From the NCBI GenBank assembly GCA_963708135.1, contig OY970192.1, positions 1,632,001 to 1,696,000 on the forward strand: DNA of 64,000 nt. Reading direction: 5' to 3'. The translations under genes were made by a program, and so were the position numbers. This DNA comes from an uncultured Gemmatimonadales bacterium (GTDB lineage Bacteria; Gemmatimonadota; Gemmatimonadetes; Longimicrobiales; RSA9). Positions within the stretch are counted from its first letter, which is position 1. Each line of letters starts with the position of its first letter. Positions 1 to 64,000 of the stretch are shown in pieces. The notes beneath the pieces are model-generated. The model did not search any database. It was not told the DNA's origin and saw only the letters and a list, made by a program, of their open reading frames with translations.

Positions 1-459
1 CGGCGCCCGCTGCCCGGCCTCCAGCAGCGCCTCCACCCGCGCCCGCGGAACCACGCCCACCTCGCGCCCCACCTCCACCCCGCCCCGGAACACCACCAGC
101 GTCGGGATGCCGCGGATCATGTAGCGCTGTGCCGTGGCCGGGTTCGCGTCCACGTCCAGCTTGGCCACCAGCACCTCGCCCTTCCAGTCCCGCGCCAGCT
201 GGTCCAGTACCGGCGCCATGTAGCGGCACGGCATGCACCAGTCGGCCCAGAAGTCCACCACCACCGGCACGCCGCTTTCCGCGATCACCCGCTCGAACGT
301 CGCGTCGCTCACCTGCACCGGCCGATCCAGCGCCAGCGGCCGCCCGCACTCGCCGCACTTGGGGCCCTCCTCCAGCCGCTCCAGCGCCACGCGGTTCAGC
401 CGCCCGCAGAACGGACAGCCCACCGTGGCGTGCCGCCTCTCCTCTCCCCTCGCGCTCAT
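1..459 (-). CDS. trxC: Thioredoxin 2 (TrxC-type, N-terminal Zn finger); 3' end runs off the window
   Basis: Own translation from ATG at 459: CPFC...CGEC Zn-finger, then VVVDFWADWCMPC active site and IRGIPTL. Open to position 1, so it is missing from the ORF track. Confidence 0.9.
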   Translation of the reverse strand, partial: MSARGEERRHATVGCPFCGRLNRVALERLEEGPKCGECGRPLALDRPVQVSDATFERVIAESGVPVVVDFWADWCMPCRYMAPVLDQLARDWKGEVLVAKLDVDANPATAQRYMIRGIPTLVVFRGGVEVGREVGVVPRARVEALLEAGQRAP

Positions 460-593
460 CGCTCGCTCCGATCCGAACCGTTTGAGGGACGCCTCCCCCG
501 GAAGTCGCGCCCCGGGCGGCGCGTGTTTTCCCCGGCGGCGCCGCCTTGCGCCGGCCGCGCGCGTGCGGCACCGTTGAGCGTGGGTCGTAGCGC

Positions 594-622
594 ACTATAT
601 AACTACTTAACGATACAGTCAA
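594..622 (-). promoter_or_regulatory. Sigma70-type promoter for trxC, overlapping a probable ArsR operator
   Basis: Minus strand reads TTGACT-N17-TATAGT. This is an AT-rich island between the divergent trxC and arsR genes. Confidence 0.7.
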
Positions 623-636
623 GAGCGGAGCCCACC

Positions 637-969
637 GTGCAGTACCCGCTGCCACCCGAGCTGCTGAAGGTCCTGGCCGAGCGATTCCGCCTGCTGGGCG
701 AGCCGACGCGTCTGGCGATCCTGAGCGCGCTGCGCGCAGGGGAGAAGACGGTGTCGGAGCTGCAGGAGGAGACGGGGCTGGGGCAGGCGAACCTGTCGAA
801 GCACCTGCAGCTGCTGCACGGGCAGCGGTTCGTGCAGCGGCGCAAGGAGGGGCTGTACGTGTTCTACCGGCTGGCGGGCGAGGACGTGTTCCGGCTGTGC
901 GACATCATGTGCGGTCGGATCGCGGAGGAGTCGGAGGAGAGGCGCCGGCTGGTGGACGACGCTCTCTGA
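637..969 (+). CDS. ArsR/SmtB family transcriptional regulator
   Basis: GTG start; FRLLGEPTRLAIL...TVSELQEETGLGQANLSKHLQLL wHTH; C-terminal CDIMC. Confidence 0.9.
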   Translation: MQYPLPPELLKVLAERFRLLGEPTRLAILSALRAGEKTVSELQEETGLGQANLSKHLQLLHGQRFVQRRKEGLYVFYRLAGEDVFRLCDIMCGRIAEESEERRRLVDDAL

Positions 970-1133
970 GCGAAGGGGTCGGCGGCTGCCACGGCGTGGT
1001 CGTCGCAGCCTTGCGCGGCGTGGCGCGAGCGGGCCCGGGGCCGGGCAGCCGGGCACGATTTATCGCACGCACGCACGCGCGCACACGCGGCCGAACGCGG
1101 GGCGCTCGGCATGCGGGGGCCGCGCCGCCGGGC

Positions 1134-1445
1134 TCATCCCCCCGGGGCGGGCGTGATGATGGCCAGGAAGCGGAGTCCCTCCTCCCCGGCGGTGATGCCG
1201 TGCTTCTCGCCGGGCTGGTAGGCGGCGGTCTGGCCGGCGGCGAGACGGGCCTCGTCGCCATCTCCGATGAAGATGCCCTGGCCGCTCACGACGTGGAGGA
1301 TGACGCTCGAGGCGCTGCGGTGCGGGGCCACGACCTGGGCAGGCCGGAGGGTGAAGGCGACGATGCGTGCGTCGCGGGCGTCGTGGAGGATCTCGCTGGC
1401 GGGGCGGTCCTGCCGGGGCTCGGGTCCGGCTGCGAGGACTTTCAT
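1134..1445 (-). CDS. Cupin domain protein
   Basis: VAPHRSASSVILHVVSGQG...PGEKHGITA cupin motifs; ATG overlaps the upstream stop codon. Confidence 0.8.
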   Translation of the reverse strand: MKVLAAGPEPRQDRPASEILHDARDARIVAFTLRPAQVVAPHRSASSVILHVVSGQGIFIGDGDEARLAAGQTAAYQPGEKHGITAGEEGLRFLAIITPAPGG

Positions 1446-1891
1446 GCCTGCCTCCTGAGGGTGGGGCGCGCCGTGTCGAGGCGCATGGGTTCGGCGGCGT
1501 CGTCGAGGGTGCGCCAGAGGTTGTAGATGAAGAGGGCGCCGCCGGCGGCGCTGGCGGCGGCGCCTCCGGCCACGAGGATCTGCCCGAAGGTAGCGGAGGC
1601 GGCGCGGATGATCCAGCCGGCCACGAGGCCGGCCAGCCCGAGGTTGGCGAGCCAGAGGTGGGCTGCGGCGGCGCGCCGGCTGTGGAGCGGGGCGCCGCTG
1701 AAGCGCGGCAGGACGTGGTAGCCGACGCCGAAGATCATCATGCTGACGAAGCCGAGCAGGTTGGCGTGGACGTGGGCGGGACGCACGATGGCGGCGCGCA
1801 TCGGGTCGGCCACGAGGCAGAGGCCGAGTAGGCCGCCCACGCCGAACCAGGCGAGGGCGGAGCGGATGAAGCGGCGAACGAACGGTTCCAT
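1442..1891 (-). CDS. Small 4-TM membrane protein with HxH motif (heme-copper oxidase subunit I-like / NnrS-like)
   Basis: MEPFVRRFIRS...RPAHVHANLLGFVSMMIFGVGYHVLPRF; four hydrophobic segments. Confidence 0.75.
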   Translation of the reverse strand: MEPFVRRFIRSALAWFGVGGLLGLCLVADPMRAAIVRPAHVHANLLGFVSMMIFGVGYHVLPRFSGAPLHSRRAAAAHLWLANLGLAGLVAGWIIRAASATFGQILVAGGAAASAAGGALFIYNLWRTLDDAAEPMRLDTARPTLRRQA

Positions 1892-1986
1892 CGGAGGCAT
1901 TCTCCCTTCCGGCATCGGCGGGGGGACGGCGCGGCGGCGAGCGTCCAGGGTCTGCGACCAAGCTCGGGGACCGGTGGCCGCGGCGC

Positions 1987-2002
1987 TGTGATGCCGGTCA
2001 CA
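1987..2002. promoter_or_regulatory. Crp/Fnr-family binding site
   Basis: Perfect TGTGA-TGCCGG-TCACA between the divergent membrane-protein operon and the response regulator. Confidence 0.75.
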
Positions 2003-2054
2003 CGACGCGCGGGAGGGGGCGGAACCCGGGTCATCGCGGGGGGTTTGGAGAGCC

Positions 2055-2735
2055 ATGCGCATCCTGGTGGTGGAGGACGACCGCAAGGTGGCGAGCTTCC
2101 TCGAGCGGGGGCTGCGCGAGGAGGGCTACGCGGTGGACGTGGCGCACGACGGGGCGACGGGTGCCATGGAGGCGCACGTCTACGATTACGATGCCCTGGT
2201 CCTGGACGTCATGCTGCCGGGGCGGAGCGGGCTGGAGATCGTGCGCGACCTGCGGGCGGCGGGGAAGGCGGTGCCGGTGCTCCTGCTCACGGCGCGCGAC
2301 TCCACGGACGACGTCGTGCGCGGGCTGGATGCCGGCGCGGACGACTACCTGACCAAGCCGTTCGCCTTCGATGAGCTGCTGGCGCGCGTGCGGGCGCTGG
2401 TGCGCCGGGGCGGGGCGCAGCGGCTCGAGCGGCTCGCGTACGCGGACGTCGAGATGGACCGCATCGCGCACACCGCCGCGCGCGCCGGCGAGCCGCTCGA
2501 CCTGACGCCGAAGGAGTTCGAGCTGCTCGAGCACTTCCTGCTGCGCCCGGAGGCGGTGGTCCGGCGCACGGAGCTCCTCGAGAAGGTGTGGGACCTGCAC
2601 TTCGATCCTGGCTCGAACGTGGTGGACGTGCACGTGGGCAACCTGCGCCGGAAGCTGGCCCGACCCGGCGCGCCGCCGCTGATCCACACGATCCGGGGCG
2701 TCGGCTACATGATGCACACTGGCGAGCCGGCGTGA
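2055..2735 (+). CDS. OmpR-family response regulator (CusR/CopR-like)
   Basis: MRILVVEDD...LDVMLPG...GADDYLTKPF...LTPKEFELL...SNVVDVHV...TIRGVGY. Confidence 0.93.
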   Translation: MRILVVEDDRKVASFLERGLREEGYAVDVAHDGATGAMEAHVYDYDALVLDVMLPGRSGLEIVRDLRAAGKAVPVLLLTARDSTDDVVRGLDAGADDYLTKPFAFDELLARVRALVRRGGAQRLERLAYADVEMDRIAHTAARAGEPLDLTPKEFELLEHFLLRPEAVVRRTELLEKVWDLHFDPGSNVVDVHVGNLRRKLARPGAPPLIHTIRGVGYMMHTGEPA

Positions 2736-4174
2736 CGCGCTCCTTCCGCTTCCAGCTGGCCGGCCGGCTCACGGCCGCGATGGCCGCCGTGCTCGCGGCG
2801 GTCGGCCTCGCGGGCTACATCGCGCTCCGCGCCACGCTCGACCGGCAGATCAACGCGAGCCTGCTGAACGTGGCCTCCATCCAGGGGGCCTCCGTGGCGC
2901 AGCCGAACAGCCCGGTCATGCGCTTCCACGAATGGGAGCTCACGCCGGCGGAGGCCGCATCGATCCGGGACCTGAACCGCTACGCGGAGGTCTGGTCGGA
3001 GGCGGGGCGGAGCCTCCTGCGCACCCGCTACATGACCCGCGACCTGCCGCTCGACCTGGCGGCGCTGAAGGCGGCCGGGGCCGGCCGGATCACCTGGGCC
3101 GAGCAGCGCTACATGGGAATTCCGATCCGGTCCGTCTTCTACCCGCTGGGCCGGATCGGTGCGATCCACGGGCAGCACGTGCTCCAGGTGGCCGCGCCGC
3201 TCGATGCGCGCAACCGGACGCTGCGCGGGATGATGCTCATCCTCGTCGGGCTGGGCCTCGTGGCCACCGTCGGCACCTTTCTCGGTGCGTCCTGGCTGGC
3301 CGGCCGGGCCGTCCAGCCGGTGCACCAGATCACGGACCAGGCCGAGGCGATCGGCGCCGGCACCCTTGCCCACCGCATCCGCGCGGACGCCTTCTCGGCC
3401 GAGTATCAGCGCCTCGTCCAGGTGCTGAACACGATGCTGGCGCGCCTCGACGGCGCCTTTCAGAGCCAGCGCCGCTTCACCGCGGATGCCAGCCACGAGC
3501 TGCGCTCCCCGCTCACCGCGATGCGCGGCGAGATCGAGCTGGCGCTCCGCAAGCCGCGCGAGCCGGAGGAATACCGGCGCGTGCTCGCGAGCGTGCTGGA
3601 GGAGGTCGAGCGGCTGTCCGAGACCGCCTTCGACCTGCTCACGCTCGCGCGATCGGACGCCGGCGTGCTCCCGGCCCGACTGCGCGCCGACGATCTCGTG
3701 CCGCCGGTGCGGGCCGCAGCGACGCGCCTCGGGATCGCCGCCAGCGAGAAGGGCGTGGAGCTCGAGCTCGACCTCCCGCCCGCCGCCCCCGCCATCCTCA
3801 ATGCCGCCCTCGTCGGACGACTCGCCTGGAACCTGATCGAGAACGCCGTGAAGTTCACCCCGTCCGGGGGCAGGGTGCAGGTGAGCGTGCGCGCCGATGG
3901 CGACGGCCCCGCCCTCGAGGTGGCCGACAGCGGCCCCGGCCTGCCGGAAAGCGACCTGCCGCGCCTCTTCGACCGCTTCTACCGCGGCGATCCCGCGCGC
4001 GTCCGCCCCGGCGAGGCAGGCGGCACGGGGCTCGGCCTCTCGATCGTGCGGGCGATCGCGGAGGCTCACGACGCGGACCTCTGCGCCACCAACGGCCCGG
4101 CCGGGGGCGCGCTCTTCCAGGTCCGCTTCCGGGCCGCCACGCCCACCTCCTCGCCCGCGCCGACCCCCGGCTGA
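2732..4174 (+). CDS. Sensor histidine kinase (CusS-like)
   Basis: GTG overlapping the regulator stop; 2 TM, HAMP, H-box ADASHELRSPL, N-box NLIENAVKF, DSGPG, GTGLGLSIV. Confidence 0.92.
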   Translation: MTRSFRFQLAGRLTAAMAAVLAAVGLAGYIALRATLDRQINASLLNVASIQGASVAQPNSPVMRFHEWELTPAEAASIRDLNRYAEVWSEAGRSLLRTRYMTRDLPLDLAALKAAGAGRITWAEQRYMGIPIRSVFYPLGRIGAIHGQHVLQVAAPLDARNRTLRGMMLILVGLGLVATVGTFLGASWLAGRAVQPVHQITDQAEAIGAGTLAHRIRADAFSAEYQRLVQVLNTMLARLDGAFQSQRRFTADASHELRSPLTAMRGEIELALRKPREPEEYRRVLASVLEEVERLSETAFDLLTLARSDAGVLPARLRADDLVPPVRAAATRLGIAASEKGVELELDLPPAAPAILNAALVGRLAWNLIENAVKFTPSGGRVQVSVRADGDGPALEVADSGPGLPESDLPRLFDRFYRGDPARVRPGEAGGTGLGLSIVRAIAEAHDADLCATNGPAGGALFQVRFRAATPTSSPAPTPG

Positions 4175-4190
4175 GGCGCGCAGCTCCGCC

Positions 4191-4230
4191 GCGTGAAGGA
4201 ATCTTCACGCGCGCCTCACCTTCCCTTCAT
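4191..4230 (+). promoter_or_regulatory. Probable OmpR-family binding region upstream of the USP gene
   Basis: Palindrome GCGTGAAG-GAAT-CTTCACGC plus 11-bp-phased direct repeats CTTCAC (4203), CCTCAC (4214), CTTCAT (4225); possible -10 CAGATT at 4242. Confidence 0.6.
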
Positions 4231-4290
4231 CGGCCCCAGGCCAGATTGCGTCAGGGAAGTTGGAGTCCGCATCACAAGAGGAGGAGTCCC

Positions 4291-5253
4291 GTGATACGCC
4301 GCGTCGTGGTGGCGGTCGAGGACCGCGCTGAAGGGGTGTCCGCGGATGGCTGCGCGCTCGACTGTGCGGGCGAGATCTCGCACAGGAGCGGTGCGGAAGT
4401 GACGATGCTCCGGGTGGACCCCGCGCCCGCGGTGAGGGCCGAGCTGGAGAGCCTCACACCGTACCGGCTCGAGGGGATGGTCGAGCAGGACGTGGCCTCC
4501 GGGAGCGCCGATACCGCGACCGGTCGGGCGGCGTTCGGCACGCTGAAGGCGCGGGTCGAAGGCGCGTGGGGCGTGGAGGTTGACCCCGCCACCGCGCGCG
4601 CCGCGTCCGGTGCCTGGGTGGGCGCGGAGCGGCGCCTCGAGCGCCTCGAGGGCGATCTGTTGGTGGCCCGCTTCGGGCGCGGTCCGTGCCCGCACGGCAA
4701 CCTGGCGGAGGTCACCGAGCCGATGCTGCGCGGGCTCGTGCTCCCCGTGCTCCTCGTCCCGTCCGGGACGTGCCCGTTCCTGAGGACCCTGGACCACGTG
4801 CTCGTCGCGCTGGATGGCTCGCTCGAGGCGGAGCGGGCGCTGCCGGTGGTGGCGGACCTGCTGGCGGGCCGCGAGGCGACGCTCCACCTGCTGACGGTGG
4901 TGCAGCCGTTCTCGCCCTGGGGCGCGCTCCGGCACCGGGGCCCCGCCACGCTCTCGCGGGCGGGAGCGGAGACGTACCTGGCGGAAGTCGCCGGCGTGCT
5001 CGAGCGGACGGGCCGCGCGGTCGAGACGCACGTGCTCGAGGCGATGGATCCGGCCGAGAGCATCCTGGCGGAGGCGGGCCGGCTGCGCACCGACCTCCTC
5101 GCGCTGGCGATCGCGCCGCATGCGGGGCTGCGGCGCCTGCTCCCGCGGCGTGTCGTCCCTACGGTGCTCGAGCAGCTCGATCGTCCGCTCCTGCTGGTGC
5201 CGCCGGCCGGGCCGGAGGCGGGCGCCGGCGGGTCGGGCACACGTGCGCACTGA
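4291..5253 (+). CDS. Tandem-domain universal stress protein
   Basis: RBS GAGGAG then GTG; IRRVVVAVE...PVLLVP...HVLVALDGSLEAERAL...PAESILAEA...RPLLLVP. Confidence 0.8.
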   Translation: MIRRVVVAVEDRAEGVSADGCALDCAGEISHRSGAEVTMLRVDPAPAVRAELESLTPYRLEGMVEQDVASGSADTATGRAAFGTLKARVEGAWGVEVDPATARAASGAWVGAERRLERLEGDLLVARFGRGPCPHGNLAEVTEPMLRGLVLPVLLVPSGTCPFLRTLDHVLVALDGSLEAERALPVVADLLAGREATLHLLTVVQPFSPWGALRHRGPATLSRAGAETYLAEVAGVLERTGRAVETHVLEAMDPAESILAEAGRLRTDLLALAIAPHAGLRRLLPRRVVPTVLEQLDRPLLLVPPAGPEAGAGGSGTRAH

Positions 5254-5272
5254 ACCGAAAGGGGAACAGGTG

Positions 5273-5824
5273 ATGACGCTCAGGTCCCTCGCCGCGGCAG
5301 CAGTGCTCACGGTGCTGTCGGGCGGCCTCGGCGGCTGCGGCCACGAGGTGGCTGCACCCGCCGCGTCGCCTACGATCCTGGCGTCGGTGATCCCGGCCGG
5401 CGGCTCGACCGGCGTCGATCCGAACGGCCCGATCGAGGTGGCCTTCAGCCATCCGATGATGCAGGGCATGGAGGCGTACGCCATGCTCCACGAGGGCGAC
5501 GTCACGGGGCCCGAGGTCCCGGGGGCGTGGAGCTGGTCCGACGACCGCGCCACCCTGCGGTTCGTGCCCGATGCGGCGCTGCGGCCGCGGATGCAGTACA
5601 CGATACACCTGGGCGGCAGGATGATGGACGAGGAGGGCGCGACGGTGGACATGGACGAGGCCGCGCAGAGCTGCGGCGGGCAGTGGGCGACCGGCGCGAT
5701 GTGGGGCGGCGTCGGATCCGGGCCGGGCGGGATGATGGGCGGCGCGCCGGGAGGGATGATGGGTAGCGGCTGGCAGGGCGCCAACGGCAGCTACGGGATG
5801 GTGTTCACGTTCACCACCGCCTGA
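5273..5824 (+). CDS. Lipoprotein with bacterial Ig-like domain and Met/Gly-rich C-terminal region
   Basis: Signal peptide ending LGGC; VIPAGGSTGVDPNGPIEVAFSHPM...LRFVPDAALRP..YTI Ig-like pattern; GGMMGGAPGGMMG. Confidence 0.7.
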   Translation: MTLRSLAAAAVLTVLSGGLGGCGHEVAAPAASPTILASVIPAGGSTGVDPNGPIEVAFSHPMMQGMEAYAMLHEGDVTGPEVPGAWSWSDDRATLRFVPDAALRPRMQYTIHLGGRMMDEEGATVDMDEAAQSCGGQWATGAMWGGVGSGPGGMMGGAPGGMMGSGWQGANGSYGMVFTFTTA

Positions 5825-5876
5825 GCGCCGCTTCACCGCGTCCGCCGGCGCGGTGGGGCGGAGCGGCGGCAGGATA

Positions 5877-6752
5877 TCAGGCCGCCGGGGCGGCGAGCAG
5901 CGCGCCGGCCAGGGCCGGCAGCAGGATGGCGGTGCGGCCCTCCAGCCTGGCCGCCGCGGCCTCGTCGGCACGCGTCGGGCCGAGGTTCAGGATGGCGATC
6001 GGGACCCCGTCCCGCACCGCGCGGTCGGTGAAGCGCCGCCCCGAATAGACGGTGAGCGAGGAGCCGACCACGAGCAGCGCCTCGGCCTCCTCGAAGAGCC
6101 GCCACGCCTCGTCCACGCGCTCGCGCGGCACGTTCTCCCCGAAGAAGACGACGTCGGGCTTCACGATCCCGCCGCACTCCTCGCAGGGCGGCACGCGGAA
6201 GCTCGCCGGAACCGCGGAGTCCAGCTCCGCGTCGCCGTCTGGGGCCGCCTCGACCACGGCCTCCTCGGCCGGCCGGACGATCCGCTCGGCCCAGCCGGGA
6301 TTGGCCGCGAGCAGCAACCGCTGGTACTCCTCGCGGGAAAGGGCGCGGCCGCAGCCGAGACAGCGCACGCGGCCAAGGGAGCCGTGCAGCTCCACCACCC
6401 GGCGGCTGCCGGCGGCCTGGTGCAGTCCGTCAACGTTCTGGGTGATCACTCCGCGCACGACGCCGCCGTTCTCGAGCCGCGCCAGGGAGCGGTGGCCGGG
6501 GTTCGGGCGGGCCGCGGCCACCCTGCCCCACCCGACCGAGCTGCGTGCCCAGTAGCGCGCGCGACCCTCGTGGCTGCGCACGAACTCCTGGTACTGCATC
6601 GGCTTGCGCGCACGGAGGCTGCCATCCGGGCCGCGGTAGTCGGGGATCCCCGACTCGGTGCTGCACCCGGCGCCGGCGAGGACGACCACGCGGCGGCCGC
6701 GTAGCACGTCGAGCAGGGGCGCGAGGTCGGGTGTCCTGAAGGGGTTCGGCAT
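5877..6752 (-). CDS. cobB: NAD-dependent deacylase, Sir2 family (SIRT4-like class)
   Basis: GAGCSTESGIPDYR, RYWARS, ITQNVDGLH, LHG, two CxxC pairs, KPDVVFFGE, VGSSL. Confidence 0.92.
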   Translation of the reverse strand: MPNPFRTPDLAPLLDVLRGRRVVVLAGAGCSTESGIPDYRGPDGSLRARKPMQYQEFVRSHEGRARYWARSSVGWGRVAAARPNPGHRSLARLENGGVVRGVITQNVDGLHQAAGSRRVVELHGSLGRVRCLGCGRALSREEYQRLLLAANPGWAERIVRPAEEAVVEAAPDGDAELDSAVPASFRVPPCEECGGIVKPDVVFFGENVPRERVDEAWRLFEEAEALLVVGSSLTVYSGRRFTDRAVRDGVPIAILNLGPTRADEAAAARLEGRTAILLPALAGALLAAPAA

Positions 6753-6801
6753 GGGCTCCAATCAGGGGAAACACACGGACACGGGGGTGCGCTCGGCGGG
6801 C

Positions 6802-7287
6802 TTAACCCCGGGGCCGGCTCCTCCGCAGCGTCTCCACGACCAGGCCATCCTCCAGGGTCTCGCGCGAGGCGAGCTCGAAACCCTCGAAGATGCCAGCCGG
6901 GAGGTAGGTGTCGGCGTCCGGGACGCGCTCGGGGAAGCGGGTGACGCGCCATTCCCGGATCAGCGGGGCCAGGGCCGCGTAGACCTCGGCGCCGCCGATG
7001 ACGACGACGTCGCACGGTAGCCGCTCGGCCAGCTCCGCCACCTCGGCGGCTGAGCGCAGCACGCGCGTGCCGGCCGGCGCCGGCGCGGAGCGGCTGAGCA
7101 CGTAGTTGTCGCGTTCTGGAAGAGGGCGGCCGATGGAATCGAAGGTGAGGCGGCCCATGACGACGGCATGGCCCAGCGTCGCCTTCCGGAACTGCTTGAG
7201 GTCGGCGCGGGAGTGCCAGGGGAGCGTGCCTTCGCGGCCGATGGCGAGGGCGGGGTCCACGGCCACGATGGCGCGAACCACGCGCAC
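6802..7287 (-). CDS. folA: Dihydrofolate reductase
   Basis: AIGREGTLPWH..ADLKQF, VVMGRLTFDSIGRPLPER, VIGGAEVY, ADTYLP; directly downstream of thyA. Confidence 0.93.
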   Translation of the reverse strand: MRVVRAIVAVDPALAIGREGTLPWHSRADLKQFRKATLGHAVVMGRLTFDSIGRPLPERDNYVLSRSAPAPAGTRVLRSAAEVAELAERLPCDVVVIGGAEVYAALAPLIREWRVTRFPERVPDADTYLPAGIFEGFELASRETLEDGLVVETLRRSRPRG

Positions 7288-8148
7288 CTAGACGGCCACC
7301 GGCGCGGGGACGGCGCCGTGGGGGTCATAGCCCTCGAGCAGGAGGTGCTCGTAGCGGAAGGACAGCAGCGCCTCGAGGCCGCCGCCGCGCAGGTCTCCGG
7401 CCTCGTCCACGATGCGCAGCGTGGGAGCGGGGCGCGGCTCGCGGGCGAGCACGGTCTCGACCTGCTGGAAGTGGCTCATGTAGATGTGCGCGTCGCCGAA
7501 GCTGTGGGTGAAGGTGCCCGCCTCGAGGCCGGTGACGTGGGCGACGAGGTGCGTGAGCAGCGCGTAGCTGGCGATGTTGAACGGGACGCCGAGGAAGAGG
7601 TCCGCGGAGCGCTGGAACAGCTGGCAGTGGAGGGTCCGGCCGCGCTCGACGTAGAACTGGAAGAGCGTGTGGCAGGGCGGCAGGTCCACGGCATCGGCCA
7701 CGCGCGGGTCCCAGCCGCTGACGATGAGCCGGGTGGAGTCGGGCCTGGCGACGATCTGCTCGAGCAGCCGCGCGATCTGGTCCACGCCGTTCCGCTCCGG
7801 GTAGTCCCCGCCGAAGCTGCGCCAGAGGTAGCCGTAGACGGGCCCGAGGTCGCCGGCATCGCGGCCGAAGCGGCCGGTGTGCTCCGGGTCGGCCCACTCC
7901 CGCCAGATGTCCACGCCGCGGGCGCGGAGCTCCGCCTCATCTGTGCTGCCGGAGAGGAACCAGAACAGCTCCTCCGCCACCCAGCGGAACGGCACCCGCT
8001 TGACGGTCACGAGCGGGAAGCCCTCGCGCAGGTCGAAGACGAGCTTGGGCGCGTGCGGCGTGCGCCGCCGGCCGACGCCGGTGCGGTCGTTCGGCTCGTC
8101 CCAGCCGTGGTCGCGGGTGAAGCGGAGCAGGTCCTGGTAGGGTTTCAT
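7288..8148 (-). CDS. thyA: Thymidylate synthase
   Basis: NDRTGVG, FDLREGFPL, ELFWFLSG, DLGPVYG, LPPCHTLFQF, FQRSADLFLGVPFNIASY, GDAHIY. Confidence 0.96.
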   Translation of the reverse strand: MKPYQDLLRFTRDHGWDEPNDRTGVGRRRTPHAPKLVFDLREGFPLVTVKRVPFRWVAEELFWFLSGSTDEAELRARGVDIWREWADPEHTGRFGRDAGDLGPVYGYLWRSFGGDYPERNGVDQIARLLEQIVARPDSTRLIVSGWDPRVADAVDLPPCHTLFQFYVERGRTLHCQLFQRSADLFLGVPFNIASYALLTHLVAHVTGLEAGTFTHSFGDAHIYMSHFQQVETVLAREPRPAPTLRIVDEAGDLRGGGLEALLSFRYEHLLLEGYDPHGAVPAPVAV

Positions 8149-8268
8149 GGCCGCCTTGGCGTCGGGTCCCCTGCGCGTCCCACAGATTCCGGTCCGCGCG
8201 CAGGTTTGGCAAGGTCGGCGGCGCCGGCGGCGCTTGCTCGCGAGGCCGGTGCGGCCGACCTTCGAGGA

Positions 8269-8742
8269 ATGCCGACAGCACGCTCCTTCACGATCTGGGT
8301 GGATGCCGATGCCGCCCCGCGCGACGTCAAGGAGATCGTCTATCGCGCGGCCCGCCGGCTCGGCGTTCAGGCCGTGCTGGTGGCCAACCAGCGGCTCTCC
8401 CTGCCGCGGGACAACCCGCACCTGAGCGCGGTGTGGGTCCGCGGCGGTCCGGACGTGGCCGACGCGCACATCGCCGAGCACGCCCTCGCGGGCGACGTGG
8501 CGATCACGGCCGACATCCCGCTCGCAGCGATCCTGGTCGAGAAGGGCGCGGTCGTGCTCGATCCGCGCGGCGAGCGCTACACGGAAGAGAACGTGCGCGA
8601 GCGCCTCTCGATCCGCGACTTCATGGAATCGCTGCGCGGCTCCGGCGTCGAGACCGGCGGTCCCAGGCCCTACGGCGCGCGCGCGAAGCAGGCCTTCGCG
8701 GCCGCGCTCGACCGTGTGCTGGCGGAGGTGCGGCGGGGTTGA
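8269..8742 (+). CDS. yaiI: YaiI/YqxD (UPF0178) family protein
   Basis: IWVDADAAP, VLVAN, DVADAHI, ITADIPLA, DPRGE.YT.ENV.ERLS.RDFM. Confidence 0.9.
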   Translation: MPTARSFTIWVDADAAPRDVKEIVYRAARRLGVQAVLVANQRLSLPRDNPHLSAVWVRGGPDVADAHIAEHALAGDVAITADIPLAAILVEKGAVVLDPRGERYTEENVRERLSIRDFMESLRGSGVETGGPRPYGARAKQAFAAALDRVLAEVRRG

Positions 8743-8749
8743 GGCGAGG

Positions 8750-8846
8750 TGGCGGGAGTGCGTGGGAGTCGAACCCACCCACCGGGGTCTTAACCCGGCG
8801 CAACGCTTTTGAAGAGCGCGAGCCGCACCGGCGACCATGCACCCCC
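8750..8846 (-). tRNA. selC: tRNA-Sec (anticodon UCA)
   Basis: 97 nt; 8-bp acceptor stem GGGGGTGC/GCACTCCC + G-CCA; 6-bp D-stem GGTCGC/GCGGCT; anticodon loop CT-TCA-AA; long variable arm; T-arm GTGGG-TTCGACT-CCCAC. Confidence 0.95.
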
Positions 8847-9017
8847 ACGCCCGAACCGTAGCGGTATCCGGGGGCTGGAGCAAGCGGCGGCGGCTGGAGG
8901 TGCTCGCGGCCAACGGCGTCGAGTTCATGCTGGCGCACGACGCTGGACCGGGACGGCGCCTGACCCCGACGCCGGCCGCAGCCGCGGGCCCGCGGCTGCG
9001 GTTCGGCTCGCCCGCCG

Positions 9018-10565
9018 TCAGCCAGCGGTCCAGCTCCCGCCCCTGGCGCGTCCCTCCATCTCGCGTTCCGCCTCGAGGCTCTCGAGATCCCGGTAGATCG
9101 TCGCGACCGCGATCCTGCGCCCGTCCTTGACATAGTTGACCGTGCAGTCGCGTGCCGCCGGGTCGCCCTCCACGAGGGCCTCGTCCCAGCCAGGCGCGTG
9201 TCCCACGTAGTTGATGGGCACGTCGTAGTGCTGGCTCCAGAAGAACGGCACGTCGCTGAAGCCGCTGCCCCGGCCGACCATGTCCGCCGCCGCCGCGGCA
9301 CCCTGCCGCTGTGCCACCACCCAGTGCTCGATGCGTGCGCTCTCGCCACTGACCGGGTCCGGGTAGCGCGCGATGTCGCCGGCCGCCCAGATACCGGGGA
9401 CGCTCGTGCGCAGCCGACCATCGACCCTCACGCCATCCGCGACCTCCAGCCCGGCCGCCCGCGCCAGCTCCACGACGGGACGGACGCCGATCCCCACCAC
9501 GATGAGATCCGCGGCGAGCGACGTGCCGTCGTCCAGCTCCACGCCGCTCCCGCCCACGCGCCCCACCGTGCGGCCGAGCTGGAAGCGGACCCCGTGCTCC
9601 TCGTGCAGCGAGCGGATGGCCGCGCCCAGCGCCCGCCCCAGCACGTGCTCGAGCGGGACCTCCTCCGGCGCGACCACGTCCACTTCCAGCCCCCGTGCGC
9701 GCAGCGACGCCGCCACCTCGAGCCCGATGAAGCTGGCCCCCACCACCACGGCGCGCCGCGCCCGCTCCGCCGCGGCGATGATCGCGCGGCTGTCCGCCAG
9801 GGAGCGGAGGTAGTGCACGCGGGGATCGTCCGCGCCGGGCGCCGGCAGGCGCACGGGCGCGGCGCCCGTGGCGAGCAGCAGCGCGTCGTACTCGAGCACC
9901 CCCCCACCTGCCAGACGCACCCGCCTCGCCTCCGGCTCCACCGCCTCCGCCGCCGAACGGTGCACCCTCACACCGTGCTCCTCGTACCAGCCCTCCGGGC
10001 GCAGGGGAATCCACTCCTCCGGCGCGCTCCCGGCCAGGTAGTCCTTCGAGAGGTTCGGCCGATCGTAGGGCGCCGACGGCTCCGGCTCGACCACGTCGAT
10101 GCGCCCGCCCCAGCCGTGCCGCAAGAGCGCCTCGACCGCCGCGGAGCCCGCCGCCCCGAAGCCCACGACCACCACGCGCTCCACGGGCTCCGCGGCGCCG
10201 GCGGCGCGCGGCCGGTAGGTCGCGGGCTCCAGCTTCTCTGCCAACCGGACGGTGTCTCCCTCACGCACCACCCGCCAGGTCGGCACCGGGTTCAGCGCCG
10301 GGGCGCGCAGGCTCTCTCCCGTTCGCAGCGAGAAGCACGCGTGATGCCACGGGCAGCGCACCGTGCCCTCCCCCACCAGCCCCTCGCCCAGCGGACCGCC
10401 GTAATGGGTGCACGTGCCACCCACCGCGGTCACCTCGTCCCCCTCGCGGTAGAGCAGGACCGCCTCCCCTCCCGCGTGCCCCACGAGGATCCCACCATCC
10501 GGGATCTCGGCGAACGCCACGCCCGCGGTCAGGTCCGGTCCGCTCGCCCCGGTCGTCTCTGCCAT
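9018..10565 (-). CDS. Rieske [2Fe-2S] / FAD-dependent NAD(P)H oxidoreductase fusion (AIF-like ferredoxin reductase)
   Basis: CTHYGGPL...CPWHHACF Rieske motif; GFGAAG, PYDRPNLSK, GASFIGLE, WAAGDIA, VPFFWSQHY. Confidence 0.92.
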   Translation of the reverse strand: MAETTGASGPDLTAGVAFAEIPDGGILVGHAGGEAVLLYREGDEVTAVGGTCTHYGGPLGEGLVGEGTVRCPWHHACFSLRTGESLRAPALNPVPTWRVVREGDTVRLAEKLEPATYRPRAAGAAEPVERVVVVGFGAAGSAAVEALLRHGWGGRIDVVEPEPSAPYDRPNLSKDYLAGSAPEEWIPLRPEGWYEEHGVRVHRSAAEAVEPEARRVRLAGGGVLEYDALLLATGAAPVRLPAPGADDPRVHYLRSLADSRAIIAAAERARRAVVVGASFIGLEVAASLRARGLEVDVVAPEEVPLEHVLGRALGAAIRSLHEEHGVRFQLGRTVGRVGGSGVELDDGTSLAADLIVVGIGVRPVVELARAAGLEVADGVRVDGRLRTSVPGIWAAGDIARYPDPVSGESARIEHWVVAQRQGAAAAADMVGRGSGFSDVPFFWSQHYDVPINYVGHAPGWDEALVEGDPAARDCTVNYVKDGRRIAVATIYRDLESLEAEREMEGRARGGSWTAG

Positions 10566-10699
10566 GCCTTCGCCTCCTGGTCGGAACGTCCTCGCACTGA
10601 TACCAGAAGGAAAAGACAGGGTGGCCGCGTGGAGTGCCCGGCGGCCAACGCCGGCGCGCCCCCGCCAGGGTAGCGTGTGGCACCGCGGGGAGGCGCCCG

Positions 10700-10934
10700 G
10701 CTGCGTCATCGTGCTGTCGAAGTCCGGCTCGAGCAGCGCCACCTGACCGCCGGGCCGCAGGACCCTGGCCATCTCGGCGATCGCCGCCGCCGGCCGCGGG
10801 AGGTGCAGCAACGCCGGCGAGCAGAGCGCCCGATCGAGGGAGGCGTCGGAATGCCCACCACGGTCAGACCCTGTGCGCTCGCGGCCCCGTCAGCTCGTGC
10901 TCTGCAGGTACGTGTGCCCGCTCGTGGGGTCCAT
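10700..10934 (-). pseudogene. Deleted class I SAM methyltransferase remnant
   Basis: RBS + ATG (MDPTSGHTYLQSTS*), then DASLDRALCSPALLHLPRPAAAIAEMARVLRPGGQVALLEPDFD. The SAM-binding GxG motif is missing. Confidence 0.6.
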
Positions 10935-11111
10935 CTTCACCTCCCACCGCGCAGACGCTCGCCGCTTCATCCGTGCTGCCGGTGCCGGTGTACTTGGCCA
11001 AGGGTGGCGTCGGCGAAAGCGCCGCCGCGGGCTGGCCCGCTGGGCTGACGGGCGCGCGCCGGCATCCAACCTGCGGTGACACCCAAAAGAACTCGATCAC
11101 GGAGACGGAGA

Positions 11112-11483
11112 ATGAAACTAGCCGCAATCCGCTGGCTCGCGCTGCTCGGGCTCGCCGCCCTGTGCGCCGGCTGCTTCGGTTTTCTGGGGGGCGGGCCCAA
11201 GATGCACGCAGCGGTGCTCGTTTCCAACGACCTGGTCCCGCCGGCCCGTATGACCATCGAGCTGCGAAAGGACGGGAAGAAGAAGGCGACGTTGGGCGAC
11301 GTGTCCCCCGGCGACACTCGGACGCTGACATATTCCTCCGGGGACCTGTCCGGCTCGTACCAGCTCGTGGCCCGTCAGGTCAGCGGCGCCGCGTTGACCT
11401 CGCGCAATTTCGCGCTGTTCGACAACGCCCGGATCCGGTGGGAGCTCCGCGGCAACGACCTGTCCGTGCTGCAGGGACAGTGA
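11112..11483 (+). CDS. Hypothetical lipoprotein
   Basis: RBS GGAG; basic N-terminus, hydrophobic core, CAGC lipobox-like site; beta-rich mature part. Confidence 0.7.
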
Positions 11484-11663
11484 AGGGCCGCGGCGGGTGC
11501 CGCGGCCATTGTATCCCCGGTACCCGCAGCGCCGCTCCGTGATCGGTCGAGTAGCTCACTTGAAAACTCCTGCGCGTGCTCGTCGTATACGTCCCGACCC
11601 GCCGCCCGGCTGTGATGGAAGGCGACCTCGGCCCGCGCATGATCGACTCGGCGCGGAGGACGC

Positions 11664-12085
11664 ATGGCTGAGCTCCAGGCTTCGTCTGCTCGGCCGCGTC
11701 CAGCTCTCGGCGCACGAGAGTGGCGGCGAACGTCTGATCGCGTTGGCGCCCAAGCCGCTGGCGCTGCTGGTGGACCTCGCCGCGGCGGGCGCGGATGGCC
11801 GGGCGATCCGGCGCGACACACTGCTCGCCCTCTTCTGGCCCGAGCTGCCGACCGCTCGGCCTCGCGCCGTCCTGCGCCAGTTGCTGTTTCATCTGCGCCG
11901 GGCGCTGGGCGCCGCTGCGCTCCGCACGGATCGGCAGAGCATCGCGTTGGCGCACGACGCGCTGTCGTACGATGTGGTCGCCTTCGAGCAGGCACTGGCG
12001 AGGGACTCGACCGCTACTACGCGGACGACGCACACGAGAGCGCCCGGCTGATGAACGCGGCGCTTGCGGAGGACAGATCGTGCCC
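11664..12085 (+). pseudogene. AfsR/SARP (BTAD) transcriptional regulator remnant
   Basis: RBS GGAGG + MAELQ, frameshift, then LRLLGRVQL...PKPLALL...[12 protein letters not shown]...[13 protein letters not shown]...DVVAFEQAL; then another frame gives a TPR-like piece [24 protein letters not shown]. Confidence 0.7.
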
Positions 12086-12192
12086 CCGGCCTCGAGCAGC
12101 AGCACGCGTACGCTTCGGTCTTCCGACAGACGCGCTGCCACCACACAGCCGGCGGACCCGGCGCCGACGACCACGTAGTCGAACGTCTCCAA
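12079..12192 (-). pseudogene. GMC oxidoreductase N-terminal remnant
   Basis: [36 protein letters not shown]; homology stops abruptly after about 38 codons. Confidence 0.75.
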
Positions 12193-12349
12193 TCTCTTGT
12201 CTCCGGAGCGTGGAGGGGATGGCAGTCGCGAAGTCCTGAGCGAGCGACGGCGCCGTCTGCATGGGTGCGATCATGTCCTCGGCGCGCCCGGCCCGCACAA
12301 GGTAGCACGCACAGCACTGTTGCGCGCTCCGCCGATGGACAGGAGCGCA

Positions 12350-12430
12350 CGCGCGACGCTCCGCTCGCGCGACGCTCCGCTCGCGCGACGCTCCGCCCGC
12401 GCGACGCTCCGCCCGCGCGAGGCGGAGCGC
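12350..12430. repeat. 16-bp tandem repeat x4.4 ending in a hairpin
   Basis: CGCGCGACGCTCCGCY at 12350, 12366, 12382 and 12398, then GGCGGAGC complementary to the repeat core; abuts the OmpA stop codon. Confidence 0.85.
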
Positions 12431-13462
12431 CTACCGGGCGACGAGCTCGACCCGTCGATTCCTGGCGCGGCCCTGTTCCGTGGCGTTGGATGCGACGGGC
12501 GCGAGCGGGCCGACGCCCCACGGCGAGAGGCGACGGGCGTCAACGCCGTAGTGCGCGACCAGGGCATCGACGACCGCGCGGGCGCGAGCTTCCGACAGCG
12601 CGCGGTTCCTCTCGACGGTTCCGGTGTTGTCGGTGTGGCCGACGACGAACAGGCGGAGGTCCGGCTGCTGGCGAAGCAGTTCGCCGATCTGCATGAGCAC
12701 CGGCCCGGACGCGGGTTTGAGGTCGGCGCGGTCGGTGTCGAAGTAGATGCCGTAGACGGAGACGCTGCCCTTCGCGTTGATGTCGCGCGCCATCGCGGCG
12801 GCATCGGCGGTGACCAGATCCTCCTCCATCGGCTTGACCTCCACGATGTCGAGTTGCGTCAACGGCTTCTTCAGGTTGAGCACGAGCAGCGAGACGTACA
12901 CATCGCCATCGGGTCCATGCAGACGCCCGGCGAGGTAGCGCTGCCCCTCATACACGGGGCCGGAGAGGTTCATTCCGGCCCGGTGCATGATCCCTTTCGC
13001 GAACGTGTTCAGATAGTCACCGCACAGTCTGCAGGCGGGCGGAGGCGCCTTGCCGGCACATTCGCGGCCGGCGCACTGGAAGATCGCCTCGAGGCGCGCG
13101 CCCTTCAGCGCACGCTCGTAACTCCTGAGGATCTCGAGCGTGGTGCTGTTCTGCGGCGCCTCGTAGGTGATCATCGTCAGCCGGCCCTCCACGGGCCGGC
13201 TGTTGCGACCGTCGATCACAGCCGCCACGGGCTCTGCCCTGATGCCGCTCCTGTAGCCGTTGATCGGCTTCGTCACGAGGCGATACTGGTCGAAGTCGGA
13301 GGATCGATACTTGACGATCCTGCTTCCCTGGAAGCGGGACACGAGCGGGTGGTCGCTCGAGCCCGCGACGTCCTGGGCGTGCGTGGCGACCGGTGGAGCG
13401 AGGAGCAGCGCGAGGCCGAATACGACGCCGGAGCTGCGCGAGGGGATGCGGGGACGCGGCAT
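12431..13462 (-). CDS. DUF4892-like / OmpA family peptidoglycan-binding protein
   Basis: Signal peptide THA-QD; DHPLVSRF; C-terminal IYFDTDRADLK...VVGHTDN...LSEARA...RNRRVEL. Confidence 0.88.
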   Translation of the reverse strand: MPRPRIPSRSSGVVFGLALLLAPPVATHAQDVAGSSDHPLVSRFQGSRIVKYRSSDFDQYRLVTKPINGYRSGIRAEPVAAVIDGRNSRPVEGRLTMITYEAPQNSTTLEILRSYERALKGARLEAIFQCAGRECAGKAPPPACRLCGDYLNTFAKGIMHRAGMNLSGPVYEGQRYLAGRLHGPDGDVYVSLLVLNLKKPLTQLDIVEVKPMEEDLVTADAAAMARDINAKGSVSVYGIYFDTDRADLKPASGPVLMQIGELLRQQPDLRLFVVGHTDNTGTVERNRALSEARARAVVDALVAHYGVDARRLSPWGVGPLAPVASNATEQGRARNRRVELVAR

Positions 13463-13689
13463 GACCTGAACCTCCTGGCAGAGGGTGAGCCGGCGGGAGG
13501 AAGGCACCAGAAGCAGCATCGTGCGGATCTTGCCATGGTACGTCCGGGACGGCGGGTCCCGCAAGCGACCCGTCCGCGGCCCGGTGGCGGACGGTCGGTC
13601 CGGTGCCTGCAAAACCGGTGTCGGGGGGGACACCACGGGGCACTACGGGTGAGGGAACTGCGGGGCCACCGCTGCGGCCCTACCACCCG

Positions 13690-13721
13690 CGGGAGTGGGA
13701 GAGCGCGCTCTCCCACTCCCG
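13690..13721. terminator. Perfect 32-bp palindrome, probable terminator hairpin
   Basis: CGGGAGTGGGAGAGCGCGCTCTCCCACTCCCG, 5 bp past the stop of the minus-strand gene ending at 13727; no U-tract. Confidence 0.55.
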
Positions 13722-13726
13722 GGCAT

Positions 13727-14155
13727 TCAGCCGATCATCTTGCCGAGCCGGTAGGCGGCCCACATGGCCACGCCGAGGCTCAGGAAGGGGTGCTGCCGGA
13801 TGGTGCCCTGGAGGCCGTTGCGCATCGCGGAGACGTCGTGGCTGCGCAGGTAGCCGGCGCCGCTCTCGAGCACATCGCTGCCACCGCGCACGACGTTGGC
13901 GGCGGCGCGGCCGACGAAGTTGCCCTGGCTCTCCATCCGGGTGGCACGCCGCTCGAGCTCGTCGCCCAGGTTCTCGATGCGTCCGGCCACGCGACTCTTG
14001 CCCGATTCGACCACGTCGTTGGCGTGGCTCTTCAGGCGTGAGCCGAGGCCGTTGCCATCGCCGGCGTGGCGGTGGTGGACGGTGGTGCCGGGGTCCTGTG
14101 ACCCCATCTCCATGCGGCTCGGCCGGATGGTCTCGGCGCTGCGATCCTCGGTCAT
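13727..14155 (-). CDS. Tail-anchored YqjD/ElaB (DUF883)-like protein
   Basis: RBS AGGAG; helical hydrophilic body; C-terminal IRQHPFLSLGVAMWAAYRLGKMIG. Confidence 0.65.
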   Translation of the reverse strand: MTEDRSAETIRPSRMEMGSQDPGTTVHHRHAGDGNGLGSRLKSHANDVVESGKSRVAGRIENLGDELERRATRMESQGNFVGRAAANVVRGGSDVLESGAGYLRSHDVSAMRNGLQGTIRQHPFLSLGVAMWAAYRLGKMIG

Positions 14156-14275
14156 CTGGCTGCTCCTGCTCGAGGTGAAGCTCGCGCGCCCGCACGGCGC
14201 GCTCCCCGGACTGCATCGGAGCAAGAGACGTACCTCGGACGCCCCCGGGCGGCCACACCGCAAACCCGTGCGGCC

Positions 14276-14518
14276 TCACACGATGCGATGTCCTTCGAGG
14301 TCGAAGACGGAGAGCGCGTCGGAGGGGCAGACGTCGCAGGCCACGACAAGGCGGTCGCGCGGCGGCTCCGCGAGGTCCGCGCGGAAGCGGCACACCCCGT
14401 TCTCGTCCAGCTCGAAGACCTCGGGCGCCATGTCGATGCAGTCGCCGTACGCCAGGCAGGCGCGGCGATCGATGCGCACCACGAGGTCGCCTATGCGACG
14501 CTCCAGCGTCGGCTCCAT
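14276..14518 (-). CDS. Single-cluster ferredoxin (probably [3Fe-4S])
   Basis: IDRRACLAYGDCIDMAPEVFELD...ACDVCPSDAL; RBS GGAGG. Confidence 0.85.
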   Translation of the reverse strand: MEPTLERRIGDLVVRIDRRACLAYGDCIDMAPEVFELDENGVCRFRADLAEPPRDRLVVACDVCPSDALSVFDLEGHRIV

Positions 14519-14619
14519 CGGGTTTCCTCCCTCCGCTCCAGCGGGCACGCCGCGGCCGTCCGGCCGGGGCTTCCCGCCGCATTGTTGGCCGTTTTCGGCC
14601 GCTGTATACTACCCTGCGT

Positions 14620-16452
14620 ATGCGGATCAAGTACGTGGATGGCCCCCGGCTCCGACGCGCCCTCCTGGCCGCCTGCGAGTACGCACAGCAGCGGCGGCTC
14701 GAGCTGAACCGGATCAACGTCTTCCCCGTTCCGGATGGCGACACCGGGACCAACCTCTCGCTGACGCTGGGCTCGATCTCCGACCGACTGCGCTGGAACC
14801 GGGAGGAGTCGGTTTCCGCGGTGGCACGCGAGGTGGCGGAGGCCGGTGTGCTGGGCGCCCGCGGCAACTGCGGGATGATCCTCTCGCACTTCCTCCTCGG
14901 GTTCTCGAACAGCGTGGACGGGCGGCGGCGGCTGGGGGCGGCAGACTTCGCGCGGGCGCTGCGCGACGCCGTCGAGCATGTCTACCGCGCGCTCGAGAAG
15001 CCGGTCGAAGGCACCATCGTCACGGTCATGCGGGAGACGGCCGAGGCGGCAGAGGCGCACGAGACGCGCGACTTCGCGGAGCTGCTCGAGGTGCTGCTGG
15101 AGCGGGCACAGGAGGCGCTCGAGCGAACGCCGGAGCTGCTCCCCGCGCTGCGCGCCGCGGGAGTGGTGGACGCGGGCGCGAAGGGGTTCGTCCACCTGCT
15201 CGAGGGGGTCGTCGGCTACATCCACGGCGAGCCCTTCGTGACGCTGGACGCCTGGGCGGCGTTCATGCCGGAGCCGGCGGCCGCGCAGGCGACGGCCGCG
15301 GCGGGACGCGTGGAGCTGGGCGCGGATTCGGAGCGCTACCGCTTCTGCACGGAGGTGCTCGTGCGGGGCGGCGCCCTGCCGGATGAGCGGGCGCTGCGCG
15401 AGCGGCTGCACGGCCGGGGCGACTCGCTGCTCGTGATCCGCACGGGCGATCTGCTCAAGGTTCACATCCATACGGACGATCCGGAGGCGCTCGTCTCGGA
15501 GCTCGGCTCGCACGGCCGGCTGGTGGCGCACAAGGCGGAGGACATGCGCGCGCAGCACGAGGCGATCCGGCGCTCGGCGGGCGCGCACGCTCGGCTGGCG
15601 CGGCGGGCGGTGGCGGTGCTCGCGGACAGCGGCTGCAACCTGCCGGACGAGGTGATCCGGGCGCACGGGATCCACGTGGTGCCGCTCTCGCTCATCTTCG
15701 AGGACCGGGTCTACCGCGACCGGGTGGACATGTCGGCCGAGGACTTCGCGCGCCGGCTGGTGGCCGGCGAGCACGGCACGACGTCGCAGCCGGCGCCGGC
15801 GGCGTTCCTGGAGGCGTATCGCGAGGCCGCGCTCGACGGCGAGAGCGTGGTGGGCGTGCTGCTCGGCTCGGCGCTCTCCGGCACCTACGCGTCGGCGGAG
15901 GCGGCGGCACGCGGCTTCGAGGCCGCGCCCGTCCGGCTGGTGGACTCGCGCGCCGTGTCGCTCTCGCAGGGGCTGCTCACGCTGCTGGCGGCCGAGCTGG
16001 CCGAGGCGGGGCGTGACGCCGAGGCCATCGCCGCGGAGCTGGACCGGGTGCGCGGGCGCTCGGGGTTCGTCTTCACGGTGGACGTGTTCGACAACCTGCT
16101 GCGCTCCGGCCGCGTCGGGCGGGGCAGGGTCTGGCTCGCGGGGCTGCTCGACATCAAGCCGATCCTGGGTCTCGACGCGGACGGGAAGGTGGTCCCGATC
16201 GCGCGGGCGCGCGGGCGGGCGACGGTGCTTCCCCGGCTGCTGGCGGTGCTCGAGGAGAGGATCCCGCGCAACCCGCGCCGGCTCCGCTTCGGCATCGTGC
16301 ACGTGGCGCGCGAGTCGATCGTGGCGGAGATCGCCGCGGCGCTCCGGGAGCGCTGGGGCGAGCGCGAGATCATCAGCGCGCCCGCGAGCCCCGTCATCGC
16401 GACGCACGCCGGTCCGGGCGCCTTCGGCGTGGCCTATCAGGTCGAGGACTAG
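14620..16452 (+). CDS. DAK2 (FakA-like) - DegV (FakB-like) fusion, fatty acid kinase
   Basis: LNRINVFPVPDGDTGTN, GARGNCG, VDAGAKG, FCTE, KVHIHT; DegV motifs TTSQP, SALSGTY, SPVIATHAGPG. Confidence 0.9.
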   Translation: MRIKYVDGPRLRRALLAACEYAQQRRLELNRINVFPVPDGDTGTNLSLTLGSISDRLRWNREESVSAVAREVAEAGVLGARGNCGMILSHFLLGFSNSVDGRRRLGAADFARALRDAVEHVYRALEKPVEGTIVTVMRETAEAAEAHETRDFAELLEVLLERAQEALERTPELLPALRAAGVVDAGAKGFVHLLEGVVGYIHGEPFVTLDAWAAFMPEPAAAQATAAAGRVELGADSERYRFCTEVLVRGGALPDERALRERLHGRGDSLLVIRTGDLLKVHIHTDDPEALVSELGSHGRLVAHKAEDMRAQHEAIRRSAGAHARLARRAVAVLADSGCNLPDEVIRAHGIHVVPLSLIFEDRVYRDRVDMSAEDFARRLVAGEHGTTSQPAPAAFLEAYREAALDGESVVGVLLGSALSGTYASAEAAARGFEAAPVRLVDSRAVSLSQGLLTLLAAELAEAGRDAEAIAAELDRVRGRSGFVFTVDVFDNLLRSGRVGRGRVWLAGLLDIKPILGLDADGKVVPIARARGRATVLPRLLAVLEERIPRNPRRLRFGIVHVARESIVAEIAAALRERWGEREIISAPASPVIATHAGPGAFGVAYQVED

Positions 16453-16462
16453 AGCGGCCTGG

Positions 16463-16849
16463 CTAGCCGACCACGGCGATGGTGTCGATCTCGACCCGCA
16501 CGTTCCTGGGCAGTCCCGCGGCCTGAACGGTCGAGCGCGCCGGCTTGTGGTCGGCGAAGTGGCGGGCGTAGACCTCGTTCATGGCGGCGAAGTCGGCCAT
16601 GTCGGCCAGGAAGACCGTCGTCTTCACGACGCGGTCGAGGCCCGAGCCGGCGGCTTCGAGGACGGCGCGGACGTTGTTCAGCACGCGCTCCGTCTGCGCG
16701 GTCACATCGCCTTCCTCGATCCGGCCGGTGGCGGGATCGAGCGCGATCTGCCCGGCCGTGTAGACCATCCCTGCGGCGACGATCGCCTGGCTGTACGGCC
16801 CGATCGCCGCCGGCGCCGAATCCGTCTCCACCCGCTCGAGCTGCGCCAT
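16463..16849 (-). CDS. ridA: RidA family enamine/imine deaminase
   Basis: APAAIGPYSQA, AGQIALDP, VVKTTVFLADM.DFAAMNEVY, PARSTVQ, VEID. Confidence 0.95.
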   Translation of the reverse strand: MAQLERVETDSAPAAIGPYSQAIVAAGMVYTAGQIALDPATGRIEEGDVTAQTERVLNNVRAVLEAAGSGLDRVVKTTVFLADMADFAAMNEVYARHFADHKPARSTVQAAGLPRNVRVEIDTIAVVG

Positions 16850-16940
16850 CCTGCTTCCCTCCCCCTCTCGAGTGGACCGGCCGTGCTCCGGCCGGCTGCA
16901 GCGCGGAAGCGGAACCGCTCCGCCGCCGCGCGTCGCTCCA

Positions 16941-17963
16941 TCAGATGCCGTGGGGCTCTCCGGCCAGCGCGCGCACCGTGGCGCGCAGCTCCTCCGGCGA
17001 GACCGTGGCCACGCCCGCCTTGCCGACCTCGATCCCGGCCGCGTGGTTGGCGAGCAGCGCCGCCTCGGTCACGTCGGCGCCGGCCGCCAGAGCCACGGCC
17101 ACGGCGGCGGTCACGGTGTCGCCCGCGCCGGAAACGTCGTAGACGGAGCGGGCCAGCGTGGGAATCCGGATGAAGGCGCCCTCCTCCGTCGCCAGCGCCA
17201 TTCCATCCTCGCCCAGGGTGACCATGAGGTGGGTGCAGTCGAGGTGGCGGCGCGTGCGCTCGAGCCACGCTGGCTCATCGGGCAGGACGGGCGCCCGCAG
17301 CGCGTCCTGCAGCTCGGCGCGGTTCGGCTTGAAGACGGTCGCGCCGCGGTAGTCGAAGAAGTGGCGCGCCTTGGGATCGACGACCACCGGGATGCCGCGG
17401 CGCCGGGCCGCATCGAGGGCGGCCTCGATGACCACGGGCACGAGCACCCCCTTGTCGTAGTCCTCCAGCACGACGGCATCGGCGTCGGCGGCCAGCCGCT
17501 CCACGGCGGCGGCGAGCAGCGCGGCGGAGGCCGCATCCACGTCGTCCTCGACCTCGCGATCGTAGCGGGCGACCTGGTGCTGGCGGGTGAGGACGCGGGT
17601 CTTCACGGTCGTGGGCCGGCCCTCGACGGCGAGCAGGCCGGCAACCTCGATGCCGGCCGCGGCGAGGGCGTCGCGCAGGTCGCGCCCCGGGGACTCGGTG
17701 CCGACTGCGCCGACCAGGGCGCAGGAGGCACCGAGCGCCACGACGTTCATGGCGACGTTGGCCGCGCCACCGACCGCGCGCCACTCCTCGAGCACGCGCA
17801 CGACGGGGACGGGCGCCTCGGGCGAGACGCGGGAGACGGAGCCGCGCAGGTAGACGTCGAGCATGAGGTCGCCCACGACCAGAATGCGCGTCCGGGCGCC
17901 CCGCTCCAGGAGCGTCTCCAGACGCGCGGGCGTCAGGCGGTTCACACCGGTCGTCTGCGGCAC
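16941..17963 (-). CDS. rfaE1: D-glycero-beta-D-manno-heptose-7-phosphate kinase (HldA/RfaE domain I)
   Basis: VGDLMLDVY..VSRVSPEAPVPVV, GGAANVA, DYDKG, VDPK, KPNRAE, VYDVSGAGDTV. Confidence 0.92.
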   Translation of the reverse strand: MPQTTGVNRLTPARLETLLERGARTRILVVGDLMLDVYLRGSVSRVSPEAPVPVVRVLEEWRAVGGAANVAMNVVALGASCALVGAVGTESPGRDLRDALAAAGIEVAGLLAVEGRPTTVKTRVLTRQHQVARYDREVEDDVDAASAALLAAAVERLAADADAVVLEDYDKGVLVPVVIEAALDAARRRGIPVVVDPKARHFFDYRGATVFKPNRAELQDALRAPVLPDEPAWLERTRRHLDCTHLMVTLGEDGMALATEEGAFIRIPTLARSVYDVSGAGDTVTAAVAVALAAGADVTEAALLANHAAGIEVGKAGVATVSPEELRATVRALAGEPHGI

Positions 17964-18068
17964 GGAACTTGTGTCCCTCGGGGCGCGCCGAATGGGGAAT
18001 CGGGGGGCCGAAGCTATCGCCCTCCGGCCGGATTGTAAAGCCGAGCGATCCAGTTACTTAGGAGGCCG

Positions 18069-18890
18069 ATGCTGCGCGGCGTGGCCGCCACCGTAGATGA
18101 ACGGATGCAGGGGTTCGCGCTGGGGGTGAACGACTTCTTCACTCTCGGCGCGCGCGCGGTGCGCTTCTTCGTGAGCCGGCCGTTCTACGTGCGCGACGTG
18201 CTCACGCAGATGGACCGGGTCGGCGTGGGCTCGCTGCCGATCATCGTGCTCACGGGGATCTTCTCCGGGATGGTGCTCGCGCTCCAGGGGGCGGAGGAGC
18301 TCGGGCAGTACGGCGCGGCCTCGTTCCTGGGCAGCCTGGTGGGGGCGAGCATGGTGCGCGAGCTGGGCCCGGTGCTCACGGGACTGGGCGTGGCGGGACG
18401 GGTGGGTTCGAGCATCGCGGCGGAGCTGGCCTCGATGCGGGTGGGCGAGCAGATCGATGCGCTGCAGACGTTCGGCACGGATCCGATCCGCAAGCTGGTC
18501 ACGCCCCGCCTCCTGGCCTGCCTGGTCATGGTACCGGTGCTCACGATCGTGATGGACACCGTGGCGATCGTCGGCGGGCTCTTCATCGCCAAGGGAGCCG
18601 GCGGCGTGTCGCCGCAGACGTTCCTGACCGGGATGTGGAGCAGCTTCGCCTTCAGCGGCTTCGTCTTCGGCATCCTGCCACGCGACTTCTTCGGCGGGCT
18701 GCTGAAGCCGTTCGTGTTTGGCGGGGTGCTGGCGCTGGTGGGCGCCTACTACGGGCTGAACGTGAAGGGCGGCGCCGAGTCGGTGGGGACCGCGACGACG
18801 CGGGCCGTGGTGGTGGCGTCGGTGCTGATCTTCGCGCTCGACTACTTCATCACCCAGCTGCTGCTGGTCTTCCTCGGGCCGCCGTCATGA
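18069..18890 (+). CDS. mlaE: MlaE family ABC permease
   Basis: GVGSLPII, VRELGPVLT, AGRVGSSIAAELASMRVGEQIDAL, VGTATTRAVV. Confidence 0.93.
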   Translation: MLRGVAATVDERMQGFALGVNDFFTLGARAVRFFVSRPFYVRDVLTQMDRVGVGSLPIIVLTGIFSGMVLALQGAEELGQYGAASFLGSLVGASMVRELGPVLTGLGVAGRVGSSIAAELASMRVGEQIDALQTFGTDPIRKLVTPRLLACLVMVPVLTIVMDTVAIVGGLFIAKGAGGVSPQTFLTGMWSSFAFSGFVFGILPRDFFGGLLKPFVFGGVLALVGAYYGLNVKGGAESVGTATTRAVVVASVLIFALDYFITQLLLVFLGPPS

Positions 18891-19741
18891 GGTCGGACGA
18901 GTATCTGAGCGGAATCCGCGGCGCCCTGGACGAGCAGGACCGGGAGGAGCGCGTGGAGCAGGAGGAGCGGGCGGCGCGCCAGCCGGCCGGGACGCGCCCG
19001 CCGAGGCAGCGGCACCTGATCCGGCTGGAGCACGTGTCGCTGGCGTTCGACCGGCCGGTGCTCGACGACGTGGACATGGACGTGGTGGAGGGGGAGACGC
19101 TGCTCGTGCTCGGCGAATCGGGGGTGGGCAAGTCGACGATCCTCAAGCTGATCCTGCGGCTGCTGCTGCCGGACGAGGGGCACATCCGGGTGTGTGGGCA
19201 GGAGATCACCGAGCTGTCGTTCGAGGAGGTGCTGGACCTGCGGCGGCGGATCGGGATGGTGTTCCAGAGCTCGGCCCTCTTCGACTCGATGTCGGTCTAC
19301 GGCAACGTGGCGTATCCGCTCGAGGAGAACACGAAGATGGACCAGGACCGCATCGAGCAGATCGTGCGCGAGAAGCTGGAGTTCGTGGACCTCGACCCCG
19401 ACCAGGTGATGGACCAGCTGCCGGCCGAGCTGTCGGGCGGGATGCGCAAGCGGGTCGGCATCGCGCGCGCCATCGCGACGAACCCCGAGATCGTGCTCTA
19501 CGACGAGCCGACCGCGGGCCTCGATCCGCTGGCGGTCGAGACGATCACCGATCTGATCAAGAAGCTGCAGCGCGAGCTCGGCGTCACGTCCATTCTCGTG
19601 ACGCACGACCTGCGCGCCGGCTTCAAGGTGGCGTCGCGGGTGAATCTGCTGCGCGACGGAGAGATCATCTTTCGCGGCACGCCCGAGGAGATGGTGGCCA
19701 CGGAGGATCCTTACATCCGCACGTTCATCAACGCGAGCTGA
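18887..19741 (+). CDS. mlaF: MlaF family ABC ATP-binding protein
   Basis: GESGVGKS, FQSSALFDSM, LSGGMRKRVGIARA, LYDEPTAGLDP, VTHD. Confidence 0.93.
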   Translation: MRSDEYLSGIRGALDEQDREERVEQEERAARQPAGTRPPRQRHLIRLEHVSLAFDRPVLDDVDMDVVEGETLLVLGESGVGKSTILKLILRLLLPDEGHIRVCGQEITELSFEEVLDLRRRIGMVFQSSALFDSMSVYGNVAYPLEENTKMDQDRIEQIVREKLEFVDLDPDQVMDQLPAELSGGMRKRVGIARAIATNPEIVLYDEPTAGLDPLAVETITDLIKKLQRELGVTSILVTHDLRAGFKVASRVNLLRDGEIIFRGTPEEMVATEDPYIRTFINAS

Positions 19742-19744
19742 GCC

Positions 19745-20755
19745 ATGGCGCGGCGGCGAGGGAAAGGGTTGGAGTGGAGCCAGGTGCGGGTCGGCATCGT
19801 GCTGGTGGTCGCGATGCTGGTCCTGCTCTTCGGGATCCTCAGCGTGGGCAAGCTGTTCAACCTCTTCGCCAAGAACTATCAGCTCGTCGCGCTGGTGCGC
19901 TCCGCCGCCGGCCTGCCGCACGGCGCCCCCGTCGCCCTGGCCGGCGAGCGGGTGGGCAAGGTAGAGGCGATCGACTTCATCCCGATGGGCGAGAAGCCCG
20001 CCGACTTCAACATCCTCGTCCACCTCACCGTGGCGAAGAAGGTCGAGAGCCAGATCCGGCGCGACTCCAGGGTCCGGCTCCGCACCCAGGGGCTGCTCGG
20101 TGACAAGTACATCGACATCTCGCCCGGCAGCCTCAACGCCCCGCCGCTCCAGCCGGGCGACACACTCCGCAGCCTGCCGTCGGCCGACTTCGACGAGCTG
20201 CTCGCCAACGCCGGCCAGGCGCTCGAGCAGGGCCGCGCCACGGTCGCGGACATGCGCGCCCTGGTGCACCGGATGTCCAGCGGCCAGGGAACACTGGGCC
20301 GCCTCATCGACGACGACCGGCTGTACCTGCACATGGATGCGGCCACCGTGCAGCTGCAGCAGACGCTCGCCGCGATGAACGACCCGAACGGCTCCCTCGG
20401 CCGGCTCATTCACGATCCGGCGATGTACGACCACCTCGCGCGCGCCACCGCCCGCGTGGACAGCATTGCCCGCCTGGTGCTCGCCGGGCAGGGCAGCCTC
20501 GGCAAGCTCATCGCCAGCGACTCCCTCTACCGCGGCTTCCTCAACATCATGGGCAGCGCCGACCAGGCCGCCACCGGCCTCGCCGGCATGCTCGGCACCT
20601 TCCAGTCCGGCCAGGGGACGATGCAGCGCCTCATGACCGACCCCGGCCTCTACGACGAGCTGCTCAAGTCGGTCATCGATCTGCAGACCATGATCAACGA
20701 TGTCCGGCAGAACCCCACCAAGTACAAGCCCGACATCCACGTGAAGGTCTTCTAG
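19745..20755 (+). CDS. mlaD: MlaD/MCE family substrate-binding protein
   Basis: N-terminal TM; GLPHGAPVALAGERVGKV, GLLGDKYIDISPG; helical tail with repeated G(T/S)LG(R/K)LI motifs. Confidence 0.9.
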   Translation: MARRRGKGLEWSQVRVGIVLVVAMLVLLFGILSVGKLFNLFAKNYQLVALVRSAAGLPHGAPVALAGERVGKVEAIDFIPMGEKPADFNILVHLTVAKKVESQIRRDSRVRLRTQGLLGDKYIDISPGSLNAPPLQPGDTLRSLPSADFDELLANAGQALEQGRATVADMRALVHRMSSGQGTLGRLIDDDRLYLHMDAATVQLQQTLAAMNDPNGSLGRLIHDPAMYDHLARATARVDSIARLVLAGQGSLGKLIASDSLYRGFLNIMGSADQAATGLAGMLGTFQSGQGTMQRLMTDPGLYDELLKSVIDLQTMINDVRQNPTKYKPDIHVKVF

Positions 20756-21178
20756 GGGCCGCCGCCGCGCGCCCCGCCCCCGGGGCTCGGGGTCCGGCGG
20801 TCGGGGCGCGACGCTGTCCGTTTCTCGCGGCCTCGGACGTTGTGGAGTGGCATTCCGCCGGGACTCACCGCCTTGCGGAACGGTTGCATTCGTCCCAGGC
20901 TCCGGAACTCCGAGACAGCGATTCGTCAGATCGTGGCAGCCGAAGAAACGAAATCCTCGGCGGTCGCGCCACGGGCGCGGCTCGCCGGAAACGTCCTATC
21001 TCGTATCCCGACGCGACTCCGCCTCCCGTCACTCGGCACGCGTGGCCGGTGGTGTCGTCGCGCACTCAACCCCGGCGCGGCCTGGCCGTCCGGGACCGTG
21101 GGGCCGCTCCACGCACCCTTGGCGTGGGCCGGCCCCACACTTCATCTCACGCGGTCGAGAGACCAAAGGAGGAAGTTC

Positions 21179-24100
21179 ATGCAGCAACTCTCGCGTTGCG
21201 TCCCTCCGGGACGCGTGCGGAGGCGGGGAGCCGCAGTGCTCCTGGCGGCCTTCGCGGCGGTGGCCGCCCTTCTCTCTCCGGGGGCGGTACGGGCCCAGGC
21301 GGGCGAGGTGGGCGGCACCGTGGTGGCTGCGAACTCGCTGCAACCGTTGTCGGGGGCGCAGATCAGCGTCGTCGGGACGAACAACGGCGTGGTTGCCGGT
21401 CCGGACGGGCGGTTCGTGCTGCACGGCGTCGCAGGGGCGCAGGTCGAGCTGCAGGCGACGATGCTCGGCTACAAGACGGCGACGCAGACGGTGGCGGTCG
21501 GCACGATGGACGTGCGCTTCGAGCTGGCGCAGTCGGCGATCTCGCTGAACGAGCTGGTGGTGACGGGGACCCCGCAGGCGGAGCAGAAGCGGGCGCTCGG
21601 GAACGTGGTCTCGACAGTGGACGCCGCCGCGATCGTCGCGAAGGCGCCTGTAAGCACCGTAGACGAGGTGCTGAACGGGCGCGTGGCCGGCGTGAGCATC
21701 CTCTCCTCGACGGGCGAGGTCGGCGGCGCGAGCCGGATCCACATCCGCGGCGCGACGAGCTTCTCGCTTTCGAACACGCCGCTGATCTACATCGACGGCA
21801 TCCGGGTCAACAACTCCGAGGCTACGGGTCCGCAGACCCAGTCCTTCGGCTCGAGCACGATCTCGCGGTGGAACGACCTGGACCCGAACGAGATCGAGAG
21901 CATCCAGGTGATCAAGGGGCCGGCGGCCGCCACGTTGTACGGCACGGAGGCGGCGCATGGCGTGATCCAGATCATCACCAAGCACGGGCAGAGCGGCGCG
22001 CCCCAGTTTCACCTCCAGGTCAGGGGTGGCGGCAACTCGTTCAGCAACCCCGAGGGGCGGCTTTGGACCAACTATTTCATGGTCAACAATCAGCTCCAGT
22101 CGATCGATCTCACGCAGCTGGAGCAGCGCTGGACGGCGGCCGCGGACTCGATGGGCGTCTCGCCGACGATCTTCCGCACCGGCGGGCTGGCGTCGGCGGA
22201 CCTGAACGTCTCCGGCGGAAACGGCGGCACACACTACTTCCTCTCGGGCGGCCTCGAGCAGAACCAGGGCGTCGTCCCGAGCAACCAGGTCCGCAAGGGC
22301 AACGCGCGGATGAACGTCACGGTCACGCCGGGCGAGCACTGGTCCGCGAACGGCAGCTTCGGGTACGTGGTCGGCCGCACCGACATGGGGCCGGAGTCCG
22401 GCTGGGGCGGCATTCCGTGGACCACCTACTATATGCGCCCCGACAAGATCAACACGTACCACAGGGGCTTCTACAGCTACACGCCCGACGCGTACAACAC
22501 GGCCTTCCAGCTCTGGCAGGACCTGTCCCGCTTCACGGGGAGCGTGCAGCTGCACTACAACCCGACGTCGTGGTTCACGAACCGGGTGACGGTCGGTCTC
22601 GACCAGGTTCACCAGGGGGACAACGAAATCGACAAGAACGTGCCGCAGTACGCCTATCAGGACTCCTACTTCGCCATCGGCGGCCACTGGACGACGGCCT
22701 GGGACATCAACTACACGACGGTCGACTACGCGGGCAACATCACCGCCGACCTGAGTCCGAACTTCAAGTCAACGACGTCTATCGGCGCGCAGTACTACCG
22801 CAAGCACCAGGACTGGATCTCCGCGGGCAACTCGGACTTCCCGGTCCCCGGCCTCACCTCGATCACCGCCACGACCGGCCAGCCCGACCTGCCAACGGGT
22901 GACTACATCAACAACATCACGGCCGGGGTCTTCGCACAGGAGCAGATCGGCTGGCTGAACCGCCGCTTCCTGACCGTGGCGCTACGGCGCGACCAGAACA
23001 GCGCGTTCGGAACGAACTACGGGGCGGCCTACTATCCGAAGGTCAGTGGCTCCTGGGTTCTCACCGATGAGCCGTTCTTCCATGTCTCCGCGCTCAACAC
23101 GCTGAAGCTGCGGGCGGCCTACGGCGCAACGGGCGAGCAGCCCGACCAGTTCGCAGCGCTACGCACGTTCCAGCCCGTGCCAGGCCCGATTGGCGGCACG
23201 GTCACACCGCAGAACGTCGGCAACCCGGATCTCGGTCCGGAGCGCACGGCCGGGCTCGAGGCCGGCTTCGATGCGGGCGTGGCGAACGATCGGATCGGCA
23301 TCGAGTTCACCTACTTCAACCAGGTGACGAAGGACGCGATCCTGCTCCGGCAGATCGCTCCATCGACCGGTTTCTCCGGCAGCCAGTACGTGAACGCCGG
23401 ACGCGTGGACAACAACGGGCTCGAGGTGAACATCCACGGGTCGCCGATCGTGCGCCCCGCCTTCGGGTGGGACCTCGGCGTCAACTTCTCGACCAACAAC
23501 AACACGATCAAGAGCCTGGGTAGCGTGACCGACCAGAATTACGTCCAGGCCGGCAGCTACGTCCGCCACGAGATCGGCTACCCGGTCGGCTCCTGGTTCG
23601 AGAAGAAGCTGGTGAGCGCCACGCTGAACGCGGACGGCACGACCAGCAACCTGATGTGCGACAACGGCAGCGGCGGCACCGTCGATTGCGCCAACGCGCC
23701 GCAGGTCTTCCTCGGCCGCAACATCCCGAAGTTCCAGGGCGGCGTCAACAGCACGTTCACGCTGTTCCGCAACCTCGAGCTGTTCGGGCAGATCGACTTC
23801 GAGACCGGCTTCTCCAAGCTCGACGGGAACGAGCGCGTGCGCTGCTGGTTCTTTGCCGAGTGCCTGGCCAACTGGGATCCCACCTCGGCGGACCCGGTCA
23901 CGGTGGCAGGCTACCAGCACGACTTCGTGTCCGGCCTGATTCACAAAGCCGGCTTCGCAAGGCTGCGCGAGCTCTCGGCGACGTATCACCTCCCGCACTC
24001 GCTCACGCAGCGTCTCGGCGTGAATGGCGCCAGCCTGACGGTTGCCGGACGCAACCTCGCCATTTGGACCAAGTACCCGGGCCTCGACCCCGAGGCCACG

Positions 24101-24199
24101 TTCAACGGCGGCAGCCGCGGCGGCTCGTACAGCCTGTGGGAGCAGGACGTCTTCCCGCAGCTCGAGCAGTTCACCGCGACCCTCAACCTCACCTTCTGA
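21179..24199 (+). CDS. susC: SusC/RagA family TonB-dependent outer membrane transporter
   Basis: RBS AGGAGG; signal peptide; LNELVVTG, IHIRGATS, PLIYIDG, IESIQVIKGPAAATLYG.EAAHGVIQIITK, YPGLDPE; C-terminal F. Confidence 0.93.
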   Translation: MQQLSRCVPPGRVRRRGAAVLLAAFAAVAALLSPGAVRAQAGEVGGTVVAANSLQPLSGAQISVVGTNNGVVAGPDGRFVLHGVAGAQVELQATMLGYKTATQTVAVGTMDVRFELAQSAISLNELVVTGTPQAEQKRALGNVVSTVDAAAIVAKAPVSTVDEVLNGRVAGVSILSSTGEVGGASRIHIRGATSFSLSNTPLIYIDGIRVNNSEATGPQTQSFGSSTISRWNDLDPNEIESIQVIKGPAAATLYGTEAAHGVIQIITKHGQSGAPQFHLQVRGGGNSFSNPEGRLWTNYFMVNNQLQSIDLTQLEQRWTAAADSMGVSPTIFRTGGLASADLNVSGGNGGTHYFLSGGLEQNQGVVPSNQVRKGNARMNVTVTPGEHWSANGSFGYVVGRTDMGPESGWGGIPWTTYYMRPDKINTYHRGFYSYTPDAYNTAFQLWQDLSRFTGSVQLHYNPTSWFTNRVTVGLDQVHQGDNEIDKNVPQYAYQDSYFAIGGHWTTAWDINYTTVDYAGNITADLSPNFKSTTSIGAQYYRKHQDWISAGNSDFPVPGLTSITATTGQPDLPTGDYINNITAGVFAQEQIGWLNRRFLTVALRRDQNSAFGTNYGAAYYPKVSGSWVLTDEPFFHVSALNTLKLRAAYGATGEQPDQFAALRTFQPVPGPIGGTVTPQNVGNPDLGPERTAGLEAGFDAGVANDRIGIEFTYFNQVTKDAILLRQIAPSTGFSGSQYVNAGRVDNNGLEVNIHGSPIVRPAFGWDLGVNFSTNNNTIKSLGSVTDQNYVQAGSYVRHEIGYPVGSWFEKKLVSATLNADGTTSNLMCDNGSGGTVDCANAPQVFLGRNIPKFQGGVNSTFTLFRNLELFGQIDFETGFSKLDGNERVRCWFFAECLANWDPTSADPVTVAGYQHDFVSGLIHKAGFARLRELSATYHLPHSLTQRLGVNGASLTVAGRNLAIWTKYPGLDPEATFNGGSRGGSYSLWEQDVFPQLEQFTATLNLTF

Positions 24200-24211
24200 G
24201 CGGGGCTAGCC

Positions 24212-25495
24212 ATGAATTCGAACCACACGCGCAGAACGCTCCGCGAGGTGCTCCGGCCCGCCCGCTGGGGGCTGGCCGGCGCCGCGCTGGCGGCTCTGCT
24301 TGCCGGCTGTAACCTCCTGAAGGTGGACGCGCCGAGCCGGATCCCGGCCGACCAGCTCGCGTCTCCCAACAACGCCTCACTCCTCGTGCAGGGTGCCGTG
24401 GCGGATTTCGAGTGCGCGTACGGCGCATACGTCGGCCTCACGGCGGAGCTCTCCCACGAGATGGTGGATGCCACCGAGACCGCCGCCCGCTGGGTCTACG
24501 ACAAGCGGGACGTACACTCGAACGACGCGCTGTACGGCACCTCGGGGTGCGAGGCCCTGGGCGTCTACACGCCCCTGTCCACCGCCCGCTGGTCGGCGGA
24601 CAACATCCTGACCAAGCTCCAGGCCTGGAGTGACGCGGAGGTGCCGGACCGGCAGAAGCTGATCGCGACGGCTGCCGCATACGCAGGCTACGACTACCTG
24701 CTCCTCGGCGAGGGCTTCTGCAGCGCCGCGATCGACCTTTCGGCGCCGCTGACCTCGCAGGAGCTCTTTGCTCAGGCCGAGGATCGTTTCACCACCGCCA
24801 TCCAGGCCGCGCAGAGCTCGGGGTCTACCGACATCCTGAACCTCGCCTACGTCGGCAGGGCCAGGGCGCGACTGGACCAGGGCGACCTCCAGGGCGCCGG
24901 CGCCAATGCCGCGCTCGTTCCCGCCGGTTTCGAGTTCGACGCAACGGCGTCCGCATCCGCCAGCCGCCGCAGCAACCGCGTCTATGCCCAGAACGGGCAG
25001 AATCCGACCACCGGCGGCGAGGCGATGTCGGTGGACTCCGCCTACATCGATGTGATGTTCGACGGGGTCGCGGATCCGCGCGTTCCGGTGGTCGATGCCC
25101 ACTTCAGCACGACCAACGGGACGCCGATGTTCTATCAGCTCAAGTACAACTCGCTCTCCGATCCGATCCCGGTCGCGACCTACACGGAGGCGCAGCTGAT
25201 TCTGGCCGAGGCGGAGGGCGGGCAGCAGGCGGTCAACATCATCAATCAGCTGCACGATGCCGTCGGGTTGCCGCACTTCCAGAGCACGAACCCGGATTCC
25301 ATCGAGGCGCAGATCCTCTGGGAGCGGCGCAGCGCGCTGTGGCTCCAGGGTGAGCGCTTCTACGACATCCGCCGCATGAACCTGCCGCTCGTGCCGGCGC
25401 CTGGCGCGCCGTACAAGAACGGCGGCGTGTACGGCGACACGCGCTGTCTGCCGCTTCCGGACGTGGAGACCAACAACAACCCCAACGCCGGCTGA
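24212..25495 (+). CDS. susD: RagB/SusD family nutrient uptake lipoprotein
   Basis: LLAGC lipobox; EAQLILAEA, ERRSALWLQGERFYDIRR, LPLPDVE..NNPN; follows SusC. Confidence 0.9.
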   Translation: MNSNHTRRTLREVLRPARWGLAGAALAALLAGCNLLKVDAPSRIPADQLASPNNASLLVQGAVADFECAYGAYVGLTAELSHEMVDATETAARWVYDKRDVHSNDALYGTSGCEALGVYTPLSTARWSADNILTKLQAWSDAEVPDRQKLIATAAAYAGYDYLLLGEGFCSAAIDLSAPLTSQELFAQAEDRFTTAIQAAQSSGSTDILNLAYVGRARARLDQGDLQGAGANAALVPAGFEFDATASASASRRSNRVYAQNGQNPTTGGEAMSVDSAYIDVMFDGVADPRVPVVDAHFSTTNGTPMFYQLKYNSLSDPIPVATYTEAQLILAEAEGGQQAVNIINQLHDAVGLPHFQSTNPDSIEAQILWERRSALWLQGERFYDIRRMNLPLVPAPGAPYKNGGVYGDTRCLPLPDVETNNNPNAG

Positions 25496-25522
25496 GCCGT
25501 TCCGGCCGGTCCTGACAGGCGA

Positions 25523-25560
25523 CGGCCCCCGCACCGCGAGGTGCGGGGGCCGCTTCGTTC
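25523..25560 (+). terminator. Rho-independent terminator after susCD
   Basis: CGGCCCCCGCACC-GCGA-GGTGCGGGGGCCG followed by CTTCGTTC. Confidence 0.75.
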
Positions 25561-25614
25561 CCGGCCGGGTGTTGGCGCGCCGCACGGCTACTCGCGCGGC
25601 CGCGGGCTGCAGCC

Positions 25615-26082
25615 TCAACCGCGCGCTCCCGCCTCCCGCAGCAGCGGAGGGAGGAAGCGGGCCCCGGCGCCCCCCCTCCGCGCCGCGTCGCCGGGATTCG
25701 AGACGGCGCAGCGGTCGAGCGAGAGACAGCCGCACCCGATGCACGAGTCCAGCCCGTCCCGCAGCGCGACCAGCGCCTCGATCTGCTCGTCAAGCCGCGC
25801 CCGCCAGCCGCGCGAGAGACGGGTCCAGTCCGCCCGCGTGGGCGCCCGGCCGCCCGGAAGCTGCGCCAGCGCCTCTCGCACCTCGTCCAGACTCAGCCCG
25901 ATGTTCTGCGCCGCCCGCAGGAAGGCCAGCCGCCGCAGCACGTCGCGCCCGAAGCGACGCTGCCCGCCGCCGGTGCGCGTGGCGGCAATGAGCCCCTCGC
26001 GCTCGTAGTAGCGCACGGCCGAGGCGGCCAGCCCGCTGCGCGCGGCGACCTCGCCGACGGCGAGGGTGTTGGAGGTGGTCAT
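25615..26082 (-). CDS. soxR: Redox-sensitive transcriptional activator SoxR
   Basis: MerR HTH VGEVAARSG..SAVRYYE; RTGGGQRRF; [2Fe-2S] motif CIGCGCLSLDRC; NPGD. Confidence 0.96.
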   Translation of the reverse strand: MTTSNTLAVGEVAARSGLAASAVRYYEREGLIAATRTGGGQRRFGRDVLRRLAFLRAAQNIGLSLDEVREALAQLPGGRAPTRADWTRLSRGWRARLDEQIEALVALRDGLDSCIGCGCLSLDRCAVSNPGDAARRGGAGARFLPPLLREAGARG

Positions 26083-26091
26083 GTCGGCCCC

Positions 26092-26122
26092 TTGACTTGA
26101 AGTTGACTTCAACTTGTAAGAT
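26092..26122 (+). promoter_or_regulatory. SoxR-activated promoter (SoxR box in a 19-bp spacer)
   Basis: -35 TTGACT (26092), 19-bp spacer overlapped by the dyad TTGAAGT-TG-ACTTCAA, -10 TAAGAT (26117). This is classic MerR geometry. Confidence 0.88.
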
Positions 26123-26156
26123 GGGGGGACGACGCTCACGACACAAGGAGAGAGAC

Positions 26157-26855
26157 ATGCGCACGGCCCTCATCACCGGCGGCTCCCGCGGCCTCGGCCG
26201 CGCCATCGTCCATGCCCTCGCCCGGCGGGGCTGGTCGGTCATCCTCGACGGGCGCGACGCCGCCGTCCTGCGCGCGTCCGTAGCGGCGCTGCCGGCGGGC
26301 CGCGTTCGCGCGCTCGCCGGGGACGTCACGGACGCGGTGCACCGGGAGGCCCTGCTCTCGACGGCGCGGGAGCTGGGCGCGCTGGACCTGCTGTGCAACA
26401 ACGCCAGCGCGCTCGGTCCGAGCCCGCTCCGGGAGCTGGCCGTCTACCCGCCGGCGGAGCTCGCCCGGGTGCTGGAGTCCAACCTGCTCGCGCCGCTGGC
26501 GCTCATGCAGGGCACGCTGCCGATGCTGGCGGAGGCCGGCGGCACGATCGTGAACGTGAGCTCGGACGCGGCGGTGGAGGCGTATCCGGGCTGGGGCGGC
26601 TACGGCGCGTCGAAGGCGGCGCTGGATCGTGTCTCGGCGGTGCTGGCGGCCGAGCGGCCGGCCGTGCGGGTGTACGCGTTCGACCCCGGGGACATGCGCA
26701 CGGAAATGCACCAGCGTGCCTATCCCGGGCAGGACATCTCGGACCGGCCGGAGCCGGAGACGGTGGTCCCTTCCCTGCTCCGGCTGCTGGAGGAGCGGCC
26801 GCCGAGCGGACGCTACCGCGCGGCAGACCTCCGTCCGGCCTCGGTTTTCCCGTGA
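26157..26855 (+). CDS. Short-chain dehydrogenase/reductase
   Basis: TGGSRGLG, NNAS, NVSS, YGASK, DPGDMRT; RBS AAGGAG. Confidence 0.92.
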   Translation: MRTALITGGSRGLGRAIVHALARRGWSVILDGRDAAVLRASVAALPAGRVRALAGDVTDAVHREALLSTARELGALDLLCNNASALGPSPLRELAVYPPAELARVLESNLLAPLALMQGTLPMLAEAGGTIVNVSSDAAVEAYPGWGGYGASKAALDRVSAVLAAERPAVRVYAFDPGDMRTEMHQRAYPGQDISDRPEPETVVPSLLRLLEERPPSGRYRAADLRPASVFP

Positions 26856-27919
26856 ACGCCGGGTCCGCCGGTCCCCATCGGGCCGTGAAGTCGGGTCTCC
26901 CGCGGGAGCCGGTGGCGACGACACCGCCGGAGGCGAGAGGGCTGGCCAGGGATGAGGTCCGGCTCCTCGTCGCCGGACCGGGCGGTGCCATACACACGCG
27001 GTTCCGCGCCCTGCCGCGCTTTATCCGGCCCGGCGACCTGCTGGTGGTCAACACGTCGGCCACCTTGCCGGCGGCGGTGGACGCGCGCCGGGACGACGGC
27101 GCGCCGGTGACCGTTCACGCCTCCACGTCGCTGGATGATGGAAGCTGGCTGGTGGAGGTGCGCCCGCCCGGCCACGCCACGGGCCCGCTGCCCGACGCGC
27201 GGCGCGGCGAGCGTCTCGCGCTTCCGGGCGGCGCGCGGCTGACGCTCGAGGCGGCGTACCCCGACCAGGCGGCGGAGCGCTCCCGGCTATGGCGGGCGCG
27301 GATCTCGGGGGCCGCGGGGCTGCGCGGGATCCTCGCGCGGCACGGGCGGCCGATCGCGTACGCCTACGTGCGGGGGCGCTGGCCGCTGGCGGCGTACCAG
27401 GCGGTCTTCGCGCGGCACCCCGGGAGCGCGGAGATGCCGAGCGCCGGCCGTCCGTTCAGCCGCCGGCTGGTGCGTTCGCTGCTTGCCCGCGGGGTCGGGA
27501 TCGCGCCTGTGGTGCTGCACACGGGCGTGTCCTCGGGGGAAGGTCCGCTTCCCGAGCCGTTCCGGGTGCCGCGAGGCACTGCCCGGCGGATCGAGGCGGT
27601 GCATGCGGCCGGCGGGCGCGTCATCGCCGTGGGAACGACCGTGACGCGCGCCCTGGAGACGCTCGCGGCGGAGGACGGGACGGTGCGCCACGGCGGCGGC
27701 TGGACCGATCTGGTGCTTGGGCCGCGGCGTCCGGCGCGGGCGGTGGACGGGATCGTGACCGGGTGGCACCCGGCGGGTGCATCGCACCTGGAGCTGCTCG
27801 CGGCCGTGGCCGGGCGCCGGCTCGTACGCCGGGCGTACCGCGCGGCGCGCGCCGCGCGGTACCTGTGGCACGAGTTCGGGGACAGCGCGCTGTTCCTGCG
27901 CGCTACTTCGGGAGCGTGA
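26852..27919 (+). CDS. QueA-like protein (SAM:tRNA ribosyltransferase-isomerase fold, divergent)
   Basis: RDEVRLLV, GDLLVVNTS, YQAVFA, VGTTVTRALET, FGDSAL; non-canonical EMPSAGRPF / LHTG / GWH / YLWHEFGD motifs; GTG overlaps the SDR stop. Confidence 0.85.
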   Translation: MNAGSAGPHRAVKSGLPREPVATTPPEARGLARDEVRLLVAGPGGAIHTRFRALPRFIRPGDLLVVNTSATLPAAVDARRDDGAPVTVHASTSLDDGSWLVEVRPPGHATGPLPDARRGERLALPGGARLTLEAAYPDQAAERSRLWRARISGAAGLRGILARHGRPIAYAYVRGRWPLAAYQAVFARHPGSAEMPSAGRPFSRRLVRSLLARGVGIAPVVLHTGVSSGEGPLPEPFRVPRGTARRIEAVHAAGGRVIAVGTTVTRALETLAAEDGTVRHGGGWTDLVLGPRRPARAVDGIVTGWHPAGASHLELLAAVAGRRLVRRAYRAARAARYLWHEFGDSALFLRATSGA

Positions 27920-30900
27920 CCGGCGCCTGCCCTGCGGCGCGCAAGCGGGCGTTCAGGGCGTCGAGTCCGGTGGTGGAGAGCGCGGTCCACTTCGGCAGCA
28001 CGCCCTGCAGCTCGGCGCGCGCCGCGGCGGCCTCCGCCACCTCGCGCGCGGTCGGGGCGACATCGGCGCCCTGCATGGCCATAGCGGCGCCGAGCAGCGC
28101 GGTCGCGGCGCTGCGCAGACTGGGCGGCCCCGATGGCGCGGCGCGGAAGAAGAAGCCGCGGCGGGCCGAGGGCGCGGGCGCGAGGGCCTCGACCTTCGCC
28201 TTGAAGGTCTGGACATCGCTGCCCTGGAGCGAGTCGAGTGCGGCCACGAGCGCCCGCGCCCGGGCGTAGGCCGCATGGGCCTGGACGGCGCCGTCGTACA
28301 TCTCGCGCGAGAGGGAGGCGAGGCGGGCGAGGTCGGCGGGCGGCGTTTTCACGCGCGGATCGAGGCGCAGCGTGAGCGGCCGCGTGAACTGCCGTCCCGC
28401 CACCGTCAGCCGCACGGTATAGCGCCCCGGCGGCGCCCAGGGCGCCTGGACCGACGGGTAGGTGCGGTGGGGCACCGCGGCTCCGCCCTCGGCACGCGGC
28501 TCCTCGCCATCGACGGGGTCATACTTGAGGTCCCAGCTGAAGCGGTGCATCCCGGCTCCGGTGGAGAGGGTCATCTGCGGCGCGGCCCAGTAGAGGGGCA
28601 CGTCGCAATCGGGTGCGCCGGGGTTGCGCTGGCACACCTCGTCGTAGGCGGCGGGATCGGTGCCCGGGTCGGGCTCGAGCACGGGATCATGGCTCGAGTA
28701 GGAGCGGATCACCTTGCCGCCTGTGTCCAGGATGTCCAGGGTCACGGGTCCCGACGTCGCGTGCGCCAGGTAGTAGTCGATGATGCCACCGGGGGGCGGG
28801 TTCTCCCCGGCCGGCAGCTCGGGCGGCCAGGGCGTGGGGTCGTTGGTGCCGAAGCGCACGCGCACGGCCGTCTCGGGCCTGAAGAGGTAGGCGGTGCTCG
28901 CCGCCTCGGCCTCGGCCGCCTGCCGCAGCGGCGTGACGTCGTCGAGGATCCAGAAGCCGCGGCCGTGGGTCCCGGCCACGAGGTCGGAGCAGAGGCAGTG
29001 GTCGTCGTCCTTCACCTGGATGTCGCGCACGGAGACGGCGGGCATGTTCAGCCGCAGCGAGCGCCAGTGGTCGCCGTCATCGAAGGACACCCAGACCTGG
29101 GCGTCGGTGGCGGCGTAGAGGAGGCCCTTCCTGCGCGGGTCCTCGCGGATCGAGTTGGCCACCGCGCCGGGCGCGATCCCGGTGTCGATCTCCGTCCAGG
29201 TCCTGCCGCCGTCGTGGGTGCGCCAGAAGTGCGGGTTCATGTCGTCGATCCGCATCGTGTTGGCGGCGGCGTAGGCGGTGAGCGTGTCGAAGTGGCCGGC
29301 ATCCATGTTGAAGATGCGGGTCCACGGCTTCACGGCGGGAGGCGTCACGTCGCTCCAGTGGGCGCCGCCGTCCATGGTGACCTGGATGTTGCCGTCGTCG
29401 GTACCGGCCCAGAGCACGCCCACGCCGAGCGGCGAGGGCGCGAGCGCGGTGATCACGCCCTGCGGCGAGACCTCGACGTCGCTCGCGTACTTCCCCGCGC
29501 TGGCCGGCACCTTCCAGGTCTTGCGGGAAAGGTCGGGGCTGATGCGCGTCCAGGTGTGCGCGTGGTCCGTCGTCTTCCAGACGGCGTCCGACGTGTAGAA
29601 CAGCACGTCCGGATCTGCCGGAGACCACTGCAGCGGCATGGTGCGCACGTTCCGGTTGTACGGCCCGCCCCGCGGCCCCATGTCCGGCCCGACGTTCGTC
29701 GTCTGCCCCGTCTTCCGGTTGTAGAGCGAGACGTTGTTGCGGCTGCCGCCGTAGACCATGTCGGGGTCGTTCGGGTCGGGCGCGGCGATACCGTACTCCT
29801 GGATGTTGACGGGGTGCCAGTCGTGGAAGGTGATCTCGCCGTCCATGGAGCGGCTCTCGACGCAGGCGGAGCCGGAGTCCTGCTGGCCGCCGCAGAGGCG
29901 GTAGGGGAAGGCGTTGTCCGCGGTGACGTGGTACATGGCGGCCGTGGGCTGGGTGTACCAGTTGCTCCACGAGGCGCCGCGGTTGCCGGAGACCACCGCG
30001 CCCTGGTCCGCCACGGCGAGGATGATGTTCGGGTCGTTCGGGTTGATCCAGATCTTCTGGTAGTCGTCGCCGCCCGGCGCGCCGCGCACGGCGCTCCACA
30101 TGCGGCCGCCGTCCTCCGTCCGCCACATGACGACGGAAGCGCTGTAGACCACGTTCGGGTCCTTCGGGTCAATGGTGATGGTCGGCAGATCGCCGCCGCC
30201 GATACGGCGCAGGGGACGCGGATCGGCGACCCCGTCGCCGGCATCCTTCGCCGCCGGGTCGTCCACGGCCTGCCAGTGCGCGCCCGCGTCGGTGGAGCGG
30301 TAGAGGGCGACGACGCCGGTCGTGCCACCGTCGCGTCCCGCCCCCGTGGCGGCCGACCGCTCCGGCGTCACCGCGGCGATGGCGTAGACGATGTCGGGGT
30401 TGCTCGGCGCGATGGCCAGGTTGGCCTCGATCACCTGCGGCAGGCCGGCGCTCAGCTGCGTCCAGGTGGTGCCGCCGTCGGTGGACTTGAAGATGCCGTT
30501 GCCGGTGCCGCCGAACTCGCCGCTCTCGCGGAAGCTCTGCTGCTGCTGCCAGAGCGTGGCGTACACGACGCTCGGGTCGGCGGGGTCGATCAGCACGTCG
30601 TTGCCGCTCGTGTACTCATCCTTGTAGAGCACCTTCTCGAAGGTCTTGCCGCCATCGGTCGAGCGGAAGATCCCGCGCTCCGGGTTGGGGCCGTAGGGGT
30701 GGCCGAGCGCCGCCACGAACAGCCGGTCCGGGTTGGTGGGGTCCACGGCGATGTTGGCGATCATCTGCGTCTCGTCGAGGCCCAGGTGCGTCCACGTCGC
30801 GCCCGCGTCCGCCGACCTGTAGACGCCGTCGCCCGTGGACAGGTCGGGGCGGATGATGCCGGCGCCGGTGCCGACGTAGATCAGGCTCGGGTTGGTGGGC

Positions 30901-31187
30901 GCGACCGCGATGGCGCCGATCGAGCCGGTGGCCTCGTTGTCGAAGAGCGGATGCCAGGTGGAGCCGTAGTCGGTCGAGCGCCAGACGCCGCCGTTGTCGA
31001 AGCCGACGTAGAAGACGTTGGGCTGGCCGGGCACGCCGGAGAGCGCGCGGGCGCGGCCGGCGCGGGGCGGACCGATCTGGCGCCAGCGCATGCCGGAATA
31101 CAGGTCGGGCGCCTGCGCCGCCGCGAGCGAGGCCGAGGCGGCGAGCAGGATCAGGGTGAGGGTCGCTCGGAAGAGGGCTGTGCGCAC
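27903..31187 (-). CDS. Secreted BNR/VPS10 (sortilin-like) beta-propeller glycosyl hydrolase
   Basis: Signal peptide; WRQIGP.RAGR; many SxDGGxTW Asp-boxes; GGQQDSG, GTHGRGFWILDD. Confidence 0.88.
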   Translation of the reverse strand: MRTALFRATLTLILLAASASLAAAQAPDLYSGMRWRQIGPPRAGRARALSGVPGQPNVFYVGFDNGGVWRSTDYGSTWHPLFDNEATGSIGAIAVAPTNPSLIYVGTGAGIIRPDLSTGDGVYRSADAGATWTHLGLDETQMIANIAVDPTNPDRLFVAALGHPYGPNPERGIFRSTDGGKTFEKVLYKDEYTSGNDVLIDPADPSVVYATLWQQQQSFRESGEFGGTGNGIFKSTDGGTTWTQLSAGLPQVIEANLAIAPSNPDIVYAIAAVTPERSAATGAGRDGGTTGVVALYRSTDAGAHWQAVDDPAAKDAGDGVADPRPLRRIGGGDLPTITIDPKDPNVVYSASVVMWRTEDGGRMWSAVRGAPGGDDYQKIWINPNDPNIILAVADQGAVVSGNRGASWSNWYTQPTAAMYHVTADNAFPYRLCGGQQDSGSACVESRSMDGEITFHDWHPVNIQEYGIAAPDPNDPDMVYGGSRNNVSLYNRKTGQTTNVGPDMGPRGGPYNRNVRTMPLQWSPADPDVLFYTSDAVWKTTDHAHTWTRISPDLSRKTWKVPASAGKYASDVEVSPQGVITALAPSPLGVGVLWAGTDDGNIQVTMDGGAHWSDVTPPAVKPWTRIFNMDAGHFDTLTAYAAANTMRIDDMNPHFWRTHDGGRTWTEIDTGIAPGAVANSIREDPRRKGLLYAATDAQVWVSFDDGDHWRSLRLNMPAVSVRDIQVKDDDHCLCSDLVAGTHGRGFWILDDVTPLRQAAEAEAASTAYLFRPETAVRVRFGTNDPTPWPPELPAGENPPPGGIIDYYLAHATSGPVTLDILDTGGKVIRSYSSHDPVLEPDPGTDPAAYDEVCQRNPGAPDCDVPLYWAAPQMTLSTGAGMHRFSWDLKYDPVDGEEPRAEGGAAVPHRTYPSVQAPWAPPGRYTVRLTVAGRQFTRPLTLRLDPRVKTPPADLARLASLSREMYDGAVQAHAAYARARALVAALDSLQGSDVQTFKAKVEALAPAPSARRGFFFRAAPSGPPSLRSAATALLGAAMAMQGADVAPTAREVAEAAAARAELQGVLPKWTALSTTGLDALNARLRAAGQAPVTLPK

Positions 31188-31367
31188 GGAGACCGCCTCC
31201 TGGCTCTGCGTGGAGCATCCGATGGATTCGGAATCGATGAGCCATGAAGATGGGGCGGGCGCGGTCCCCGTGCCAGCGGGAGCGGCCGCGGGCCGTCCGG
31301 GCGCTTCAGCCGAGGGGCCGCCGCGGCAGGGGAGGAGGGCCGCCTCTCGGCGGCGGGTCTCGCCGTC

Positions 31368-31982
31368 CTATTGCGGGCCCGGTCCCCGCGAAGCGGCGGA
31401 GCGGCGGTAGAGGCCGACGAAGGCCTGCCGCCACGTCGCGCCGGCGTCGGGCGAGATCTCCCACACCTGGCGGACGCGGCCGTCGGGGAGCGGCGTCCAG
31501 GTGATCCGGTCGAGGACCCGGCCGCGCACGGTGGTGCGCGCGGCGGCCCCGGCCAGGACCATGGCCGCGCCGTCGAGGCCGCCCACGAGCCAGAGCGTGG
31601 ATCCGCCGCCGACCCAGCGCTGCGTCCAGCGGCCGAGATCGGTGTCGTAGGTGTTGATGCTGGTGCCGTGGCTGCCGTCGCCGCCGTCCCAGCTCTCGAG
31701 CAGCCCGCAGCCGTCGGCGATGCGGCGCACGCGGTCGCGGCCGAGCACCTGCCCCTTCGGGCTCCGCACCTCCCAGTCCCCCAGCCAGAAGTCGAAGCTG
31801 CGGAACTCCGGGCGACGGCAGCGGGTGGCGGTCGAGTCGGCCGTGGCCCCGGCGCCCGCGAGCGCGCGACGCTCCGCTGCGGAGCCGGCGCCGCCGCGCC
31901 CGCCCCAGACGGCCGCGCCGACCAGCGCGGCGGCGGTCAGCGGCAGCGCGCAACGCATGGCGAACGCTCCGGCGGCCATCAC
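31368..31982 (-). CDS. Exported hypothetical protein (FDFWLG beta-barrel, DUF1579-like)
   Basis: RBS GGAGG; hydrophobic N-terminus; CRRPEFRSFDFWLGDWEV...GCGLLESW...SPDAGATW. Confidence 0.7.
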   Translation of the reverse strand: MMAAGAFAMRCALPLTAAALVGAAVWGGRGGAGSAAERRALAGAGATADSTATRCRRPEFRSFDFWLGDWEVRSPKGQVLGRDRVRRIADGCGLLESWDGGDGSHGTSINTYDTDLGRWTQRWVGGGSTLWLVGGLDGAAMVLAGAAARTTVRGRVLDRITWTPLPDGRVRQVWEISPDAGATWRQAFVGLYRRSAASRGPGPQ

Positions 31983-32135
31983 GCCTCCTATTCCTCCCGG
32001 AGGACCCTTGCCGGGTCGGTATGGCGTAGCGCGTGGCGGAGAAGCATGGGCGCGGCTCCGGGCTGCGGGGAGGGCGCCGGCGGCGCGAGGGGCCCGGCGA
32101 AACCCCCGGCGCCGCCGGTCGCCCGCGGCAGGATG

Positions 32136-32177
32136 AAGATGGCGGGCGGCGAGGCGAGCGCGCTATCAGAATCCTGC
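32136..32177 (-). promoter_or_regulatory. Putative AraC-activated promoter, copy 1
   Basis: GCAGGATTCTGATAGCGC-N15-CGCCATCTT; near-identical copy at 34265-34306. Confidence 0.7.
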
Positions 32178-33116
32178 GCGGCCGGTTCGGGCGGGATTGC
32201 CGGAGGCGTCGTCGAGGCGGCTGGCGAGCGCGCGGATCCGGCGCGACGAGGCGGCGCGCCTGAACTCGGAGGGGGTGATGGCGAACGCCTGGCGGAACGC
32301 GGCCGTGAAGTGGCTGTGGCTGGAGAAGCCGAGGTCGAAGGCGACGCGGCTAAGGTCGGAGCCCCCGTCCGCGACGAGCTCGAGCGAGCGCCGCAGCCGG
32401 AGCTGGTTGCGATAGCGATGGACCGTGGTGCCGAGCTCGCGCCGGAAGGCGCGGCAGAGCTGGAAGACGGAGCTGCCGGCGGCGCGGGCGAGCTCGTCGA
32501 GGGAGGCGGCGCGGCGGAAGTTGGCGAGCAGGAACGAGCGGACGTTGTGAACGCGAGGGTCGCGCCGCGGCTCCTCGCCGGCGGACGGGAGGGCTTCGGC
32601 GCGCGCGCAGGCCAGGCCGAGGAGGCGGCCGAGGAGGCGCACGACGGCCTCCTCCACCGGCAGCGGGTCGGGCGCCGGGGCCTCATGGACATGGCGCACG
32701 ATCATGCGCTGGAGCGCGTAGGAGGCGGGATCGCTCGGGCCGTGGGTCAGGGCGAATGGGCGGTCCGGCCGGTCCGCCACCGACGGGTCGCGGGCGGCCA
32801 CGATCTCGTGGAGCACGTCGGGGCGGACAGCGAACCAGTCGGAGGCGTCGCCGCGCGCATCCACGGCGCGCCGCAGGTAGCGCTGGCCGGCGTTGTAGTA
32901 GGTGACCGTGCAGGGGTCGGCGGTGAACGGCCTGCCGGCCTCGTGCTGGATCTCGACGCTGGTCCGGGGAAACACGAAGATCGCGTCGGAGGTCGGGCCC
33001 GAGTCGTGGAAGCGCGGGTGGTCGACGGCCGCGCGGAACGCGCCGATCGTGACGAGGCCGGAGCCGAAGAGGGTGCGGTCGAGGGGCGGCGGCCCATCGT
33101 GGTGCTGCGGCTGCAT
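32166..33116 (-). CDS. AraC family transcriptional regulator
   Basis: SLDELARAAGSSVFQLCRAFRRELG...LRLRRSL...VAFDLGFSSHSHFTAAFRQAFAITPSEFR. Confidence 0.92.
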   Translation of the reverse strand: MQPQHHDGPPPLDRTLFGSGLVTIGAFRAAVDHPRFHDSGPTSDAIFVFPRTSVEIQHEAGRPFTADPCTVTYYNAGQRYLRRAVDARGDASDWFAVRPDVLHEIVAARDPSVADRPDRPFALTHGPSDPASYALQRMIVRHVHEAPAPDPLPVEEAVVRLLGRLLGLACARAEALPSAGEEPRRDPRVHNVRSFLLANFRRAASLDELARAAGSSVFQLCRAFRRELGTTVHRYRNQLRLRRSLELVADGGSDLSRVAFDLGFSSHSHFTAAFRQAFAITPSEFRRAASSRRIRALASRLDDASGNPARTGRAGF

Positions 33117-33190
33117 GGAGATTCCTCGCTGGCGGGAGAAGCCCACCCGATGAATATGGAACTCCGCCGGCTAGCGTAAGGGTCCCGCCG

Positions 33191-34213
33191 CTACCGCCTG
33201 AGCTGCTCCATCGTCCAGACCGTCGTCCAGCTCCCGCCGCGCGGGCGAGCCGCCAGCTCCCAGAGCACGGCGTCGCCGCGGCGGGCGAAACGGATGCGGC
33301 GCGCCGGGCCGCCCGGCGCACGCGGCGGCGCCTCGAACTCGCCCAGGCCGTCTGTGAAGGCGCCGCGGAACGGCGCGCCGAACGCGCCGGCGGCGGTGTC
33401 GATCCAGTAGATGCGCCAGCGCCCGGCGTCGGGGTCCCAGGCGCGCAGGCTGGCACCGCGGATCCGGTGCGGCGCCCGCATCCCTGCCCAGAAGTAGAGG
33501 ACCTCGCCCTGCCAGCTCTCCGCGAGCGCGCACGGTCCGGCACGGCTGACGACGGTGCGCGCCGGGAGCGGGCGGGCGGCCGCGTCGCCGGAGGCGAAGC
33601 GCTGGGCGATCGACCAGCGGCCGAGCCAGAAGTCGAAGCCGCCGGCGCCGCCGCCCCGGCAGCGCGCGGCTTCCGGGGTGGCCAGGTCCAGGGCGACGCG
33701 CCAGGCGCCGTTCTCCCGGATCCAGGCGGTCAGGTAGCGGCCGGCGGCGGGGGGCGGCCCGGCCCGCTCCGGCTCGATCCACCAGCGGCCGGCCGTGTAG
33801 CCGAGGGTATCGGGCCACAGCATGGCCGCGGTGTCCGGCTCCCAGCGGAAGCGCGGCCCCACCCGCTCGAGCATGGAGGCGACGGACTCCGCGACCGCGC
33901 GCGGCCCGACCACCTGCCGTCCCCGCCCGTCCTCCTTCCTTCCGCGCGCGGCCCAGACGGCGGCCCACGCCGCAGCGCCCCTCGCGCGGGAGTCGGCGGC
34001 GAACGCCCGGTCCGCGGCGATCAGCTCGTCCGGCGTGCCGGCGATCACATGGGTCGCAATCGAGGCCAGCGCGGCCGAATCGAGGCCCGGCGCGCGATCC
34101 GCGCCGCGGCCGCCGGCGCAGCCGACGGCGAACAGGACGGCGGCCGCGGCGAGGGTGGGGGAGAAGCAGCGCGACAGTGGCGCGGCGGTGCGCGTCGGAG
34201 GGTGTGCGCTCAC
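33191..34213 (-). CDS. Lipoprotein: SnoaL/DUF4440-like domain fused to an FDFWLG domain
   Basis: AVGC lipobox; LIAADRAF...GRYLTAW.RENGAWRVALD (NTF2-like), then FDFWLGRW...CALAESW. Start is uncertain (34213 GTG or 34261 ATG). Confidence 0.7.
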   Translation of the reverse strand: MSAHPPTRTAAPLSRCFSPTLAAAAVLFAVGCAGGRGADRAPGLDSAALASIATHVIAGTPDELIAADRAFAADSRARGAAAWAAVWAARGRKEDGRGRQVVGPRAVAESVASMLERVGPRFRWEPDTAAMLWPDTLGYTAGRWWIEPERAGPPPAAGRYLTAWIRENGAWRVALDLATPEAARCRGGGAGGFDFWLGRWSIAQRFASGDAAARPLPARTVVSRAGPCALAESWQGEVLYFWAGMRAPHRIRGASLRAWDPDAGRWRIYWIDTAAGAFGAPFRGAFTDGLGEFEAPPRAPGGPARRIRFARRGDAVLWELAARPRGGSWTTVWTMEQLRR

Positions 34214-34264
34214 GGGGCGGCTCGTGCGGACGGGGGTCGGGAGGTCACGGATCGGATCCATCCA

Positions 34265-34306
34265 AAGATGGCGCCGCTCCCGGGCGCGGCGCTATCAGAA
34301 TCTTGC
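34265..34306 (-). promoter_or_regulatory. Putative AraC-activated promoter, copy 2
   Basis: GCAAGATTCTGATAGCGC-N15-CGCCATCTT, same spacing as copy 1. Confidence 0.7.
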
Positions 34307-34316
34307 CCGGCGCCGC

Positions 34317-35411
34317 TCACGGCGCGGCGAGCGAGAGCGCCAGCGGCAGCCCAAGGAACCGGGCGTACTCCGCGGCCGCCGCCTCGACGGCCCCGATGCC
34401 CGCGGGGTCCAGCCGGCCGAACATCCGGACCTCCACCGACACGGCGTCGCGGGCAAGCGTGCGACGCCACACCCCCGCGATCCTGCCGTCGAGGGCGACG
34501 GTCGGGCCGAGCATACCGCCGCCGGCGTTCACGTGCGCGGCGTATATCGGCTCGAGGACCGCGCTCCGGTCCGTGTAGCCGACCAGGTACTCGTCGAACG
34601 CCGGGAGAAGCCGCGCGCGCGGCGGCCCCGCGGCTCCCGAGTCGTCCACGCCGCTCACCGGCGGTCCCGCCGCGCTCCAGTAGGTCCGGCCCTCGAGCTC
34701 GTGCCCGACGAAACGCTCCGCCGCCGTCTCCAGCGCGCGCCGGGCGTCGGCCGCCGGCAGGCCGGACCACCAGGCGAAATCCCGGACGGTGGCAGGGCCG
34801 CGCGCCGCGAAGTAGCGCGTCGCGAGCTCGGCCAGCGCGTCGTCGCCTTGAAGGGTGGTGCCGCCGGGGACCCACTCGTCCAGCAGGACGAACGTCTGCT
34901 GCTTGCCGCGGCGGGCGCCGAGGCAGATCAGGCCGTCCTGCGCGCAGCGCCACAGCAGGTGATAGGTGCGCTGGCCGGAGGGGTCGATGCCGGCGCCCGC
35001 CAGGACGGCGCGCATCTCGTCGCGGGTGAGGCCTCGCCCGCCTTCGAGCGCGCGCCCGAAGGCCTCGCCGGCGCGCGTGACCACGCGCTCGTCCAGTCCG
35101 AGCTGCGCCATCCGGCGGGCCGCGCGGGCCACGGCCCTCGGTGCCAGCCGTGCGAGCAGCCAGCGGACGTCCGCCGCGGGCACGAGGTGGAGCGTGCCGC
35201 GCATCGGCCAGGTGCGCACGATCGTTCGCGCGGCGATGGCCGCCTCGATCGTCGCCTCCGTGGCGTCCCGCGTCCGGAGCCCTACGGCCCAGAGCGAGGC
35301 GTGGTAGTCCTGGGCCTGCACGGCGCCCAGCCAGCCGACCGCCCCGCCCGCTCGCTCGAAGGGCGTGTGCGCGAGAAGCTGGTTGTGCCAACGCGATGTG
35401 GCGAGATCCAA
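34317..35411 (-). CDS. AlkZ-like (HTH_42) DNA glycosylase
   Basis: AVQAQD (QxQ motif), RTWPMRGTLH, RYFAARGPATVRDFAWWSG, LLPAFDEYLVGY. Confidence 0.88.
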   Translation of the reverse strand: MDLATSRWHNQLLAHTPFERAGGAVGWLGAVQAQDYHASLWAVGLRTRDATEATIEAAIAARTIVRTWPMRGTLHLVPAADVRWLLARLAPRAVARAARRMAQLGLDERVVTRAGEAFGRALEGGRGLTRDEMRAVLAGAGIDPSGQRTYHLLWRCAQDGLICLGARRGKQQTFVLLDEWVPGGTTLQGDDALAELATRYFAARGPATVRDFAWWSGLPAADARRALETAAERFVGHELEGRTYWSAAGPPVSGVDDSGAAGPPRARLLPAFDEYLVGYTDRSAVLEPIYAAHVNAGGGMLGPTVALDGRIAGVWRRTLARDAVSVEVRMFGRLDPAGIGAVEAAAAEYARFLGLPLALSLAAP

Positions 35412-35489
35412 CGCGGCCCCCGGTCGTGAGACGGGTGGAGCGGGCGGGCCGCAAGGTAGTCGCGGGCGAGTCGGCGAATCAACGGGCGG

Positions 35490-36137
35490 TCACCCCCGCC
35501 ACGCCTGCCGGTAGCCGACCCAGCAGTGCCACGCGGTCACGCCGACGATGCCGGTGGCGAAGATGCCCATGAAGAGCGTGCCCCAGCCGGGCAGTGAATG
35601 GGTCGTGAAGTTCGCGACCTGCTTCGTGCCCAGCACCGCGGGCATGAAGCCGGCGATGGTCACCGGCGCGTGCGGGTCCAGGTCGTGGCCGAAGACGTAG
35701 AGCTTGAAGACGAAGCGAGCCAGCGCGAACGCCGAGACGTAGGTCGTGAGGACCGTCAGGTCCACCAGCGTGCGCACGTTGCCGATGACCGCCGCGCGCA
35801 GCGTCAGGATGGCCAGCAGCCCGAGCGCGAACGGGATCCAGTCGAGGTCCGAGAGCTCGGCGCGGTTGATCTTGCGCATCCCAATGTAGTGGTTGAGCTC
35901 GTTGATCTCGTCAATGTCGTGGTTGTCGTGCCCGCCCGTCAGCCGGTAGCTGTAGATGTCCATGTACAGCCCGGTCGGGTACTGCGGCGCCTCCATGCTG
36001 ATGCGCCAGAGCGGCTTCGTGAAGCTGAGCGCCAGCGGCACCACGAGCAGGACCAGCAGGATGCGGCTGCGGAAGCGCAGCGGCTCGTTGAGGAAGGTCT
36101 CGAACCGGTCCACCAGGGACTGCATGCTCCTCTTCAT
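35490..36137 (-). CDS. nosB: Clade II nos-associated membrane protein NosB
   Basis: PLWRISMEAPQYP.GL, EINELNHYIGM, FGHDLDPHAP, GTKQVANF; 4 TM; last gene of the nos operon. Confidence 0.8.
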   Translation of the reverse strand: MKRSMQSLVDRFETFLNEPLRFRSRILLVLLVVPLALSFTKPLWRISMEAPQYPTGLYMDIYSYRLTGGHDNHDIDEINELNHYIGMRKINRAELSDLDWIPFALGLLAILTLRAAVIGNVRTLVDLTVLTTYVSAFALARFVFKLYVFGHDLDPHAPVTIAGFMPAVLGTKQVANFTTHSLPGWGTLFMGIFATGIVGVTAWHCWVGYRQAWRG

Positions 36138-36198
36138 GTATCGACTCCCATCTATTTTCTGAGCAACGACTTGGCTCGTGTCACATCTTCGGTCGCCT

Positions 36199-37221
36199 TC
36201 ACACCAGGTCGCCACGGCGGATGCCGCGCCAGCCCAGCCACCAGGACAGCGTTCCCACCACCACCGGCCACGCCACGCCCACCACGAACAGCAGGCGCGT
36301 GCCCAGGTGCCGCGCCAGGAAATAGCCGACGGGTCCGAGGGTGCCGAGCCCCGGCTCCGCCGCGGACAGCAGCGCCAGGCGCGCCGCTTCCACAGGGTTC
36401 ACCGCGGCGAGGGCGAACACGGCGGGCGCGGGCACCTGCCACTCGAGCATGACGCCGATCAGCGCGAAGTCGAGCAGCGCCACGCCGAGCACCCAGACCA
36501 GGAGCACGGCGATCATGGCGCGGGCCGGCTCGCGGATGCGGACCGAGAGCGCGAGCCCGATGCCGGCAAAGCTCCACAGCAGCGCGGCGCTCACGGCCAG
36601 GCCGCGGCCGAGGAAACCCCATGGCACCGGCTGTCCGAACGCCAGCGCGCCGCCCAGGGCGAGCCCGGGAAGCAGCACGAGAAGCGGCAGGAGCAGGCTT
36701 CCCACGCGGACGAGCGTCACCGCCGCGTAGTAGTCCGCGCGGGTGACCGGATGGCTGAAGAGCAGCTCGAGGGTGCCGTCCTCGCGGGCACGGTTGACCA
36801 CCAGCCCGGTTCCGGTGAGGGCGAGGAGCGGCAGCAGCAGCACGAGCGCGTGCGTGAGCGAGAGCAGCACCCGGTCCATGCCAGTGAAGCCGAGGACGTC
36901 CGACTCGCGCAGCCCGACGACCACGAAGAGCGCCGCGAGCACGCCGTAGAGGCCGGCGCAGAAGAGCAGCCAGCGCGAGCGGAGCACCTCGCCGAGCTCC
37001 AGCCTGGCGAGCGCGGCCACCCGCGTCCAGGACGAGGTCGAGTCCTCCGCCCCGGCACGGCTGTCCGCCTCCGGCGACGTCACGGCCGCATCGGCTCCGG
37101 CGTTGCGCCGCTCCGTCTCCGCACGGCCCGCCCGCGGCCCGTCCGGCGCTGTGGTCCTGCGTCCGCGATCCCTGGCGCCGTGGGCGTCGAAGGTGAAGCG
37201 GGCCAGATCGACGGTTTCCAT
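36199..37221 (-). CDS. nosY: NosY-type ABC permease
   Basis: Multi-TM; REDGTLELLFSHPVTR, AVNPVEAAR; follows nosF. Confidence 0.85.
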   Translation of the reverse strand: METVDLARFTFDAHGARDRGRRTTAPDGPRAGRAETERRNAGADAAVTSPEADSRAGAEDSTSSWTRVAALARLELGEVLRSRWLLFCAGLYGVLAALFVVVGLRESDVLGFTGMDRVLLSLTHALVLLLPLLALTGTGLVVNRAREDGTLELLFSHPVTRADYYAAVTLVRVGSLLLPLLVLLPGLALGGALAFGQPVPWGFLGRGLAVSAALLWSFAGIGLALSVRIREPARAMIAVLLVWVLGVALLDFALIGVMLEWQVPAPAVFALAAVNPVEAARLALLSAAEPGLGTLGPVGYFLARHLGTRLLFVVGVAWPVVVGTLSWWLGWRGIRRGDLV

Positions 37222-37883
37222 CAGCGTGCCTCCGCCCGCCAGGTGTCCACGTGCGTGTCCATCGCGACGCGGCCATCCTCGAGGCCCACGACGCGGTCCA
37301 CCAGCCGGCGCACCTCGTCCAGCCGGTGCGAGCTGAGCAGCAGCGTGGCGCCCGCCGCGCGCTCCTCGAAGAGCGTGAAGAAGGCCTCGCGCGTGTGGGC
37401 ATCCAGGCTGGCCGTGGGCTCGTCCATGATCAGGAGGGAGACGGGGGCCGCGAGCGCCAGCGCGATGAGCAACTTCTGCTTCATGCCCCCCGAGAGCGCC
37501 CGGACCGGCCGCTTCGCCACGACGTCGAGGTCGAGGCCGAGGCGGTCGGCCACGACACGGATCTCCGTGCCGGGGAGCCCGCGCAGCCGCGCCACGGCGC
37601 GCACCACCTCGCCCACGCTGGCGCCCAGCTGCGGCGCGGCCTGCGGCACGCAGGCCATGTGGGAGGCCAGCCGCGTGCGGTGCGCGAACGGGTCGCGCCC
37701 ATCCAGGCGCACCTGCCCCTCGCAGCGCAGGACGCCCATCACGGCACGGACGAGCGTGGACTTGCCGGAGCCGTTCGGCCCCACCAGACCCACCCGGCCG
37801 CCGGCGGGCACGCACAGGGAGATGCCCCTGAGCGCCTTCACGTCCTCGAAGCTCTTGCGAACCTCTTCCAGCTCGATGCGCAC
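37221..37883 (-). CDS. nosF: NosF-type ABC ATPase
   Basis: GPNGSGKS, LSGGMKQK, MDEPTASLD, SSH; sits between nosD and nosY. Confidence 0.88.
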   Translation of the reverse strand: MRIELEEVRKSFEDVKALRGISLCVPAGGRVGLVGPNGSGKSTLVRAVMGVLRCEGQVRLDGRDPFAHRTRLASHMACVPQAAPQLGASVGEVVRAVARLRGLPGTEIRVVADRLGLDLDVVAKRPVRALSGGMKQKLLIALALAAPVSLLIMDEPTASLDAHTREAFFTLFEERAAGATLLLSSHRLDEVRRLVDRVVGLEDGRVAMDTHVDTWRAEAR

Positions 37884-37884
37884 G

Positions 37885-39453
37885 TCAGCCCTCCCGCCGG
37901 CCCGCTCCGGGGCCGGGATCACGGTTCGCGTTCAGCCCGCTGGCGCGGGCGCCCGGGCGGAGCTCCAGGGCGCTTCCGCGGGTCCACGGCGGCTGCCGCG
38001 TGCGGGGGCGCGGATCCACGAGCAGAGTCTCGGGCTGGAGCAGCGGCAGCACCTCCGCCGCCACGTCCACGAGCCCCAGCGCCACCGTGCCGCGGAAGAA
38101 CCGGAGCGACGGGTGGTCGGAGACCAGGCGCGCGGAGAGGCTGCGCGGCGCGTAGGGCACGTCACCGACGCCGTCGCCATCCAGGTCGTAGCCGCGGTAG
38201 TCGTCGAAGTAGTTGCCGTCCCAGGTCACGCCGCGGGCGTTGCCCCGCCCTTCCACGGCGACCTGCGCATCGTTGTAGCGGAAGATGTTGTCGGTGAAGA
38301 CGTTCCGCGTCTCGCTGCTGTGGAACGTGACCGCCGCGCCATCCAGCGTGAACGTGTTGCGGCGTACCCACACGGAGTCGCCCGCGCGGAACGGGCTGGT
38401 GTCCAGGTAGAGGCCCTGGTTGTCCCCCGCGAAGAGGTTGTCCTCCACCCGGAGGTTGCCCGACTCCTTCACGCCGAGCCCCATGCCGTCGGAGACCGTG
38501 TTGTCCGCGAAGACGTTCCGGCGCAGCGTGAGGTCGTGCGAGTACATGACGAACACCCCCACAATGTTGCCGCGGTAGTCGTTGTCCTCCACCACGCAGT
38601 CGCTCGAGTACATGAAGTGGTTGGCGTAGCGGCTGCGGCGCACGTCGTTGCGCGCCAGCACGTTGTCCGGCGAGTACCAGACGACTATGTCGCGCGAGTC
38701 GCGCACCCGGTTGCCCTCGATCCGGGAGCCGCGCACCTCCCAGATGCGGATGCCATCGCCGCGGATGCCCACGGGCGTGGCCGGGTCGCCGGCGATGTCG
38801 TTGTCCGCGAACACGACGCCGTGGGACTGCTCGGCCACGAGCCCGAACAGCGCATGGCGCACGGCCAGCCCGCGGGCCTCGACGCTGTCGGCGTGGACGT
38901 AGACGGCCGCGTCCATCTTGTCGTAGCGCTGACCGCTGCCGTCCACCGTGAAGCCGCGCAGCACGGCGTGCGCAGACTCGACGACGATCGTCCGGCCCTG
39001 CCCGTCCGAGCGCACCACCGCGCTCCGGGGTCCGGCCAGCGTGAGCGCCGCGCGAATCGCGAGCGGCCCCGCGTAGGTGCCGGGGGCCAGGCAGAGCACG
39101 GCGCCGGCGCGGGCGGAATCCAGGAGCGGCTGGAGCGCCGTGCCGGCGGGTACGAGGCGGCCGTCCGCCGGGCAGGAGGAGGCCGCCGCGGCCCCGTCAT
39201 CGGCCGCAAGAGCGCCGCCGCGAGCCACGCCTGGCGGGACGCCGGACCGCGCGCCGGCCGGGCGGCCCGCGGGCGCCGGCAGAGCGCGGATGGGTGCGTC
39301 GCCTGATACGGGGCTCACCCCGCCCGGCGAGGCCGTGAGCGCCAGCCCGCCGGCGAGGAGGATCCCCGCGGCTCGGCCGGCGTGCCGGCCGGACCGGCGC
39401 GTGGCCCGGCCCGCACGTGGGCCGGATCGGCTGCTCGAGCTGGAGTGGATCAT
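37885..39453 (-). CDS. nosD: Nitrous oxide reductase maturation protein NosD
   Basis: Beta-helix repeats; RGDGIRIW, SRYANHFMYS, GNYFDDYRGYDLDGDGVGDVPY. Confidence 0.92.
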   Translation of the reverse strand: MIHSSSSSRSGPRAGRATRRSGRHAGRAAGILLAGGLALTASPGGVSPVSGDAPIRALPAPAGRPAGARSGVPPGVARGGALAADDGAAAASSCPADGRLVPAGTALQPLLDSARAGAVLCLAPGTYAGPLAIRAALTLAGPRSAVVRSDGQGRTIVVESAHAVLRGFTVDGSGQRYDKMDAAVYVHADSVEARGLAVRHALFGLVAEQSHGVVFADNDIAGDPATPVGIRGDGIRIWEVRGSRIEGNRVRDSRDIVVWYSPDNVLARNDVRRSRYANHFMYSSDCVVEDNDYRGNIVGVFVMYSHDLTLRRNVFADNTVSDGMGLGVKESGNLRVEDNLFAGDNQGLYLDTSPFRAGDSVWVRRNTFTLDGAAVTFHSSETRNVFTDNIFRYNDAQVAVEGRGNARGVTWDGNYFDDYRGYDLDGDGVGDVPYAPRSLSARLVSDHPSLRFFRGTVALGLVDVAAEVLPLLQPETLLVDPRPRTRQPPWTRGSALELRPGARASGLNANRDPGPGAGRREG

Positions 39454-39519
39454 CCGGTTCTTCTCCCGTGGTCGGGCGCCCGGGCCGGCCGCATCGCCGG
39501 CCCGGAACGCCGGGCGGTA

Positions 39520-41484
39520 CTACTTCCCCGCCGGCTTGACCATGAAGTAGCCCATCATCTCGAGGTGCAGCGCCGAGCAGAACTCGGTGCAGTAGTAGGG
39601 GAACACGCCGGGCTTGTCGGCCACGATGGTGGCGTCGGCGGTCTTCCCGGGCTCGAGGCTGAGGTTGACGTCGTAGCGGTCGATGCCGAACCCGTGGGTG
39701 GCGTCCGGCGTCTGCTCGAGGTTGGTGAGATGGAAGTGCACCGTGTCGCCCTGCTCCACGGTGACGGCGTCGGGCTTGATGTGGCTGCGCACCTCCGTGA
39801 CGACCACGTCCACGCGCTTGCCATGCCGCTCGATGCGCGCATCGGTCTCGGCCTTCGCGGCCCACGGATCGATCTGGTGGCTGACCGCGTTCTCGCCGGG
39901 CGAGTAGAGCTGCGTCGGCTTCAGCTTGTCCGCGCTGATGATCTGCGCGTAGTGCGGCTCGCCGAGCCCGATCGGCAGGTCGTAGAGCAGCTGCATCGGA
40001 GACGTCGTCGCATCGATCAGCTGCATGTTCTGCGGCAGCAGCGGCCCCACGTTGTTGAAGCGGTCGATCGACCACTTGTCGAGCGCGATCACGTAGTGCC
40101 CCTTCGGGTGCTCCGTGTCACCCTCGGGCGTAGCCAGGTGGCCGATGTTGTAGTGCACCGGGATCTTCTCGATCACCTTCATGTCGGCAAGCGACCACTT
40201 GGCGATCTTCGACTCGATGAACAGCGAGGTGTAGCCGTTGCCCTGGTCGTCCCACTGCGTGTGCAGCGGCCCGAGGCCGAGCTCGACCTGCCCGTGCAGC
40301 GCCGTCCGGAAGCCGATGATCGGCACGCCGTACGGGTCCTTGCCCTCGAAGTTCTTCGCGTCGATCGCCTGCTTGATCTTCGCCCAGTCGTAGACGGTCT
40401 CGTGCGTGTCCAGCTTGCCGGAGACCGCCAGGTACTTGCCGTCCGGCGTCACATCCACGCCGTGCGGGCTCTTCGGCTCCGGCACGAAGTAGAGCAGCCC
40501 CTCCGCCTCGGAGACGTCCAGCGGGATCACCTTCACGCCCTGGATGGTCTTCGTCTTCCCCGACTGCGCGGCCACCGCTGCCGCCTTCCGCCAGTCGATC
40601 ACGTGCAGGTAGTCCATGTCGTTCTGCGACGCGCCCGACTCGAGCGGCGGCTTGCCGTCCATGTCGCCGCCCGTGGCCCGCTCCGTGTCGAACGAGTTGA
40701 TGAACGCCCAGCCGTCGCTGGCCAGCTTGCCCGCGTCCGAGAGGTCCTGCATGTAGGGCGGCAGCTCCATGGCGAACGACTTCGTGGGGTCGATCTTCCC
40801 CGCCGCGCGGTCGAACTTCCAGAACATCACCGCGCCCCGGTACCTGTCGTTGTAGTCGCCGAGCGGCGCGTAGCTGCCGTCCAGCGGCACGGGGTACTGC
40901 CCGCCCTCGATGACGTAGTCCGTATTGGGCGTGACGAACGAGCCGCCGTGGTCCGTGCCCAGCAGCGGCGAGTGCACGATCTGCTGCGTCACGAAGTCCT
41001 TCAGGTTGATCACCGCGATGCGCGCGTTCGCCTTGTCGTTGATGAACAGGAATTGCCCGTCGTAGTCGCCGTTCGTTTCGCTCAGCGCCGGGTGATGGCT
41101 GTCCCCCCACCCGAGCGGATGCCCCTTCGGGGAGCTCGACGCCAGCAGCGCCTTCGACTGGTCGTCGAAGCCATAGCCCTGCCACGGCTCCGGCGTGAAG
41201 ACCGCGATGTACTTGAGGATCCGCATGCTCGGGATCCCGATCACCAGCACCTGCCCGCTGTGCCCGCCCGACGCGAACATGACGAACGGGTCCGGACGCC
41301 CGGTCGGCGTGTACGTCTTGAGCGCCGCCGTCACGTCCGCCTCCGTCAGGTTGCGCGCCTTCATCAGCGCCTGCACCGACGCTCCGCCCGAGCCCGACTT
41401 CCCGCCACCGCACCCCGCCAGCAGCACCGCGCCGACCACCGCCCCCAGCGCCGCGAGCCCGACGCGCATCCGTGAAGCCCCCAT
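39520..41484 (-). CDS. nosZ: Sec-dependent (clade II) nitrous-oxide reductase with lipoprotein signal
   Basis: SGGHSGQ, WGDSHHP, NDKANARIA, KSPHG, GPLHT, HYNIGH, GEPHY (CuZ His); CuA site THGF...CTEFCSALHLEM; LLAGC lipobox, no twin-Arg. Confidence 0.97.
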   Translation of the reverse strand: MGASRMRVGLAALGAVVGAVLLAGCGGGKSGSGGASVQALMKARNLTEADVTAALKTYTPTGRPDPFVMFASGGHSGQVLVIGIPSMRILKYIAVFTPEPWQGYGFDDQSKALLASSSPKGHPLGWGDSHHPALSETNGDYDGQFLFINDKANARIAVINLKDFVTQQIVHSPLLGTDHGGSFVTPNTDYVIEGGQYPVPLDGSYAPLGDYNDRYRGAVMFWKFDRAAGKIDPTKSFAMELPPYMQDLSDAGKLASDGWAFINSFDTERATGGDMDGKPPLESGASQNDMDYLHVIDWRKAAAVAAQSGKTKTIQGVKVIPLDVSEAEGLLYFVPEPKSPHGVDVTPDGKYLAVSGKLDTHETVYDWAKIKQAIDAKNFEGKDPYGVPIIGFRTALHGQVELGLGPLHTQWDDQGNGYTSLFIESKIAKWSLADMKVIEKIPVHYNIGHLATPEGDTEHPKGHYVIALDKWSIDRFNNVGPLLPQNMQLIDATTSPMQLLYDLPIGLGEPHYAQIISADKLKPTQLYSPGENAVSHQIDPWAAKAETDARIERHGKRVDVVVTEVRSHIKPDAVTVEQGDTVHFHLTNLEQTPDATHGFGIDRYDVNLSLEPGKTADATIVADKPGVFPYYCTEFCSALHLEMMGYFMVKPAGK

Positions 41485-41558
41485 CAGCTCCCTCCTTGTC
41501 TCATTCGACCATGTGCCTACCGGCACCCACCGCCCCCTGCGGCGGCCGGACGCCCGCC

Positions 41559-42002
41559 TCACGGCTGCTTCCCGAAATTCCGCACGATCTCCCGCAGCGC
41601 CGCCACCACCGCCGGCTTGCTGGCCAGGTCCGGATTGCCCACCATCATCGCGCTCCGGCCGACCGCGGACCCACCATAGACGATCGCCGTCTCGATCTCC
41701 TTGTCCGTCACGCTGTCCTGCCACGCCTTGTCGTGGTAGTTGCGCGGCGGCGGCACCAGCGACGCCGCCCCCGGCCCGTCGCCGTGGCCGGTCGGGCCGT
41801 GACACGCCGCGCACCGCGTCGAGAAGATCTGCTGCGCCTCCTGCCGCGCCGCCGGCGTGATCTCGGCCGTCTGCGCCTCCGCCGAAGGCGACGCGGCCGC
41901 CTCCGACCCGCTCGACGCCTGCTGATTCCCGCCACCGCACGCCGCCAGCGCCGCCGTCCCCAGCATCGCCAGCAACCAGGTCATCCCTCGTCCCGCGTTC
42001 AT
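41559..42002 (-). CDS. Monoheme cytochrome c lipoprotein (nos-associated)
   Basis: LAAC lipobox, CAACH heme motif, distal AMM; first gene of the nos operon. Confidence 0.9.
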   Translation of the reverse strand: MNAGRGMTWLLAMLGTAALAACGGGNQQASSGSEAAASPSAEAQTAEITPAARQEAQQIFSTRCAACHGPTGHGDGPGAASLVPPPRNYHDKAWQDSVTDKEIETAIVYGGSAVGRSAMMVGNPDLASKPAVVAALREIVRNFGKQP

Positions 42003-42257
42003 GGTCTCTCCCGCGTCTCGTTACATGTCCGCCGCGGCGCTCGGCCGCAGATTCGCCCGTCGTGCCCGCCCCGCCCCAGCTTTCGCGCCCCCTCCCGTCG
42101 TGTGACCCAAAGCTACGGGGTCCCTCGCGGCCGGAAATCGGAATTCCTCATGATTCTATGCGGTATATTCCCCTACGCTGCTCCTACGGCCGTGGGGCTC
42201 AGCCCTACACGGGGCGGCCGCGCGCACCGAATATCCGGGCGCCGGAGTGGATCGCGC

Positions 42258-42273
42258 TGTGACGGATGTCACT
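42258..42273. promoter_or_regulatory. Crp/Fnr-family binding site in the nos / cupin divergent region
   Basis: TGTGA-CGGATG-TCACT; minus-strand GATATT (42235-42230) lies at class II activator spacing. Confidence 0.7.
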
Positions 42274-42494
42274 TGTGGGGCCGGGCGCCGGCGGCCGGGC
42301 ACGCCGCCTCTCGTGGTGGGCTCCCGGTCACCGGGTTCTCCCTACACGAGTTCCCGGGTTTGCCCCACAGACCGTGGGCGCGCAGGGCTTAGGTTGGGAA
42401 AGACGATATGCGTATGCGAAACTCGACTTCCACGTGCGTGCGCGCGCCGCGGGTTCGTTGGACGCCGGCCGGGCGCGCGGAAAGGAGATCGACC

Positions 42495-42875
42495 ATGGCC
42501 AGCATCGACCGACCGCTGGGCGGGGATGCCCTGGTGTTTCACCTGGAGGCCGAGCAGAAGGCCGCGGAGAGTCCCGAGATCCTGGCCCGGAGCGGGCGGA
42601 CGGCGCGCACGCTGGTGAAGGACCAGTCGCTGCGGGTATCCGTCCACCTGCTCGCCGCCGGGGGCGCGATCGCGGAGCACCATGCGGAGGGACCGATCAC
42701 GGTTCAGGTGCTCCGCGGCGGCATGACCTTCCGGGCGGCGGGAAGCGAATACCAGCTGCGAGCGGGCGATCTGCTGGCGCTCGATGCGGGGGTCACGCAC
42801 TCGGTGTCGTCGGAGGAGGGGTCGGCGTTCCTGCTGACGCTCTCGCTTCCCGCGGCGGCACAGGCGCCAGCCTGA
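42495..42875 (+). CDS. Cupin domain protein
   Basis: RBS AAGGAG; ARTLVK..SLRV, IAEHHAEGPITVQVLRG, GVTHSV. Confidence 0.85.
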   Translation: MASIDRPLGGDALVFHLEAEQKAAESPEILARSGRTARTLVKDQSLRVSVHLLAAGGAIAEHHAEGPITVQVLRGGMTFRAAGSEYQLRAGDLLALDAGVTHSVSSEEGSAFLLTLSLPAAAQAPA

Positions 42876-42888
42876 GGGAGGAGACGGC

Positions 42889-43344
42889 GTGTACACGCTG
42901 GTTCGACGCTTCATCAAGACGGGGATCGGGTTTCTGTTCGCGGGGATCGCGCTCGGCATCTGGATGCTGGTGCGGCGCGAGCTCTGGGGCATCTGGCCGA
43001 ACGCGTACCTGGTGTCGGCGCACGCGCACGCGGTCTTCGTGGGGTTCGTGATGTTCCTGATCCTGGGAGTGGCGCTGTGGCTGTTCCCGCGGGCGGAGAA
43101 GGGGGACGCGCGCTACCGGCCTGGGCGGATCGAGGCGAGCTACTGGCTGCTGGCGGCATCGACGCTGGCTCGCTTCCTGGCGGAGGCGGCGCGCTCCGCG
43201 AGCGGCGCGCGCTGGCTCGCGTGGACGGTCGTGGCGGGCGGCATCGGGCAGGCGGTGGGGCTGGGCCTCTACTTCTGGACCATGTGGCCACGCATCCGGC
43301 CGGTCGGGAGCCACCTGCGCGAGGCGAAGGGAGAGAGGTTCTAA
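42889..43344 (+). CDS. Small 4-TM membrane protein with HxH motif (paralog of 1442-1891)
   Basis: MYTLVRRFIKT...VSAHAHAVFVGFVMFLILGVALWLFPR. Confidence 0.78.
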   Translation: MYTLVRRFIKTGIGFLFAGIALGIWMLVRRELWGIWPNAYLVSAHAHAVFVGFVMFLILGVALWLFPRAEKGDARYRPGRIEASYWLLAASTLARFLAEAARSASGARWLAWTVVAGGIGQAVGLGLYFWTMWPRIRPVGSHLREAKGERF

Positions 43345-44066
43345 TGGACCGAATGCGGAGTACGGTGAGCACGGACCCGGCGGAGCGGGTGCTGCGCGGG
43401 CTGTCCCTGTTCCGCTCGCTGGACGCGGAGGCGCTGGGGGAGGTGGCGGCGCGGACGATCCAGCGCGGGGTCGCGCGCGGCGCCACGTTGTTCCGGGAGG
43501 GGCAGCCGTGCCAGGGGCTGTACGTGGTGGTCGAGGGCAGCATCAAGGTGTACCGCGCATCGGCCGACGGCCGCGAGCAGGTGCTGCACGTGATGGGGCC
43601 CGGGCAGCCGATCGCGGAGGTGCCACTGTTCGACGGAGGCCCCTACCCTGCCTCGGCGCAGGCGCTCGAGCCGTCGCAGGTGCTCTTCCTCGGCTTGGAC
43701 TCCTTCCGCTGGCTCTACGCGCACAACCCGGCGGTGGCGGACACGGTGATCCGCGAGCTGGGGCGGCGGCTGCGGCGGATGGTCCGGCTGGTGGAGCGGA
43801 TCTCGCTGCGCGACGTCCCGGCACGCGTGGCCGCCGCGCTTCTCGACTATGCGGAGGGGGCGGACGCGCGGCGGGCGGGCGGCACGTTCTCGCTGCCGCG
43901 GACGCAGGAGGCGCTGGCGGGCGAGCTGGCCACCACCCGGGAGAGCATCGCCCGTGCGCTGGGCACGCTGCGGCGCGAGGGGATCATCCTGCAGGAGGGG
44001 AAGCGCGTCGTGATCCGCGACCTCGGCCGGCTGGCGGCACGCGCGCGCGGCGAATCGGCGACCTGA
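43344..44066 (+). CDS. Crp/Fnr family transcriptional regulator (Dnr/HcpR-like, no Fnr Cys cluster)
   Basis: LFREGQP..GLYVVVEGSIKVY, GREQVL, AEVPLFDGGPYPASAQA; HTH TQEALA..LATTRESIARAL. Confidence 0.93.
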   Translation: MDRMRSTVSTDPAERVLRGLSLFRSLDAEALGEVAARTIQRGVARGATLFREGQPCQGLYVVVEGSIKVYRASADGREQVLHVMGPGQPIAEVPLFDGGPYPASAQALEPSQVLFLGLDSFRWLYAHNPAVADTVIRELGRRLRRMVRLVERISLRDVPARVAAALLDYAEGADARRAGGTFSLPRTQEALAGELATTRESIARALGTLRREGIILQEGKRVVIRDLGRLAARARGESAT

Positions 44067-44133
44067 CGCGGCGCCCCTTCGTCGCCCGTCGGGCACGGGC
44101 ACGTTGGCGTGAGGGGTCGCCGCCCCGCTTCGG

Positions 44134-45969
44134 TCAAGCGGCGCCGTGGCCGGCGAGGAGGCGACGGAACCATCCCTGCTCGCGGACGCCCTCCCGGCGC
44201 ACCCGGTCGAGCGCGGCGGCGATCGCCTCCTGTGCGTCGAGCCAGCCGACCGGGCGGCCGGGCTCTTCGCGGCGGACCACCGGCACCTGCTCTATCTGGA
44301 GGTCGGCCATGCGGACCATCGCGTCCCAGAGCCGCTCGTCCGGGTGCGCCACCGACAGCCCGCGTGTGCCGGCATCCAGCACGGTTGCCTGCCATTGCCC
44401 ACCGGCCACGGCGCGGACCAGATCACCGTACGTGATGATGCCCGCGAGCATTCCATCGGGGCCGAGGATGGGGAACGCATCACGGGCGGTTGAGGGCTCG
44501 GCCGGCGGGTTCGTAGCGTCCCTGCGGGGCGGGATCCGCTCCAGCAGCGCGGCGACCGTCATTGCCGCCTCGACGCCGGGCGGCGGCTCGCGCATGACCT
44601 CCTCGACCTTGAAGCGCTTGAGCAGATCCACCTCGAACTCCTGGTGCACGTCGACGCCGCGTTCGGCCAGCTCCGTCGTCATCAGGTCGGACGTCATCGT
44701 CTTCTTCACGAACAGGTCGGCCACGGCCGCGACCAGGAACACCGGCAGGATCGCGCCGAACTGACCGGTCACTTCCAGCGCGAAGAGCGTGAAGCCCAGG
44801 GTGGCATTGCACAGGACGCCGAACAGCACGCCCATGCTGGCGAGCGCGAAGAGCGGGACCGGCAGGTGGAGGCCGGGGATCAGGGCGTTCGTGGCGTGCG
44901 CGAAGACGTTGCCGATCGCGGCGCCGGCCACGAAGGCCGGTGCCAGGAACCCGCCCGACGTCTTGGAGCCGAGGGTGATGGTGACCCCCACGAGCTTGAA
45001 GACCATCACCGTGAGCACCAGTCCGGCGGCGAGCTGGTTGTTGAGGATCTCGCGGATGACGCTGTAGCCCACACCGAACGCCCGCGGCACCATCAGGCCC
45101 ATGAAACCGAAAGCCAGGCCGCCGAGCGCCGGCAGCACCACGTCGCTTACCGGAATGCGGTGGATGAGCCGCTCGGCCGCGAAGTAGCCTCCCTTGAACA
45201 CGGCGGCGGTCGCGCCCACGAGCACCCCGAGGAGCACCAGAAACGGCAGGGCCCGGAACACGTCGGGTGACGTGATGGCGGGCATCGTGAACATCGGCCC
45301 GGTGCCGATGAGCAGATGACGCGCCCAGGTGGCCACGATGGATGCGACCGTGATGGGGATGAACGACCGGGCACGGAACTCGAACACGAGCAGCTCGATC
45401 GCCACCAGGATGGCCGCCAGGGGCGTGTTGAAGGTCGCGGCCATCCCGGCTGCCGCCCCGGCCGCGAGCATGACCTTTCGCTCCTCGGCGCTCGCGGTGA
45501 CCCACTGCCCGACCACCGAGCCCATGGCGCCGCCGCCCTGGATGATGGGTCCCTCGACTCCGAAGGGGGCGCCCGTCCCGATCGCGAGGGCGGCGGAGAA
45601 CGGCTTCAGGAAGTAGATCCGGGGCCGGACACGACTGAAGTTGGTCCAGACCGCCTCCATCGCCTCGGGAATCCCGTGGCCGATGATCCGGCGGGAGCCG
45701 TAGCGCGCGAGGATCCCGCACGCGAGCCCGCCCAGCGCCGGCACGAACACGATCCACCAGGGGAGGCCCGCGTGGGGCGGCTCCACGAACGCCACGGACA
45801 GGCGCTGATAGAAGAAGAAGTTGTAGAGGAACCCGATGAGGTGGTACACGAGGAAGGCCGTGACCGCGGCGATCACGCCGATCGCGCCGGCCAGAATCGC
45901 GACCCAGGTCAGCCGGAACGGATCGACCTCCGTTCCCGAGGCCGCCGACCCACCGAGTGAAGCCGTCAT
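44134..45969 (-). CDS. ClC family chloride channel/transporter with CBS domains
   Basis: GHGIPE, GVEGP, GAAAGMAATFNTPLA, GGFLAP; C-terminal CBS pair. Confidence 0.9.
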   Translation of the reverse strand: MTASLGGSAASGTEVDPFRLTWVAILAGAIGVIAAVTAFLVYHLIGFLYNFFFYQRLSVAFVEPPHAGLPWWIVFVPALGGLACGILARYGSRRIIGHGIPEAMEAVWTNFSRVRPRIYFLKPFSAALAIGTGAPFGVEGPIIQGGGAMGSVVGQWVTASAEERKVMLAAGAAAGMAATFNTPLAAILVAIELLVFEFRARSFIPITVASIVATWARHLLIGTGPMFTMPAITSPDVFRALPFLVLLGVLVGATAAVFKGGYFAAERLIHRIPVSDVVLPALGGLAFGFMGLMVPRAFGVGYSVIREILNNQLAAGLVLTVMVFKLVGVTITLGSKTSGGFLAPAFVAGAAIGNVFAHATNALIPGLHLPVPLFALASMGVLFGVLCNATLGFTLFALEVTGQFGAILPVFLVAAVADLFVKKTMTSDLMTTELAERGVDVHQEFEVDLLKRFKVEEVMREPPPGVEAAMTVAALLERIPPRRDATNPPAEPSTARDAFPILGPDGMLAGIITYGDLVRAVAGGQWQATVLDAGTRGLSVAHPDERLWDAMVRMADLQIEQVPVVRREEPGRPVGWLDAQEAIAAALDRVRREGVREQGWFRRLLAGHGAA

Positions 45970-46166
45970 TCGATTTCTCCAGGCGCGCCGGGCCCCCGCC
46001 GCGGCATCGGGGCGGCTCCTGCGCGCTCGATGCACGGATGAACCCCTCGCGCCCGCGGCCGAGGCCCGGCGGAGAGGTGGCATGTCTGCAATGAACGGGC
46101 TGTAGAGTGAGCCGCCGCCGGCAGGCGGTCAAGAGAGCACTGGCACAGCCACGCGCGCGTCCCGGC

Positions 46167-48830
46167 TCAGTCCGCCCGCAGCGCCACCAGCGGGTCGCTT
46201 CGTGCCGCGCGGCGGGCGGGCAGGTAGACTGACGCGGCGGCCAGGGCGAGCAGCGCCCCGGCGAGGGTGGCGTAAACCACCGGGTCGGTGGGGCTCACGC
46301 CGTAGAGCAGCGAGCCGAGCCAGCGTGTGGTGAGGAGCGCCGCCAGGGTCCCCGCCGCAACGCCGCCGGCCGCCAGCGTCATCCCCTCGCCGAGCACCAT
46401 GCGCACGAGGCCGCCGGGCTGCGCGCCGACGGCCAGGCGGACGCCGAACTCCCGGTGGCGCGTGGTGACGTAGAGCGACATGACGCCGTAGATGCCGACG
46501 CTCGCCAGCACCGCCGCCAGCAGCGCGAACGCCATGAGCAGCAGCTCGGTGATACGGCGGGTGTCGAGCGAGCGGCCGACCCAGTCGTCGAGGGTCCGGA
46601 CGTTGTCGAGCGGGATGCCCGGCTCGATGGCGGCGACGGTGCGGCGCACGGCGGCGATGGCGGGGGCGGCGTCGCCTTCGGTGCGCACCGCCAGCACCGG
46701 ACGGGGGCCCGGCACCTGCGCGAACGGGAAGTAGGTGTGCGGCCGCGGCGGCTCGGCGGCATCCTCGTCGCGGACGCTCCCGGCCACTCCGACGATCGTC
46801 AACCACGTGCTGTCGCCGGTGAGGCGCACGCGCTTGCCCAGCGCGCCGGCGCCCTTCCAGTAGCGCGCCGCCAGCGCCTCGTCCACGATCGTGACTCGCA
46901 GCGATCCGGCGCGGTCGCGGTCGTCGAAGTCGCGGCCGTAGCGCAGCGGAATGCGCAGCGTGCGGAAGTAACCGGGCCCGACCGCGACCTGCACGGTCTG
47001 CGTCTCCATGCCGGTGCTCGCGGGCGGCGCGTGCCCCTCCACCAGGTAGCCGTCCGTGTTCACGCTGCCGCTGAACGGCAGCGTCGCGGCGATGGCGGCG
47101 TCGCGCACGCCCCTGAGCTCCCGGACGCGGTCCACGATCTCGGAAGTGGTGGCGACGACGGCCGTGTCGCCGGCGTATTTCACGGCGGGCAGCGGCAGCG
47201 CGACGACGGTCACGCCGTCCGGCTCGAACCCGAGCCGCGTGGCGGCCAGGTTGTGGAAGCTCCGGAGCACGAGGCCCGCGGAGATGAGCAGCACCACCGC
47301 CAGCCCGAGCTGCGCCACGATCAGCGCCGCGTTGAAGCGACGCGCCGCCGTGCGCACGCCGCCCCGCTCGGCGCCCGCCAGGTGCTCCGCGACTCGCCCG
47401 CGCGCCAGACCCGCCGCGGGCGCGGCGCCGAAGGCCACGCCGGCCGCGATCGACGTGCCGAGGGTGAACGCGAGCACGCGCCAGCTCACCCGCACATCGC
47501 CAAGGCGCGGCAGAGACACGGCGGGGGAATGCGTGATCACGTGCACGAGCGCGAACGCCAGCCCCACGCCCACGGCCCCGCCCAGCAGCGCCAGGGCGAC
47601 GCTTTCCGTCAGCAGCTGCCGCAGCACCCGCCGGCCCGTGGCGCCCAGCGCGCTGCGCAGCGCCATCTCGCGCCCGCGGCTCGCTGCCCGGCTCGAGAGC
47701 AGCATCGCGATGTTCGCCACCGCGATCAGCAGGATCAGGAGCACCGCCGCCTGCAGCACCTCGAGCGGCCGCCGGACCTCGCCGGTGAGCGCCGCCCGCA
47801 GCGGCTCGACCACCGTGGTCATGCGCGTCTCGCGCGGGTCCGTGCCCCCGTGGAACAGGTCCTTCCGGCCGGCCGCCCAGTCCCACATCACCTCCCGCGA
47901 CGCACGGCGCACCCCCGACAGCGTGGCGCCGGGCGCCAACCGGCCAACCCCCGTCATGTACCACCCGAAGCGACGGCTCGGGTCGAGCCCGAGCGGCAGA
48001 TACGCCTGCGCGTCGGGACGCGGGTAGTCGAAGCCGGCCGGCATCACGCCGATCACGCGCGTGGGCTGCCCATCCAGCACGATCGTCTTCCCGAGCACCG
48101 ACGCGCGCCCGCCGAACTCCGCCTGCCACAGGCCGTAGGAGAGCACCGCCACGTGCGCGGGGTCCGGCGTGTCCTCCGAGCGCCCGAGCGTCCGCCCGAT
48201 CAGGGGACTCACGCCCAGCACCGTGAAGAAGTCGCCCGTCGCGCGTACCACGCTCAGGCGCTGCGGCCGCCCGCCCGAGACGTAGGTGGCGCCCCGCAGC
48301 GCAAACGCCGCGAACGACTGCAGGCCATGCACACGGTCGCGGTACATCACCACGTTCTCCGGCGAGAGCGCCCAGCTGTCCAGACCGATCTCCGGGTACG
48401 CCTGCCGCAGCTGCACCAGCCGCTCCGCGTGCGGATACGGCAGCGGCCGCAGCAGGATGCCGTCCACCAGGCTGAAGATCGCCGACGTCGCGCCGATCCC
48501 GAGCGCCAGCGTCACCACCGCGAGCGCCGTGAACGCTGGCGCGCGCCGCATGCCCCGTAGCGCCAGCCGGAGATCCGACCCGATCGACTTCAGCCACCCC
48601 ATCATGCGCACCTCCCGCGCGTACGACCGATCAATGGCGACGCACTCCGCGCGAATCCGCGCCGCGTCCCCGAAGCGCTCCGCCGCGACCTCCCGCGCGC
48701 GCCCCGGCTCCACCCCCTCGCTCCGCAGCCGCGCCTCCCGCATGGCCAGGTGAAACGCGATCTCCTCCTCCACGTCCCGCTCCGGCGAGCCCAGCCGGAA
48801 CAGCCGCCGCCAACCCGGAGCCCGGCTCAC
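46167..48830 (-). CDS. ADOP-family duplicated MacB/FtsX-like ABC permease
   Basis: Prefix domain DVEEEIAFHL...FGD; TLALGIGATSAIFS; two FtsX domains (REMALRSALGA, REFGVRLAVGA); DPLVALRAD. Confidence 0.92.
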   Translation of the reverse strand: MSRAPGWRRLFRLGSPERDVEEEIAFHLAMREARLRSEGVEPGRAREVAAERFGDAARIRAECVAIDRSYAREVRMMGWLKSIGSDLRLALRGMRRAPAFTALAVVTLALGIGATSAIFSLVDGILLRPLPYPHAERLVQLRQAYPEIGLDSWALSPENVVMYRDRVHGLQSFAAFALRGATYVSGGRPQRLSVVRATGDFFTVLGVSPLIGRTLGRSEDTPDPAHVAVLSYGLWQAEFGGRASVLGKTIVLDGQPTRVIGVMPAGFDYPRPDAQAYLPLGLDPSRRFGWYMTGVGRLAPGATLSGVRRASREVMWDWAAGRKDLFHGGTDPRETRMTTVVEPLRAALTGEVRRPLEVLQAAVLLILLIAVANIAMLLSSRAASRGREMALRSALGATGRRVLRQLLTESVALALLGGAVGVGLAFALVHVITHSPAVSLPRLGDVRVSWRVLAFTLGTSIAAGVAFGAAPAAGLARGRVAEHLAGAERGGVRTAARRFNAALIVAQLGLAVVLLISAGLVLRSFHNLAATRLGFEPDGVTVVALPLPAVKYAGDTAVVATTSEIVDRVRELRGVRDAAIAATLPFSGSVNTDGYLVEGHAPPASTGMETQTVQVAVGPGYFRTLRIPLRYGRDFDDRDRAGSLRVTIVDEALAARYWKGAGALGKRVRLTGDSTWLTIVGVAGSVRDEDAAEPPRPHTYFPFAQVPGPRPVLAVRTEGDAAPAIAAVRRTVAAIEPGIPLDNVRTLDDWVGRSLDTRRITELLLMAFALLAAVLASVGIYGVMSLYVTTRHREFGVRLAVGAQPGGLVRMVLGEGMTLAAGGVAAGTLAALLTTRWLGSLLYGVSPTDPVVYATLAGALLALAAASVYLPARRAARSDPLVALRAD

Positions 48831-49174
48831 GGCAGCGCCGGCGAGGTCCGGCGCAGCGCCGCCGCGATCGCTTCCGCGTGCCGGTGCCACACCGGCGCCT
48901 CCGCCCGGAAGCGCGCCTCCCCCTCCACCGTCAGCTCGTAGAACCTGGCGCGCCGATTGTTCTCCGAGACCCCCCACTCCGAGCGCAGCCACCCCCGCCG
49001 CTCCAGCCGGTGCAGCGCCGGGTAGAGCGTCCCCTCCTCCAGCAGCATCGTCTCCTCCGTCGCCCCGCCGATCCACTCGCTGATCCCGTAGCCGTGCATC
49101 GGCCCCCAGCCGAGCGCCTTCAGGATCAGCAGGTCGATGCTGCTTCGCAGCAGGTCGGAACCCGTATCGGCCAT
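48827..49174 (-). CDS. PadR family transcriptional regulator (ADOP-associated)
   Basis: LLILKAL..GPMHGYGI, EEGTLYPALHRLE, SENNRRARFYELT. Confidence 0.93.
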   Translation of the reverse strand: MADTGSDLLRSSIDLLILKALGWGPMHGYGISEWIGGATEETMLLEEGTLYPALHRLERRGWLRSEWGVSENNRRARFYELTVEGEARFRAEAPVWHRHAEAIAAALRRTSPALP

Positions 49175-49186
49175 CGCACCTCTCTC

Positions 49187-49203
49187 CCCTTGCGTGACAA
49201 GGG
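49187..49203. promoter_or_regulatory. Probable PadR autoregulatory operator
   Basis: Dyad CCCTTG-CGTGA-CAAGGG immediately upstream of the padR RBS. Confidence 0.55.
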
Positions 49204-49212
49204 AAGGTAATA

Positions 49213-49269
49213 CGGGCAACGGCGGCGGGCAACGGCGGCGGGCAACGGCGGCGGGCAACGGCGGCGGGC
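49213..49269. repeat. 13-bp tandem repeat x4
   Basis: CGGGCAACGGCGG at 49213, 49226, 49239 and 49252. Confidence 0.9.
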
Positions 49270-49460
49270 TCGAGGCGAGGGGCGGTGCCGCGAGTGCCGC
49301 ACCCTGGCGGCTGTCCCGACCAGCCATGGGCGGGCCCCGGCCGCGGCCGTATGCTCGGCGCGGGAAAGGCGGGCAACGGTGACGACGGCGGAACGGCGGC
49401 GGCACGGGAACGGGCGTGGCGGCCAGCCGCGCGACCCGGCCCTGGCCGAAGGGAGGACTC

Positions 49461-50459
49461 ATGGACGAGAGGGAGCGAGACGGCCCGACGGCGCGGATCC
49501 GCGCCGTCGCGGCCAGCCAGCGCGGGATCGTGACGCGCGGGCAGCTCATCGCGTGCGGCCTCTCTCCCGCGGCGGTGGGGCGTCGGGTGGCGGAGGGCTA
49601 CCTGCGGGCGCTGCACCGCGGCGTCTACCTGCTGGGGCCGCTCGAGCCGGCCCGGGCGAGAGAGCTGGCCGCCGTCCCCGCCGGAGGGCCCGCGGCCCTG
49701 CTGAGCCATACCTCCGCGGGTCGGCTGCGTGAGATGCTTTCCACCGCCCAGGCGTGCGGTCCGGTGCACGTCACCGTGCCGGGGAGCGGCCGCGGCCGGC
49801 GGGCGGGGATCGTGTTCCACCGGGTGAAACGGCTGAAGGAAGATGAGCGTGCGACCCTGGACGGCATCCCGGTCACATCACCCGGCCGCACGCTGCTCGA
49901 CCTCGCCCGGATGCTCGGCCCCCGGGAGCTCGAGCGGGCCGCCGCGGCGGCGGAACGGGCGGGGCTGATTCGCAGCGGCGAGCTTGCGGCTCTCCCGGAC
50001 CGCTACCACGGCCGGCCGGGGAGCGGGGTCCTCGGCTCGGTCCTCGGCGTCGCCGAGGGCCCTGCGCTGACCCGCTCCGAGGCGGAGCGGCGCTGCCTGG
50101 AGCTGCTCCGGTCGGCCGGGCTCCCGATGCCCCACGCCAACGTCCCCGTCGGGCCGTACGAGCTGGACCTCTTCTGGCCGCGGGAGGGCGTCGCCCTGGA
50201 GATCGACGGGCACGCCTACCACTCCTCCCGCTCCCGATTCGAGGGCGACCGCCGGAAGGACAGCTGGCTTCGTGCCCGCGGTATCGAGGTGATCCGGCTG
50301 AGCTGGCGGCAGATCACGCGGGATGCCATGGCGACCGCGGTGGAGGTCGGGCAGATCCTCGCGCTGGCGCGGGCCTTCCGGCCCGGTGGCCGAGAGGATT
50401 CTCGACCGAGTGCAGCGGGCGCGCCGCGAACTCGATCTTTCGATCGCCACGCGAGATGA
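49461..50459 (+). CDS. AbiEi-like N-terminal wHTH + DUF559/Vsr-like endonuclease domain protein
   Basis: QRGIVTRGQL, LHRGVY, LSHTSA, VTSPGRTLLDLA, TRSEAE, LDLFW...LEIDG.AYH...DRRKD..L..RG. Confidence 0.85.
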   Translation: MDERERDGPTARIRAVAASQRGIVTRGQLIACGLSPAAVGRRVAEGYLRALHRGVYLLGPLEPARARELAAVPAGGPAALLSHTSAGRLREMLSTAQACGPVHVTVPGSGRGRRAGIVFHRVKRLKEDERATLDGIPVTSPGRTLLDLARMLGPRELERAAAAAERAGLIRSGELAALPDRYHGRPGSGVLGSVLGVAEGPALTRSEAERRCLELLRSAGLPMPHANVPVGPYELDLFWPREGVALEIDGHAYHSSRSRFEGDRRKDSWLRARGIEVIRLSWRQITRDAMATAVEVGQILALARAFRPGGREDSRPSAAGAPRTRSFDRHAR

Positions 50460-50814
50460 ATATCGCGGCGGCGCGGCGGCTGACAGGTCGCGTACGAGAT
50501 ACATCTCGCCAGGCGAGACAAAGCTGGATCCCGCGCGGGGGAGGGCCGTACCGAACGAGATTTCGATCGCCGGCGCCGGGTCGGGAGCGGCCCACGCGGT
50601 GCTCGTGCTCGCGGGGTGAGGGCCATGCCGGGGGTGGACCGCCGCGGCGCGGCGCCGCCGCGGGGGTGGCGCCGGTCGGCCATACCGGGCGCGGCGAGGT
50701 CCGGACGCCGCGCCGATCCGGCCCGCCAACCGCCGCGGCGAGGGTCCGGCCGGCGGGCGCCGGGCCGATCGCCGCCCGGGCGCCGGGCTGCGCCGGGCGG
50801 CGGCGAACGCCCGC

Positions 50815-51250
50815 TCAGGGCTGGACGATGACGGTGCCGAGCATGCCGAGGGTCTCGTGCGGCTTGCAGAAGTAGTGGTACTCGCCGGCCGTGGCGAAGG
50901 TGTGGGTGAAGGTGCCGCCGGCGGTGACGTCGCCGGAGTCGAAGGCCTGGGCGCCGGCCGGCAGCACGGCGTCCGCGGCGTTGGCGGCTTTGGTGGCGTC
51001 GTCGGTGGCGGTGTGAACGAAGCTGGCGTCGTTGTGCCAGCGCACGGCCTGGCCGACGTGGATGGTCACGGTGGCGGGGCTGAAGTGGAGCTGCGACGTC
51101 ATCTCGACGGTGGCGGCCACATCGCCGCCGTTGTCGGTGGGGTTGGGCGCATCTCGAGGTGCAGGACAGCAGCGCGGCGGAGAGCGCGAGCATGGCCGCG
51201 GCGCCCGCGCGTCGAGCGGCGCGGACGGGGCGGTCGGTCGGAGTCTTCAT
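50815..51250 (-). pseudogene. Plastocyanin/azurin-family cupredoxin lipoprotein, single frameshift near 51155 (or sequencing error)
   Basis: Signal MKTP...LLSC in one frame; mature domain (FSPATVTI, HTAT, YFCKPHETLGM) in another. Confidence 0.75.
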
Positions 51251-51279
51251 GGGGATCCTGCCTTTCGTGTCGGGCACGT

Positions 51280-52434
51280 TCAGCGCTCGACGATTACGCC
51301 GGCGACCATGCCCGCGAGCTCGTGGGGGATGCAGAAGTAGCGGTACTCGCCGGGGACGGTGAAGGTGTGGGCGAAGCTCTGGCCGGGCTTGAGGTCCCCG
51401 GAGTTGAACGGCTCGGCGCCATCGGGCAGCGCCGCGTCCGCCTTCTTCTGGGCGAGCTTCGGGTCGAGGGTCACGGTGTGGACGAGGTCGGACTTGTTGG
51501 TCCAGCGGACGGTCTGTCCGACCTTGATGTGGACGGCGCCGGGCGAGAAGCGGAGCTTGTTGCTCATGGTGACCTCGGCGGCGGCATCGCTCGCGGCCGT
51601 CGCGGAGGCAGCGCCGCGCGCGGGTCCGCTGCCGGTGAAGCGGGAGAGCGCGAGCGGGATGGTGAACTCGAAGCCCCAGCGGTGGCGGCCGCCGAGGCCG
51701 ACCGAGGCGCCCTCGAGGGTCTCCGTATTCGTGTTGGAGACCTGGAGCGAGAGCGAATGGGGGGTGTAGGGGATCTCGAGCTGGAGCCCGAGGCCCCACG
51801 CCACGTCCTCGTCCGCGGAGCGGTCCACGAGGGTGGCGGCATCGCCGGCGAGGGCGATGAAGCGCTGCAGGCGGAGGGTGGCGCCGCCGGCCACGGCCCA
51901 GCGCGTCTCCCCGGTGCGGCGGAAGGACGAGAAGCCGCGGCCGGCGGCAAGGAGACGGAGCGGCCCGAGGGTGCGGGCGAGCGCGAGCTCGCCGTCCCAG
52001 CTGCGGGCGGGCTGGTTGTAGGCACCGGTGAGCGCCACGTCGAGCGGCGCGCCACGGTCCTGCCCGATCGGAAGCGCGCGGGCGAAGAGCTCCCACTCGT
52101 TCGGGAACCCGGTCACGAGGACGGAGTTGGTGGCGTAGTGCGCGCCCACGAGGACGTTGCCGGGCAGGCCGGCGCCGAGCAGGAACGTCGGATAGTTGAT
52201 GATCTTGCGCGCGGGGGCCGGCGTCACCTCGAAGCGGTGCAGGAAGTTGAAGTACAGGGTGGCGGGCGAGCCGACCCACGTGCCGCCCATGTCCGGCGGG
52301 CGCTCCAGCACGGACTGCGCGCGGGCGGCCAGCGGCCGCGCCGAGACGGGGATCAAGGCCAGGAGCGCGAAAAGACGGACGGCGCGGCCGATCCGGCCGC
52401 GCTGCGGAAAGCCTGCGATAGAGGACTCCGGCAT
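51280..52434 (-). CDS. Putative outer-membrane beta-barrel (DUF5777-like) fused to a C-terminal type-1 cupredoxin
   Basis: Signal ARA-QS; amphipathic beta-strands (LYFNFLHRF...HSLSLQVSN...WGFEFTIP); Ala-rich linker; HTVT...YFCIPHELAGM blue-copper site. Confidence 0.78.
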   Translation of the reverse strand: MPESSIAGFPQRGRIGRAVRLFALLALIPVSARPLAARAQSVLERPPDMGGTWVGSPATLYFNFLHRFEVTPAPARKIINYPTFLLGAGLPGNVLVGAHYATNSVLVTGFPNEWELFARALPIGQDRGAPLDVALTGAYNQPARSWDGELALARTLGPLRLLAAGRGFSSFRRTGETRWAVAGGATLRLQRFIALAGDAATLVDRSADEDVAWGLGLQLEIPYTPHSLSLQVSNTNTETLEGASVGLGGRHRWGFEFTIPLALSRFTGSGPARGAASATAASDAAAEVTMSNKLRFSPGAVHIKVGQTVRWTNKSDLVHTVTLDPKLAQKKADAALPDGAEPFNSGDLKPGQSFAHTFTVPGEYRYFCIPHELAGMVAGVIVER

Positions 52435-52585
52435 GGCTGCCTCCGTTCGGGAACCGGACATCGCTTCGGGGCTGCCAATCCGGTCACGGCGCCGATCGGT
52501 TCCTGTCCGGGCGCGGGAGGGGGCGCGGCCGGGCAGCCGCGGGAATGCGGGAACTCCGCCGACGCCTGGCCGCGTTGGCGCGCTG

Positions 52586-53569
52586 ATGCCATCGATGATC
52601 GAGGACGCACGCGCGCCGGGTTTGCCGGTCCATCGCTTCCCGTCGCTGTACGCGCTGTGGCGGAGGGCGCGTCTGAGCGCGCCGGGGCGGGCGTTTGCGC
52701 GGGCACGCGCGGGCCGCGTGACGCGGCGTCGCCTCGAGCGGCACGCGGCGCGGGCGGAGGTGGAGGCGGATCCGTCGTACGCCGGGGAGTGGCCGCATCT
52801 CGCGGCGCTGCTCGCGCGCCTCCGCCCGCGTGAGCGGTTCGTGGTGGATCTGGCGGCGGGGGACGGCGTCACGTCGTCGTGCACGCTGCCGCTCTTCCGG
52901 GACCACGGCTGGGCGGGGCTCGCGGTGGAATGCGACGCCGCCCGTTTCCGCCTCCTCGCCCACGCATACCGCCGCTTTGCGGACGTCCGCCTCTCCGACC
53001 ACCGGGTTACGCCCGCGGACGCCGCGGCTGTGCTCGCGCGTGCCGGGACGCCGCGCGAGCTCGGCGTGCTGAACCTCGACCTGGACTCCTTCGACCTCGT
53101 GGTGGCCGAAGCGCTCCTGGCGGAGTTCCGCCCGATCGTGGTGGACATGGAGGTGAACGAGAAGGTGCCGCCGCCAATCCGGTTTGCGGTACGCTACACG
53201 CCGGACTTCCGCTGGGATGAGGGGCACTGCTACGGCTGCTCGATCTGCGCGGCGGCCAATGTGCTCGGCCGCGCCGGCTATATCCTCGAGGCGCTCGTCC
53301 ACAACAACGCGTTCTTCGTGCGCGCGGACGCCGCGGCGGCCGTTCGCATCACGCCGCTCGCCCCCGCGCTCGCCTACCGGACGGGCTATCTCGAGCGTCC
53401 GGACCGGCGCCAGCTCTTCCCGTGGAACGTCGACGTCGACGAGCTTCCGGCCATGCCACCGGCCGACGGGGTGGACGCCCTGCGCCGCCGGTTCGGACGG
53501 GTGCGCGCGGATTTCGCGCTGCAGCTCGAGCCGCTCGCGCCGGGATGGGCGGAGGCGGCCGGGCGATGA
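52586..53569 (+). CDS. FkbM-like methyltransferase-fold protein
   Basis: VVDLAAGDGVTSSCT, WAGLAVE, LNLDLDSFD, FRPIVVDMEVN, YGCS, NNAFFVR. Confidence 0.65.
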   Translation: MPSMIEDARAPGLPVHRFPSLYALWRRARLSAPGRAFARARAGRVTRRRLERHAARAEVEADPSYAGEWPHLAALLARLRPRERFVVDLAAGDGVTSSCTLPLFRDHGWAGLAVECDAARFRLLAHAYRRFADVRLSDHRVTPADAAAVLARAGTPRELGVLNLDLDSFDLVVAEALLAEFRPIVVDMEVNEKVPPPIRFAVRYTPDFRWDEGHCYGCSICAAANVLGRAGYILEALVHNNAFFVRADAAAAVRITPLAPALAYRTGYLERPDRRQLFPWNVDVDELPAMPPADGVDALRRRFGRVRADFALQLEPLAPGWAEAAGR

Positions 53570-54894
53570 GCGCCGGTCTGCCCCGGGGGGCATTCGATCT
53601 GGCGCCGTCGCGCGTGCGCGCCCGGTTTGCGGTGGCCCGGCGCGCCGGCACGCCGGCGTGGCTCTGGCCCGGCGTGCCCCCTGAGGCGTGGCGGGTGGCG
53701 CTAGAGGCGATCGGGGCGGCCACCTCCCGGGTCCTGGCGGGGGTCCCGGCCAGGCTGAAGGTCCCGTCCGGCGCCGTGGGTGCGCTCTCCGTTGCCGCGT
53801 ACACGTCCGGTATGGGACCCATGCTCGGGTACTGGATCGAGGGCGGGCGGCTGGACGCGGAGCGCGTGCCGGCGGCGGTGCTGCGGCTGCACCTGCGGCA
53901 CGGCCGGGAGCGGGCGGCGCGGCTCACGGCCGAGACGGCGCGCCTGGTCTCCCGGCTGGCCGAGGCGGGCGTCCAGGCGACGGTGCTGAAGGGGATGCAC
54001 ACGGCGCACGCCTACCTCCCGGAGCCCGGCACCCGCCCGCTTTCGGACGTGGACCTCTGGATCGCGGCGGACGAGCGGCGGACAGCCGAACGTGTGCTGG
54101 TTGACGCCGGTTACCTCGCCGGGCCGGTGCAGCGGCGGCCGCACAAGCGCGAGTGGCGGCCGCGGATGGGCCCGGCGCTCCCGCGCTCGCTCCTGCTGGC
54201 CCACGCCGGCGATCCGTTCGCCGTGGACCTTCACCTCTCGCTCGACCGCAACTTCTTCGGTGTCGGCACCGTGGCGCTGGACAGGGTCGCCCAACCCATG
54301 GAACCGTGGCGGCCGGCGCTCATCCGGGCCGACGCCAGCGCCGGGATTCCGGTTGACGGCGGTGCGGAATCCGGCCGGCCCGCGGTGGCCGCCGCCGGCC
54401 GGGTGCTCGGGCAGCCCGCCCTCACCCTGCTCCTGGCCGCGCACGCCTCGGAGGGGCTGCACAACCTCACGCTGCTGCGCCTGCTCGAGCTGGCAATGGT
54501 GATCCGGCGGGACCGGGAGACGCGCCTCCTCGTGTGGGAAGAGCTGCTCGAGGCGGCGGACGAGACCGGAGCCCGCCGTTTCGCCTATCCCGCGCTACGG
54601 CTGTGCGAGGTGCTCGCGCCCGGCACGCTGCCGGCGCGGGTGCTCGCGCGCTTCGAGGCCGCGGCGCCACCGGGCCTCTTGCGGGTGGTGGCGGGGCTCA
54701 CGCCGGCCACGGCGCAGCGGCTGGATGGCCTCAGCCTGGGCACCCGCTTCATGTGGGCGGGCACCGGCGCAGAGCGGCTCCGGCGGGCGCTGCACGCGCT
54801 CTGGCCGGCGCCCGCCGGCTACTCGCTCGGGCGGCTGCGCGAGATCTACGCAGGCCGCGCCTGGCGCGTGCTCCGCCGCGCGGGCGAGCGCTGA
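53566..54894 (+). CDS. Nucleotidyltransferase family protein (NTP_transf_5-like)
   Basis: VLKG.....Y...GTRPLSDVDLW, VDLH; ATG overlaps the upstream stop. Confidence 0.8.
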   Translation: MSAGLPRGAFDLAPSRVRARFAVARRAGTPAWLWPGVPPEAWRVALEAIGAATSRVLAGVPARLKVPSGAVGALSVAAYTSGMGPMLGYWIEGGRLDAERVPAAVLRLHLRHGRERAARLTAETARLVSRLAEAGVQATVLKGMHTAHAYLPEPGTRPLSDVDLWIAADERRTAERVLVDAGYLAGPVQRRPHKREWRPRMGPALPRSLLLAHAGDPFAVDLHLSLDRNFFGVGTVALDRVAQPMEPWRPALIRADASAGIPVDGGAESGRPAVAAAGRVLGQPALTLLLAAHASEGLHNLTLLRLLELAMVIRRDRETRLLVWEELLEAADETGARRFAYPALRLCEVLAPGTLPARVLARFEAAAPPGLLRVVAGLTPATAQRLDGLSLGTRFMWAGTGAERLRRALHALWPAPAGYSLGRLREIYAGRAWRVLRRAGER

Positions 54895-54925
54895 GGCGTG
54901 ACGAGCGCAGCGCCGTGTCGTGGCC

Positions 54926-55708
54926 TCAGTTCGCCTGCAGCGCCTTCAGCTTGTCGGCCGCGTTCTTGTTCTGCGGGTTCAGTTCGAGTGAGCGCCGGTA
55001 GGCGCGGATCGCCTCGTCCTTGCGTCCGGCCGCCGCGTAGGCTTCGCCGAGACTGTCGTATACGTTCGAGGACTCGGAGTGCAGCCGTGCGTTCAGCTGG
55101 AAGAGCGCGATCGCGTTCTCCGCACTCTTTGGAAGAATCTCGTAGCCGAAGCGGTTGAGGCCGTTCTCCGGCAGCAGCAGGTTCTTGGGCGTCGCTTTCT
55201 CTTCCTTTTCGAACAGGCTCGTGGCCTCCTTGATCTGCCCGGCGCGGGCAAGTCTGAGGAACTCCTGCTGCGCCGCGACGCGCGGATTCGTCCCGGCGTG
55301 GCTGATCGTCCAGACGTAGGCGGCCACCGCCTTCTGCTGCTCACGCGTCAAGGGCATCCCGCCGCTCGGATGCATCTCGAAGCGGCGCGGGGTGACCGCC
55401 TTGAAGTCCTCCTTCCGGACGCCCCAGAAGATCGTCGAGAAGATGCCGTCGTAGTCACCCTTGCTATGCAGCCACTCGACATCGGCGAGGTTCGGAGCGT
55501 ACCGTCCGCTGCCGACGCCGCCGATCGCGTGGCAGACGACGCAGCTACCGTTATTGAAGATCTCGCTCCCCGCCAGCACGCGCTCGGGGGTCACGCTGTC
55601 GGGCACCGCGACTGGCGCGGCCGAGGTTTGTTGTGCGGCCGCATCCGGCGGGGCCACGGCCTGGCAGGCGAGCAGCAGCAAACCAGGAATCACGATCGCT
55701 GTCTTCAC
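54926..55708 (-). CDS. Cytochrome c + TPR domain exported protein
   Basis: Signal peptide; CVVCH, WLH, MHPSGG; TPR LNRFGY...NVYDSLGEAY...YRRSLELNP. Confidence 0.85.
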   Translation of the reverse strand: MKTAIVIPGLLLLACQAVAPPDAAAQQTSAAPVAVPDSVTPERVLAGSEIFNNGSCVVCHAIGGVGSGRYAPNLADVEWLHSKGDYDGIFSTIFWGVRKEDFKAVTPRRFEMHPSGGMPLTREQQKAVAAYVWTISHAGTNPRVAAQQEFLRLARAGQIKEATSLFEKEEKATPKNLLLPENGLNRFGYEILPKSAENAIALFQLNARLHSESSNVYDSLGEAYAAAGRKDEAIRAYRRSLELNPQNKNAADKLKALQAN

Positions 55709-55829
55709 GGCGCATCCTCCTCTTTAACAGTGTGGGTACATCGGATCGCGCGGTCCGGCCGTGGAACACGGCGCGTGACCGCGCGATCCGTGGAGCCGCG
55801 CGAACGACCGCTCGGGCGACTATTGAGAT

Positions 55830-56933
55830 CTACGCGGGCCGCGCCTGACGCGCGCTCCGTCGCGCCGGGGACCGGCGAGGCTGGGCGAGTCCACCCCGCG
55901 GCGGGCCGGCATCGGTCCAGCGCAGGACGCCGCCCTCGGCGCGCACTCGGCCAGCCTCGGCGTGGTCGCCGAGGGCCGGGACGAGCCGGAGGTCCAGCAC
56001 GCGGATCACGCCTGCCGCCACCACGAGCGCCACGTCCTCGGCCTCGGCCTCGAGAACGGGCCGGCGGAACACGGCCAGGTCCGCGCGCGCGCCGACCTCG
56101 AGCGAGGGTGGCGGCAGGCCGAGCCGGCGCGCGGCGGCGTCGCCCACGGCGTCGAGCAGCCGGGCGTCCGTGAGCGGGCCGAGACGGCGCGCGTGGCGCA
56201 GCTCGTCGAGCAGCGAGCCGGCGGCGGTGAGGCGCGAGTCGCTGCCGAGGAGCACGTCCACGCCGGAATCGAGCAGGGCCGCGGGCGCGGTCCGGCCGAG
56301 CAGGAAGAGGTTCGAGGTCGGGCACCAGACCACGGCTGCGCCCGCTTCGACCAGGCGCCGGGTGCCGTCCCCGTCCACGCCCACGGCGTGCACGGCCAGC
56401 AGGTCGGGCGTGAGCAGGTCGAGGCGGGCGAGCTCTCTCACTTCGTCGGCCGCGGCCTCGTTGGTGCCCTCCGCAAGGTGGATCGCGAGCGGCCCGCTCC
56501 CCGCCGCCGCCGCGCGCAGGTCCGGCTCGAATCCGAGGGAGTGGACGGAGCGGATGCGGGCCACGCGCAACGGCAGGCCGGCCTCGAGGTCCGGCTCCCA
56601 GCGGTCGTGGTGCACCACCGTCGTCACGCCCGCGAACAGGTTCTTCCAGGCGCCGCGCAGCAGTGCCTCCCGGCGAGGCACGCCGCGGCCGCGCGCAATG
56701 GCGTCCGCGCAGCGCGCATGGATGTCCCGCCCCCACGCGTAGGCATCCGGGTAGGGCGGCGCGCCGAGCCGGCCGTAGTGGTTGCGGTGCAGGTGGTCGT
56801 GCGCGTTGACCAGCCCGGGCCGCAGCTCGCCGCCCGGGATGCGGAGCACGACCTCGAAGCGCCCCTCCGGCGCGACGATGCGGCCGTCCTCCACGCCGAC
56901 CGCCGCGTTCGCCGCCTCCACGAGGAACCTCAT
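55830..56933 (-). CDS. Amidohydrolase family metallo-hydrolase/deaminase
   Basis: PGLVNAHDHL, GVTTVVHH, IHLAEG, AVHAV, CPTSN, LGSDS, GARADL. Confidence 0.87.
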   Translation of the reverse strand: MRFLVEAANAAVGVEDGRIVAPEGRFEVVLRIPGGELRPGLVNAHDHLHRNHYGRLGAPPYPDAYAWGRDIHARCADAIARGRGVPRREALLRGAWKNLFAGVTTVVHHDRWEPDLEAGLPLRVARIRSVHSLGFEPDLRAAAAGSGPLAIHLAEGTNEAAADEVRELARLDLLTPDLLAVHAVGVDGDGTRRLVEAGAAVVWCPTSNLFLLGRTAPAALLDSGVDVLLGSDSRLTAAGSLLDELRHARRLGPLTDARLLDAVGDAAARRLGLPPPSLEVGARADLAVFRRPVLEAEAEDVALVVAAGVIRVLDLRLVPALGDHAEAGRVRAEGGVLRWTDAGPPRGGLAQPRRSPARRSARQARPA

Positions 56934-57631
56934 GGCGGCCCCCGCCGGCGAAGCAGGAGGGCGAGCACCAGCGGCAGCCCGAGCTGCTGCGCGTACCGAT
57001 CGAGGCGGCCGGCCCGGGCGTAGAAGCCGCGCACCTCCGGACCGACGCGTCCCTCGACCGTGTCGAGCGGCTCGAGCCCCGCGCGCTCCGCGGCGGCGGC
57101 GTGCGCAGCCGCCGCGTGGACGTGGTGCTCGATCTCGACCAGCGCGCCGGCCTGGTCGCGGAAGGTGCGCCGGTGGCCGGCGGCCGCGGCGGCGGGATGG
57201 AAGTCGCTGACGAGCACCGCCCCGCCGGGGCCGCACACGCGGCCGAGCTCCGCGTAGGCGGTGGCCAGATCCGGCAGGTGGCCGAGCACGAGCCGGCACC
57301 AGACCAGGTCGAACGTGCCGTCCCGGAACGGGAGCCGCCGCACGTCCGCGGCCGCGAGCCGGCGCCCGCCCCGCCCCGTCGCGAGCATCTCCGGCGTGAG
57401 GTCGATGCCAACCGAGAGCGCGGCGCCGGAGCGCGGCAGCCGCCGTCCCGTGCCGCACCCGGCGTCGAGCAGCCGCCGCCCCTCCACCGCCGGCGAGAGG
57501 CGCCGCGCCACGCTCTCCTCGAGCCGGCTCACCGCCGTCTCCCGCGCGTAGCCGGGTGCCCACCGCCGGTACGCCTCGCGGGGGGCGAGGGGCGCGGCCG
57601 CCGCCGGGCCGGAAGCCGTCGGGGCGCTCAC
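56930..57631 (-). CDS. Class I SAM methyltransferase (BioC-like)
   Basis: AYRRWAPGY, LLDAGCGTG, GIDLTPEML, ADVRRLPF...FDLV, VSDFHP. Confidence 0.88.
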   Translation of the reverse strand: MSAPTASGPAAAAPLAPREAYRRWAPGYARETAVSRLEESVARRLSPAVEGRRLLDAGCGTGRRLPRSGAALSVGIDLTPEMLATGRGGRRLAAADVRRLPFRDGTFDLVWCRLVLGHLPDLATAYAELGRVCGPGGAVLVSDFHPAAAAAGHRRTFRDQAGALVEIEHHVHAAAAHAAAAERAGLEPLDTVEGRVGPEVRGFYARAGRLDRYAQQLGLPLVLALLLRRRGPP

Positions 57632-57689
57632 GCGCGACTCCGCCGTACGCCGCCGCCCCTGCCGGGCCCGACCCGCGGGGGTGCGCTCA

Positions 57690-59204
57690 TCACGGCGTCA
57701 CTGCCGCCGGCGGCCGCAGGTGACCGTACTGCTGGCGGTCCTCGGGCGGGATGGCGGCCCACCTGCGCACGGCGCGCAGCAGCCGCGGGTCCTCGAACTC
57801 GCCGCGCTCCCAGCGCCTGCGGGCGAGCACGCGAGCCAGAACGCGGCCCCAGCGGCGGACGCGCCGCTCGTGGACCGAGGGGAAGCGGCTGCGCAGCACG
57901 AGCTCGAAGTTGGCCACGCGGGCCTTGAGCCGCCGGTCGAGCCACGGCACCTCCGGATCCTCGTGGGTCATCCACGACACCCAGCGCGGCTCGATCCACT
58001 CCTCCAGCGTGTCGGGCGTGCCGGCGAGCGGGTCCACGTCGCCGTAGGTGCCGCGGCGCTGCGGCGTGGGCGTGTAGAAGTAGCGGATCAGCTCCATGTC
58101 CGGGTTCACCGCCTTCAGCCGGCGGATGAAGGCGAGCGTGTTCTCGATCTCGCGCTCCGGCTCGTCGGGGTCGCCGAAGACGAACGAGAATTCCGGCGTG
58201 ATGCCGTGCTCGCGCGTGCGGGCCGCCACCTCCAGAACCTGGGCGGTGGTGAGCTTCTTGTTCATCCGCCGGAGCACCTCGTCGGAGCCGGACTCCGCGC
58301 CGAAGAAGACCATGGAGAGCCCGGCGCGGCGGAGCAGCCGCAGCGTGTCATCCGAGAAGCGGAGCAGCGCGTCCACGCGCGACTCGCACCACCAGCGCAG
58401 CCCGAGCGGCGCGAGGCGCTCCGCCAGCTCGCGGGCGTGCGCCTCGGTCAGGAAGAAGTTGTTGTCGTAGAAGTGGACGGAGTCCATCCCGTGCGTCCGG
58501 GCCAGCCACGCCAGGTGCGCCGCCGTGCGCGCGGGCGCCTGCTGCTTCTCGCGGCTGCCGAACACGGACACCACGCCGCAGAAGCTGCAGGCGTACGGGC
58601 AGCCGATGGAGGCCTGGTAGACCCCCGAACGGCGGCCCAGGTGCGTCGGGTGAAGGTAGTCCGCCACGGGGATCCGGTCATACGGCGGGTCCGGCAGCGC
58701 GTCCGGCCCGATCCACGGCCGCTCCGGCCCGATCCGGTGCGTGCCGTCCGACTCCCGGAACGCCAGTCCCGCCACGGTGCGCGGGTCGCGCTGGCCATCC
58801 ACGACCTCCAGCAGCTCCACGAAGGTGCGCTCCCCCTGCCCCCGCACCGCGTAGTCGATGTAGGGTGCGTTCAGCACCGGGTGCGGGTAGAGCCCCGCGA
58901 AGTTGCCGCCCCACACGATCGGCAGGCGTGGATATCTCGCCTTGAGGCCGCGCGCGAGCGGCACCGCGGACACCAGCTGCGGACCCGGCATGACCGTGAA
59001 GGCGACGGCCTTCACCGGATCCGGCCCGCCCGCCGCCGCGTCGATGCGCGCCGCGAGCTCGCCCGCCACGTCCACGCCGGGGCGGTTGCCGTCCACGATG
59101 TCCCAGGATGTTCCCTCCGGAAGCGCCGCTCCCACGGCCATCACCGAGAGCGGAAAGCGACGGTTCGGCGGCCGCGTGGCCCGGGGATTCACGAGCAGGA
59201 TCAT
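57690..59204 (-). CDS. B12-binding domain radical SAM protein
   Basis: N-terminal cobalamin-binding Rossmann (FPLSV, IVWGG, VRGQGE); GCPYACSFC; FYDNNF; GAESGS. Confidence 0.92.
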   Translation of the reverse strand: MILLVNPRATRPPNRRFPLSVMAVGAALPEGTSWDIVDGNRPGVDVAGELAARIDAAAGGPDPVKAVAFTVMPGPQLVSAVPLARGLKARYPRLPIVWGGNFAGLYPHPVLNAPYIDYAVRGQGERTFVELLEVVDGQRDPRTVAGLAFRESDGTHRIGPERPWIGPDALPDPPYDRIPVADYLHPTHLGRRSGVYQASIGCPYACSFCGVVSVFGSREKQQAPARTAAHLAWLARTHGMDSVHFYDNNFFLTEAHARELAERLAPLGLRWWCESRVDALLRFSDDTLRLLRRAGLSMVFFGAESGSDEVLRRMNKKLTTAQVLEVAARTREHGITPEFSFVFGDPDEPEREIENTLAFIRRLKAVNPDMELIRYFYTPTPQRRGTYGDVDPLAGTPDTLEEWIEPRWVSWMTHEDPEVPWLDRRLKARVANFELVLRSRFPSVHERRVRRWGRVLARVLARRRWERGEFEDPRLLRAVRRWAAIPPEDRQQYGHLRPPAAVTP

Positions 59205-60013
59205 GGAACCGTCGCCTCCCAGAGGTCGAAGCGGGACGGGGCGCGCCGCCGCCGGAGCCGCGCCACCAGCGGCCGCGCCTCGTACCAGAGTGGATAGCGG
59301 ACGCGGCGGCGGCGCCAGCGGAGCCCGAGCGGGGCCGAGGCCTGCTCCAGGGTTCGGGCCGTCAGGAACTCGATGAACGGCAGGGTGAGGAGCGCCCCGG
59401 CCCGCGCCCCGAACCGGCCCGCGGCGTCCGCCCGCTTCTCCGCCACCATGCGCCGACCCGCTTCCTCATCGCGGTAGAACGGCGAGTCCAGGATCACGAC
59501 ACGCCCGCCCGGGCGCACCGCGCGCACCGCCTCGGCGAGGGCGCGCGGCAGGTCCAGCGCGTAGTGCAGCGACGCGTTGAAGACCGCCAGGTCGAAGCTC
59601 CACGGCCGCAGCGGCAGCGCCTCGAACGAGGCGACGATGGGGCGGACGCCTCCCCGCGCGCTCCCGGTGCGCGGCGCGGCGCCGAGCCCGTCCACGGCAT
59701 CGTCGCGCAGGTCGAGCGGCACGGCGTCGTGGCCGTCCAGCGCGGCGCGGCGGGCGAGCCAGCCGTTGCCGGCGCCCAGGTCGAGCAGCCGGAGCGGCGT
59801 TCCGCTCTCGCGTGCGAGCGGCCGGAGCACGTGCCGCAGGAACGCCTCGTAGCTTCGCGCACGCACCCGCCACTGCCGCGCCAGCGGACCACGCCGGAGG
59901 TAGGGCAGCACGTCCGCCTCGTGCCGCCCGCGCCCCCGCCCCTCCGCGGCGCGCTGCTCCGCATAAGCGCTCCGGAAGCCGGCCGGCGGCGATATCGGCG
60001 CGCGCGTGCTCAC
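59201..60013 (-). CDS. Class I SAM methyltransferase
   Basis: LLDLGAGNGWL, FEALPL...FDLAVFNASLHY, VRPGG; overlaps both neighbours. Confidence 0.87.
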   Translation of the reverse strand: MSTRAPISPPAGFRSAYAEQRAAEGRGRGRHEADVLPYLRRGPLARQWRVRARSYEAFLRHVLRPLARESGTPLRLLDLGAGNGWLARRAALDGHDAVPLDLRDDAVDGLGAAPRTGSARGGVRPIVASFEALPLRPWSFDLAVFNASLHYALDLPRALAEAVRAVRPGGRVVILDSPFYRDEEAGRRMVAEKRADAAGRFGARAGALLTLPFIEFLTARTLEQASAPLGLRWRRRRVRYPLWYEARPLVARLRRRRAPSRFDLWEATVP

Positions 60014-60837
60014 GGCGCCGCCTCCGTGGTGCGCGCAAGGTGGAAGAGCACGTGGTCGCCCAGGAGCGCCAGCGGCCGCGAGGCGACGCGGTCCAGCCGC
60101 TCGAGCGCGCCGAGCAGCCGCGGGTGGCGCGAGATCCACGGCTCGGCGGCGCTCGGGGGCACGAAGATGCCGATCCCCCGCACCGCGCGGAGCCGGAACC
60201 AGGGCTGGAACGCGCGCGCGACGGCCGCGGGCCGGTGGTACCGGACCGCGAAGTCGCGGCCGCCGAGCCGGGCCACCACGCTCCCCCGCCGCAGCCGGCG
60301 GACGGCCGCGGCCGGGCGGCGCCGCACGAGCTCGACGAGCGCCTCGCCGGGCGGGAACGTCCCGAACAGCACGAGCAGCGCGGGCGCCCCCGGCCGGAGC
60401 AGTCGGGCCAGCCCGCGCGCGACCGGGGCGAGGTCGGCAACGCAGTTGAGCGCGGCGAAGTTGGAGAACGCGCCGTCGAAGAGCGGCGCGCCTGCGCGGC
60501 GCGCGGCGAGTCCGTCCAGCGCCTCCGCGGCCGCGACCTGCGCCCCGCACCCCGCCATGCCTCCGAGCTTCCGCGCCGCGGTCTCCACCATGCGCGGGGC
60601 GGGATCCGTGACGAGCACGCGGCGACCCCGTTTCGCCAGCCAGAGCGCGTCCTCGCCGGTGCCGCCGCCCAGCTCGAGCAGGAGGGCGCCGGCGGGGAAC
60701 GCGGCCTCGAGGCGGCCGCGCACGGCGCGGCGTTGCGCGGCCACGCTGCGCCAGCCGCCGTAGCGCGCGTCGAACGCGTCCGCGATGGCGTCGAAGGCGC
60801 GGGCGGGCGGAGGCAGGATCGTCGCCTGAAGGCTCAT
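60010..60837 (-). CDS. Class I SAM methyltransferase
   Basis: AFDAIADAFD, LLELGGGTGEDA, TDPAPRM, FDGAFSNFAALNC, LRPG. Confidence 0.87.
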   Translation of the reverse strand: MSLQATILPPPARAFDAIADAFDARYGGWRSVAAQRRAVRGRLEAAFPAGALLLELGGGTGEDALWLAKRGRRVLVTDPAPRMVETAARKLGGMAGCGAQVAAAEALDGLAARRAGAPLFDGAFSNFAALNCVADLAPVARGLARLLRPGAPALLVLFGTFPPGEALVELVRRRPAAAVRRLRRGSVVARLGGRDFAVRYHRPAAVARAFQPWFRLRAVRGIGIFVPPSAAEPWISRHPRLLGALERLDRVASRPLALLGDHVLFHLARTTEAAP

Positions 60838-62234
60838 GTGCCGACGGCGAGCCGGATGGGGGCCGCGGAGCGGTGCAGCGGCTCCTCGGCGGCGAGGTTC
60901 GACCACGCGGCATCGTTCGCTCCGCAGCGGGCCTCGTCGTGGAGCGCGTCCCGGATGGCGCGGTAGAACGGGGTGGTGTAGGTGCCCTGGAAGAGCATCG
61001 CAAGCTCGTCCGTGTCCTGCCAGTTGCGGCGCGCGCCGAGCTGGGCGCGGACGGCGTCGTGGAACGGCGTGCCGGGCAGCGGATACGCCACGGAGACGCC
61101 AATGTCGTCGGGCCGCTCGTCGCGCACGAGGTCGCGCGTGGCGAGCAGGTCGTCCCAGGTCTCCGAGGGGTAGCCGAGCTGGAGGAACCAGCAGGCGCGG
61201 ATGCCGCGCGCCTTGAGGGTGCGGGTGGCGGCGCGCGCCTGCTCGACGCGGGTGCCCTTGTCCATGGCGTCGAGGATGTGCTGCGCGCCGGACTCGACGC
61301 CCATCCAGACCTCCTCGGCGCCGGCTTCCGCCAGGGCATCGACCACATCGGGCCGCATCAGGTTGACGCGCGACTGGATCATGAAGGGCGTGCGCGCCCG
61401 GCGACGCGTGACCTCGGCCGCGAAGTCGCGGATCCAGCCGGCGGTGAGGCCGAAGATGTCGTCGGCGAACCAGACGTGGTCCGGGCGGACTCGCTCCTTC
61501 AGCAGCCGCAGCTCCTCGGCCACGGAGGCGGGCGAGCGCTGGGCGTAGCGGCGGCCGAAGATCGGCTTCGCGCACCAGTTGCAGCCGTAGGGGCAGCCGC
61601 GCGACGTCACCACGTTCCACGACAGCCGGCCGTGGCTCCCGACCCACGCCGCCCGGTAGCGCTCGATGTCCACCAGGTCCCATGCGGGGAGCGGCAGCGC
61701 GTCCAGCTCCGTGAGCGCCGGGCGGCGCTCGCTGTAGCGCACCTTCCCTCCCCCGGCGGCGCGCGCGAGCCCCGGTACGTCGTCCGGCGCCGCGGCGGGG
61801 TCGCGCCGCCACAGCTCCGCCAGCTCGAGAAAGGTGGCCTCCGCCTCTCCCACCAGCACGGCATCCGCGCCCGCGGTCAGGTAAAGCGCGGGGCGGTCCA
61901 CGGCGTCGGACCCGTTCACCACCACGCGGCAGCCACGGTGCCGGGCCGCGCGCACCATGGCGAGCGTCGCCTCGCGCATGCGCAGCGTGCACATCTTCGT
62001 CAGGAAGTTGAAGTTGTCCTCGAGGATGCCGACGACGGCCGGCCGGTGCTCGTCGAGGGCGGCGTCGAAGGCCTCCAGTCCCGGCGCGAGCATGGCATCG
62101 AAGAAGGCGACGTCGTGCCCTGCCTCCCGCGCGAGCGCGGCCGCCAGCAGCGTGGCCAGCGGAGGATACGGCTTCATCCGCTCCCACTGCTTCGGGTCGT
62201 GGCGGAGGAAATAGGAGTGCGCGAGAAGGATCAC
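60834..62234 (-). CDS. B12-binding domain radical SAM protein
   Basis: PYPPLATL, VGEAE, TSRGCPYGCNWC, FADDIF, GVESGAQ, AYPLPGTPF. Confidence 0.92.
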   Translation of the reverse strand: MILLAHSYFLRHDPKQWERMKPYPPLATLLAAALAREAGHDVAFFDAMLAPGLEAFDAALDEHRPAVVGILEDNFNFLTKMCTLRMREATLAMVRAARHRGCRVVVNGSDAVDRPALYLTAGADAVLVGEAEATFLELAELWRRDPAAAPDDVPGLARAAGGGKVRYSERRPALTELDALPLPAWDLVDIERYRAAWVGSHGRLSWNVVTSRGCPYGCNWCAKPIFGRRYAQRSPASVAEELRLLKERVRPDHVWFADDIFGLTAGWIRDFAAEVTRRRARTPFMIQSRVNLMRPDVVDALAEAGAEEVWMGVESGAQHILDAMDKGTRVEQARAATRTLKARGIRACWFLQLGYPSETWDDLLATRDLVRDERPDDIGVSVAYPLPGTPFHDAVRAQLGARRNWQDTDELAMLFQGTYTTPFYRAIRDALHDEARCGANDAAWSNLAAEEPLHRSAAPIRLAVGT

Positions 62235-62389
62235 GGCGGCTCTCCGGCGGCGGTGCTCGGATGCGGGGCCTCGACCCGCGGGGGTGGCACCGCCGGAAAC
62301 CCGGTGATGGGCGTGGATGGTTCCTGGTGGGGGCAGGACGGGGGCACTGCGGGCAGGGAGCTGCGGGGCTTCGATCGGAGGAGGTGTGC

Positions 62390-63460
62390 GTGGCGGGAAG
62401 CTCGGTCGAGGTGGGGGCGCTCGGGCTGCGGGTGCGGTTCGAGTCGGAGGAGGCGGAGCTGCTGGCGGCGGCGCGGTCGGCGTACGGGCCGCCCCCGGGC
62501 GCGGATCGGCCGGAGGCGGCCGAGTCGCCCGCGGCGCGCATCCAGCTGCGGCTGGCGGAGGCGCCGCCGACCGGCGATCCCGGTCCCGCCGCCGCGTCCC
62601 GCGCGCCGCTCATCCGCGTGGCCGGGGACCGCCTCCTGATCACGCGCGGCGGCGGCATCCGCGCGGAAGCGGACGCGCGGGCGGGAACGGCGTGGGCCGC
62701 GGTGCCGGAGCGACTGCTGGAGGATCCCGCCACCCTCGCGGAGAGCGTGCTGGACACGCTCACGCTCTTCCTGCTCACGCGGCGCGGGAGGATCCCGGTG
62801 CACGCGGCGGCCTTCGTGCGCGGCGGCACGGCGGCGGTTCTCGCGGGGCGGAGCGGCAGCGGGAAGAGCACGCTCGCACTCCACGCCCTGCGCGCGGGGT
62901 GGCCCGTGCTGACGGACGACGCGGTCTACGTCCAGCTCCCGCCGGTGCCCCGCATCTGGGCGCTCCCCCGCCCCCTTCACGTCCTCCCCGGCGATCCGGC
63001 CGCGGCCGTGTCGCCGGAGCGCGCCGCGGCGGACCGCTCCAGCGGGCCGGGCCGCTCCGCCACGGACCCGGCTCCCGCCCTCACGCCGGGGCGGAACGGC
63101 GCCGTCGCGGACGCAGCCGCCTGGCCGGCCGGCAGGGTGCGCATGCGCCACGGGCGGCTCAAGCGCGCCATCCACGATCCGGGGCCCCGCGCCGAGGGGG
63201 GATCCGTCCCGGCTCGCCTCGACCACGCCGACCGCGCCGCTCTGTTCGTCCTGGAGCGGGGCGGCTCCGTCGCCCTCGCGCCACTCGGGATCGACGAGGC
63301 CGCGGCCGCGTTGGCCGGCGCGCTCGAGCCGGGCTTCGACGTGTTCCGCCATGCGTTGCCCGAGGCGGTCCGCGTCCTCGCCGCGGCCGGGGCGTGGCGG
63401 CTCACGCTGGGGCGCGATCCCGCGGCCGCGCTGCACGCGATCGCGGAGGTGCTGGGCTGA
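62390..63460 (+). CDS. HPr kinase-like P-loop protein
   Basis: RBS GGAGGAGG + GTG; VHAAAF...VLAGRSGSGKSTL...LTDDAV HprK-type motifs. Confidence 0.8.
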   Translation: MAGSSVEVGALGLRVRFESEEAELLAAARSAYGPPPGADRPEAAESPAARIQLRLAEAPPTGDPGPAAASRAPLIRVAGDRLLITRGGGIRAEADARAGTAWAAVPERLLEDPATLAESVLDTLTLFLLTRRGRIPVHAAAFVRGGTAAVLAGRSGSGKSTLALHALRAGWPVLTDDAVYVQLPPVPRIWALPRPLHVLPGDPAAAVSPERAAADRSSGPGRSATDPAPALTPGRNGAVADAAAWPAGRVRMRHGRLKRAIHDPGPRAEGGSVPARLDHADRAALFVLERGGSVALAPLGIDEAAAALAGALEPGFDVFRHALPEAVRVLAAAGAWRLTLGRDPAAALHAIAEVLG

Positions 63461-63568
63461 GCCGACGGCTCGCCGCGGCGCGGTGGCCAGCCGTGTCGTG
63501 GCGGACCGGTCGTGGGCCCCATCCGCGGCGCCGAGAGCCGATTGCCGGCGCCTTGTCTCCCGCCGCCT

Positions 63569-64000
63569 TCAGCGCTTCTCCGCCCCGAGCGCGCCCGCCC
63601 GCACGCGGATCCCCGCCCGCAGCGCGCTCTCCCGCCACCCGGCGCCCCGCTCGAGCGCGGCGCTGCCGAACGCCACCACGCCGTCCGGAGCGACCCACTC
63701 GACGTCCAGCGAGCCGCCCCGGCTCGTGCCCTGCCGGAGCGGCGAGAACAGGTTCTCCGGTCCGCGCCGCCGGTGGAACGCGCGCGCGGCCAGCTCGATC
63801 CCGCGCGGCAGCTCGATGCGGCCGTAGGCGAGCCACTGCACGCCCTCCCCGCCGAGCGGGTGGCCGAGCGGCACGCGCCCGTCGATCCACGGCAGCGCGG
63901 AGTGCCGGTACCACGGCGGGTTTCCGCAGCAGTGCCCGGCCAGGCTCGTCCGCTCCAGCCCCAGCGAGGCCGCGGGCGCGCCCGGCAGGGCGGGCAGCTC
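63569..64000 (-). CDS. Capsule assembly Wzi-like outer membrane protein, C-terminal part (5' end outside window)
   Basis: Frame open to the window edge: WYRH...GRVPLGHPLGGEG followed by amphipathic beta-strands. Confidence 0.6.
   Translation of the reverse strand, partial: ELPALPGAPAASLGLERTSLAGHCCGNPPWYRHSALPWIDGRVPLGHPLGGEGVQWLAYGRIELPRGIELAARAFHRRRGPENLFSPLRQGTSRGGSLDVEWVAPDGVVAFGSAALERGAGWRESALRAGIRVRAGALGAEKR

Follow-up and report, generated by a model that had tools for sequence, protein, structure and literature searches.

Our analyses focused on three genes that lie side by side in the window, the whole 64,000-nucleotide stretch of DNA analyzed here, which comes from an uncultured Gemmatimonadales bacterium and spans positions 1,632,001 to 1,696,000 of its contig. 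A divergently transcribed regulator gene and two overlapping enzyme genes are separated by a predicted promoter, and together the three genes would form a cassette. The features, numbered from the first letter of the window, are as follows.

25615-26082, minus strand: soxR, encoding a MerR-family [2Fe-2S] redox-sensing activator of 155 aa
26092-26122, plus strand: predicted SoxR-box promoter, divergent from soxR and read from the sequence
26092-26097: promoter −35 element, TTGACT
26098-26116: promoter spacer, 19 nt
26097-26103 and 26106-26112: arms of the SoxR-box dyad TTGAAGT-tg-ACTTCAA, within or at the edge of the spacer
26117-26122: promoter −10 element, TAAGAT
26157-26855, plus strand: SDR gene, encoding a classical short-chain dehydrogenase/reductase (SDR) of a dedicated subfamily, 232 aa
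26852-27919, plus strand: QueA-like gene, encoding a QueA-fold paralog of 355 aa, with a GTG start

The soxR product scored 194.9 bits against the NCBIfam SoxR equivalog TIGR01950 (cut-off 116.9) and is the sole protein of the host genome to match this model above its cut-off. It carries the MerR helix-turn-helix and MerR DNA-binding domains of Pfam (matches to PF13411, PF00376 and PF09278). SoxR proteins are defined by a C-terminal CX2CXCX5C [2Fe-2S] motif, and the cluster motif CIGCGCLSLDRC is present in the soxR translation. A first-pass annotation of the window had described soxR as divergent from a MerR-type promoter that has a dyad and 19 bp between its −35 and −10 elements, and we recovered all of these elements. 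Indeed, the site at 26092-26122 combines a palindromic soxbox with a spacer in the 18-19-bp range of SoxR target promoters. A scan of positions 25400-28300 for sigma-70 promoters with 16-18-nt spacing returned 0 sites, as expected given the 19-nt spacer. With a position weight matrix of the SoxR box trained on 32 related loci, the 26092-26122 site scored 51.3 versus 12.6 for the runner-up on both strands of the 5,445,952-bp host genome. This 5.4-Mb genome therefore contains a single strong SoxR box, and its predicted SoxR regulon consists of one operon. A search of sequencing runs listed no RNA run; the one soil-metagenome DNA run found contains a 0.10 share of the sampled words.

The box is also found ahead of the SDR/QueA-like pair in other genomes. 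In a set of 80 related loci, 77 with usable upstream sequence, it was present in 64 of the 77 and missing from 13. The box occurs at all 33 loci where a divergent soxR is adjacent and at 31 of the 44 where no soxR adjoins the pair. Three genomes with a box and no adjacent soxR were checked (G001, G002 and G003), and each encodes a SoxR above the cut-off elsewhere (3/3). An evenly drawn class sample of 301 Actinomycetes genomes yielded 79 loci, 76 of them usable; the box precedes the pair in 51 of these 76, and soxR is adjacent in 44. The first-pass annotation had proposed a SoxR-type switch, and this held up, the box being unique in the host genome and retained before orthologous operons even where soxR lies elsewhere. 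From these sequence comparisons we consider it very likely that the present operon would be under SoxR control. The description of the pair as SoxR-switched applies to most loci, but not to the 25 of 76 Actinomycetes loci without a box, all of which (25/25) adjoin a GAF/HisKA_3 sensor kinase. The pair is thus not tied to SoxR as such, and because these box-less loci carry the GAF kinase instead, something other than a redox-cycler may be the inducing signal in some carriers. Beyond soxR and the GAF kinase, no neighbor was conserved in the 80 related loci; the commonest other neighbor was an ABC ATPase (12/80), and neither a transporter nor another detoxification gene was consistently linked in this set.

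The SDR gene is preceded by AAGGAG at 26145-26150, 6 nt ahead of its ATG at 26157. Its product matched PF00106 with 128.4 bits and no NCBIfam model at its cut-off. The protein shows the features that mark a classical SDR, namely a TGxxxGxG cofactor motif (TGGSRGLG), an NNAx motif (NNAS) and a catalytic Ser-Tyr-Lys set (S...YGASK), and residues T7, G8, G12, G14, N82-A83, S136, Y149 and K153 were invariant in 27 orthologs. Identity among orthologs was 52-66%. The Rossmann TGxxxGxG motif, NNAS and the Ser/Tyr/Lys catalytic residues are shared with classical carbonyl reductases; unlike them, the protein has a subfamily-specific conserved C-terminal region, in which DPGD is invariant and an AFPGEDISDRP stretch is conserved among orthologs, and in the 301-genome sample its gene was found only together with the QueA-like gene. 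The closest solved structures, a ketoreductase (6YC8), sepiapterin reductases (1NAS and 1SEP) and YciK (3F1K), are generic relatives that give no clue to the substrate.

The QueA-like protein matched PF02547 with 214.7 bits (gathering threshold 25). Against the NCBIfam QueA equivalogs (NF001140/TIGR00113), it scored 152.8, 119.9 and 65.6 bits, all below the respective cut-offs of 324, 267.45 and 588. A Foldseek search with its AF2 model (pLDDT 77) returned the QueA structures 1yy3, 1vky and 1wdi at E values of about 5.7e-20 to 5.8e-19, and the next match after these had an E value of 4e-2. The protein aligns over its full length with these structures (1VKY, 1YY3 and 1WDI) at 26-30% identity, shares their two-domain fold and retains the beta-barrel insert of the QueA architecture. 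Canonical QueA motifs had been reported as replaced, and the HMMER alignment to 1vky and 1wdi bears this out: PIAYAY stands in place of PLPPYI, EMPSAGRPF of APTAGLHF, LHTG of LHVG, GWH(P) of NFH(LP) and YLWHEFGD of YRFxSYGD, and the replaced motifs are conserved throughout the QueA-like subfamily. The canonical comparison set used here and for the tree below came from one phylum only; measured against it, 37 positions are at least 90% conserved in both clades, including H48, G61-D62, N67, Q183-T184, L222-H223, V260-G261-T262-T263, R266, E269, H306 and G343-D344. A further 16 positions are conserved within each clade yet differ between them, and these switches bring H89, E194, R200, H312, H340 and E341 into the QueA-like protein. 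In the AF2 model, most of the switched residues lie in loops after the beta-strands of the alpha/beta domain, the location of an unassigned ligand in 1VKY (PMC1282579). Because the family core is conserved, the protein probably still binds SAM and carries out ribosyl-transfer/isomerase-type chemistry; the PDB matches to it include no SAM-bound QueA structure. We also considered charge and pI as a test for tRNA binding and set it aside, as the median pI is 6.4 in QueA-like paralogs and canonical QueAs alike and net charge did not distinguish the clades either.

The GTG start of the QueA-like gene and the stop of the SDR gene are combined in the sequence GTGA (26852-26855), and the translational coupling that had been read from this arrangement is in keeping with the frequency of such overlaps in related loci. 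Specifically, of 79 related loci, 60 have an in-frame start that shares 4 nt with the SDR stop, and ATGA or GTGA is found at the SDR stop in 75 of the 79 loci of the Actinomycetes sample. An SDR ortholog lies immediately upstream of the QueA-like gene in 79 of 80 related loci and in every one of the 79 Actinomycetes loci. Across the 301 genomes, SDR orthologs called at E<=1e-50 occur in 84, all of them within the 85 that have the QueA-like gene, and in 0 of the 216 others; no genome has the SDR alone. We regard the two genes as, almost certainly, an obligate pair. Among relatives there were 29 long proteins, 13 of which contain both PF00106 and PF02547. Each of the 13 is a single-member cluster from a single contig; read-through of this kind would follow from a sequence error of one base at the ATGA/GTGA overlap, and we therefore did not count them as true fusions. 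A complex prediction for the two proteins gave a score of 0.00, which is uninformative either way.

To place the QueA-like protein within its family, we compared 37 paralogs with 30 canonical QueAs. In a tree from a quick IQ-TREE search with a midpoint root, the two groups, with the present protein in the paralog clade, were split by a branch of length 0.82 with SH-aLRT support of 100. The midpoint root has two representatives, P0270 and P0285, on its canonical side. The first-pass annotation had noted that the window contains no tgt or que genes; the only PF01702 (tgt) match of the host genome and all its other PF02547 matches are confined to a canonical queA-tgt locus at ~539.5-543.5 kb (G000:C1), outside the window range 1632001-1696000. 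There, a tandem-repeat array of 1.65 kb interrupts the canonical queA, whose N- and C-terminal parts are in different frames, and tgt is intact directly downstream. In the Actinomycetes sample, the paralog is present in 85 genomes and tgt in 54, with no overlap between the two groups; as raw genome counts without phylogenetic correction, PF01702 matches, DpdA-type included, number 0 of 85 in paralog-bearing genomes versus 54 of 216 in the others. None of the 301 genomes has a canonical-level QueA match. TGT is likewise absent from three of five named hosts of the paralog; the other two, G002 and G004, which lie outside the sample, carry both, and TGT and paralog coexist in the window's own genome too. 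Within the same phylum, the paralog has a second carrier, G336, which also encodes a canonical QueA that appears normal. In contrast to canonical QueA, the QueA-like gene is obligately paired with an SDR gene, would be driven by a stress sensor and never occurs with TGT in the 301-genome sample. The low equivalog scores, the tree and the 0/85 count all uphold the earlier view that this homolog is non-canonical and stands outside queuosine synthesis, and we consider it highly probable that it does not serve that pathway.

The physiological role of SoxR regulons outside enterics is still debated. In the sections of a published account that treat them, non-enteric SoxR regulons are described as small groups of transporters and of enzymes that modify small molecules, with PA2274, MexGHI-OpmD and PA3718 as targets in Pseudomonas aeruginosa and six genes in Streptomyces coelicolor, and those described to date act on the inducing compounds (PMC4146615). 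The present system resembles these regulons, in which SoxR directly activates a few genes for redox enzymes that modify small molecules, in its very small target set and in the soxbox within a long-spacer promoter. It differs in that the six S. coelicolor targets named in those sections include no QueA-family gene (PMC4146615), that no monooxygenase or pump is linked here, and that in many genomes the same operon lies beside a predicted two-component system. Among the full-text papers searched, none linked SoxR to a gene of the QueA family or described a paralog of QueA. The pair may already be listed in the 2008 Science survey of predicted SoxR regulons or in its supplement.

The overall explanation that we favor, with a probability of roughly 0.45, is that the operon encodes a SoxR-switched obligate enzyme pair that processes a redox-active small molecule with NAD(P)H and probably SAM. 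By analogy with established SoxR biology, redox-cycling compounds would oxidize the SoxR [2Fe-2S] cluster and so switch on transcription from the 19-bp-spacer promoter. Within the pair, the SDR would be an NAD(P)H-dependent carbonyl reductase and the QueA-like protein a neofunctionalized enzyme whose substrate-side loops have been remodeled such that preQ1-tRNA would no longer be its substrate. The SDR might perform a two-electron reduction, with trapping by a SAM-derived C5 unit as the next step; alternatively, it might reduce a carbonyl-bearing product of the QueA-like enzyme. We tentatively suggest, at somewhat less than even odds, that the latter acts in a SAM-dependent manner on a small non-tRNA acceptor in defense against redox-cyclers. 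The reduction and SAM-derived ribosylation of redox-cyclers originally put forward is one plausible reading: its SoxR switch, coupling and non-canonical QueA stand, but the pair is not bound to SoxR as such. In a more speculative and somewhat less likely form, the QueA-like protein would be the first QueA-family enzyme to work on a small molecule, with SAM as the donor of a ribose-derived carbocyclic (epoxy-cyclopentanediol-type) unit. With its dedicated NAD(P)H reductase it would constitute a widespread module of the reduce-and-conjugate or carbocycle-forming kind, under the control of either SoxR or a GAF sensor kinase.

Other explanations bear on different parts of this reading. The SoxR box might be a chance palindrome and the operon lie outside SoxR control, a view in favor of which the −10 element TAAGAT is imperfect; given that the site is a lone outlier in the genome and that the box recurs in the same register in 64/77 and 51/76 orthologous loci from several phyla, we find this hardly credible. 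The interruption of the host's canonical queA, with its parts out of frame next to an intact tgt, would fit a QueA-like protein that serves as a back-up or replacement QueA. Against such a role stand scores far under the QueA equivalog cut-offs, the absence of TGT from all 85 paralog-bearing genomes, the company of an SDR and a stress sensor in which the gene travels, and the apparently normal canonical QueA that accompanies the paralog in G336, which together make it very improbable.

The pair might instead be biosynthetic, with the QueA-like enzyme turning SAM and water or a simple metabolite into a ribose-derived carbocycle, the SDR reducing its carbonyl, and the product acting as a stress-induced protective or signaling metabolite. 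We know of no SAM-derived product of this kind, which counts against the proposal, and the His, Glu and Arg residues acquired in the pocket fit an external acceptor equally well. In its favor, the pair stands alone, as neither a transporter nor an additional enzyme is conserved in its vicinity; co-occurrence and translational coupling fit consecutive steps; the use of two sensors, SoxR and the GAF kinase, fits a general stress effector better than a compound-specific detoxifier; and QueA is already known to make a cyclopentane "C-ribomimetic" from SAM (PMC9092360). The described SoxR regulons, as covered in the sections cited above, act instead on their inducing compounds (PMC4146615), and we judge a biosynthetic role unlikely. 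Still less probable, in our assessment, is that the paralog continues to modify nucleic acid, placing a SAM-derived ring on another amine-bearing tRNA or rRNA base under stress and independently of TGT. The full two-domain QueA architecture with its beta-barrel insert and an overall charge like that of canonical QueA would suit such an enzyme, but this kind of RNA modification would not be expected to involve an obligate NAD(P)H reductase partner, the canonical substrate-side motifs have given way to others, and neither TGT nor a PF01702 relative, DpdA-type included, was found in any of the 85 hosts.

The reaction that QueA catalyzes is among the strangest known for SAM, and the enzyme has, to our knowledge, a single described substrate, preQ1-tRNA. 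If the ribosyl unit of SAM goes to a small molecule here, this would be a new use of SAM and a new kind of output for SoxR regulons. The system is compact and open to direct testing, with two enzymes, two cofactors and one promoter. At a minimum, the analysis corrects a systematic misannotation: the QueA-like clade is a large sister family, with at least 150 representatives at 50% clustering, whose members are named in public records as the queuosine enzyme QueA although the sampled Actinomycetes hosts are without TGT. The paralog occurs in 85 of the 301 sampled Actinomycetes species.

The window contains a two-gene operon divergently transcribed from soxR, with the following features:

25615-26082, minus strand: soxR, passing the TIGR equivalog cut-off of NCBIfam (194.9 vs. 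116.9)
26092-26097, plus strand: promoter -35 element TTGACT, beginning 9 bp past the soxR start codon
26117-26122, plus strand: promoter -10 element TAAGAT, separated from the -35 element by a 19-nt spacer
26157-26855, plus strand: SDR gene (PF00106 match), with AAGGAG ahead of its ATG
26852-27919, plus strand: QueA-fold gene (Pfam Queuosine_synth, 214.7 bits)
27903-31187, minus strand: next downstream gene, convergent on the operon

As this downstream gene is convergent, the operon is limited to two genes. Its 1,094-aa ORF, which has an N-terminal signal-like stretch and overlaps the stop of the QueA-fold gene by 17 nt, looks like it encodes a secreted repeat protein. Two large plus-strand ORFs upstream of the operon (20840-25495; 1,119 and 427 aa) look like an outer-membrane receptor and a lipoprotein partner.

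Oxidized SoxR activates long-spacer promoters. The divergent soxR and the 19-nt-spacer promoter are present as the first-pass annotation had described, and the spacer contains the dyad TTGAAGT-tg-ACTTCAA. We built a 31-column weight matrix from 32 related-locus promoters with an adjacent soxR and ran it over the two strands of the complete 5.45-Mb genome; the window box scored 51.3 and the runner-up site 12.6. Because the box is a unique outlier and the genome encodes one SoxR over the cut-off, the predicted SoxR regulon in this organism is the SDR/QueA-like operon alone, probably together with soxR itself, the leader of which has to pass through the box.

The QueA-fold protein was proposed to be noncanonical, and several analyses bear this out. 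Its scores against the QueA equivalogs of NCBIfam, 152.8 and 119.9 bits, lie below both cut-offs (324 and 267.45). In a search of 5.8 billion proteins, the best 120 matches listed were 58-69% identical to it; the named ones were labeled "S-adenosylmethionine:tRNA ribosyltransferase-isomerase", and the named organisms were mostly Actinomycetota, with Longimicrobiales and Thermoanaerobaculia. A representative library yielded 8,493 clusters at E≤1e-3 and 570 at E≤1e-30, with every one of the best 150 matches exceeding 190 bits. The protein aligned end to end with three solved QueAs, and a Foldseek search with its AlphaFold2 model (pLDDT 77, pTM 0.80) retrieved only these three (E about 1e-19 to 1e-20; next match 4e-2). 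In a quick IQ-TREE search, a branch of length 0.82 with SH-aLRT 100 parted 37 subfamily members from 30 canonical QueAs, the latter drawn from the window's phylum alone; with midpoint rooting, P0270 and P0285 fell on the canonical side. Signatures of the subfamily in an 18-member alignment were GSAEMPSA(G/A)RPF, LH(T/A)GVSS, (T/S)GWHxxGxSHL, and Y(L/R)WHE(F/L/M)GD. A joint alignment of paralog and canonical groups revealed 37 positions with ≥90% conservation in each of the two and 16 conserved within each group but differing between them (paralog/canonical: V36/S, T71/V, H89/L, Y170/P, E194/A, M195/A, S197/T, R200/L, S228/T, G304/N, S311/T, H312/L, W339/F, H340/Y, E341/S, F342/Y). Thus, the family core has been kept, and loops that follow the β-strands of the α/β domain in the model have been rebuilt, gaining new His, Glu, and Arg residues. 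In the QueA structure 1VKY, an unassigned ligand is described close to where several strands end C-terminally (PMC1282579). The QueA-like protein therefore belongs to a distinct, large subfamily that forms a separate clade and retains the QueA core. The window's member is unusually basic (pI 11.6, net charge +22; subfamily median pI 6.4), and its loop after LHTGVSS is without three residues found in 17/17 aligned relatives.

The paralog is also independent of TGT. Elsewhere in the window's genome, at C1:~539.5-543.5 kb, a canonical queA is present, with tgt after it. Among five named paralog hosts, a PF01702 match was present in Nocardia and a Thermoanaerobaculia MAG and absent in Amycolatopsis, Kribbella, and Trebonia. 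We then considered 301 genomes evenly drawn from the Actinomycetes (the class sample). The paralog profile matched 85 of these (84 at ≥336 bits and one fragment) and TGT matched 54, with an overlap of 0 (Fisher p 2e-9, a statistic that ignores phylogeny); omitting the unpublished G024 and G249 gave 83/299, still with no overlap. No canonical-level QueA match was found among the 301 genomes. The proposal that this protein does something other than make queuosine is hence well supported: the paralog is very probably not a queuosine enzyme. A tandem array outside the window (G000:C1:539821-541457; 1322-2967 of locus L005) interrupts the genome's canonical queA between profile positions 83 and 85; the array comprises 7.0 copies of a 234-bp unit (98% matches). 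The two portions of this queA, N-terminal and C-terminal, lie in different frames, and an intact tgt comes after. The unit has 37 matching places in the genome, with more arrays around 3.232 and 4.709 Mb; the interruption may be a true disruption caused by a dispersed repeat, or it may arise from faulty assembly.

A search of genome contigs gave at least 594 paralog relatives, from which the 80 best loci were taken as a first set. An SDR ortholog (48-68% identity) lay directly upstream of the paralog in 79/80, the exception being L066; in 60 of these 79, an in-frame start and the SDR stop shared 4 nt, and in 73 the SDR stop lay ≤120 nt from the start of homology. From the class sample, 79 loci were fetched, leaving out the unpublished G024 and G249 and the fragmentary G302, G038, G227, and G282. 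All 79 had the SDR upstream, and in 75 its stop was ATGA or GTGA; together with the GTGA shared by the SDR TGA stop and QueA-like GTG start in the window, this upholds the suggested translational coupling. A profile built from 27 SDR orthologs and searched at E≤1e-50 matched 84/301 genomes, which are all the paralog carriers apart from the fragment-only G282, and 0/216 genomes without the paralog. The SDR is thus an obligate partner of the paralog. Its sequence shows cofactor and Ser/Tyr/Lys motifs of the classical type and a strongly conserved, subfamily-specific C-terminal stretch (27 orthologs); among solved structures, its closest relatives are carbonyl reductases of a generic kind.

Regulatory context was analyzed in 77/80 loci of the first set (excluding L066, which is without an SDR, and the truncated L074 and L075) and 76/79 of the class sample (excluding the truncated L131, L158, and L193). 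In the first set, a divergent adjacent soxR was present in 33 loci, all with a box; of the other 44, 31 had a box above the 99.999th percentile of background and 13 had none. SoxR is encoded elsewhere in the genomes of the Amycolatopsis, Nocardia, and Kribbella hosts. In the class sample, soxR was adjacent in 44 loci, and 7 of the box-bearing loci had no adjacent soxR. Conservation of the SoxR box therefore holds for 64/77 and 51/76 loci, but 25/76 are box-less, and all 25 (L161, L167-L169, L171-L191) have instead a divergent upstream gene for a cytoplasmic GAF + HisKA_3 sensor kinase. This kinase was found at 0/54 other class-sample loci, including all 51 with a box. Because every box-less locus of this sample is kinase-linked and no box-bearing one is, the same pair is linked to one of two alternative sensors, SoxR or the GAF kinase. 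The order kinase, NarL/LuxR-type response regulator, (SDR), paralog occurs in L064, L066, L069, L082, and the second Gemmatimonadota carrier, G336 (L194). Beyond soxR or the kinase, the pair had no other conserved neighbor in the 80 best loci. In kinase-linked loci (e.g., L161, L167, L175, L176), CCTAGG(A/G/C)C-type words recur upstream of the SDR gene, and a conserved GTTCCTA(G/C)(C/G)(G/T)T element stands immediately 5′ of its start; these may be a response-regulator site and -10 region.

That the SDR/QueA-like pair is a real, widespread, and misannotated system is well supported; its chemistry is putative. It resembles QueA in that the paralog is a QueA-family enzyme, and non-enteric SoxR regulons in that the pair is a predicted regulon output. 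Such regulons are described as comprising transporters and small-molecule-modifying enzymes (PMC4146615), and QueA as opening the SAM ribose and joining it to an amine, with adenine and methionine set free (PMC5699537, PMC9092360). Our best reading is that redox stress would induce the pair, the SDR would reduce a carbonyl or quinone in an NAD(P)H-dependent manner, and the paralog would direct SAM-dependent QueA-type chemistry at a non-tRNA acceptor. The pair may conjugate a reduced redox cycler, as the first-pass annotation proposed; alternatively, it may build a SAM-derived carbocyclic metabolite whose carbonyl is reduced by the SDR, or it may modify another RNA base. Our full-text literature search found no QueA paralog and no SoxR-QueA link; a 2008 survey of predicted SoxR regulons, outside its scope, may list the pair. 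The account available for the SoxR regulon in Streptomyces coelicolor names six targets, none of the QueA family.

In the window's phylum, 81/81 sampled genomes (including the window's own and the unpublished G362) matched PF02547, 80 over the cut-off, and a second, paralog-level match occurred only in the window's genome (213 bits) and G336 (247 bits). Carriage of the paralog is thus rare in this phylum, and horizontal acquisition is its probable origin. The window promoter (26092-26122) is identical at 28/31 positions to that of L006, from a Thermoanaerobaculia MAG, whose soxR, SDR, and paralog share 72%, 67%, and 64% identity with their window counterparts; this likeness suggests that the cassette travels between phyla as one whole.
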